Part shown: piece after piece, positions 1 through 64,000 of the stretch | How positions within the stretch are numbered: the first letter of the stretch is position 1 | How the letters are laid out: every line of letters begins with the position of its first letter | Assembly (NCBI RefSeq): GCF_035084215.1 | Contig: NC_090355.1 | Location: forward strand, 34,472,001 to 34,536,000 | DNA from: Heptranchias perlo | Taxonomy: Eukaryota | Direction of reading: 5' to 3' | Length of the DNA: 64,000 nucleotides | The notes under the pieces: model-generated | The model's input: the letters and a program-made list of their open reading frames with translations, nothing else | Told to the model about the DNA's origin: nothing | The model's database searches: none | Program-made: the position numbers and the translations under genes

Positions 1-44
1 TAAACCACGAGGGAAGTGAGCTGACAAGAAGAACATTCAGGGAT

Positions 45-422
45 TACATAGAATTTACAGCTCAGAAACAGGCCATTCGGCTCAACTGGTCCATGCCGGT
101 GTTTATGCTCCACACGAGCCTCCTCTCACCTTACTTCATCTTACCCTATCAGCATATCCTTCTATTCCTTTCTCCCTCATGCGTTTATCTGGCTTCCCCT
201 TAAATGTATCAATGCTATTCGCCTCAACTACTCCTTGTGGTAGCGAGTTCCACATTTTAAACAATCTCTGGGTAAAGAAGTTTCTCCTGAATTCCCAATC
301 GGATTTATTAGTGACTATCTTATATTTATGGGCCCCTAGTTCTGGTCTCCCCCACAAGTGGAAACATCTTCTCTACGTCTACCCTATCAAACTCCTTCAT
401 AATTTTAAAGACCTCTATCAGG
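45..422 (-). mobile_element. CR1 LINE 3' fragment
   Basis: RRNFFTQR..WNSLPQGVVEA..FK; tail ggccgaatggcctgtttctg. Confidence 0.85.
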
Positions 423-1264
423 ATGAGAAAGGCCATTCTTTATATCGAAGCTCGTTCCTCTGTCGCATTAACTCTCCCATCACTGAGACTGATAGTTGTG
501 ATCGCCACCCACTGTCGGAGGTGCCGTCTTTCAGATGAAACATTAAACCGAGGCCCCGTCTGCCCTCTCAGGTGGACGTAAAAGGTCCCACGGCCACTAT
601 TCAAAGAAAAGCAGGGGAGTTCTCTCCGGTGTCCTAGCCAATATTTATCCTTCAACCAACATCACCATGATCTAATTGAATGGCAGAACAGGCTCGAGGG
701 GCTGAATGTCCTCGTCCTCTTCCTAATGTTCCTGGATGGGTTGAATAGCCCTCCCAGTCTGTAATTATCTTGGGAACCCTCGGCCACTTGCTCTGTTGAA
801 CCACTTCCAGTTTCTAAAAGCATAGGAACAGGAGGAGGCCATTCAGCCCCTCGAGCCTGTTCCGCCATTCAATTAGATCATGGCTGTATCTTAACTCCAA
901 CTACCCGTCTGGGTTCCGTAATTCTTAATAGCCTTGCCTAACAAAAATCTATCGACCTCAGTTTTGAAATTTTCAATTGACCCCCAGCATCAACAGCTTT
1001 TTGGGGGTGAGAAAGAAGAACTTGCATTTATATAACGCCTTTCACAACCTCAGGATGTCCTAAAGCGCTTTACAGCCAATGAAGTACTTTTGAAGTGTTG
1101 TCACTATTGTAATGTAGGAAAAGCGGCAGCCAATTTGCACACAGCAAGATCCCACAAACAACAAGTGTTCCAGATTTTCACTACTCCTTGCTGAAGAAGT
1201 GCTTCCTGACTTCACCCCCTAGTCACTCCCCCCCCCCCCCCTCGATTTTGTGCTTTGGACTTAC

Positions 1265-1422
1265 ATGTTGACGAGACGGTCGCAGATCTCACTGGGGAGG
1301 AAGACGTCGGGGTGGAGTCTCAGCGTCTCATTGTCTTGCATGTAGCACAGGGTTCCCTCCAGGTTCCGCAGGCAGTACTTGGTGCACAGAGTCATCAGCG
1401 ACTCGGGGCTGTACGACGCCAT
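1265..1422 (-). CDS. ZER1: Protein zer-1 homolog (CRL2 substrate receptor), first coding exon; the exon spans 1265-1499 including 5'UTR and the gene continues left of the window
   Basis: Translates MASYSPESLMTLCTKYCLRNLEGTLCYMQDNETLRLHPDVFLPSEICDRLVN, matching the vertebrate ZER1 N-terminus. Acceptor ttcatctccccAG ends at 1500; donor GTAAGT at 1264-1259; 158 coding nt. Confidence 0.95.
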
Positions 1423-1534
1423 GTCTGGGAGCCCCGCCTCATTCACAGCCGGCCGAGCGGTGAGACGGTGCCGGGAGCTACACGGACATCGGGAGAGAGC
1501 TGGGGAGATGAAGGGAAACCAGCCGCTGTTACCA

Positions 1535-2260
1535 CATAGGAACACAGGAAGAACATAGGAGGAGGAGTAGGCCATTCAGCCCCTTGAGCTTGTTCTGCCA
1601 TTCAATTAGATAATGATCCGGGTCTAAGAAGGGGAAACTCAGCCAGCATTTCTGCCCCGAACACTATCTTAACTCCATTTACCAGCCCTGTTTCTGTAAA
1701 ACTTAATACCCTTAACTAACAAAAATCAATCAATCTCAGTTTTGAAATTTTCAATTGACTCCCAGCATCGACAGCTTTTTGGGGGAGAGAGTTCCAGATT
1801 TCCACTCCCCCTTTGTATGATGAAGTGCTTCCTGACATCACCCCTGAACGGCCGAGCTCTAATTTTAAGGTTATGCCCACTTGTTGTGGACTCCCCCCAC
1901 CAGAGGAAATAGTTTCTCTCTATCGACCCTATTAACTCCTTTAATCATCTTAAACACCTCAATTAGATCACCCCTTAATCTTCTATATTCAAGGGAACAC
2001 AAGCATATACAACCTGTCCTCATAATTTAACCCTTTTAGCCCCAGTATCATTCTGGTGAATCTGCACTGCACCCCCTCCAAAGCCAATATATCCTTCCTG
2101 AGGTGCGGTGCCCAGAACTGAACGCAGTATCTCCAGATAGGGTCTGACCAGAGCTTTATATAAACTGCAACATAACTTCCACCCCTTTATATTCCAGCCC
2201 CCACGAGGTAAAGCCCAACATTCCATTAGCCTTCTAATTATTTTCCGTACCTATCCACTA
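1535..2260 (-). mobile_element. CR1 LINE 3' fragment
   Basis: LYKALVRPYLE remnant; tail ggctgaatggcctactcct...cctatgt. Confidence 0.85.
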
Positions 2261-2304
2261 CCAGCACAAGTAGTTGATTATCGATTTTAAATCAAATGTA
2301 AATA

Positions 2305-2660
2305 CGCTGGCTCACTGGGCCCAGTGTGGTTCTGAGCCCTAGAGGAAACCCCAGGATTGATTCCCAGTCTGTGATGAGTTAGCTGGGCAGCAGTGGGAGG
2401 GCAATTACAGTTGATCCCAGTGTCCCGGGTCTAGGAAGGGGAAACTCAGTCAGGGTTTCTGCCCCGAACACTCTCCTGCTGGAAACTGCATCTGCACATT
2501 GGGTGAGGGTGATCCTGATGCCCTCCACGGTTCAATAACCTGTCAACTCTCACTGTCCGCATGAAGCACGGCCACTAGGGTGAGGAACCCCAATGAGCCG
2601 CAGCTTCCTGTGGAATTAACACCTGCAAAGGTCAGGGCCTTCAGGAGAGAAGCGGAGAAG
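2305..2660 (+). repeat. Old, diverged SINE-like interspersed repeat (copies ~10915-11215 +, ~13830-13955 +, ~22935-23195 -, ~54545-54725 +, ~60625-60860 +)
   Basis: Shared motifs ccagg(t/a)t(t/g)gatcccag..tg(c/t)tgagttagctgatctcag, gacaggatcgggct..ctgtgatgcc, ggccact(a/t)gggtgaggta. Confidence 0.6.
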
Positions 2661-2785
2661 ACAACACCATTCAGCTCATCGATCTAGTGCCCAGTCCCTT
2701 AGCTCAATCAGTGGAATTAAATTGGCAAAGGAATTCTTAGAAGGGGACCACAGTATGATGGTCGTGTCATCGACCTCGCACCAGG

Positions 2786-2951
2786 CTTTCCCGACCAATC
2801 CCTGCCCCTGACTATCCTGACCAATCAATGCCCCCTGACTCTTCCGATCAATCACTGCCTCTGACTATCTTGACCAATCACTGCCCCCAACTCTTCCAAC
2901 CAATCACTGCCCGACTCTCCCGACCAATCACTGCCCCTGACTCCCCTGACC
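2786..2951 (+). repeat. Minisatellite, ~26-bp unit x6 (ctctcccgaCCAATcactgcccctga)
   Basis: Six diverged tandem units read directly. Confidence 0.9.
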
Positions 2952-3439
2952 CTTTGCCAGCCCGACACGACCTCTGAACTCCATGCAGTCAAAGTATCAA
3001 TGCTTGAGTGAACAGCAGAAATTGAACTGAAGCAGCTCTAACTGTAACTGAAGCAAAACACTGCTATAATTCAATGTTCTAACAGCACAGGGGCCAAGGG
3101 AGTGTGAGGCAGGAGGCAGCAGCGGGTGGAACATCACAGCTGTGTGAAATCCATTTGGGGAAGATGGGCTACTCACTGTCAAGGCAATTCAATTCATTCA
3201 AACAACTTGGAAAGTACTGAGAGAATTTTGTTGCAACATTTTGTTTGTTTAAACTGGGTATTCATTTACCACCAATTCATTTAGATGGACTTGCTGTAAT
3301 TGGCTTTTATTTACAAGTAGGACAACTTCAAACAACTCACCGAGCTGTAACGGACAAACTGAAGTTTCAGTCTCCAGGACACACTGTACTATACAGAGAA
3401 TCACCCAACAATACCTCAACCAGAACCAAATTCTGATAA

Positions 3440-4917
3440 ATACTGCCAGATCCTCCCTGGCAACAGGTGTGATGCCAGAGGATTGGAGGACTGCTAACGT
3501 TGTACCATTGTTTAAAAAAGGGAGAAAGAGTTGGACCGAGTATTTATAGGCCAGTCTGTCTAACCTCGGTGGTGGGCAAATTATTGGAATCAATTCTGAG
3601 GGACAGCATAAATTGAGATTTAGAAAGGCACGGGTTAATCAAGGACAGTCAACATGGATTAGTTAAGGGAAGGTCGTGTCTGACTAACTTGATTGAATTT
3701 TTTGAGGAGGTAACAAGGAGGGTCAATGAGGGTAACGCGACTGATGTAGCGTACATGGATTTTAGCAAGGATCTTGACAAGGTCCCATGTGGAAGACTGG
3801 TCAGAAAAGTAAAAGCCCATGGGATCCAAGGGTAAGTGGCTAGTTGGATCCAAAATTGGCTCAGTGGCAGGAAGCAAAGGGTAATGGTTGACGGGTGTTT
3901 TTGCAACTGGAAGGCTGTTTCCAGTGGGGTTCCGCAAGACTCAGTACTAGGTCCCTTGCTTTTTGTGATATATATTAATGATTTGGATTTGAATGGGGGA
4001 CTCAAGAAGTTTGCAGATGATACAAAAATTGGCCGTGTGGTTGATAGTGAGGAGGAAAGCTGTAGACTGCAGGAAGCTATCAATGGACTGGTCAGGTGGG
4101 CAGGAAAGTGGCAAATGGAATTCAATCCAGAGAAGTGTGAGGTATTGCATTTGGGGAGGGCAAACAAGGCAAGGGAGTACACAATAAATAGGAGGGTACT
4201 GAGAGATATGGAGGATCAAAGGGACCTTGGAGTGCATGTCCATAGATCCCTGAAGGTAGCAGGACAGGTAGATAAGGTGGTTAAAAAGGCATACGGGATA
4301 CTTTCCTTTATTAGCCAAGGCATAGAGTAGAAGAGCAGGGAGATTATGTTAGAACTGTATAAAACATTGGTTAGGCCAGAGCTTGAGTACTGCGTACAGT
4401 TCTGGTCACATTACAGGAAAGATGTGATTGCACTAGAGAGGTTACAGAGGAGATTTACGAGGATGTTGCCAGGGCTGGAGAATTTTAGCTATGGGAAAAG
4501 ATTGGATAGACTGGGGTTGTTTTCTTTGGAACAAAGGAGGCTGAGGGGAGATTTAATTGTGGTATATAAAATTATAATAGGACTAGATAGATTGGATAGG
4601 GAGGACCTATTCCCCTTAGCAGAGGGGTCAGTGACCAAGGGCATAGATTTAAAGTAATTGGTAGAAGGATTTGAGGGGAGCTGAGGAGAATTTTTTTTCA
4701 CCCAGAGGGTGGTGGAACTCACTGCCTGAAAGGGTGGTAGAGGCAGAAACCCTCAACTCATTTAAAAAGTACTTGGATGTGCACTTGAAGTGCTGTAACC
4801 TACAGGGCTACGGACCATGTGCTGAAAAGTGGGATTAAGCTGGATAGCTCTTTTTCGGCTGGCACAGACATGATGGGCTGAATGGCCTCCTTCTGTGCCG
4901 TAACTTTCTATGATTCT
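3440..4917 (+). mobile_element. CR1-clade LINE, 5'-truncated ORF2 (RT) + 3' tail
   Basis: WIQNWLSGRKQRV, SGVPQDSVLGPLLF, KFADDTK, LYKTLVRPELEYCVQFW; ends ...ttctatgattcta. Confidence 0.95.
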
Positions 4918-4919
4918 AA

Positions 4920-5335
4920 AGGCTGGGCTTGATCTCCTTAGAGCAGAGAAGATTAAGGGGAGATTTAATTGAGGTGTTCAAAATTATGAGGGGTATTGAT
5001 AGTGTAAATAAGGAGAAACTGTTTCCACTGGCAGAACGTCGGTAACCAGAGGACACAGATTTAAGATAATTGGCAAAAGAACCAGAGGGGGGAGATAGGA
5101 GAATTTTTTTTTTTACACACAGCGAGTTGTTATGATCTGGAATGCACTGCCTGAAATGGTGGTAGAAGCAGATTCAATAGTGATTTTCAAAAAGAAACTG
5201 GATAAATAGTGGAAGGGAAAAAATTTGCAGGACTATGGGGAAAGAACAGGGGAGTGGGACTAATTGGATAGCTCTTTCAAAGAGCCGGGACAGGCACAAT
5301 GGGCCGAACGGCCTCCTGTGCTGTATGATTCTGTG
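4920..5335 (+). mobile_element. CR1 LINE 3' fragment
   Basis: LEQRRLRGDLIEVFKIM-type end and tail ggccgaacggcctcctgtgctgtatgattct. Confidence 0.85.
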
Positions 5336-6421
5336 TTAAATCGAGCATTAAGGCCAGTCTCGTTTTCTTTCTGTTTAAATGCTGCAGCCAGGCTCGGAAC
5401 CACGAGCTACTCCGGGTGGAGAAAGAGATGCAGTACTGAGAGAGACACAGAGCTATGGAACCTTTCACCTTCCTCAGTCTTCTCCTTCTCCCACAATCTT
5501 CAACAATTCTACAAATCAAGTTTGATATCACCTACCCACGATCCCTGATTTACTTCATCCTGTCTCCTACTCTATTCATCTACATCATGTCCTGCACTGT
5601 GCACCTTGCCTGTCACCAAGGTTTCGTAAGTCACTGTTGTAATGTGGGAAACACGGCAGACGATTTGCGCACAGCAAGGTCCCACAAACAGCGATTCAAT
5701 AAATGACCAGATCATCTGTTTTTTAGGTGTTGGTCGAGGGACAAATATCATCCAGGACACCCCTGCTTTTCTTCGAATAGTGGCCGTGGGATCTTTTACG
5801 TTGACCTGTGAGGGCAGACGGGACCTCGGCTTCACATCTCATCCGAAAGACGGCACCTCTGACAGTGCAGCACTGCCTCGGTACTGGCACGGGGAATGTC
5901 AGCCTGGATTATGTGATCAAATCTCCGCAGTGAGGCTTGGAACTCACGACCTCCAGAGAGCTGCCACTGAGCCAAGACGGACACCGGATCTCTGTCTGGG
6001 GATCTACGCCCGACCAATCGTTCTCCAGGATCCTGTGCCCGAGGCCAGGCTTTTGCACCCAACCAATTACCAGCCAGGATCCATGGGTTTATCACATTAC
6101 AGTGATCACTACTGGAGGGAGGGGGGGGGGGGGGCTGGGGTCAGAGGTCAGATCAGGTGATGGCTCCACAGTTGAATGGCCCATTGACACTCACTGTTTT
6201 CCCCCGCCCCACAAGTCCTGGCCTTCAGGCCACCCCCCTCCTCTCTCTCTCTCTCTCCCTCCCACTCCCACTCCCCACCCCTCAGGCCCCGCTCTCTTCC
6301 CCCCCCAATCTCCCAAGGCCCTTGTCCTTCTCCCCGGCCTCTTCGATCTCGGTTGCCGGGGCCGCCTGTGTCCCAGGTCGCCACCCCCCGCCCCCCGGGC
6401 CGGGTCATGGCGGCTGCCCAC

Positions 6422-6580
6422 CTGCTCCTCCTGCCGCTCCCGCCGCCGCTCCGATTCTTCAAAGAAAAATGTTCCCCTTTTTTTTTCAAATCGAACTCCG
6501 TCCGCGGCTGTCAACAAACTCCAGCTCCACTTCCGGGTCACCGGACCCCCCCGGCCTGTCAATCATTAACTACTTCCGGT
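6422..6580 (-). other. ZER1: Probable non-coding exon 1 of ZER1 (5' boundary approximate)
   Basis: CpG/GC-rich segment with minus-strand donor gagcag|GTGGGC at 6421-6416, upstream of the ZER1 coding exon and divergent from TBC1D13. Confidence 0.55.
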
Positions 6581-6991
6581 GTGAAACCGGTCCGCCCCAC
6601 GGGAAAAAATCCGTTAGAAACAAATACATGATGGAAAATAAAATTAATGCCCACCACGTCCTTTTAAAGATTTATAACTGTAACTATTTAACATTTATGA
6701 TTTACTCATCTATTTATTATGACTTTTGTGATTGCTATTTCTAACGGAGATCAAGATTTATAATTTACAAAAATTATTTGAATCTAACTAGCTCTAAAGT
6801 AAAAGTATTTAAATCTTAAAATACTAATATAAGTACCGGGATATTTTTTAATCAAAATTTCCAGCGTGAATCCCATAGTGGGCGGATAATTATTTGATCC
6901 TGAGGTAATATGTCCATGTTTCTGGTCGGACCCATTGCTCCTAACATCGGTTTCCGGTAGCGCACTGCCTGCCGGGAAATAGGAAGTCAAC

Positions 6992-7014
6992 ATGTCGACT
7001 CTGTACAAGAACAG
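6992..7014 (+). CDS. TBC1D13: TBC1 domain family member 13 (Rab GAP), exon 1
   Basis: caacATG; MSTLYKNR; donor AG|GTGAGG; phase joins exon 2. Confidence 0.9.
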
Positions 7015-7248
7015 GTGAGGAGGGAAAATGGAGGCGGGACTGTGGTCGGCGGCCGGGCTTCCCCGCTAATGACAGGCATTGTGCAAGCAGGAGCCGGCCT
7101 ACAGGGTTCCTCCCTCTTAATGGCAGGGTAAAGTCTGAATGCACATCGAGGGCAGGGACGCTGGGCCCGGGGGGGGGGAACCAAGAGCCCATTTAAACAG
7201 GTGTGTTCTCCATCACCTGAGTGAGGGGCTGCGGAGTTGGTCTTTTTA

Positions 7249-7550
7249 CCCCCCTCCCTCTCTCTCCTCTCCTCTCCCCTCTCCCTTCCCCCTCCTTTCC
7301 CTTCCCTCCCCTCCCCCTCCTTCCCTCTTCCTCCTTCCCTCCCCTCTCTCTCCCCCTCCTTCCCTCCCCTCTCTCTCCCCCTCCTTCCCTCCCCTCTCTC
7401 TCCCCCTCCTTCCCTCCCCTCTCTCTCCCCCTCCTTCCCTCCCCTCTCTCTCCCCCTCCTTCCCTCCCCTCTCTCTCCCCCTCCTTCCCTCCCCTCTCTC
7501 TCCCCCTCCTTCCCTCCCCTCTCTCTCCCCCTCCTTCCCTCTCCCTCCTT
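7249..7550 (+). repeat. Pure polypyrimidine tract with 25-bp minisatellite (ctccttccctcccctctctctcccc) x~8
   Basis: About 300 bp of only C/T; perfect units from ~7331 to ~7540. Confidence 0.95.
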
Positions 7551-8269
7551 GGCTGACAGTGCCAGAGACCAATAGGACCAACCTGCACCCCCCCATCCCC
7601 CAGGCTGTGGGGCTTTTTTCTTTTTGGCATAATCTTAACCACAAGTGCCAGAAATTGATGAAAAGTGTCTGAAATCGCACTCTTCTGTGTTGTGGGACTT
7701 TAAACGTCGACTGTCTGCTCCTCAAAGGGTTTGACCCAAAATTGACTGTCTTTCCTCTCCTCGTGCTGACTGGCCTGCTTGTGTATCTCAACAGCAGCTT
7801 ACATTTATACGGTGCCTTTAATGTGGTAACATGTCCTGAGGCGCTTCACAGGAGTGTAATCAAACAAACATTAACACTGAGCCACATAAGGAGCTATTAG
7901 GGCAGGTTACCAAAAGCTTGGTCAAAGAGGTAGGTTTTAATGAGCATCTTAAAGGAGTAAAGAGAGGCGGAGAGGTTTAGGGAGGGAATTCCAGAGCTTG
8001 GTGACGAGGCAGCTGAAGGCACAGCTGCTGGTGGTGGAGTGATTAAAATTGGGGCTGCGCAAGAGGCCAGACTAGGAGGAGTGCAGAGATCTCCAACTTG
8101 TTTTTGTTTCAGATTTTCAGCATCTGCAGTGTTTTGCTTTTTACTTGTGTCATTTAGTGTTGTATTTGGGTTGCAGCTGATCTGGGCTGCTTGAATGTTT
8201 TGAAAATATGAGCCAGGGCACTCAAAAGGCTGTGATTCAATATAGGAGCCCATTTTTACATTGAACTAC

Positions 8270-9060
8270 ATACAATGTACAACACAGAAACAGGCCATTC
8301 GGCCCAACTGGTCTATGCCGGTGCTTATGCTCCACACGAGCCTCCTAACACCCTACTTCATCTCACCCTACCTGCATTACCTTCTATTTCTTTCTCCTTC
8401 ATGTGTTTATCCAGCTTCCCCTTAAATGCTGTATGCTATTCGCCTCAACTAATCCTTGTGGTAGCGAGTTCCATATTCTCACCACTCTGGATAAAGAAAT
8501 TTCTCCTGAATTCCCTATTGCATTTATTAGTGACTCTCTTATATTTATGGCCTTAGTTTTGGTCTCTCCCACAAGTGGAAACAACTTCTCTCTGTCTACC
8601 CTATCAAACCCTTTATACTCTCAAGGACCTCTATCAGGTCACCCCTTCAGCCCTCTCTTTTCTAGAGAAAAGAGCCCCAGCAATCTTTCCTGATGGTGGT
8701 GGAGTGATTAAAATTGGATATAACCTCTCAGTTCTGGTATCATCCTTGTAAATCTTTTTTGCTCCTTCTCCAGTGCCTCTATCTCCTTTTTATAATATGG
8801 AGACCAGAACTGTGCACAGTATTCAGTATGGTCTAACCAAAGTTCTATACAAGTTTGACATAACTTCTCTGCTTTTCAATTCTGTGCCTCTAGAAATGAA
8901 CCCAAATGCTTTGTTTGCTTTTTTCATGGCCTAATTAACCTGTGCGCTACTTTTAGTGATTTGTGTATCTGTACCTCCAGATCCCTTTGCTCCTCTATCC
9001 TATTTAGACTCTTATTTTCTAAGGAGTACGTGGCTTCCTTATTCTTCCTACCAAAATGCA
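8270..9060 (-). mobile_element. CR1 LINE 3' fragment
   Basis: VVRIWNSLPQGLVEANS; same tail as 45-422. Confidence 0.85.
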
Positions 9061-9164
9061 TCTATTATGTTTTATGATGTAGAGATATTTTAGTTATTAA
9101 AGTTTTCAATGAATTTTCCTCAGCAAAGAAAATGATCAGCTCAAGCCACAACTCCATTCTCTGC

Positions 9165-9697
9165 CTCTCTCTGTAACCTCCTCCGGCCCTACAACCCTCC
9201 CTCCCTCTCTCTCTCTGTAACCTCCTCCCTCCCTACAACCCTCCCTCCCTACAACCCTCCCTCCCTCTCTCTCTCTGTAACCTCCTCCGGCCCTACAACC
9301 CTCCCCCGGCCCTACAACCCTCCCCCTCTCTCTCTCTGTAACCTCCTCCGGCCCTACAACCCTCCCCCTCTCTCTCTCTGTAACCTCCTCCGGCCCTACA
9401 ACCCTCCCCCGGCCCTACAACCCTCCCCCTCTCTCTCTCTGTAACCTCCTCCGGCCCTACAACCCTCCCTCCCTCTCTCTCTCTGTAACCTCCTCCGGCC
9501 CTACAACCCTCCCTCCCTCTCTCTGTAACCTCCTCCGGCCCTACAACCCTCCCTCCCTACAACCCTCCCTCCCTCTCTCTCTCTGCAACCTCCTCCGGCC
9601 CTACAACCCTCCCTCTCTCTCTGCAACCTCCTCCGGCCCTACAACCCTCCCTCTCTCTCTGCAACCTCCTCCGGCCCTACAACCCTCCCTCTCTCTG
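9165..9697 (+). repeat. L2-derived minisatellite (ctctctgtaacctcctccggccctacaaccctccc, variable ~17-45-bp units)
   Basis: More than 10 tandem copies, followed by the remainder of an L2 3' end. Confidence 0.92.
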
Positions 9698-10324
9698 CGT
9701 CCCTCCAATTCTGGCCTCTTGTGCATCCCTGATTTCCTTCGCCCCACTATTGCTGGCCGCGCCTTCAGCCGTCTAGGTCCGAAGCTCCGGAATTCCCTCC
9801 CTAAACCCCTCTACCTCTCCTCCTTTAAGATGCTCCTTAAAACCTACCTCTTTGACTGAACTTTTGGTCACCTGTTCTAATATCTCATGACTTGCTGTCA
9901 AATTTTGTCTGATTACGTTCCTGTGAAGCGCCTTGGGACGTTTTTACTACATTAAGGATGCTGTATAAATACAAGTAGTTGAACCATCTTAACCTGCACT
10001 GTTTGGTTTTGGTAAAGAGCTGTGACTGTAATTGTATTTAAATGAGTTTGATGTTTAAATTGTAACTCCACAGGGTTCTTAGGATAGAAGTTTCCAGAAC
10101 ATAAGTTGATGGAGATGATTTTGGTTATTCGAACCTATTGCAATAAATTAATTGTCTTCAGCTAAAACCAAAAATTAAATTGTTGGTGACCATTAGTTTT
10201 ACTAAGTGTTGAGAGACTGTGATGCAGTAATTTTTTTTGGTGCCAATTCAGTATTGTCGCGGTGCTACAAAGTGTTTGCTCCCAAACTGAATCTCTGAAG
10301 AAGATTTTAAAAATAAGACTTTTA

Positions 10325-10875
10325 GGAACATAGGAATAGGAGTAGGCCATTCAGGCCCTCGAGCCTGTTCTGTCATTCATTTAGATCAAGGGTCATCTGT
10401 ATCTTAACTCCATCTACTCGCCTTGGTTCCATACCCTCGCCTAACAAAAATCTAACAATCTCAGTTTTGAAACTTTCAATTGACCCCCGGCCTCAACAGC
10501 TTTTTTGGGGGAGAGAGTTCCAGATTTCCACTCCCCCTTTGTGTGAAGAAATGCTTCCTGATATCACCCCTGGACGGCCTAGCTCTAATTTTAAGATTAT
10601 GCCCCCTTGTTCTGGACTCCCCCCACCAGAGGAAATAGTTTCTCTCTATCAACCCTATCAAATCCTTTAATCTTAAGCACCTCAATTAGATCACCCCTTA
10701 ATCTTCTTTACTCAAGGGAGTACAAAACCTAGTCTATGCGACTTGTCCTCCATTTAACCTTTTTAGCCCCGTTATCATTCTGGTGAATCTGCGCTGCACC
10801 CACTCCAAGGCCAATATATCCTTCCTGAGGTGCAGTGCTCTAAATGCGGTCTAACCAGTGGTTTGTATAACTGCA
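10325..10875 (-). mobile_element. CR1 LINE 3' fragment
   Basis: ESRTRGHNLKIRARPSRGDIRKHFFTQR. Confidence 0.85.
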
Positions 10876-23505: not shown

Positions 23506-24631
23506 GTAAGAAACGGTGTATTGGAGGGAGAATGCTGGACAGTGAGGAGTGCACCAAGTCCCATTCACCCATCACCCCACTGTGCTCGCTGACCGACATT
23601 GGCTCCCGGTCTGGCAAAGCTTCGATTTTAAAATTCTCTTCCTCATGTTCAAATCCCTCCGTGGCCTCGCCTCGCTCCTCCCTATATCTGTAACCTCCTC
23701 CAGCCCCTACAATCCTCCGAGATCGCAGCGCTCCTCCAATTCCGGCCTCTTGCGCATCCTCGATTTCCATCGCTCCACCGTTGGCGGCCGTGCCTCCAGC
23801 TGCCTGGGCCCTAAGCTCTGGAATTACCTCCCTAAACCCCTCCTCCTTTAACACGCTCCTTTTAAAACCGTATGTGTCTCAGTGTCAAATTTTTTCTGGT
23901 TATGCTCCTGTGAAGCGCCTTGGGACGTTAAAGGCCCTATATAAAGGCATGGTGTTGCATGAGGGGAACATATAAATGGAACCCCAGAAATCTGTTGAGG
24001 ATTGCCACGCACTCGAGGGACACGGGCTCAAGCTTAGAAACGGGAAGGTGCATCGACCGTTTAGAGTTAACTACTTTTCGCATTTGGAATGGACTGCCCA
24101 GAGAGCCAGATAGTGGAAAAATTTCAAGGAGAATTGAATAGATATTCAAGGGAGTGGAAGATTTGAGGGATCTTAGCTTATAAAGAAAGAAAGAACTTGC
24201 ATTTATGTGACGCCTTTTACGACATCCCAAAGCGCTTTACAGCCAGTGAAGTAATTTTCGAAGTGTAGTCACTGTTGTAATGTAGGAAACGTGGCTACCA
24301 ATTTGCACACAGCAAGATCCCACAAACAGCAATGTGACAAATGACCAGATCGTCTGTTTTAGTGATGATGGTTGAGGGATAAATGATGGCCCCAGGACAC
24401 CGGGGTGGGGGGGGGGGGGCACGTGGGGAAACAAGGGCTAGACGAGGGTTTGAGCAGCAGATGGGCTGGGGCAGACGATATTACGGAGGTGGAAGTAGGC
24501 GGACGTACATATTTTTATGTGTAATAACCAGTTGAACGAATTGACTGTGCGTGCGTTCTCAGAAGCTGACCTGAATAATTCGGGCATGGGTGCCTTGTGA
24601 TTGACGCCTGTTCGTACATTTTATGCTTCAG

Positions 24632-24792
24632 CAAGAGCAGAGCATCAAGCCGCAGTTTTTTGCCTTCCGCTGGCTCACGCTGCTACTGTCCCAGGAATTC
24701 CTCCTTCCCGACGTCATCCGAATATGGGATTCCCTCTTTTCAGACATCGACAGGTTCGATTTCCTCATCCTGGTCTGCTGCGCCATGCTGAT
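24632..24792 (+). CDS. TBC1D13: TBC1D13 exon 10
   Basis: QEQSIKPQFFAFRWLTLLLSQEFLLPDVIRIWDSLFSDIDRFDFLILVCCAML; cAG / GTAAGT. Confidence 0.96.
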
Positions 24793-24841
24793 GTAAGTAG
24801 CAAAACTCACGGCCTTACTGGTGTTGGTGAAAAATCAGGGG

Positions 24842-25260
24842 AACGTAGGAACAGGAGGAGGCCCTTCAGCCCCTCGAACCTGTTCCGCCATTCGGTTATC
24901 ATGGCTGATCTAAATCTTAACTCCATTTACCCGCCTTGGTTCCGTAACCCTTAATCCCCTTACCCAACAATAATCTATCAATCTCAGGTTTGAAATTTTC
25001 AATTGACCCCCAACCTCAACAGCTTTTTGGGGGAGAGTGTTCAAGATTTCCACTCCCTTTTGTGCGAAGAAGTGCTTCCTGACATCACCCCTGAACGGCC
25101 GAGCTCTAATTTTAAGGTTATGCCCACTTGTTCTGGACTCCCCCCATCCCGAGGAAATAGTTTCTCTCTATCCACCCTATCAAACCCTTTAATCATCTTA
25201 AACACATCAATTAGATCACCCCTTAATCTTCTATACTTGAGGGAATACAGGCCTAGTCTG
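24842..25260 (-). mobile_element. CR1 LINE 3' fragment
   Basis: Same family as 1535-2260 and 10325-10875. Confidence 0.85.
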
Positions 25261-25650
25261 TAAAAGTTGGGGAGTCCCAGGGTTGTTTGTCATTCAAATT
25301 CGTAGTATTGCCTGGCCTGTTTTATCAGAAGTTCGCTCATGTTACCCACTAAGATAGACGCTGGGCTGGCGAGAGCAGATTGTGAAGGAATTGAGTCTCA
25401 GGACTGTCTGATCTAAAAAAAATAATAGCACTTTATATATTGCGGATTCACTTTAGCAGCTACTTTATTTTGGGGAGCAGCAGCCAGAATAACGGCATGT
25501 AGAATTGTAGAGCACAGAAGGAGGCCATTCGGCCCATCATACCTCTGTTGGGTCTTTGAAAGAGCTAACCAATTAGTCCCACTTGCTCCTGCTTTTTCCC
25601 CATAGCCCTGCAAATTTCTCCTTTTCAAGCATCTTCCCAATCCAATCTGT

Positions 25651-26100
25651 GTGTCAGCCATGGCTCAGTGGGTAGCCTACTCTCGCTTCTGAGTCAGAAG
25701 GTTGTGGGTTCAAGTCCCACTCCAGAGAGTTGAGCCCATAACCCAGGCTGACACACCCAGTGCCAGTACTGTGCTGCACTGTTGGAGGTGCCATCTTTCA
25801 GATGAGATGTTAACCCGAGGCCCTCTTAGGTCGATGTAAAAATCCCAGGGCGCTGTTTTGAAGAAGAGTTCTCCCTGGTGTCCTGGCCGATATTTATTTC
25901 TCAACCGCTATCATTAAAAACAGATTATCTGGTCATTATCACGTTGCTGTTTGTGGGATCTTGCTGTGCCCAAATTGGCTGCCGCGTTTCCTGCATTGCA
26001 ACAGTGACTACGTTTCAAAAAGTGCTTCATTGGCTGTAAATTGCTTTGGGACGTCCTGAGGTGTGAAAGGCATTATATAAATGCAAGATCTATCTTTTCT
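25651..26100 (+). mobile_element. Same SINE family, full length (others: ~510-665 +, ~1012-1165 -, ~5625-5975 -, ~18070-18295 -, ~24185-24400 -, ~28720-29080 +, ~54030-54318 +, ~55625-56080 +, ~57720-58045 +)
   Basis: tggctcagtgggtag...ggttcaagtcccactccag...; shared core and tail. Confidence 0.85.
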
Positions 26101-26509
26101 TCCCTTTTTGAAAGTTACTATTGAATCCGCTTCCACCGCCCTTTCAGGCAGTGCATTCCAGACCTGTGCAGTTGTTTTTAAGTTGCCATTTGCGACTCTG
26201 CCTCTGACTTCAGCGCTTTCCCGAACGGTGGCGAAGTTTTTGAAGTGTGACAGAACAATTTGTATATCTGGCAGATGCGTCTCAAGATATTTGATGTACG
26301 AAAGAATCTCCTTTGGTGTTGCTCACAGTGAGTGAGAGGGCGGCACTGTGAATTGTCAAGATGGGAATGTTTATACCACGTGAAATAGAACGTAGGTGTG
26401 TGTGGCTTTAAGGCTCCGCATTCTTGAAATGACTGTTGGGGTCGATTGCAGGTCAGGCTCTGGATGAAAACCCTGGGTTTGTTTCACAGACAATTAACAA
26501 GCTGGAGAT

Positions 26510-27003
26510 TCCATAAACTTGAGCTCGTCCAAAACTCTGCTGCCCCGTATCCTAACTCGCACCAAGTCACATTCACCCATCGCCCCCTGTGCTCGCTGAC
26601 CTACATTGGCTCCCGATCCGGGAACGCCTCGATTTTAAAATTCTCATCCTTGTTCTCAAATCCCTCCGTGGCCCTCGCCCCTCCCTCTCTCTGTAACCTC
26701 CTACAACCCTCCGATCTCTGCGCTCCTCCAATTCTGGCCTCTAGCGCAACCCCGATTTTCATCGCTCCACCATTGGCGGCCGTGCCTCCAGCTGCCAAGG
26801 CCCTAAGCTCTGGAATTCCCTCCCTAAACCTCTCCTCCTTTAAGACGCTCCTTAAAACCTACCTCTTTGACCAAGCTTTTTGCCACCTGTCCTAATATCT
26901 CCTTATGTGGCTCGGTGTCAAATTTTGTTTGATAATCGCTCCTGTGAAGAGCCTTGGGGTGTTTTTACTACATTAAAGGCACTATATAAATGCAAGTTGT
27001 TGT
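26510..27003 (+). mobile_element. L2-clade LINE 3' end (other copies ~7790-8090 -, ~9165-9982 +, ~11235-11670 -, ~16880-17193 +, ~23548-23950 +, ~28235-28710 +, ~29790-30342 +, ~37060-37470 +, ~39092-39430 +)
   Basis: KLELVQNSAA..., remnants of HWLP/FKIL, IGGRAFS, LWNSLP, FKTLLKTYLF; tail tgtgaagcgccttggg...ctatataaatgcaagttgttg. Confidence 0.9.
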
Positions 27004-27397
27004 TTGAGACATTGTAGAACCGATATATTCTTAGAGAGACCGAGAACTGAAACACAGCATTTTAAGAGTGGTTTTTATGTACGAAAGAGAGTGGAATGTC
27101 GGAGGTGGAAAGTGCAAAATATCCTAACTTTAAGAATCAATGTTTAAGGTTCCAACGTTCCCACAGCTCACGTGGAGCTGTTCGATTTTTGTAATTTACT
27201 TGGTTTTGAGAAATGCGGACTGGGATTCAACCAATATAATCTGCCAATCGGTGGTAAATATATTTGGATAGATTTAAATAACTTTGGATATCATAAATTT
27301 GACTGTGATTAAGAGCGAGTGGTGGGAAGAGTGCGCTGGACAAGATTTTTTTAATCGATCACTGCATGTTAATGACAGCTGTCTGTTTTTCTTGTAG

Positions 27398-27455
27398 TTT
27401 GATTCGGGATCAGCTGCTTGCTGGAGACTTCACTATAAACATGAGGCTGCTACAG
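27398..27455 (+). CDS. TBC1D13: TBC1D13 exon 11
   Basis: LIRDQLLAGDFTINMRLLQ; tAG / GTGAGG. Confidence 0.95.
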
Positions 27456-29081
27456 GTGAGGCAATTTCATCCTATTAAAGATATAATCACATTATAAAAT
27501 TACATTTGAGATTCTCTAGGTTTTCAATGACGCAACAAAATAGGTTTGATGCCAGAATGTATCCTGCTTCTTTAGATGGTGTCGTATCTGCAAGTTCCTC
27601 CCTAGGAGAACAGTGGAAGGACTCGCAGGCTGATTAACAGTCTGACAGGCCGTGACGTGAACGCTGCTTCCATGGCCATAACCATCTTTATACCGGCCGA
27701 TAGTGGGGGGGTTAGTGCTATACGGTGGGAGGGCCTTATGGGCTCCCACAACCTATACAATGGGGGGGGGGGGGGAGCCACCCACACCCACCAGTCATGA
27801 GTATCCAGCTGGACATCATTCCAGAGCCGGGGCTCTTGCCTTCACTCGCCGGAGCTGTCTGGAGTGGGTTTGACCTTTTGACTCGGCCAAAGGCGCTCTC
27901 TGTTACCTTACTGAGGAGGTATGAGCTGCACCCAGCACAAACACTTGCCTCTTTTTGTAGCGCTCAATGCGCTGCTGCAGCTGGCAGTCCTGACCTTGGT
28001 GGCACAATAAAGTAACTGCTGCCTCCAAACGCCCTGAGATCCACCTGCAGAGGCGGTTTCTACAAGCACCCCTGGAGGTAGTGCTGTCTCCATCGCTGGA
28101 AGTGCAGGGAGCCATGGTTTCTGTCCACTGGTGGCTGAAGAACTTTAGCCTGCCAGTACAGGCTAGAGCATCATGAATGTTGTGCTCGCTTCCCTTTTAT
28201 TGTGATCTCCCCCAGACACTGGGAACGTCTCCGCCCCTGCCTCAGCTCATCTGTGCCTTTGTTACCTTCAGACTCGACTATTCTAATGCTCTCAAGCTGG
28301 CCTCCCATCTCCCACCCTCCGTAAACTTGAGCTCATCCAAAACTTGCGTCCTAACTCACACCAAGTCCTGTTCACCCATCACCACTGTGCTCACTGACCG
28401 ACATTGGCTCCTGGTCTGGGAATGCCTCGATTTTAAAATTCTCATCCTTGTGTTCAAATCCCTCTTGGTGCATCCCTGATTTCCTTCATTCCACCATTGG
28501 CGGCCGTGCCTTCAGCCGTCTAGGCCCTAAGCCCGGAATTTCCTCCCTAAACCTCTCCACCTCTCTCTCCTCCTTTAAGACCCTCTTTAAAACCTCCCTC
28601 TTTGACCAAGCTTTTGGTCATCTGTCCTAATATCTCCTTACGTGGCTTGGTGTCAAATTTTTGTCTGCGAACGCGCCTGTGAAGCGCCTTGAGATGTTTT
28701 ACTATGTTACAAGTGTCTGTTTGGCTCAGCTGGTGGCACTGTCACTTTTGAATCAGAAACCTCACTCCAGGAGTTGAACACAGGCTGACATTTCAGTGCA
28801 GTACTGAGGGAATGCTGCACTGCCAAGGCCGCTTTCAGATGAGACATTGAATAAAGCCATGGGATCGTTTACATCCACCCGAAGAAGAGCAGGGCAGTTC
28901 TCCCAGCATCTTGGCCAATAATCAACCAGCAACCAACATCTCATTCGTCTTGTCCTGTTTGTGGGATTTTGCGTGCAAATTGGCTGCCGCGTTTACCTAC
29001 ATAACGACAGTGACAACACTTCAAAAAGTAATTGGCTGTAAACTGAGGATGTGAAAGGCAATATATAAATGCAAGTCTTTC

Positions 29082-29685
29082 TTTAGGGATACTTGGCTTT
29101 GTAAACAGGAGCATTGAATACAAAAACAAGGAAGTCATACTAAACCTTTACAAATCACTGGTTAGGCCTCAGCTGAAGTATTGTGTACAATTCCGGTCAC
29201 CACATTTTAGGAAGGATGTTGTGGTCTGGAGAGGGTACAGAAGAGGTTGACCAGGGATGAGGGACTTCAGTTATGTGGCGAGATTGAGGAAGCCGCCATT
29301 GTTCTCCGAGCAGAGACGGTTAAGGGGAGACCTAATAGTCATTCCAAATTATGAGGGGTTTTGATAGAGCGAGTAGGGAGAAACTGTTTCGTCTGGCAAG
29401 TGGGTCGGTGACCAGAGGTCAAAATCATTGGCAAAAGAACTAGAGGGGAAATGAGAATTTTTCTCACAGAGGGTTGTTAAGATCTGGAATGCACTCCCTG
29501 AAAGGGTGATGGAAGCAGATTCCATTGGAACTTTCAAAAGGCAATTGGACATGCACTTGAAGAGGACTAATTTGCAGGGTTATGGGGAAAAAGCTGGGGT
29601 GTGGGACTAAATTAGACATCTTTCAAAGAGCCAGCATAGGAACGACGGGCCGAATGGCCTCCTGTCCTGTAAGTATCTATGATTA
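29082..29685 (+). mobile_element. CR1 LINE 3' fragment
   Basis: LYKSLVRPQLKYCVQF remnant and CR1 tail. Confidence 0.8.
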
Positions 29686-32631
29686 TTTTTATCTAGCCAG
29701 CTGAAAGGATGACCATCAGAAAAATAATTCTGCCGTGGTACAGTTCCTGTGCGTGAAATCGGCAGAAGTCTGCAACATCGCCCTCACCTCCGCCCCTTCC
29801 CACTGCCACACTATTGTCATCTCTAGACTCCATTTCTCCAATGTCCTCCTTGTCCACCTCCCTCTTCCGCCCACCTCCTGGTCCATGCTGAGTGCCCTTG
29901 CCCGTCATTTCCCCTCCACCCCGCAGTCTCGCTGACCTACACTGGTCCCCTGTCCTTGTCTTCAAATCCCTCCATGTCCGTGCCCCACTGTATCTTTGCA
30001 ACTTCCCTCAGCCTTGCATCCCTTCCCGTGCCCTCCACCTCCAGCGTTCTGTGCGTCCTCCCCTCCCAACATTGGTGGTGGAGCCTTCAGCTGCCTGACC
30101 CCACATTCTCGAACCCCCTCCCTTAACCCTTTCCACCTCTCCACTTCTCTCCAGCTATAAAAAACCTTCTCAAAGCCAATCATTTCAACCAAGCTTTTGA
30201 TGACCTCTCCTAACTCTCCCATTTAGGCTAAGTGTTCTGTCCCTTTATTCCTTTTATCTATTTGTTAAATTACCCTCCTCCTTAACACACCTTTATACTG
30301 TTACCATGTTAAAGGCACTCTGTACATGCCAGTTATTGTTGCTGTCCAACGGGTCCTGTATTAGACTGGATTTGTCCAGATTTCTCCCACCATTAGCCTG
30401 TCCCTCTGGAGCTTTCAGTTTGGTTTCAGTTTACTGGAGAAAATTGGAAAGGATTTGATCTCCAACGACGCAGTACTGTTGGTGCAAAGAGTTGTGATTT
30501 CTGCTGCTGGATGTGGGTAGTGACTGGATTTCCAACCCATGGTGTTGTCTAAAGCCAGTGAAATGGTGATGTAGTTGTGTTGTAAGGTGCCAGCGCCGCG
30601 GTTAGTGCTGTAAGGGGCTGTGCCACTGCGGAAGTGGGTTCTTGCCTGTAGTTCCCGTAATAGCCAGTTTCCAACACCAGCCAAACACTCAAAAGGGAAG
30701 GTAGTTGACCAGAGACCTGTTGTTCAGGCACAAGCGATTCCCGGTAAGCAAGTTATCCCCAGTCAACTCTTGGACGCTGGCTGGTTGGCAAGCAGCCTTG
30801 GTGGAGGAGTCTTAGGAGCAGGCTGATGTGAGAAGATATTTTTTAATTCATTTTCGGGGTGTGGGCATCGCTGGCAAGGCTGGCATTTATTACCCACCCC
30901 TGGTCGCCCTTGAGACAGAGGTGGCGAGCCGCCTTCTTGAACCACTGCAGTCTGTGTGGTGAAGGTGCTCCCACAGTGCTGTTAGGTCAGGGAGTTTCCA
31001 GAATTTTGACCCAGTGACGATGAAGGAACAACCGATATATGCCCAGGACAGGATGGTGTGTGACTTGGAGGTGATGGTGTTCCCATGGACTTGTTGCCCT
31101 TGTCCTTCTAGGTGATGGAAGTCACGGGTTTGGGAGGTGCTGTCAAAGAAGCCTTGGCGAGTTGCTGCAGTGCATCACGTAGATGGTACACGCTGCAGCC
31201 ACGGTGCGCGGGTGGTGGCGGTGATGGACGGGCTGCCGATCAAGCGGACTGCTTTGTCCTGGATGGTGTCAAGCTTCTTAAGTGTTGTCTGGTGTGTGAC
31301 CTAAAAATGAGAGATTAACAATGGAGGGAGCGGGGAAACAGTGTAGCTCTCAGATGCACCAAGATGTGCAATGGAGTGGGGGAGCTTGGATTCGCACCAG
31401 GTGCCCATTACATGCTGGCTCCCAGTCCGTGCCATGGTGGAGCTCTGATCAGGGATTGGAGGGAGCTGTTGCACACTCACCTGCTGGTCAGTTTGAGACT
31501 GGCCAAGGTGTGGCAACAGGAATAACCTCAGCCTGAGAATCGGAGGTGGGAGTGGATAAACCAGGAAAAAGGAGGAAAGTGTGATAAAATACCTTTTTAA
31601 AAAGGAGGGAGTCTGAACCAGAACAAAAAATGAGATGGGGGAGGAAAGTTAGGTTTAAGGTTAGTTAAAGTTGCTATTGGATGAAGTCTAAAAGTGAATC
31701 TCAACACCCCTGAACTGAGATTCTGGTCTGAAGTTTGTATCTTGAGTGATATTTCACCTTGTATGATTACACTGCAGATAAGAGAAGTGACTTGTACTTA
31801 AAATCATTTGGATTTAAGTGAGTTTGTGGCGTTTACCTTTTGCTTATTCTGTTGTGCTATATGTATATAAACCGTAAAATTTTTAGAGCAAGTGATTTCC
31901 TTAAACCTACAGAGAATATTGCAGTGTCCCAAAACAGATTGAGAAACCAGGGTGGGTACGCCAGTGTAATTTTACCAGCTGTGTCTACCTTGCTTACCAG
32001 ATGTTGGTAGCAGCTCCAGTACAGCCTTCGTTTGTAATCCGAAAACGATCTGTACAATTGCGGGGGTGGGGGGAAGATTTGTGGCCTCAATCTCATGGGG
32101 TGGGGGAGGTGAAATGTTGGTAAACTCCTTCTCAAAAGTTATTTCTTAGTTTCACAGTCATAGTAAAAAAACGGCCATATCGTCCTAAATGTGTGTTTAT
32201 ATATTATAGAATGATTTTGTGTCAAGTCATGCAACAAATCCACTCCCTATAAAGGGGAATCTGCTAGTTAACAATCGGAAATGTTAGTTAGGATCATTTT
32301 TCTCCCTCTTTCTTCCCTATTTTTAAATTCCCCTCCGTTCTGTCTTCCTTCAAACACTTCATGTTGCCTTTGTTTCTCCGATGTCTTTGCTGCTGGAAGG
32401 TGGTGACTTTTTTTTAAACTGCCGATCTGTCGTACACCTTTACCTGTCACCTCACCAGGTCAAAAACATGTTTAGTCAGACCTTTAGTGACCTGCTGTCC
32501 TCAGACCTGTTTAACGTGAGCTTGCCAAGATCTCTGTCCTGTTTCTCCATAACTTAATAATGTCGTACTGGATTTTTACAAAACCTCAACCTATAACTTT
32601 CTCTCATCAAAAATGGACGTACTTCATACTG

Positions 32632-32965
32632 GAGTTTGTGTGTCTCTGCGTGCATGTGCTTGTCTGTCTGCCTTTGCCTGTGTGTGTGACTGTTCTTTCT
32701 GTCTCAGTCTCTGCCTGTGTGTGGCTATCTGCCTTTGCCTGTGTGTATCTGTGTGTATGACTGTTCTTTCTGTCTCAGTCTCTGCCTGTGTGTGTCTGTC
32801 TGCCTTTGCCTGTGTGCGTCTGTGTGTCTGCCTGTATGTTTGTCTATCTTTGCCTGTGTGTGTGTCTGTTTGCCTGTCTCACTCTCTGCTTGTGTGTGTT
32901 TGTCTACCTGTGCATATGTCTGTCTTTGCCTGTGTGTATCAGTCTGTCTCTGCCTGTCTGTGCAT
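32632..32965 (+). repeat. Degenerate (TG/TC)n low-complexity tract with an internal ~70-bp tandem duplication
   Basis: tgactgttctttctgtctcagtctctgcctgtgtgtg occurs twice. Confidence 0.85.
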
Positions 32966-33500
32966 ACTCCTATTACTCCCATGTCCGACTTGTCACCTCA
33001 ATAAGTTTCCTATTCTCATGAACAAAATGATTCTATTTTCATCAAACTTGATAAGTGACTTCCTCTCATCAGACACTGGGTTCCTTTCGAAAGGCAGCAC
33101 GCTGGGAAGTATCTTTGTGTCCCATCTCCAGAGAGCAGGTGGGGGATTTCACTGTCCAAAAGCACCAGTATTTGGTGAGTATTAGAAATCTCTATAATGT
33201 GACTTTTCAAAAAGGCCATTGCGGGGGAGGAGGGGGGGCGCGGAATCTCGAGCATTTTATAGTTTGCTGATGCTTTGACGAGGGTGGGAGAGATACGTCT
33301 TTCACAACTGAAGTGCGTTGATAGTTTCTCCTTTTGTGTAATGTCTACCTCACTTTCATTTGGCTCAAATTTCAAAAAATAATAGACTCGGCAAACTTTA
33401 ATAAATCGAGCACTTAAACAAAAGCACAATACTGCGGATGCTGGAAATCTGAAATAAAAACAGAAAATGTTGGAAATACTCCATGTCAGGCAACATCTAA

Positions 33501-33947
33501 AGAAAGACTTGCATTTATACAACAACTTTCACAACCTCAGGGCGACCCAAAGCTCTTTACAGCCAATTAGGTACTTCTGAAGTGCAATCACTGTTGTAAT
33601 ATAGGAATCGCGGCAGCCAATTTGCACACAGCAAGTTCCCACAAGCAGCAATGTGATAATGACCAGGTAATTTGTTTTAGTGGTGTTGGTTGAGGAATAA
33701 ATATTGGTCAGGACACAGGAGAACTCCCAAGCTCTTCGAAGTAGTGCCATGGGATCTTTTACGCCACTTGAGAGAGCAGACGGGGCCTCGGTTTAACGTC
33801 TCATCTGAAAGATAACACCTCCGACAGTACTTCCTGCACTCCCTCTGTACTGCACTGGAGTGTCGGCCTGGATTATGTGCTCTGGAGCGGGATTTGAACC
33901 CACAACCTTCTGACTCAGCGGCGAGAGTGCTACCCACTGAGCCACAG
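33501..33947 (-). mobile_element. Same SINE family, full length, antisense
   Basis: Reverse complement of the A box, B box, core and tail. Confidence 0.85.
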
Positions 33948-33964
33948 AGAGAAACATGGTCGTT

Positions 33965-34465
33965 TTCTTCTGATAGCTGTGGGAGTCGGTGGGCTTGTAG
34001 ACATTGATGGGCAGCCTATCCCCAGAAATGGAGATGTAGAAGGGGCGGGAAGAGTTGGAGATGGACCACGTGAAGACGAGGAAGGGGGCGGAGGTTAGAA
34101 GCAAAGTTGATGGCATTTTCCAGTTCGGGGAGAGCAGGAAGAGGCACTGATACAGTCATCAATGTACCAGAGAAAGAGGTGAGGGAGGGGACCAGAGTAA
34201 GACTGGAACAAAGAGTGTGCCATGTATCAAAAAGGCAGTCCTATACAGGTTCCCATAGCGCCACCTTTTATTTGGAGGAAGTGAGTAGCGTGAAAGGAAA
34301 AGTTGCTCAATGTGAGAAGTTTGGTCAGGCGGAGGAGGGTGGTGGTGGATGGGGATTGGTTGGGCCTCCGTTCAAGGTAGAAGGTGGACGGCCCAACTCT
34401 TGTTTCTCTCTTCACAGATGCTGCCTGACTTGTTGAGTGTTGACAGCATTTCCTGTTTTTATCTG
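33965..34465 (-). mobile_element. Degenerate Penelope-like RT fragment of a second family, with inverted terminal piece (~34395-34465 on +)
   Basis: Minus-strand remnants RLTKLLTLSNFSF..HFLQIKGGAMGT, FTWSIS, YKPTDSHSY; adjacent plus-strand tail tttctctcttcacagatgctgcctgac. Confidence 0.75.
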
Positions 34466-36479
34466 TAATAACGTTTGTCAGTAGTAATATGCAGCTGTGT
34501 CTCCAGCACTTATGCATCAATCACAGCTTCAGACAGGTACTTCACCAGTAGGTCTAGGAGCCTGACTTGTGCACCAGTATGATCCTGAGTGTGTTTAACA
34601 CCACTTTCTAGTTCCTGTCGTTAGTCCAGATGTGTTAACACACAACTGGTGTTTATACAGGGATGGGAACTGGGACAATCACACACTTTACCTGAGCACG
34701 CCTCTGTTCTGTAGAGCCACACAAAGATTTGGCAGAGAAACAGCTCAGAAAGGACAGCAACACGTCCAACAAGAGTCGATAGGAATTTATTCCTGTGGAA
34801 ATGAAGCTGTTCTGGGGAAAGCTGGCTGAAAAAAAAATATTTTCTTTTAAAATTGCCGTCTACAATCACTAACTTGTCACCTCAGTGATTTTTTTTTTAA
34901 AGGAAGATTTTCACTGTTGCCTCTTCTTAAGCGTAGGATTTTCTCGTACAGGCTGAAGAAGTGTCCAACTCATTAGTACCTGTCTTTCATAGAATTATAG
35001 AATGGTTATAGCACGGAAGGAGGCCATTCGGCCCATCGAGTCCATGCCGGCTCTCTGCAAGAGCAATTCAGTTAGTTCCATTCCCCCACTCCATCCCCCA
35101 TCTCAATAGAATATTATTTACAATCATACATCCGGCACACTCCCTGTCAATTTTTCCTATTATGTATTCCTGTCTCCGCATTTATAGTTGCAACTGCATA
35201 TGTAAACGTCACGCTATAATTGCGCACTCTGCCAGTGGAGATGCTGCAGTGCCACCACTGGTGGGAGGATGTAATTACAGTGTGACAAGTTCACATAGGC
35301 ATTTACTATTATAAACGCGGACATAGGAATTTATAATGGAAATATAAAAATAAGGACAAAAGGAATGACTCAAACGGGGACTCAATTATGTCTGCAATCC
35401 CTGGTCCAATTATCCCCCACCTTCTATCCCCACTGCCTCTGAAGACTGCACTTGGTCTCGCATCCCTGTATGCGATGCGGGAGATCAAATAATATTTTTT
35501 AAATCTTAAGACCGCGTGCACTTTACCATTATAAATTCCTCTGTTTTCATTTATGGTGTAAACTTGTCAGAGTTTAAATAAACTCTGACAAGATTACATT
35601 GTAAATGTGAACATTTCATCCACTAGATAGAGTTTCTCGAGTTCCGGATGCTGCAGGTAATCCCCATAGTGATACCCACTAATGTACTCTGAGGGAAGTG
35701 TGCTTTATCTTGATTTTCTGTGAGCAATGCCAGGGGAGATCCACCGGCTTTCACAATCACTAACATTTAGATATTGTTTAAATAAGTTGGAACATTTGTA
35801 TTTATAGCATTGCTCACTTTGTTTCAATTAAATTTTGCAAGGGGGCGGAGCTCACTATTTATTCAAGTCAAATCAAACTGTCCTTTTCACGTGGATTTTT
35901 AATACCATTTGCACATCTTTGTCCCTATCTAAATCCGTAATTATCGGACATTCCCATGTGTAAATTGGTTGCCGCGTTTCTTACATTACAACAGCGACTA
36001 CACTTCAAAAATACTTCATTGGCTGTAAAGCGCTTTGGGGCACCCTGAAGTCGTGAAAGATGCTGAATAAATGCTGGTGTTTATGCTCCACATGAGCTTC
36101 CTCCCACTCCTCTTCATCTCACCCTATCACTGTATCCTTCTATTCCTTTCTCCCTCATGTGCTTATCTAGTTTCCCCTTAAATACATCAATGCTATTTGC
36201 CTCAACTACTCCTTGTGGTAGCGACTTCCACATTCTCACCACTCTCTGGGTAAAGAAGTTTCTCCTGAATTCCCTATTGGATTTATTAGGTGGCTATCTT
36301 TTTATATTCATGGTTCTGGTCTCCCCCACAAGTGGAAACATCTTCGCTACGTCTACCGTATCAAACCCCTTCATAATCTTAAAGACCTCTATCAGGTTGT
36401 ATTTTATTTTATTCCTCTGTACTAGATTTTTCAAGGGAGTTGTGTTAAGATAGATTCCGTTTGGTTAGAGCTGAGGAAT

Positions 36480-37267
36480 AGGAAGAAAAATGGTCCATAA
36501 TAGGCCACCAAACAGCAGAGATTAGATAGCGGAGGGAGATCGGCATTCAGTCCAGGGAGATGATATTCGGTGATTTAACTATCCCAAGATGGACTGGGAT
36601 AAAAGTAGTGCGTGTGGTCACAATTTCTAGAATACATGCAGGAGTGCTTCCTTGATCAGAATGGAAGAAGCGTGGCTTCGTTTAACCCTGGGAAATGAAG
36701 TGGGGCCAATAACGGTGTTGAGTAGGAGAAGAATTGAGAAATAGCAACCACAACATAAGGTCAATGTGAGAATGGAAAAGGATAATAAACAGTCAAAGGT
36801 GACTGCGCTGGACTGCGAAAGGATAAAGTTCAGTGAGATGAGAGGGGATCTGGCCAAAATTTAGCTAAAAGGGCAATGGTTCAGCAGTGGGGAACCTCCA
36901 AATATCAGATGGATTGAGTACAAAATAAATTTGCTGATGACACAAAGGTAGGGTGGGGAGGTTGAAAAACAGTGAGGAGGATTGTAATACTACACAACTG
37001 TGACTGCACTACAAAAGTACTTAATTGTAAAGCGCTTTCAGACGTCCTGAGATCGTGAAAGTTGGCTCCCGGTCCAGTAATGCCTCAATTTCAAAATTCT
37101 CATCCTTGCGTTCAAATCCCTCCCTATCTCTAACCTCCTCCAGCCCTACAACCCTCTGCACTCCTGGCCTCTTGCACATCCCTGATTTTCATCGCTCCAC
37201 CATTGGCGGCTGTGCCTTCAGCTGCCTAGGCCTTAAGTTCTGGAATTCCCTCCCTAAACCTCTCCAC

Positions 37268-37300
<33 letters not shown>

Positions 37301-38625
37301 CCTCCTCTATGAGGCTCCTTAAAACCTACCTCTTTGACCAAGCTTGCGGTCACCTGTCCTAATATCCTTATGTGGCTCGGTGTCAAATTTTGTCTGATAA
37401 TCCTCCTTTGAAGTGCCTTGGGATGTTTTTACTACGTTAAAGGTGCTATATAAATGCAAGTCTTTCTTTCAAAAGGCTTCAGGAAGACATAATGGAATGA
37501 AAAGTGGGAGCTGCAGTTTAATGTAGATAAGTGTGAGGTGATCCACAATGGGAGGAAAAACAAGGAATGGGAATATACAGTCAGTGAAAAGACATTGAAG
37601 GGTGTGGGTGAACAGACACACCTACGGGTTCAAATAGATAATTAACTGAAAGTGTGGGTAGATAAAGCCATAAAAAAGGTTAATAGCATTTTGGGTTTTA
37701 TAAATAGGAGCGAAGAGTAAAGAGGTAATGATAATGTACAAAACATTGGTTAGATCACAGTTAGAGGTCTGTGTGCAGTTTTAGGAACCCTGTTGTAGAA
37801 AGGACATTAGAACCATAGAGAGTGTACAGTGTAGATTCACTAGGATGGTACTCGGGATGGGAAACTATAGTTGTGAGATAGAGACTCGATGTTGGGGCTA
37901 TTTCCACTGGAGCAGAGATGACTAAAAGGAGGTTTTTAAAATTATAAAGGGTTTTGATGGAGAGGATAGCGAAAGACTGTTTCCTCTAGTTGGTGAGTCA
38001 GTGACAAGGGGTCATTAAGAGAGTAAGGAGAGAGATTAGCAAAAATTTATTTTTTGAAATATTCATTCTCGGAATGTGGGTGTCGCTGGCAAGGCTGGCA
38101 TTTATTGCCCATCCCAAGATGCCCTGAGAAAGTGGTGATGCAGCTGAGTGGCCTAGCAAGACAGTTAAGAGTCAACCATGTTGGTGTGGGACTGGAGTCA
38201 CATTTTGACCCAGATCGGGTAAAGACGGTTTCCTTCCCTAAAGGGACATTAGTGAACCAGTTGGGTTTTTACGACAATCCGACAGCTTCATGATCACTTT
38301 TACTGATCCCAGATTTTTATTTCCAGATTTTTTTAAACTGAATTTAAATTCTCAAACTGCCCACGGTGGGATTTGAACTCTCATTCTCTGGGTTACTAGT
38401 CCAGGCTTTACACAAAGGGTTGTCGCAGCGTGGAATGCTTTGCCGCAGGGAGTAACGGAGGCAGAGACAGTTGAAGGAAAAGTGGAAGAAATACTTGAAA
38501 CAGTGAAAGATACAGGGTTCTGGGGAAACCTGGGGCAGTGGGATTAGTTTTGGAGTGTTCTTGCAAAGAGTTAGTCTAGACACAATGGGCTGAATGGCCT
38601 CCTGTGCTGTAAACTTCTATAATTC
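36480..38625 (+). mobile_element. Old fragmented CR1 LINE interrupted by SINE/L2 and other inserts
   Basis: Remnants GDLTIP..DW, KFADDTKVG (~36927), QFNVDKCEVIH (~37513), tail at ~38620. Confidence 0.6.
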
Positions 38626-40466
38626 AACCCTTACTGCTTGGGACGGTTCTCATTTTAGGCTCTTTTCGTTGTAGTTTTGTAGTTTATTTTAAGAAGTTGC
38701 CTACCCAATAACCCTCTCTTGACCCCCCCCCCCCCACCCAGCCCTGAGTGAGAATGTAACTGACCGCTGTTGATGACTGCCCAGCCAGCCTGGCTCAGTA
38801 ATGGGGCCTGAAGGATTGCTACTGAAACGGTTACATTGATAAATGGTTACAATGAAGAAATAGAAGGCCCTTCTAACTCATGCTCTTTTGCGAAGCAGTT
38901 ACCTTAAGGAGCATCTGCTTGCCTTTGACACCTTGATATGGCAATGCTCTTTGTCTGGGAATCAAACACATTACACCTTCAGTATCTGAAGTATACGTGC
39001 TCAGAGATCCAACCACCTCGAACGGCTCGACTCCCCAGGACTGTGACTCCTCATCAGAGAGCTGCGGCATTCGGAATTGAACAGTGACTGCCCCTCCCTA
39101 TCTCTGTGACCTCCTCCAGCCCTACGACCCTCCTGAGATCTCTGCACTCCTCCATCTCTGACCTCTTGCGCATCCCCTACTTCCTTCGCCCCACTATTGG
39201 CGGCCGTGCCTTCAGCCGTCTAGGCCCTAAGCTCTGGAATTCCCTCCCTAAACCTCTCCGCCTCTCTCTCCTCCTTTTAAGACCTATCTTTTTGACCGAG
39301 CTTTTGGTCACCTGTCCTAATATCATCTTATGTGGCTCTGTGTCTAATTTTGTTTGATAATCACTCCTGTGAAGCGCCTTGGGATGTTTTACTACATGAA
39401 AGGTGCTATATAAATGCAAGTTGTTGTTGTGACTTTATCAACAGTCAGAGACTGGAATTTAACTCATGCAAAATTATAGTACTCGAGCTGCAAGCCACAC
39501 GATGAGTGGTAAGTGTGGAAATTAGTCTCGGAGAATCATTAGCCCATGATTCCCACTTGGAGAGTCTTTTTCCAGGTCACGGGAGGGGGAGGGCGTGTGG
39601 ATTCAGCTCCTTACGGGTGAGGTGCTCTGTGAATTAAAAGAATAAGGATTACTTCACCGAAAGATGAGAAATCTTGCTTCCTACTTTTTCCGATCTTTTT
39701 TTTAAAAACAAAAATCACTCCATCCTATAATTTGCCTCTGGAAATGGTGTCTGAATTATTTAAATGCTCAGGTCTGTAAGGTGCACATGGCCAGAGGCAC
39801 CATGTGATATTTCAGTTGTGCTCTCGTACGTGGGATGGTGAACTTATTGCACGTGCGTGAGATCGCATCCGACTCGGGGTGGGGGGGGGGCTACAAGCCA
39901 CACGTCACGCGGGAGGGGAGCTGAGGAGAAATGTTTATATGCAGTGATCCCGGAGTTCACTGCCTGAAAGGGCGGTGGAGGCAGATTCAATAGTAATTTT
40001 CAAAAGGGAATTGGATAAATACTTGAAGGGGATAAATTTTTAGGGCTGTGGAGAAAGAGCAAGGGGGAGTGGGACTAATTGGATCGCTCTTTCAAAGGGC
40101 AGGCACGATGGGCCGAATGGCCGTCTCCTGTGCTGTAGGATTCCATGATCCAATCGCTCCCCTGGTTAAGGCGCCAGCTGCTGAAGAAAAGTTCAAACAG
40201 CTGCATCCCGGCTCCAGGAAAGCATGGGTCGTTACCATAGTAACTTGCCTGCATTAACCACAGCACTATACAGGCAAAGGAGGCTTGGTCTATTTTTGAG
40301 CACCAGAATTAAAAGGTAAGTTTATTTCAACTTTTTAGCAGAATACGAAAATGGGCCACATACTTCATGTGAAAGGGATGCCGCGCTGATGTTGTTGAAT
40401 TCAATGCTTATTTGACCCAGGATGGTTCACTTGCAATGTTTTGGTGTTTGTGAGTTCTGCATTTAG

Positions 40467-40930
40467 GTGTCGGCCTCGGCTCAGTGGGCAGCACTCTCGC
40501 CTCGGAGTCAGAAGGTCGTGGGTTCAAGCCCCACTCCAGAGACTTGAGCGCATAATCCAGGCTGACACTCCCAGTGCAGTGCTGAGGGAGTGCTGCACTG
40601 TCAGAGGTGCCGTTTTTCGGATGAGTCGTTAAACCGAGGCCCCGTCTGCCCCCTCAGGTGGACGTAAAAGATCCCACAGCCGCTATTCGAAGAGCTGGAG
40701 TTCTGCCGTGTCCTGGCCAATATTTATCCCTCAACCAACATTAACTTAAAAAAAACAGATGAACTGGTCATTTATCTCATTGCTGTTTCTGGGATCTTGC
40801 TGTGCGCAAATGGGCTGACATGTTCCCTACGTTACAACAGTGACTATACTTCAAAAAAAAGTACTTCATTGTAAAGCGCTTTGGGATGTCCTGAAGTTGT
40901 GAAAGGCGCTATATAAATGCAAGTCTTTTT
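40467..40930 (+). mobile_element. Full-length tRNA-derived SINE with Deu-domain-like core and L2-like tail (SacSINE1-like)
   Basis: A box cggctcagtgg, B box ggttcaagcc, core ggatgagtcgttaaaccgaggccccgtc, tail tgtaaagcgctttggga...ctatataaatgcaagtcttt. Confidence 0.85.
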
Positions 40931-41051
40931 ATTGGGATAGACGTCGTCTGTGTAGTATTCTGATCAATGGGAATGTCCAAATGTTTCACTGACCAGTGGG
41001 GCATGTTTGACAGTTTTTCTCTTTTCTGCCCCTCCCCCCACCCCCGACCAG

Positions 41052-41117
41052 GATTATCCGATCTCTGATGTCGACCTGATCCTAAAGAAAGCGAAGGAGC
41101 TCCAGGATGCTGCATAG
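41052..41117 (+). CDS. TBC1D13: TBC1D13 exon 12 (last coding exon, after a 13.6-kb intron)
   Basis: DYPISDVDLILKKAKELQDAA* after a polypyrimidine tract and cAG. Summed exons give 1194 nt = 397 aa + stop. Confidence 0.94.
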   Translation, partial: DYPISDVDLILKKAKELQDAA

Positions 41118-44100
41118 CAACAGACCAAACCCGCTCGATATTCCAGGAAACGTCCCACACGCACAGAGCAAATGTACGGTGGGAAAAGTGACCAAACCCG
41201 CCTCTGCAGTGCCTTCTGGGAGAACTTCTCCACACCGCAGTGCAGTGTGGGTAAATGAGGTCTTTTACTCTGTACTGTGCAATCCTGTGACCCCCCCCCC
41301 CCCCCCCTCTTTCCCCCCCACCCACCCCGGGAGGATCTCCCTCCCCCTCTGTCTGTGTGTGTCTGCCTCTCTCCCTCCCTCCCTCCCCTTCTCTCTCCAG
41401 TGTGAATGGATATGCACCAATGGTGCTGAGCAAGACATTAGTAATTGCATTCCGAATGAAAGCTTTGATCTTTTCTCCAATGAAAGTACATGGCAGCGAG
41501 ATAAATTAATAAATGACACTCATCACAGAGCTACAGGAAGGAAACGCACAGTGCTGTGACACTCTGTCAGTGCTGGAGGTTTACTCTCTGTAGTGCTGTG
41601 ATGGAGATGTCTGGACCTGACCTGTGACAGCTTAACCTTGAAAATAAACGGGTGAAAGCTCAGTCACTGAATCGGGCACTTGGATCTGTACTGTTCAAAC
41701 AGAACCAAAAACATTGAGCTATGTTGCTTTGAAATGCAAACTGTAAACTTCTGACCGCCTGGAGTGTTGCAGGATACAGTGAGGTTTTCTGGATCTTCAG
41801 TATCTACAGCAATACAGTGACAAAGATTGAAAGTTTTGTGTATTTTTGGGGACCAGGAGGTGACTGACGACAAATCTCAGGTACCCGGGCAATATTTTAT
41901 AGGTCTGCCCTGGCTTCCTGCAGTACCTGGATCTGTCACCGTGTGCCACTAGAGTGCAGTGCAAAAACTCTTTCGCAGCCACAAGGGACGTTTGAATGAC
42001 AATTTGGGTTTTTATACTGATTGTGGTTTCAGCCGAAGGTCTGGTAATTGCTGCTGATTTGGACAAATACAAGAACGCCTTGCTCCTTGAAATTTCAGCT
42101 GCTGTATCAGAGCTTAATGACTGATACTCAGCACAGATACTGAGATTTATTAACCCTCATTTGAGCCAGTAGCTATATCACTACAGTTATTTAAGCTTTC
42201 TTTCTACTACTCTCCAATCTCCCAGTTGAAGTCCTTTATAATTTTTTTAATAAGTGTATTGGTGTTACCTGTGTGGGGGGAGGGGGGAAGAAGGGTTAAA
42301 ACCAAGCGGTTTTGGGGTACATTGTCCAAATTGGTCACGTGGAATCAGTCACAAAAATCCGAATTGTCTTTTAAACCCCCCCCGACTCTTGCTCGTTTTA
42401 TGTTTGCTTAACAACACGGTTGTCAGAGAATTCACAGTTCTGTTTAAACGCTTGTGATGAAATGTTTACAAATTATGAAAGAACCCCTTCCCACCAGGGC
42501 CTGACACACACAACAAAAACTGTACAGGAGCAGTTTGTATATAGAAAGGGTGTCTGAAATTGTCACGTTGGATCTTAAAATGCCTGCCCCCAAAGTGCAA
42601 GTGACAGGTTTAGTAGCTAATACTGACATGGCTTGTCAGTCACATTGGTGAAGATTGACTCTACTGTCCTAAACCACTTGGACCCATGGAGTTTTTGATG
42701 CTCTCCTTTAATCTATCCATCTGCTACTTAATACTAAACCACCCTGACATTTCCATTAGAGGCAACTTTCCCTTTTTTGTTAGCACTGGATGGCAGTGTC
42801 ACACAGTGCAAACCAATTTCACCAGCGGGTGTTCACACATTTGTCTCCGAGGACTGCACAGGGAGTCTCTGAGGAGGGGGGGTGGTCAGGTATAGAGTTT
42901 TAAATCCCTGTTCCAATTAATCCCCATATATCCCGAGTCCCTGATGCTAACAGATCCCCCGGGGTTCAGATTCAGGATTTATCCACCAATGAGGCAAAAC
43001 AAAAACCCAGCCCTTTTCAAACCTCCAAGCCCACAATAGTCATAGGAACAGGAGTAGGCCATTCAGCCCCTCGAACCTGTTCCGCCGTTCAGTTAGAGGC
43101 AACTTGCCCTTCTGACTATGTCAGCCTTGTTGGTGACACTAGAGCGTGAACACCTAACTCGTCTGGATAACAGTCCTCTGTCACCTGTTTTCACCCCCCC
43201 GGGTTAACCCCTTTATTTTAAATGAGTCAACGAGCTGAGCATCATCCAAACATGCGTAGCATTCACCCATCGCCATCACTGACAGGCTTGTGTGTGATCT
43301 GCTACCCAGGGTCACTTTTTTGATTTTTGTTTGAGTTGCCCCGACACTGGTGCAAATGTATCATTGTCTGTGTTAAAATATTAACGCGTTATAACTGGGC
43401 AGGACAAAACCTTCAGTGCTTAATTCCCATTGATTTGAAAGCTACAATCCCAACAGTTCTTAGCGTAGATTGTATTCTATAATGAAGTGTGAGTGTATCA
43501 TAAAATCTAAGACCCTAATAGGCAGTCGATAATTAGCTGTGTTTGTAATGTATGCATGAGTCAGAAAACGTCACCTTTCTATTTTTAACGGTGACTGTTT
43601 GCATGTATTTAGAATCATCCCAGGGTTAAAAATCTACGTCCAGTGTGTGTAATATCGAGGTTTATCTTTTGATAATTGAGGCAAGTGATTTGTAAGTTTG
43701 CAACATCCCACAGTTTTCACCTGACAGCACAACTTTCCTGATCAGATCTCCCCACCCCCTCCAGTAGTGCCAGCTGTGTGTTTAAGTGCCAGGGTTTGGC
43801 CCACCTAACATTGGAGGGCCTCTCCAGCCAGTTACTGTACCAGTTGGTCTTGCGATCGGCCAGTTCTCTGCTTCTCTCCAAACCCGGCAACGTTTAAAGT
43901 TAAGAGAGTCTGAATGAAAGTGCCTGGAAGCGGAGTGCTAGTTAACTGCAAGGCAAAGTAGAAACTTTCTTCAGTGTTAAGTGGACAAGAGGGACAGAAC
44001 ACTGGCAACTTTTAAGCGCACCACTGATCAAAATTAAAGTGCTGGTGAGGAGGGGGCGGGGGTAGAATCTGCAAGGGATCCACAACCTGCAGTTAAAATA

Positions 44101-47100
44101 TTCCCACTTAGAGCCATCTGCATTTTCTGCCCAGTGATGTTTGGCCCAGTAGATAATTGTCTTTTTTTTTGACTGTTACATCTTCAGGATTTGTCATAGT
44201 GATGTGATGTCAAGATTTGGAGCGTTCTGTGCGGTTTTCATGCTCTGGGGCCCGTTCTTTCTCCCGTTGCACCTTTCTCAGACTGCTCAGCCTTGTTCTC
44301 CGGGAAGTCACTTGTCTTTTGAGGGGGAACGGGGGGGGGCCCTTTCTGATTTGTTCAGAATGCCAAAAAATAAAAGCCTTTGTTTTGCTAGTACTGGATG
44401 GCAGTGTCGCACAGTACAAGCCAATTTCACCAGGGTGTGTTCACCCGTTTCTCCAAGGGGCTACACAGGGAGTCTTGGAGGAGGGGGGTATCGGGTATAG
44501 AGTTTAAATCCAATTAATCCCCATGTATCCCGAGTTCATGATACTAACAGATTCTGGGGTTCAGATTCAGAATTTATCCACCATTGAGGCAACAGTACTT
44601 TCCAAACCTCCAGGCCCACAATTTTCATAGGAACAGGAGGAGGCCGTTCAGCCCCTTGGGCCTGTTCTGCAATTCAATTAGATCAAGACTGGTCTATCTC
44701 TTAACTCCATCTACCTGCCTTGGTTCTGTAACTCTTAACTGAGATTGTTAGGGCACGATATTTTGAAATTTTCAATTGAGCCCCAGCCTCAACAGCTTTT
44801 TGGGGGAGAGTTTTCCAGATTTCCACTCCGCTTTGTGTGACGAAGTGCTTCCTGACATCACCCCTGAACGGCCTGGCTCTAATTTTAAGATTATGCCCCC
44901 ATGTTGTGGACTCCCCCCACCAGAGGAAATAGTTTCTCTCTATTTACCCCCTCAACTCCTTTTAATCATCTTAAACACCTCAATTCATTCATCCCTCAAA
45001 CGGGACAAACCAACGAATAAGGAAACCTCAGCCCAGGAAGGTTGCCTGGGCTCAGAGTTGGATTGCTGGGACTTGGGCTGCCCAGGAGCCACATTTTGGA
45101 CACTTCTGCTCGACACTAAGGGACAGTGTCCTCGACCAGCAGCCAGGTGCTGCACTCCAGGACCAAACCAGTTTTTTTCTAAGCCCATCATACTCTCTTT
45201 TCTCCCTCCGTCCCCCATCAAGGGGAAAATTCCAAGTAACAAGAGTTCTTGTACCTTGCAAGCTCATCTTCATTTCCTTTCTCTGACTGCATGTTAGCTC
45301 AGCTTTTGCCTCCTCCAGCCTTAACCTTGCCTAAGGAGGCAATGTTTGGGCTTTGTCACTGGAGGGTTAATATCAGCATTTCTCCTCCATCTTTGCCCCA
45401 TTTCTCTCACGGTATCTGAGGGCAAAGGTCATTCCACTGTTAATGCCGCACAGATTCTGTTCTCTTAACCCCCTTGAGTTTCGTGCTCGAGTGAATTCAC
45501 GCCTGCAGTTGTGTGGCAAGATTGTGTCAAAAGGTGAATTGCTTCCAGATTATGGACTGGGAATACAATGATGCTTTTATTTGTTTTTAATTTTCAAATT
45601 TGTGGATATATTTTGTGGGGTCATAGTGTACATCAGACCTGTGTCGATTCAGTGTATTACATATTCCTTGTGTATGGAAATGCAAACTTTAAAGTATGTA
45701 ATCGATATCTCAGTGGCTAATAGTCCATAGGACACTGGTTTTTGTATTTGAAACAAAATTTACTTGTTTGGGAAGTAAGTAATGGAAATATATTTTAAAA
45801 AATTCGACCTTGTTCTGGTTAATGTAGTTTTGAGATTTTGGTTTCAAAAAGCTGGGGTTTTTTTATATACAGTTGCCCTGTTAAGCTCTGGCAATAGTAC
45901 TAAGTGCTCGTAACTCAGGTAAAAGAAAAATCAACAGCATTTCAGGGTAGATCTGCATTGAGTGGGCTTTGCAAAACAAACTGACACTGCCCTAAGACTG
46001 CAGTATTGATCCCAGTTCGAGAACATTCCCCTTGTGAGTTTCTACACACACTCTGTCTCTCTCGCACTCTGTCTCTCATCATCTCTCACACGCCTGCGCT
46101 CACTCTGTATTTTGCCTGTCTCTCAACACCTTGCATGAGACATAACAAATAAGTCTCTCTCTCTCTCTCTCTGCTTCTCACTCATTGACACTTTTGTGTC
46201 TCACGCACGCTGTCTCTCTCTATATCTGTTGGGGGAGTAATGGCAGTGGTGGTCAGTTTTGGAACAAAGAGCATTAAAATAAACCTATAACAGAAGGTGT
46301 TATTTCTGCTACTGCCCAGTATTATTTTAGAGTTGATTGAAGTAGGTTGAAAATGGTTAGAATTGTGTTCATTTATAACTAGATATGAAATGACCGGTGT
46401 CTTAATTGTGTTATGTTGACGTCACAGAGACCTGCAGGACACGTTAACACTAAAGAGAGACCAATACCACCTCCACTGAGCTGTTTCACCTAATTACAAT
46501 TATTCTTGTGTATCTGCCTTATTGTAAATCTTCATCGCTTTTTTTTAAAGCCAGGCCTTGGTTGAAATAGATTCTCTCTTGGATATGAGGGTTAGAGTGG
46601 AGGGGACTCACAGCACGATGTATCTGTGAGGGCAGCTACGATGCTTGGGGGGGCAGGGAGATTAGACACTCGGGTGACTCCAGGTCAAACCGACCTTTCG
46701 TGTCACACTTGCACTCGGCTCCCCCCAGGAGGGCAGTTTTTGGCCAAGTGGTCTCGGCCAATGGAAAGGAAAGCACTGGTAAGCTTCCCACTGCTTGCGG
46801 GGTTGTCTGGAGCAGAGTGGGGAAGGACCCCGGCCCCTAATAGAAGGGGGCTGCCCCTCCTTGGACCCATTGATGAGCCAGGTTGGCGGATCAGTGATCC
46901 AGCTGTGGAGTACTGCACATCTGCCTGGCTCAGATATGGGATTGCTGAGTCTTGTGGAGAGTTAATGTGGTTCTGTACTCCCAGAACAGAGAGAGGCCCT
47001 ATCAAATACTCCACATCTGTCCCTGATGTTTCTTTGCAGAAAGGTGTGTGAGGTGAGGCAGCAGCTATAATTATGTTACCTCCCATCGAATTGGAATACC

Positions 47101-48823
47101 TGACCTCTGAGAACCCAACTCTCAGTTGGATTACAGCTGATGCATTCACCCGCCATCATTGTAATAACCAAAAAATGTAGACATGAGCATCTGTGGGTGA
47201 ACCCGGGAGGGAGCAGAGAGAGGTGGAGTTTAGCAATCACTATAACCAGAGCTAATCCCTTTGAAACATGAATGACCAAAGCTAGTGACTCCCCACTCAC
47301 GAGTACTGAGGTGTCACTATGACTGCTGTAGGATACTACATACAATAAAGCTATTGATATGTTTGTGACTGTTACTCTATGTAAACTGTACCAAACCGTG
47401 TGCCATCAATGTCAGCAGGACTGGGGGGGATAGATAGCCTATTACTGTCCTGTACACCTGATTATGTGTCTTCATTAAATTATTTGAGAAGGGCCAGTAA
47501 GGCAGCAATGAAACAGACCTCGACACTAAATTACAGAGCAGATGCTGGCGGGAATGAATGCCAATTGCTAATGCATGATGTATAGAAACTAGAATATATT
47601 GCACTGTAGGAGCCAGTAACTTATTTTTGCATCACTTATAATGTAGGCTCTTATTTCGTGCCTGAGGCTGGCCATTCAGTGAGTGGCAGGTTTTTAATTT
47701 GTTGCATGTCACACAGGTCAAAAAATCCAACTAAATTAACTCGATGTATCAGAAATGCAACAAAACAAGGAAAGAAATCATTTATCTTCTACACGCTAAC
47801 TTTGTTTTTACTGGACTACGAGTAAATTATTTAAAGGGATCACATTCTTTTTTTCTGTTATTTTTGGATTAGTAGCTTCCCACCTCCCCCCAGTGTCGTC
47901 ATCTGTCCGATGGCACTTGGTTACAGTAAACATAAGTGTGGTGCATTATCCAAACTCTGCCAAACTTTAACAGAAACCCCTGCATCTTCTACAAATCGTA
48001 AGTCTCGAGCTCCTTTATGGAGGTTTTTTTTTGGGGCCAATTCATTTGGATTTCTTCCGTGTAAGCTCCTGATTGTGTATCTGTTTTAATGAAGGTTTAT
48101 TTACTGTGTGATATTTCCCCTGAAAAATGTGCACTTGTATTTAAAAAAGAAATTTACAAATTCTGCTCAATGTCTTTACCTGAATTTTAGAATTGAAAAA
48201 ATTTGGTAGTGTATTCTGTTCAACGCACTCAGCGTTTAATTGTTATGTTTCGGAAAAAAATGAATTAAAAAAAAAACTATCGAACATTATCATGTTGGTT
48301 GCTGTTTGCGTAGGGCTAAAATTTAACCAAAAATTGAGGAACACCGTGAATATTACGTGATTGGTTTGCGGGGAATACAACCCAAGTTGGGGGAGGAGAG
48401 AAGACTGCAAGATGAGCATCATCCAATTATCGCCATCCTGCCCACACTCTTCCTCCTCATAACATCCTCACTGTGTGGAAACCATCACACCATAGAATCA
48501 TACAGCACAGAAGGAGACCTTTCAGCCCATCGTGCCTGTGACGGTTCTTTGAAAGAGCTATCCAATTGGTCCCACTCCCCTGCTCTTTCTCTTTTCCCCC
48601 CCCCCCCCATAGCCTTGCAAATTTCTCCTATTCAAGTATGTATTTAATTCACTTTTAAAAGTCCATCTCCTACTCCAATTCATTCTTTTCCAGGACTTCA
48701 CATACTTGTGGAACTCCACCTCTTTCACTCTTCCCTTCCTTCAGGTACCAAAAAAAATGATCAAAAAGGCTAATGAAATGTTGGCCTTTATTTCAAGGGG
48801 GTTGGAATGCTTCAGCTGTAAAG

Positions 48824-51612
48824 CCATCTCGTACACCAACTTTACAGCAGACGCCGCAACCTCGAAACTAAGATAGAGCCCATACTCTCAACCTGTACTC
48901 CGGACACAGCAGACCAGCTGCGAGACACCGCCAAACAGACGAGGCAATGGAACTACGCTGCCTACATGAAAACCAAGAGCAGGAAGCTTGAGAAACTCGG
49001 CATCACCACCAGCATCGATCAAGCTTCCCCTGGTACCATGGTTGCAACCACAGGGAAGTCTATCGTCAATTTGTCCGACCACACCCTTCAACCAGACGAA
49101 ATCGAAGTTCTCAGCTGAGGGTTCAATTTCTGCCCCACTACCAAAATGGACCCCATTAGTCTCGCGGCGGACACAGAGGAATTCATCAGGAGAATGAGGC
49201 TCCGGGAATTTTTCCACAAACCCCAAGATTTCAGCAGCGAACCCAATGAGACAATCAACGATCCGGAACAGCAGACAGAGGGATCCGCGGTACAGCAACC
49301 GAAGAGGAAAGAGTCAAACTGGACTCCTCCGGAGGGTCGCTGCCCTCAGCTGGACATGTATGCTCAAGCTGTCAGGAAATGCGTCAATGCCAGATTCATC
49401 AGGCGCACTCAGAAGACAGTCCAGAATGTCACCCGAGCACAACGCAACGCTCTCAAGACCAACCGCAACATCGTCATCAAACCAGCGGACAAGGAGGAGC
49501 CATCGTCATGCAGAACAGAACGGACTATTGCAAAGAAGCATACCGACAACTGGACAACCAGGAACACTACAGACGGTTACCCGCAGATGCGACCAAAGAA
49601 CACACCCACCAGCTCAACAAACTGATCGAGACCTTCGATCCAGACCTTCAAAGCATCCTACGTGCTCTCATCCCACGTACTCCCCGCGTGGGAGACTTCT
49701 ACTGCCTCCCAAAGATACACAAAGCCAACACACCCGGACGTCCTATCGTATCAGGCAACGGAACCCTGTGTGAGAACCTCTCTGGATACATCGAGGGCAT
49801 CCTGAAACCCATCGTACAGGGAACCCCCAGCTTCTGTTGCGACACTACAGACTTCCTACAAAAACTCAGTACCCACGGACCAGTTGAACCAGGAACACTT
49901 CTCACCACGATGGACGTCTCGGCACTCTACACCAGTATCCCCCACGATGACTGCATCGCTGCGACAGCATCAATACTCAACACCAACAACAGCCAATCTC
50001 CAGACGCCATCCGACAACTCATCCGCTTCATCCTGGATCACAATATCTTCACCTTCGATAACCAGTTCTTTACCCAAACACACGGAACAGCCATGGGGAC
50101 CAAATTCGCACCCCAACACACCAACATTTTCATGCACAAGTTCGAGCAGGGCTTCTTCACTGCACAGGACCTCCAACCAACGCTATACACCAGATACATC
50201 GACGACATTTTCTGTCTATGGACCCACGGTGAAGAATCACTAAAGAGACTACACGATAACATCAACAAGTTCCATCCGACCATCAAGCTCACCATGGATT
50301 ACTCCTCAGAATCAGTTTCTTTCTTGGACACACGAATCTCCATCAAAGACGGGCACCTCAGCACCTCACTCTACCGCAAGCCCACTGACAACCTCACGAT
50401 GCTCCACTTTTCCAGCTTCCACCCTAACCACGTCAAAGAGGCCATCCCCTATGGACAGGCCCTGCGAATACACAGGGTCTGCTCAGACGAGGAGGAACAC
50501 GATGGACACCTACAGACGCTGAAAGACGCCCTAGTAAGAACAGGATATGACGCTCGACTCATCGATCGACAGTTCCGACGGGCCACAGCGAAGAATCGCA
50601 TAGACCTCCTCAGAAGACGAACACGGGACACAACCAACAGAGTACCCTTCGTCGTCCAGTACTTCCCCGGAGCGGAGAAACTACACCATGTTCTCCGCAG
50701 CCTTCAACATGTCATCAATGACAACGAACACCTCGCTATGGCCATCCCCACATCTCCACTACTCTCCTTTAAACAGCCACCCAACCTCAAACAGACCATC
50801 ATTCGCAGCAAATTACCCAGCTTTCAGGAGAACAGCATCCACGACACCACACAACCCTGCCACGGTAACCTCAGCAAGACATGCCAGATCATCGACACAG
50901 ATACCACCATCACACGAGAGGACACCACCCACCAGGTGCATGGTTCATACTCCTGTGACTCGGCCAACGTTGTCTACCTCATACGTTGCAGGAAAGGATG
51001 CCCCAGAGCATGGTACATTGGCGAGACCATGCAGACGCTGCGACAACGGATGAACGGACACCGCGCAACAATCGCCAGACAGGAGGGTTCCCTTCCAGTC
51101 GGGGAACACTTCAGCAGTCAAGGACATTCAGCCACCGACCTTCGGGTAAGCATACTCCAAGGCGGCCTTCGATCTACATGACAACGCAAAATCGTCGAGC
51201 AGAAATTGATAGCCAAGTTCCGCACCCATGAGGACGGCATCAACCGGGATCTTGGGTTCATGTCACGCTACACGTAACCCCACCAGCGAACAAAAGTTAT
51301 CTGTTTATAATATAACGGGTCATTTGCTGTCTTTCTCTTCCTTCCGGATGTTTCTGCCTCTTTTTTTTGGTGGTTTGTATATTCGGTGGCCCTGTAGGTA
51401 ACACCTCTCTGTCTGAACACTTTGATTGCCTTGGCAACGGGCAGTTGGAAAGACTATCTGTAATCACCAGGTATTGTTCTGTGATTTATAAATGCGAAAG
51501 GTTCGAGAATTTCTTGACATTCACCTGAGGAAGGAGGAAGCCTCCGCAAGCTTGTGATTTTCAAATAAAATTGTTGGACTATAACTTGGTGTTGTAAAAT
51601 TGTTTACAATTG
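48824..51612 (+). mobile_element. Penelope-like retroelement (RT + GIY-YIG endonuclease), 5'-truncated, slightly disabled, with 3' pseudo-LTR
   Basis: IVNLS...GFNFCPT, KPADK/GG (frameshift), FYCLPKIHK...PGRPIVSG, GTAMGT, YTRYIDDIF, LYRKPT, VVYLIRC...WYIGET. Flanked by direct repeat TCAGCTGTAAAG (48812-48823, 51613-51624) inside a CR1 fragment. Confidence 0.95.
51519..51559 (+). ncRNA. Minimal type I hammerhead ribozyme motif of the Penelope pseudo-LTR, core mutated (GCAA for GAAA)
   Basis: attcac-CTGAGGA-a-ggagg aag cctcc-GCAA-gctt-gtgatt. Confidence 0.75.
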
Positions 51613-52059
51613 TCAGCTGTAAAGTGCCTTGGTCAGATCCCATCTGGAGTACTACATCCCTCACCGATCCCTTCGAGCAATCGAAACCAGTCCAGGAGAT
51701 TACGTGGATCAAGTGTTATCTATAAAGTTACTTACCTTCTATATGATGCAATCTCTGTCCCAGTCAAGAACCAGTCCAGCTTCCTCTTGAAGGCAAACAG
51801 AGAGTCAGCACCCATCCCACCAGCCAGCAACATATTCCAGAGGCTCACTACTCTCTGGGAAAGAAGAACTGCTTTTCAATTAATTTTATTTTTTTTAATT
51901 CATTCTTGGGATGTGGGGGTCACTGGCAAGGCCAGCATTTATTGCCCATCCCTAGTTGCCTTTGAGGAGGTGCAGTCTGTGGGGTGAAGGTACTCCTACA
52001 GTGATGTCAGGTAGGGAGTTCATTCATTGTCGCTGGTCCAAGTCGGGACAACAGCAGTG

Positions 52060-52185
52060 AAGCAAAAAACTGCAGATGCTGGAAATCTGTAACACAAAAT
52101 GTTGGAAAGACTCAGCAGGTCAGGCAGCATCTACAGAGATGACAGCCAAGGTAACATTTCAGGTGTGGACCCTTCTAATGAAGGC
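52060..52185 (-). mobile_element. Terminal-repeat fragment of the second Penelope-like family (other pieces at ~8095-8140, ~33420-33498, ~62530-62605)
   Basis: Recurrent sequence agatgctgcctgacctgctgag...cagatttccagcatctgcagt. Confidence 0.6.
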
Positions 52186-52440
52186 TAGATACCTGCAACA
52201 GGTGCTGACTGACTTGCAGAGCTTTGCTTGAGAGGAAGGGTGGGTTATGGACATAGGAACAAGGGTAGGCCATTCAGCCCCTTGAGCCTGTTCTGCCATT
52301 CAAATACCCTTGCCGAACAAAAATCTATAAATCTCAGGTTTAGAAATTTACAATTGAAAATCGATAATAGTCAGTCCCGTCTCAAGAGATCGATGGGACC
52401 GATAGGAATTTGGGGGCATTGCCCTTTTAAGAAGGAGGTT

Positions 52441-52580
52441 AAGGCGTCACTTTCCCGCGCCAGCTGGCTGATTTGGTTACACTTCGGGGGTGGCGTCGCG
52501 CGCGGCCCAATGTCAAATTGACAAGTTTCCATTCACAAAAAAAGAAACAGTTACTCCTCGCTCAGTCGCAACGTTCTAGA
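52441..52580 (+). promoter_or_regulatory. ENDOG proximal promoter / 5'UTR (start of CpG island)
   Basis: E2F-type TTTCCCGC at 52451-52458, CCAAT at ~52507, CpG-dense sequence continuing through exon 1. Confidence 0.5.
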
Positions 52581-53120
52581 ATGCGGCGCGTTCTCCGCTC
52601 GCGGTGGCTGCTGGCGGGAGTTTCCTTGGCCGCGGGAGCCGGGCTAGGGGCCGGATTCAGGACCCACCGGGACGGCGAGGCTTCCGACTCTCTCGTCCGC
52701 TTCCCGGTGATCCCGATCCCGGCTGTAGCCGCGGATGCCATCGGCGGCGGCGGGACGCTGGTGCCCTCCGGCCCGGCTCCGCTGTCCCCTAGCCGGACCG
52801 CCGAGATCATGAAGTTCGGCTTCCCGGCTCTGTCCCACATCAAGTCCCGCGAGTCCTACGTGCTGGCCTACGACCCCCGCACCAGGAACGCCCAGTGGGT
52901 GCTGGAGCAGCTGGACGAGGTCAGGCTGGGCCAGGCCTGCTCCGACCGCGGTCGGTGCGAGTTCAGGGAGGATGAGTCGGTGCACGAGTACCACCGAGCC
53001 CGGAACGGCGACTTCAAAGGCAGCGGCTTCGACCGGGGCCACCTGGCGGCGGCCGCCAACCACAGGCACAGCCAGAAATGCATGGACGACACCTTCTACC
53101 TCAGCAACGTGGTGCCGCAG
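52581..53120 (+). CDS. ENDOG: Endonuclease G, mitochondrial, exon 1
   Basis: Arg-rich presequence MRRVLRSRWLLAG...; IMKFGFP, RESYVLAYDPRTRNAQWVLEQL, FDRGHLAAAANH (catalytic DRGH), DDTFYLSNVVPQ; donor CAG|GTAAAC. Confidence 0.95.
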
Positions 53121-53725
53121 GTAAACAGGGGAGGGGTGTGGGTGCCAGTAGTAGATTTGTTAAACCCACTCTTTGTACCAGTATCTAGCACACTTGATAT
53201 GATCCCATTCCGCTCTTTGCTTTGGTCAGTCCCACGCAGGAGCTGGCCAGCCTTCATAGAACCTGACAGCACAGAAGGAGGCCATTCGGCCCATCGTGTC
53301 TGTGCCAGCTCTTTGATAGAACTATCCAATTAGACCCACCCTGCTCATTCCCCCCAGCCCTGCAAATTTTTCCTCCCTCTCCGTTGACGGATCTGTGCAC
53401 TTCCTGTTTTTTTAATGACGGTCTGGAGTGCGTTACAAGGGAGCCATAGGTTGGGATTGAGATTATATAAATTGTGCATGTGGGTTGTACCATTCAACAA
53501 GATCATCAATACCCTGAGCTGTGCTGCACCCTTGAAACACGTCGTCCTGTGTTCATCTCTACTTTGGCAAGGTTTTCTATTTAATTATCTTCAAACATCA
53601 TGGAGGACAGCATCATGGACAATGGTGACCCTTCACAAGTGAATCAAATGGCTTGAGGTGAAGTACTCTTGTTACTTTTACACTGAAACATAGGAATTGC
53701 CGGACGAAAGACGACCAAGGTTCAT

Positions 53726-53824
53726 TTTCACATCGTTCACCTGACGAAGGAGGAAGCCTCCGAAAGCTTGTGAATTTAAAATAAAATTGCTGGACTATAA
53801 CTTGGTGTTGTAAAATTGTTTACA
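53726..53824 (+). mobile_element. Solo Penelope pseudo-LTR insertion (~100 bp) in ENDOG intron 1
   Basis: Near-identical to 51519-51609; flanked by 9-bp direct repeat AAGGTTCAT (53717-53725, 53825-53833). Confidence 0.9.
53735..53775 (+). ncRNA. Intact minimal type I hammerhead ribozyme
   Basis: Stem I gttcac/gtgaat; core CTGACGA; stem II ggagg/cctcc; GAAA; palindromic stem III AGCT; cleavage triplet CUU (after 53769). Confidence 0.8.
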
Positions 53825-54368
53825 AAGGTTCATCTAGTTCGCCTTCTACCATCCTAGTGGTCACCTGCTACAACGATAATGGAGTTGTTGACTAATCGTA
53901 GCAATCAATTAGTCTCCAACAGACCCAGACATGAGGCGACGAAAACCCCCAGTGGTGGAAAGATTTGGGAATCATAGGTCCAAAGTCACCTGTTCCTCTC
54001 GAGCATTGCTACACTTACCACATCGAATTCATTGGCCTCACGTCAGAATGCTCTGAGTCAGAAGGTTGTGGATTCAAGTCCCCCTCCAGAGTCTTGATCA
54101 CATAATCTAGGCTGACCCTCCAGTACAGTACCGAAGGAGTGCTGCACTGTCGGAGGTGCCGTCTTTCAAATGAGACTTTAAACCGAGGCCCTGTCTGCCC
54201 TCTCGGATGGACATAAAAGATCCCTTGGCACTATTTCGAATAAGAGCAGGGGAGTTCTCCCCGGTGTCCTGGGGCCAATATTTATCCCTCAACCAACATC
54301 ACTAAAACAGATTATCTGTACGAGGGTTAGTTTGTATTTGCTCTGTTTCTCTTCATTTCCTCCTTTAG

Positions 54369-54478
54369 AATCCTAATTTAAATCAAAATGCCTGGAACAA
54401 CCTTGAGAAGTACTGCCGGAGCCTGACCAAATACAACAAGAACGTGTACGTCTGCACTGGACCCCTCTACCTGCCGAG
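54369..54478 (+). CDS. ENDOG: ENDOG exon 2
   Basis: NPNLNQNAWNNLEKYCRSLTKYNKNVYVCTGPLYLPR; tAG / GTATGC. Not in the ORF track. Confidence 0.96.
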
Positions 54479-55196
54479 GTATGCCTCTACCTATCCATCA
54501 GGTTACGTAGAACAGAAAAGGATCTATTATTAAACCCAGTGTAATTCGCGTATGGACAGGTTGAACTCGGCTGTGATGCCTTCCATGGTCAAATAGCCTT
54601 ACTCACTTTCAGGATTCAAAAGTTAATGATGGCCACCCTAGGTGAGGTACTGGAAGGAGGCCGCTACATTTGCAACTGTTCCGCAAAGAGGTGAATCAAC
54701 ACTTTCAGGAGGGGAAGGAAGGAAATGGGTGAGACAGGAAGACAGACTTCACAGAACAGCTCAGCACGGTGCCCCACCACAACCCCATGCTATAACCTCC
54801 CGAATTCGGCAGTACCCCCGGGACCCATCGAGGAGAGGCCCAGGAGGAAGTGTGGGGATAGTGGGAGGAGACTCCTTGCAACCTGCACGAGCAGCCTTGG
54901 TGGAGTCCCAGAAGCAGCTCGTTCACCCGGCCTGGGATGCAGAGAACACGAGGGGCGGCGGCGGCGGGGTGGGGGGAGAGAGAGAGAGTGTGTGTAAAGA
55001 GCAACACTGCGCCCCGCCCACCCCCCACCCCACCCCCCAAAAAAAACCACCACGGACCAGTCTCAGTAAAAAGGGATTCTCACAATGTTACAAAGAAGCA
55101 GTTCCCACAAATTGATTAACCCTTTAAACACAAATTGAGTTTCCTTCTCAACAGAGTTGATGAACTCAGCGATTGAACACTGTAAAATTTATTTCG

Positions 55197-55600
55197 GAAC
55201 AGGAGGAGGCCATTCAGCCCCTCGAGCCTGCTCTGCCATTCGGTTAGATCATGGTTGATCTATATCTTAACTCATTTGCTCCATATCCCTCGATACCCTT
55301 ACCTAACAAAAATCTATCGATATCTGTCTTGAAATTTCCAATTGACCCCCAGCATCCACAGCCTTTTGAGGGAGAGAGTTCCTGATTTCCACTCCCCTTT
55401 GTGTGAAAAAAGGCTTCCTGATTTTGCTCCTAAACGGCCTGGCACTAATTTTAAGATTATATCCTCTCATTCTTGATTCCCCCCACCAGAGGAAGTAGCT
55501 TCTCTGTACCTACCCTTTGAATCCTTTTAACGTTTTAAACACCTCGATCAGATCACCCCTCACTCTTTTACATTCAAGGGAATACAGGCCAAGTTTATGC
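55197..55600 (-). mobile_element. CR1 LINE 3' fragment in ENDOG intron 2
   Basis: Tail ggaacaggaggaggccattcagcccctcgag and ORF2 end. Confidence 0.82.
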
Positions 55601-56112
55601 GTTTATTTACTATCCAGCAATTATGTGTCAGCTTGCCTCTCATCTCTGAGGCAGAAGATCATGGGTTCACGTCCCACTCTAGAGACTTCAGCACACAATC
55701 TACAAGGTACATCAGTGCAGTACTGAGGGAGTGCTGCATTGCTCAAAGTCTTGTCTTTCAGATGAGACATTAAACAAAGGCCTCTGTTCAGGGGGATGTA
55801 AAAGTTCCCATTGACCTAGTTCAGATCACCCCTCAATCTTTGCCCCTAAGAAGAGCAGGGGAGTTCTCCCGGTGTCCTGGCCAACAATTATCCCTCAAAC
55901 GACATCAAAAACAAACAAGCTGGTCATTTATTTCATTGCTGTTAGTGGGATCGTGCTGTGCGTAAATTGGCTATCGTGTTTGCCTACATTACAACGGCGA
56001 CTGCACTTCAAAAAGTAATTAATTGACTGTGAAGTGCTTTGGGATGTCCATGAAAGGTGCTGTCTAAATGCAAGTTCTTTTAAAACAGGCTTGTTTGGGT
56101 TTTTTTTAACAG

Positions 56113-56395
56113 GATGGAGCCAGACGGGAAGATGTATGTGAAGTATCAGGTCATCGGGAAGAATAACGTCGCTGTCCCGACGCATATCTTTAAAGTAGTG
56201 ATACTGGAAAAGCATAACGGAGAAATCGAACTGCGATCGTACGTGATGCCGAACCAGCCAGTGATGGAGAATAACTCCCTCGAATGCTATCTGGTGCCGA
56301 TTGAGAGCATTGAACGGGCGTCTGGCCTCCTGTTTGTCAGCAACATTCTGAAAAGAAGCAATAATCTCAAGGCCATAAGCGCAGGCAGTAAATAA
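56113..56395 (+). CDS. ENDOG: ENDOG exon 3 (to stop codon)
   Basis: MEPDGKMYVKYQVIGKNNVAVPTHIFKV...VPIESIERASGLLFV...AISAGSK*. Total CDS 933 nt = 310 aa. Confidence 0.96.
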
Positions 56396-58366
56396 ATGGC
56401 ACGTCTGGTAGTGACCGAGGTAGGAGTTTGCCAGGAGAGGGGAAAGGAAATATTGACATTAATGAATTGCTCCCCTTCATTTCCTTTGAATACTTAAATT
56501 AGTTGGTAAAGTTTATTCTTAATCCCAAGTCGCTTCATTCAAATTATCTGATCATTTGGAATTTTTTAAGCACTAAATATCCACATCGCCATGTCATTTA
56601 TATTGCCTGCTTCGAATTATTATTGAATAATTCAAAACTTTTAAGTGTAGAATCATAACCGTTGAATTATTGGGAGTGGACTATTGTTGGAGCATTTTAA
56701 GATTTCCCCTAACTGGTAGTAAAAGTTACTTCAGACAGCCGTGCTGCAGCCTCGAGACATCAGATGGTTCAGATCTTTTTATTTTATTCATTCTTGGGGG
56801 ATGTAAGTGACACTGGCAAGGCCAGCATTTATTGCCCTTGAGAAGGTGGTGGTGAGCCACCTTCTTGAACCGCTGCAGTCCGTGTGGTGAAGGTTCTCCC
56901 ACAGTGCTGTGAGGTAGGGAGTTCCAGGATTTTGACCCAGCGACGATGAAGGAACGGCCGATATATGTCCAAGTCGGGACGGTGTGTGACTTGGAGAAAA
57001 TGGAGGTGATGGTGTTCCCATGCACCTGCTGCCCTTGTCCTTCTAGGTGGTGGTTGCGGGTCTGAGAGGTGCTGCTGAAGAAGATTTGGCGAATTACTGC
57101 AAACCGCCAGCAGGCGAAGGCCTAGAATCGGCGAGGGATCGTTTGAAGTGCAAACAAGCCTCTTACTTTAAAGTCGTGTTCCCTCCCCCCGGGGCCGTGG
57201 ACCACCCGTGATGTTGCGGGTGGACAAAGCAGGAGTTGGGTCTCGCCTGGCCCCCACCTTTCCGGTTAATTAGGGGGATCTGTCGTATCATCGGTTACTG
57301 TCGAGACGAAATGCCATCAAACCGAGAACATCTGGATTGTATCTGTGTCACTCAGTCGGTGTTGGCATGTTTCGGGTTGTCTGGGTTTGAGCTGTGAGGT
57401 GTTAATCACCACCCCCTCCCAGTCAATGGGAGTTTAAACCCTGTCAGTCGGAGCAGCGACCATAAAGGCAGCTTCAGCTGGAGCTCGGCTATCGTGCTGT
57501 GTTTGGACAATCCCACGTGTTAGGGTTTTTTCTTTCAAATGATTAATCCAGCTTTAACTTTTCTATAGAGGCAGTGGAGAGATGTTTACAACAAACTTTT
57601 AATTTTATTTTTATGAGAAAAAAAAGATTGACATCACTATATTTTGAGAGTATTTTTAAATACTGTGTTTGGGGTACTGATTGGACTCTGATTTGAAACG
57701 GTTACTGTAACGTATTGTTAGTCAGAGGTGCTGTGTTTCAGATGAGACATTAAATCGAGGCCCCTTTTCCCCTCTCAGGTGGACATGGACGATCCCACTA
57801 TTTGAAGAGGAGAAGGGAAGTTCTGTCCAGTATCCTGGCCTATATTTATCCTTCAACCAACACCACTGGAAAAAAAGATTAACTGGTCATTATCACACTG
57901 CTGTTTATGGGAGCTTGCTATGCGCAAATTAGCTGCCGTGTTTCCTACATTACAACAGTGATTACGCTTCAAAAGTACTTCATTTTGTGAAACGCTTTGG
58001 GACGTCCTGAGGTCATGAAAGGCGCTACATAAATGCAAGTTTTTCTTTAAAACATCCCAAGACGCTTCACAGGCAGTAACCGGACACCAAGCAATAGAAG
58101 GGTCGGGAGACAATCAAAAGTGTGTTCAAACAGATTGGTTTAGAGGAGGTTTGTTTTTAAAGAGATAGAGAGGTTGCAGGGCGAAGAGGACCTGTAGTCA
58201 GTTGGTCACTGAGTCAATCTATTTGCTGCTGGTCACACTTACTGATGGTAAACACAATGCAACGTTAAGGATGTTACATTTTACATTCAGTGCCACTTTT
58301 GGTAAAGTACTTTGTGACGTGTAAAACCCACGACCATTACAGTTTGTTTATTTTTCTTCTATCAAT

Positions 58367-58377
58367 ATTAAAATAAA
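58367..58377 (+). terminator. Candidate ENDOG polyadenylation signal
   Basis: Overlapping ATTAAA/AATAAA in an AU-rich context, with T/GT-rich sequence downstream. Confidence 0.45.
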
Positions 58378-58447
58378 GTTTTGATCACAAAGGGTTAGCT
58401 GCTCTATTTTGTACTTTGAGCCATTATCAATAGGTGTATGTGATAGG

Positions 58448-60022
58448 TACATAGGAACAGGAGTAGGCCATTCAGCCCCTCGTGCCTGCTCCGCCATTTG
58501 ATAAGATCATGGCTGATCTGTGATCTAACTCCATATACCTGCCTTTGGCCCATATCCCTTAATACCTTTGGTTGCCAAAAAGCTATCTATCTCACATTTA
58601 AATTTAGCAATTGAGCTAGTATCAATTGCCGTTTGCGGAAGAGAGTTCCAAACTTCTACCACCCTTTGTGTGTAGAAATGTTTTCTAATCTCGCTCCTGA
58701 AAGGTCTGGCTCTAATTTTTAGACTGTGCCCCCGACTCCTAGAATCCCCAACCAGCGGAAATAGTTTTTCTCTCTACCCACTCTATCCGTTCCCCTTAAT
58801 ATCTTATAAACTTCGATCAGATCACCCCTTAACCTTCCAAACTCTAGAGAATACAACCCCAATTTGTGTAATCTCTCCTCGTAACTTAACCCTTGAAGTC
58901 CGGGTATCATTCTAGTAAACCTACGCTGCACTCCCTCCAAGGCCAATATGTCCTTCCGAAGGTGCGGTGCCCAGAACTGCTCACAGTACTCCAGGTGCGG
59001 TCTAACCAGGGTTTTGTATAGCTGCAGCATAACTTCTGCCCCCTTGTACTCCAGTCCTCTAGATATAAAGGCCAGCATTCCATTAGCCTTATTGATTATT
59101 TTCTGCACCTGTTCATGACACTTCAATGATCTACGTACCTGAACCCCTAAGTCCCTTTGGACATCCACTGTTTTTAACTTTTTACCATTTAGAAAGTACC
59201 CTGTTCTATCCTTTTTTGATCCAAAGTGGATGACCTCACATTTGTCTACATTGAATTCCATTTGCCACAGTTTTGCCCATTCACCTAATCTATCAATATC
59301 GCTTTGTAATTTTATGTTTTCATCTACACTACTTACAATGTCACCAATCTTTGTGTCATCGGCAAACTTAGATATGAGACTTTCTATGCCTTCATCTAAG
59401 TCGATAATAAATATTGTGAATAATTGAGGCCCCAAGACAGATCCCTGCGGGACTCCACTAGTCACATCCTGCCAATGTGAGTACCTACCCATTATCCCTA
59501 CTCTCTGTCGCCTTTCGCTCAGCCAACTTCCTAACCAAGTCCGTACTTTTCCCTCAATTCCATGGGCTTCTATCTTAGCTAACAGTCTCTTATGTGGGAC
59601 TTTATCAAATGCCTTCTGGAAGTCCATATAAATAACATCCATTGACATTCCCCTGACCACTACTTTAGTCACCTCTTCAAAAAATTCAATCAGGTTTGTC
59701 AGACATGACCTACCTTTCACAAATCCATGCTGGCTCTCTCTGATTAACTGAAAATTCTCAAGGTGTTCAGTCACCCTAGCCTTAATTATAGACTCCAGCA
59801 TTTTCCCCACAACAGATGTTAGGCTAACTGGTCTATAATTCCTTGGTTTCCCTCTCTCTCCTTTCTTGAAAAGCGGAGTGATGTGCAATTTTCCAATCTA
59901 GAGGGACAGTTCCTGAATCTAGAGAACTTTGAAAGATTATAGTTAGGGCATCTGCAATGTGCTCACCTACTTCCTTTAAAACCCTGGGATGGAAACCATC
60001 TGGTCCTGGGGATTTGTCACTA
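58448..60022 (-). mobile_element. CR1 LINE, 5'-truncated, long RT frame (58719-59888)
   Basis: PLFKKG..NYRPVSLTSVVGK, QHGFVKGRSCLTNL, DFQKAFDKVPH, GVPQGSVLGP, KFADDTK. Confidence 0.96.
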
Positions 60023-60171
60023 TGATCTTGGTTTGAGCTGCATTAAAGGCAAATTAAGGGACAGCAGCATGTGGTTTATTAAGATTCTAATTTGCAATTT
60101 TAAAACAATTACAGATGTGTTATTGATGACTTTTCAGTCAGGAAAATAATTCAGTGGAATGTCACAAACTT

Positions 60172-60456
60172 AAGAACACAAGAAAGAGAAGCAGGAGTAG
60201 GCCATTCAGCTGCTCGAGCCTGCTCCGCCATTCAGTAAGATCATGGCTGATCTTCTATCTCAACTCCACTTTCCCGCCTGATCCCCATATCCCTTGATTC
60301 CCTTAGTGTCCAAAAATCTATAGATCTCAGTCTTGAATATACTCAACGACTGAGCATCTACAGCCCTCTGGGGTAGAGAATTCTAAAGATTCACAACCCT
60401 CTGAGTGAAGATCCTTTCTCTCATCTCGGTCCTAAATGGCCGACCCCTTATCTTGA
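60172..60456 (-). mobile_element. CR1 LINE 3' fragment
   Basis: Reverse complement of the family at 14332-14750. Confidence 0.82.
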
Positions 60457-61061
60457 GGAAAATTTAAATAAATGTAATTTTTCCTTCACATTTTTGAGAA
60501 GTCTTTTACAAAATGCATGAAAATATTAAACAACATATTAAATTTTTTTTAAAGTTGAATTCATGTGGTGCAAGAGATATAGAGACAAACACGGTTGTGA
60601 TTAGTTACTATTACCTCGTCAGTTAGTTTAAACCAGTGAGTAGCTGAACCGTCCAGACCAGCAGAGTTCAGGTTTAGATCCCGGGTCTGTACTGAATTAG
60701 TTGATCTCAGCTGGTGGTGTGAAGTCTGTAGGGAGGCCAAAATCATACTTCAGGTCAGGGTTCCCACTTCTGATTGATATGTGACTCCCGCTGGCGATGC
60801 TCATATATGGAGGTCAGAGGGCAGGATCGGGCTAAGGTGCAATGAGGTATTGGTCTCACTGCTAAATTTGTGGGGCGCTTTGGGATCGTAGGGTTCTGGG
60901 GTCGTGAAAGGAGCTACATAAATGCAAGTTTGTTCTTTTACCTCACTGAGTCATTTATCTCAGTGCTGTTTGTGGGATCTTACTGTGTGCGTTTCCTACA
61001 TTACAACAGTGACTACACTTCACAAAGTACCTCATTGGCTGTGAAGCACTTTGGGACATCC

Positions 61062-61655
61062 TTTTTTTTATTCGTTCATGGGATGTGGGCGTCGCTGGCA
61101 AGGCCGACATTTATTGTCCATCCCTAATTGCCCTTGAGAAGGTGGTGGTGAGCCGCCTTCTTGAACCGCTGCAGTCCGTGTGGTGAAGGTTCTCCCACAG
61201 TGCTGTTAGGAAGGGAGTTCCAGGATTTTGACCCAGCGACGATGAAGGAACGGCGATATATTTCCAAGTCGGGATGGTGTGTGACTCGGAGGGGAACGTG
61301 CAGGTGGTGTTGTTCCCATGTGCCTGCTGCCCCCTTGTCCTTCTAGGTGGTAGAGGTCGCGGGTTTGGGAGGTGCTGTCGAAGAAGCCTTGGCGAGTTGC
61401 TGCAGTGCATCCTGTGGATGGTGCACACTGCAGCCACGGTGCGCCGGTGGTGAAGGGAGTGAATGTTTAGGGTGGTGGATGGGGTGCCAATCAAGCAGGC
61501 TGCTTTGTCCTGGATGGTGTCAAGCTTCTTGAGTGTTGTTGGAGCTGCACTCATCCAGGCAAGTGGAGAGTATTCCATCACACTCCTGACTTGTGCCCTG
61601 TCGATGGTGGAAAGGCTTTGGGGAGTCAGGAGGTGAGTCACTCGCCGCAGAATAC
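61062..61655 (-). mobile_element. Non-LTR retrotransposon 3' end of a distinct CR1/L2-group family (other copies ~18595-19082, ~30838-31300, ~51890-52020, ~56777-57100)
   Basis: LRRVTHLLTPQSLSTI.RAQVRSVMEYSPLAW...LDTIQDKAACLIG; tail ...gccttgccagcgacgcccacatcccatgaacgaataaaaaaa. Confidence 0.85.
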
Positions 61656-61889
61656 TGAGATCATAGAAATGCAAGCCGTTCTTTAGTGATCAGAACATAT
61701 CCAGAGAGCCACACAGGGCAAAATAGGTCATATTACCACCCCCACCCCCCAATTTTGTTGCTTCTCTCCTGAGGGCGCTGATTGTTGCTGGGGAACAGTT
61801 CCACAGGGCAGTGGCAGCACTGTCTATTCCTGTTTAATACAGGGTTTGGCCTGGGCCTGACACCAGCTCCAGACCCCCCCCCCAGGTTA

Positions 61890-61975
61890 CTGAAATGGAC
61901 CAATAGGAGCGGAGCTTGCTGGCCGGGCTCAGCGACCAATAGGAACGGTTGTTGGGGCGATCCTTAGAGACGGAC
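61890..61975 (+). promoter_or_regulatory. Promoter with two CCAAT boxes
   Basis: GACCAATAGGA occurs twice (CCAAT at 61900 and 61936) at the start of a CpG-rich island. Confidence 0.6.
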
Positions 61976-62023
61976 ATGGCGGAGACGGAGCGGCCGCATG
62001 AGAAGCGGTGGAAAGGGCAGCAG
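61976..62023 (+). CDS. Probable first coding exon of the next gene (tentatively SPOUT1/C9orf114 by synteny; not confirmed)
   Basis: Strong Kozak gacATGG, MAETERPHEKRWKGQQ, phase-0 donor CAG|GTGGGT, CpG island and CCAAT boxes upstream. No confirming downstream exon in the window. Confidence 0.5.
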
Positions 62024-62614
62024 GTGGGTCCGGCCTCGGCCCGGGGGGGCCGCTCACCGAGAGGAGCGGAGAGATCGGGAGGGTCGGGGCCTCCTCTTCC
62101 CCGTAACCCACTGTGGGGAAAGGTTTGGGTCCTGCAGCCCCTTTAAGCAGCATTTAGCCGACATATATTGCTGGCTGTGGGTTGATTTAATTTGGTGCCG
62201 GTGGAAGTTCCCTTCTCCTCAGATCCACCCTCACAATGAAGGAAGCGCCATAAAGTGGCCCCATTCTAGCAGAATGAACGAGTGATTGAAAATAAAGTTT
62301 TAAACGGTGTCCCCCTGTTAATTCCCAGCTTTGCTGTTACTCACAGATCTCAGTGTTGTGATTTAGGATTTATCCACCAGTGAGGCAACAGCACTAAGAA
62401 CAGCCCCGTCCAAACCACCAACCCCACATCATTCAACAGGATGAAACGGCTAGTGAGAAATATAAGTGCCAAATGTCTGGGCTTTGAACCCCACATAACC
62501 AGAGCTCAGGGGCTACAAGTGGAGAAAGTTTGTTTCTTTCCTCTGTTTCTTTCTCCACAGATGCTGCCTCACTTGCTGAACTTTTCCAGCTTCGTCTTTT
62601 TATTTATAAATACA

Positions 62615-62763
62615 ACATCTATTCATAACAAACTGCTGTGACTCGCCTGGCTTCAGCTGACATATTCCACACAGAGTGAAAAGATGGCTGTAACCTTTTC
62701 ACTCTGTGTGGAATATGTCAGCTGAAGCCAGACGAGTCACAGCAGTTTGTTATGAATAGATGT
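62615..62763. repeat. Near-perfect inverted repeat (69-bp arms, 11-nt loop)
   Basis: Arms 62615-62683 and 62695-62763 are reverse complements with one mismatch. Confidence 0.97.
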
Positions 62764-63083
62764 CTTGGGGAGACAGATGGCAAACAAGCCCCCGGAATGT
62801 TTGAAGCAAAGTCAGGGGCATGTCCAGGTAAGTAATCCATTACAAAATGTAATCAGAATGCCCCTGTCACAGCTAGCCACTGAAATCACTTTGCTTGTGC
62901 GCTGTGGAATTTGCTGTTCGCCATTCGCCTGTCCCTCGGATTGAATTCAAATGGTTTCACGGATTTAAGAATCAAACCAGTTAGCTATGGCCTGGGCCAG
63001 CAGAAGAAAGGTTGCAATGCCTGTGTGATTCTGGGAAAAGCTGGAACTGGAAAGGCTAAGGTCTTTGCAAGAAACCTTTCTCT

Positions 63084-63266
63084 AGTAGAGGCGGGTACAA
63101 TTTTGTCTTTTAAAAAGCATTTGGACAGTTACATGGGTAAGATGGGTATAGAGGGATATGGGCCAAGTGCAGGCAATTGGGACTAGCTTAGTGGTATAAA
63201 CTGGGCGACATGGACATGTTGGGCCAAAGGGCCTGTTTCCATGTTGTAAACTTCTATGATTCTATT
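63084..63266 (+). mobile_element. Young CR1 3' end (same subfamily as 16075 and 20318)
   Basis: VEAGTILSFKKHLDSYMGKMGIEGYGPSAGNWD* identical peptide. Confidence 0.9.
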
Positions 63267-64000
63267 CTAAGTTTCCCTGGACCGTTAACCTTTTACCCCC
63301 TTCTGACTCTTCCTCTTTCCCCACCATTCAGTGCTGGTTCACTATCGATCACCCTGTCTGAACATGATGGATATGTATGTTGTTTATTTTAAACACATTA
63401 ATGACTTAGTTAAAATAGTGAACGGAAGAATTCCACATGAATGCGTTAACCGATGGTTTACAGGTACTGACTGAGGAATGCACCCCCACCACTTCACAGT
63501 TAAACTAACGGGCCACTAATACTGCAGCAAATTAATGTTTTGTAGAAAATGCATAGATTGTTCTAGAAGGGGCTAAGAGTCAGTGAGGCCCTGATGCTGA
63601 CACCTTCCATTACTGTCACTAACCCGAACTGTAAAGTACAGTTAATGCCTCGGGTTTGTAGTATTTACATATTTTAAAAAGTCTTTATTGTTGCACAGCA
63701 AAAAAAAATCAAAGATTTATAGACAAAGTAAACCACCTGAGTCATCGTGGCCTAGTACTCTTTGTGTCTTATCTTTTACAAACCAGCTGATACCATTGAG
63801 TACCCTTAACTCTTGAAATATTGCATTATGTAGAGTTATACAGCACAGAAACAGGCTATTCGGCCCAACTGGTCTGTGATGGTGTTTATGCCCAACTTGA
63901 GCCTGCTCCCACCCTACTTCAACTAATCCTATCAACATGTCCTTCAATTCCTTTCTTCCCTCGTGTTTATCTAGCTTCCCCTTAAATGCATCTGCGCTAT

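Follow-up and report, generated by a model that had tools for sequence, protein, structure and literature searches.

A short hammerhead-bearing insert in a shark intron: a candidate run-off copy of a Penelope-like element leader

Introduction

The first intron of an EndoG-type nuclease gene of the shark Heptranchias perlo carries a short insert that contains the parts of a hammerhead ribozyme and has a target-site duplication of its own. A first-pass annotation of the window, by which we mean the whole 64,000-nt stretch of DNA analysed here, left two origins for this insert, an extremely 5′-truncated Penelope copy or a non-autonomous retrozyme-like family, and proposed that its ribozyme could cut the host pre-mRNA. 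The locus raises the question of how so short a copy came to be inserted with its ribozyme intact, and of whether that ribozyme acts on host RNA. As a single intronic ribozyme it is of little weight, being one among more than 21,000 intact cores in the genome; the population pattern bears on the mechanism of Penelope-like transposition, for which in vitro work on a single element has demonstrated internal priming.

Results

The insert and its surroundings

The features on which the argument draws are as follows; all lie on the forward strand of the window.

48824..51612, +: Penelope-like copy distinct from the insert, 5′-truncated and of a different subfamily, with a broken ORF, upstream of host exon 1
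53121..54368, +: first intron of the host gene, which encodes an EndoG-type nuclease (Pfam Endonuclease_NS)
53717..53725, +: left target-site duplication, AAGGTTCAT; the element shares its final 5 nt (5′-junction microhomology)
53724, +: site equal to the predicted element transcription start, the A of TCATTT and the commonest 5′ end in the subfamily
53726..53824, +: 99-bp insert, a Penelope-like leader (5′ UTR, also 3′ terminal repeat) without the 37-nt tail
53735..53775, +: minimal type I hammerhead, predicted from sequence
53816..53824, +: 3′ end of the insert, the first of two terminal sites and putative reverse-transcription start 1
53825..53833, +: right target-site duplication

With exon 1 ending at 53120 and exon 2 starting near 54369, the insert falls in intron 1 in the sense orientation, as the first-pass annotation had it; the gene name ENDOG is that annotation's own, the Pfam match supporting Endonuclease_NS only. 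Contigs presumed to derive from RNA join exon 1 to exon 2 across the insert, both in an insert-bearing sample and in a related organism; such contigs show splicing and cannot give amounts or RNA ends. DNA contigs from the same sample that span the junction between unique flank and insert show no differences, and the empty-site joint was not found in one sample's DNA contigs (two runs in full, and otherwise among the joints listed); contigs of relatives left the unique flank uncovered. Contigs of another organism closely cover both exons and none of them matches the repeat family (53742-53817) at 85%; the family may be lineage-specific, and a gap in contigs proves nothing.

The 9-bp duplication flanks the insert on both sides and cannot be extended, a match expected by chance with a probability of ~5e-4 over 100 offset pairs, which bears out the earlier description of a 99-bp insert with its own duplication. 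As the last five letters of the left copy (TTCAT) match the element too, element sequence may start as early as 53721. The insert had been described as the repeat of the Penelope element 2 kb upstream. Its Penelope origin stands, but that neighbour belongs to a different subfamily: the insert matches the neighbour's 3′ end (51520-51608) at 84 of 89 nt, about 94%, whereas among the 202 copies sampled elsewhere at least 10 agree with it at 98 of 98 nt, including some that continue past the TATA box. This identity to distant copies shows the insert to be young and rules out derivation from the neighbour. It is a genuine but unremarkable stub, and the element it comes from is of a known kind. The neighbour has a 12-bp duplication of its own (TCAGCTGTAAAG, 48812-23 and 51613-24), and its hammerhead core is broken, with GCAA in place of GAAA. 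Over 48790-51650 this 2.8-kb element is nested in another repeat, the halves of which flank the 12-bp duplication.

Hammerhead anatomy and predicted fold

The insert has the anatomy of a minimal Penelope-type hammerhead, as first described. A 6-bp stem I (53735-40 with 53770-75, the outer pair G-U) encloses the core CUGACGA (53741-47) and GAAA (53762-65), agreeing with the CUGANGA/GAAA consensus; an unpaired A at 53748 provides the extra base before a 5-bp stem II (53749-53 with 53757-61, AAG loop); and the palindrome AGCU (53765-68) occupies positions 15.2-16.2, followed by a UH site at which cleavage is predicted after U53769. This is the sole such core among nine loose CUGANGA..GAAA matches in the window. 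The earlier statement that the insert folds as a hammerhead is nevertheless too strong: its minimum-energy fold is a different structure, with a stability that does not exceed that of shuffled sequences (z -0.21), and while stem II is computed to be stable, stem I has a probability of 0.22-0.38, the hammerhead being one of several competing folds. The check with hammerhead covariance models, which had been suggested for the insert, gave no hammerhead match there in an Rfam search.

The parent element and its copies

Genome-wide counts were made as exact sequence patterns over the 3.25-Gb genome, with reversed controls giving 0; they returned 21,358 hammerhead cores and 62,115 copies of the 3′ motif. 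A sample of 202 copies was drawn from the places listed, which covered the starts of contigs 1 and 2, and 177 of these had an exact anchor. One locus (L062:2161-4866, + strand) holds a full element in which an uninterrupted 902-codon ORF lies between two terminal repeats; it also has an inverted partner upstream. The 902-aa product matches RVT_1 (Pfam, 2.5e-10), with YIDD at 532, and carries a C-terminal GIY-YIG-type motif (VVYLI..YIG at 790); Pfam returned no endonuclease match in this ORF, and the endonuclease domain rests on the motif. A single ORF with reverse transcriptase and C-terminal GIY-YIG endonuclease is the layout of endonuclease-bearing (EN+) Penelope-like elements, and the parent element likewise has their partial-tandem terminal repeats, inverted 5′ partners and optional 30-40-nt tail. 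Before the endonuclease stands the linker CHGNLCKTC (at 753; C-x4-C-x2-C), of the CX2-5CxxC form that defines the Neptune and Nematis clades (PMC2377424, PMC3846280, PMC8557442 and PMC6765202, as a set), and which points to a parent of Neptune/Nematis type. The ATG directly follows the 37-nt tail, so that the hammerhead region serves as 5′ UTR as well as 3′ terminal repeat.

Head-to-head partners accompany 103 of the 202 sampled copies, while a same-strand neighbour within 300 bp was found for 8, all of them in pairs, with no longer arrays at the sampled loci. Among non-inverted short loci, 12 of 33 have duplications of their own (three duplicated rows dropped and three spurious matches discounted), and the 5′ ends of duplication-flanked solos range from 7 to 30 nt from the core. 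Cores were intact in 167 of 180 sampled copies, a sample partly chosen by the intact core. On contig 1 there are many perfect pairs of stubs that meet head to head in a palindromic AATT, precisely at the predicted +1 A (e.g., L198/L199, L205-L208 and L210/L211), and positions 4,435,512-4,467,160 of that contig hold full-length units head to tail at ~3.08 kb spacing, tandem masters of the subfamily with 40-nt spacing.

Two fixed 3′ ends, and 5′ ends that follow the TATA box

Copy ends were placed by gapped mapping to multiple references. The 3′ ends are bimodal: among 204 copies (the 202 sampled and two in the window), 99 end at site 1, no more than 9 nt from the anchor, and 101 where the tail ends, which leaves 4 in between; the insert itself ends at site 1. 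The 5′ ends in a 3′-anchored sample of 90 (100 loci minus 10 local duplicates) fall 3′ of the core C in 14 cases, within the ~22 nt above it in 37, in the next 21 nt in 8 and beyond TATA in 31.

Long copies have TATAAA 38-47 nt above the core, the distance varying by subfamily, and one group has TTCAAA instead. In the insert's subfamily the TATA box lies 46 nt above the core, and the 30th base counted from its first T is the A of TCATTT, which we take to be the transcription start from its likeness to an initiator and its spacing from TATA. Copies of this subfamily that reach 12 nt 5′ of the core C number 12,376, falling to 6,459 at 17 nt (the A), 5,039 at 18 nt and 3,848 at 25 nt; in 1,420 (725 + 695) of those reaching 17 nt the A is preceded by a base foreign to the element. 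Of 89 listed copies that reach 25 nt, 81 extend to the TATA box as well. Losses per base amount to 12%, then 22% at the A, 3.8%, and 0.5% further upstream, although the count patterns differ in the bases they specify and T-run variants inflate some of these losses. A second subfamily, whose TATA box lies 6 nt closer (40-nt spacing), gives 9,785, 7,428 and 6,219 copies at 10, 13 and 22 nt, a loss of 8.8% and then 2.0% per base, with the steep part over by 13 nt.

Measured from the core, the modal 5′ ends of the second and the insert's subfamily lie at 10 and 17 nt, respectively (medians 13 and 18, p = 0.009); measured from TATA, they lie at +31 and +30/31 (p = 0.34), in a comparison of 13 of 17 and of 26 copies in which one row is probably misassigned. 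The peak thus shifts relative to the hammerhead and stays at TATA+30/31, which argues that the boundary follows the promoter motif and not the ribozyme. The first-pass annotation was right to single out the 5′ boundary as informative, in that copy ends peak at one position; its genome-wide check, which opposed a shared boundary to random ones, came out between the two, the ends being peaked but spread, with duplications on some solos. From the +1 A to site 1 the distance is 101 nt, corresponding here to 53724-53824, of which the first two bases are common with the left duplication.

Discussion

A run-off origin for the stub

We consider it probable that the insert is a run-off cDNA of the element's 101-nt leader, primed at the leader's own internal start site, and not a member of a retrozyme family. 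Under this proposal, element RNA would start at TATA+30 in the 5′ repeat and carry the priming sites twice. The endonuclease would nick the intron and cDNA would be primed at site 1 in the 5′ copy of the terminal repeat; reverse transcription would then pass through the uncut hammerhead to +1 and run off the front end of the RNA, and the AT that the cDNA shares with the target (up to TTCAT) would mediate its joining. Long, variably truncated copies would result when priming takes place in the 3′ repeat, whereas cDNA primed in the 5′ repeat would run off after 101 or 138 nt and give the stubs. The hammerhead would be present in the stub only because it lies between transcription start and priming site. 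Lacking TATA box, tail and ORF, the stub is presumably unable to copy itself; it is probably dead and probably does not cut.

The observations behind this proposal are the identity to the leader, two fixed 3′ ends, 5′ ends ~30 nt below TATA in two subfamilies, and the combination of a duplication with microhomology; TATA+30 as the element's transcription start is our reading of these positions. The head-to-head pairing of about half the sampled copies also fits the model. A further signal is a G before the +1 A in 725 of the 1,420 junctions, against a background of 29%. A copied cap would give such an excess, but the signal is no more than suggestive: 58 of the first 70 such cases are head-to-head pairs, and the signal is confounded because the partner arm of a pair can supply the G. 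Among duplication-flanked solos, untemplated letters occur in 5 of 8 cases with G and in 3 of 15 with A or T (p = 0.07), the A/T set comprising the first 30 listed and 20 picked by skipping palindromic pairs. None of 30 junctions inspected proved to be a 5-nt deletion variant, and that origin for the G is rejected.

Several observations sit less well with a run-off. The ends spread over ~10 nt, and at 12-17 nt from the core, a stretch downstream of +1, about half of the insert's subfamily drops out; the 8 of 90 ends that fall between TATA and the peak zone, and the several long copies with TTCAAA in place of TATAAA, also count against it. The promoter of the D. virilis Penelope is described as internal and TATA-less (PMC2377424, PMC3846280, PMC8557442 and PMC6765202, as a set), although a TATA box plus initiator has been proposed for a rotifer element (PMC3846280). 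The in vitro support comes from an anole element of the Poseidon clade, whereas the insert's parent is of Neptune/Nematis type. We found no run-off account in print, the search including the shark literature, with subscription papers outside its scope.

Should the stubs be run-off products, they would imply 5′-repeat priming in vivo and would allow an RNA start to be mapped from DNA alone; the hammerhead would have been uncut in the template, and solo minimal hammerheads would become numerous without selection on the ribozyme.

Other origins for the stub

Because the ends pile up at TATA+30, plain random 5′ truncation, one of the two origins originally offered for the insert, does not fit. One may instead postulate ordinary truncation with a local hotspot, in which cDNA primed in the 3′ repeat stalls or is released past the hammerhead, or in which the endonuclease or microhomology leads to trimming or joining at ATTT-like words. 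Most Penelope-like copies are indeed 5′-truncated, as reported among others in bioRxiv 10.64898/2026.07.22.740005, the anole endonuclease favours ATT (PMC11167929), many ends in our data begin with ATTT or TTT, and microhomology is found in 12 of the 15 A/T-preceded solos with a duplication. We nonetheless regard this account as doubtful: between subfamilies the peak moves 7 nt relative to the hammerhead and stays constant relative to TATA, and far fewer ends fall in the AT-rich stretch 3′ of the hammerhead (0.3% per base) and at a second TTTCATTT at TATA+15 (0.5-1.1% per base).

The other origin, a self-propagating non-autonomous family of SINE-like or retrozyme-like kind, would rely on stub transcripts, made from an internal promoter or in circular form, which the enzyme of the element copies again. 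Very high copy number, recurrent boundaries and the duplications found at 12 of 33 short loci would suit such a family, as would the internal promoter of the D. virilis Penelope and the derivation of vertebrate retrozymes from Penelope terminal repeats (bioRxiv 10.64898/2026.07.22.740005). Retrozymes, however, have at least two consecutive tandem hammerhead units; the insert here is solo, and the sampled copies show only the few same-strand pairs, against head-to-head partners in about half. An independent SINE-like family would have one shared 5′ boundary and form a separate lineage, whereas the 5′ ends are spread, those of the duplication-flanked solos included, and the stub is identical over its 98 compared nucleotides to copies that run past TATA. 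RNA downstream of the priming site was moreover needed in vitro for the anole element (PMC11167929), a region that the stub does not have. On these grounds we find a retrozyme-like or SINE-like family decidedly unlikely.

Cleavage of the host RNA

The proposal that the stub is a working intronic ribozyme, cutting the host pre-mRNA after 53769 by way of a trans dimer or an element protein, can point to an intact core and palindrome on the sense strand, to a predicted joint fold of two copies that is more stable than their separate folds (-33.5 against -25.6 kcal/mol) but differs from the exact dimer structure, and to protein-assisted cutting known for the anole element (PMC11167929). Its premise that minimal hammerheads cleave efficiently as dimers finds no support in the papers cited here: metazoan minimal hammerheads showed no activity as monomers and low activity as dimers or trimers (Cervera and de la Peña, PMC4209133), the low dimer activity being repeated in a review (within the set PMC2377424, PMC3846280, PMC8557442 and PMC6765202); 1 of 9 Xenopus dimers cut (bioRxiv 10.64898/2026.07.22.740005); and the anole hammerhead cut only with added protein, and RNA-seq gave no ends at its cut site (PMC11167929). 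Such weak or absent activity argues against a working ribozyme here, as does the low probability of stem I. The window holds no intact partner core, the neighbour's being broken and upstream of exon 1, and the intact core of the stub would reflect its youth, most sampled cores being intact in a sample partly chosen for that property. Spliced contigs that skip the intron in an insert-bearing sample leave the claim of host pre-mRNA cleavage unsupported. Lünse et al. are said to have reported on dimer cleavage, and rates may exceed those given above. Host RNA cutting by the stub is unlikely, and we hold an active, pre-mRNA-cutting ribozyme at this site to be highly improbable.

A more far-reaching scenario would be that routine integration of run-off leaders seeds thousands of shark introns with intact hammerheads, silent until element RNA or protein is present and then cutting host pre-mRNAs, that of the present gene among them, in trans. 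It would link transposon activity to host gene knock-down if true; we give it very little credence.

Relation to known systems

The hammerheads described here resemble the Penelope minimal hammerheads of Cervera and de la Peña 2014 (PMC4209133) in their type I core, unpaired base before stem II and palindromic vestigial stem III, and also in their distribution, mostly as dispersed singles of truncated copies or opposite-strand pairs, with thousands per genome. That study gives ~4,000-9,000 motifs in coelacanth and Xenopus, in contrast to the 21,358 exact cores counted here, and in its accessible portions the 5′ boundaries of single copies are not analysed, unlike in the present work.

An experimental parallel to the proposed priming is PAc, which belongs to the Poseidon clade and comes from Anolis (Frangieh et al. 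2024, PMC11167929). It likewise has an optional tail delimited by two internal priming sites, a hammerhead just upstream and the uncut RNA as template. In vitro, 5′-shortened PAc templates gave shorter products and both target strands were cut and extended; the tail signature is tied there to two internal reverse-transcription starts. It differs in that the ORF starts inside the hammerhead, whereas in the shark element it starts after the tail and has the C-x4-C-x2-C linker of Neptune/Nematis, and run-off stubs bounded by the transcription start are not described in the available text of that paper.

Animal non-LTR retrozymes (Li et al. 2026, bioRxiv 10.64898/2026.07.22.740005) are similarly small and non-coding, with a type I hammerhead and kinship to Penelope terminal repeats, and monomers occur among them; they are defined by tandem hammerhead units, however, whereas the copies here are solo or in head-to-head pairs. 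The solo and inverted Penelope repeats of Adineta (PMC3846280) share with the present copies inverted 5′ partners, an optional ~31-bp tail, 8-10-bp duplications, microhomology junctions and a putative TATA box plus initiator. Adineta solos were ascribed to recombination or deletion (PMC3846280), whereas those described here have duplications of their own and start near the predicted +1.

The proposed leader run-off is also similar in its working to a better-known product, from which it would differ in its primer and in the fate of the cDNA. In retroviruses, minus-strand strong-stop DNA arises when priming near the 5′ end of the RNA yields a short cDNA that ends at +1. Here a nick in the genomic DNA would instead provide the primer, and the short cDNA would become integrated; the stub is not a member of that system.

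Other features of the window

A second ribozyme-like feature lies on the reverse strand at 27615-27689, where Rfam reports a CPEB3 (HDV-like) ribozyme match of 47.7 bits (cut-off 35, E 9.2e-10); neither the rest of the window nor the retrieved loci contain another copy. A reverse transcriptase-like ORF of another element lies at 58719-59897, also on the reverse strand.
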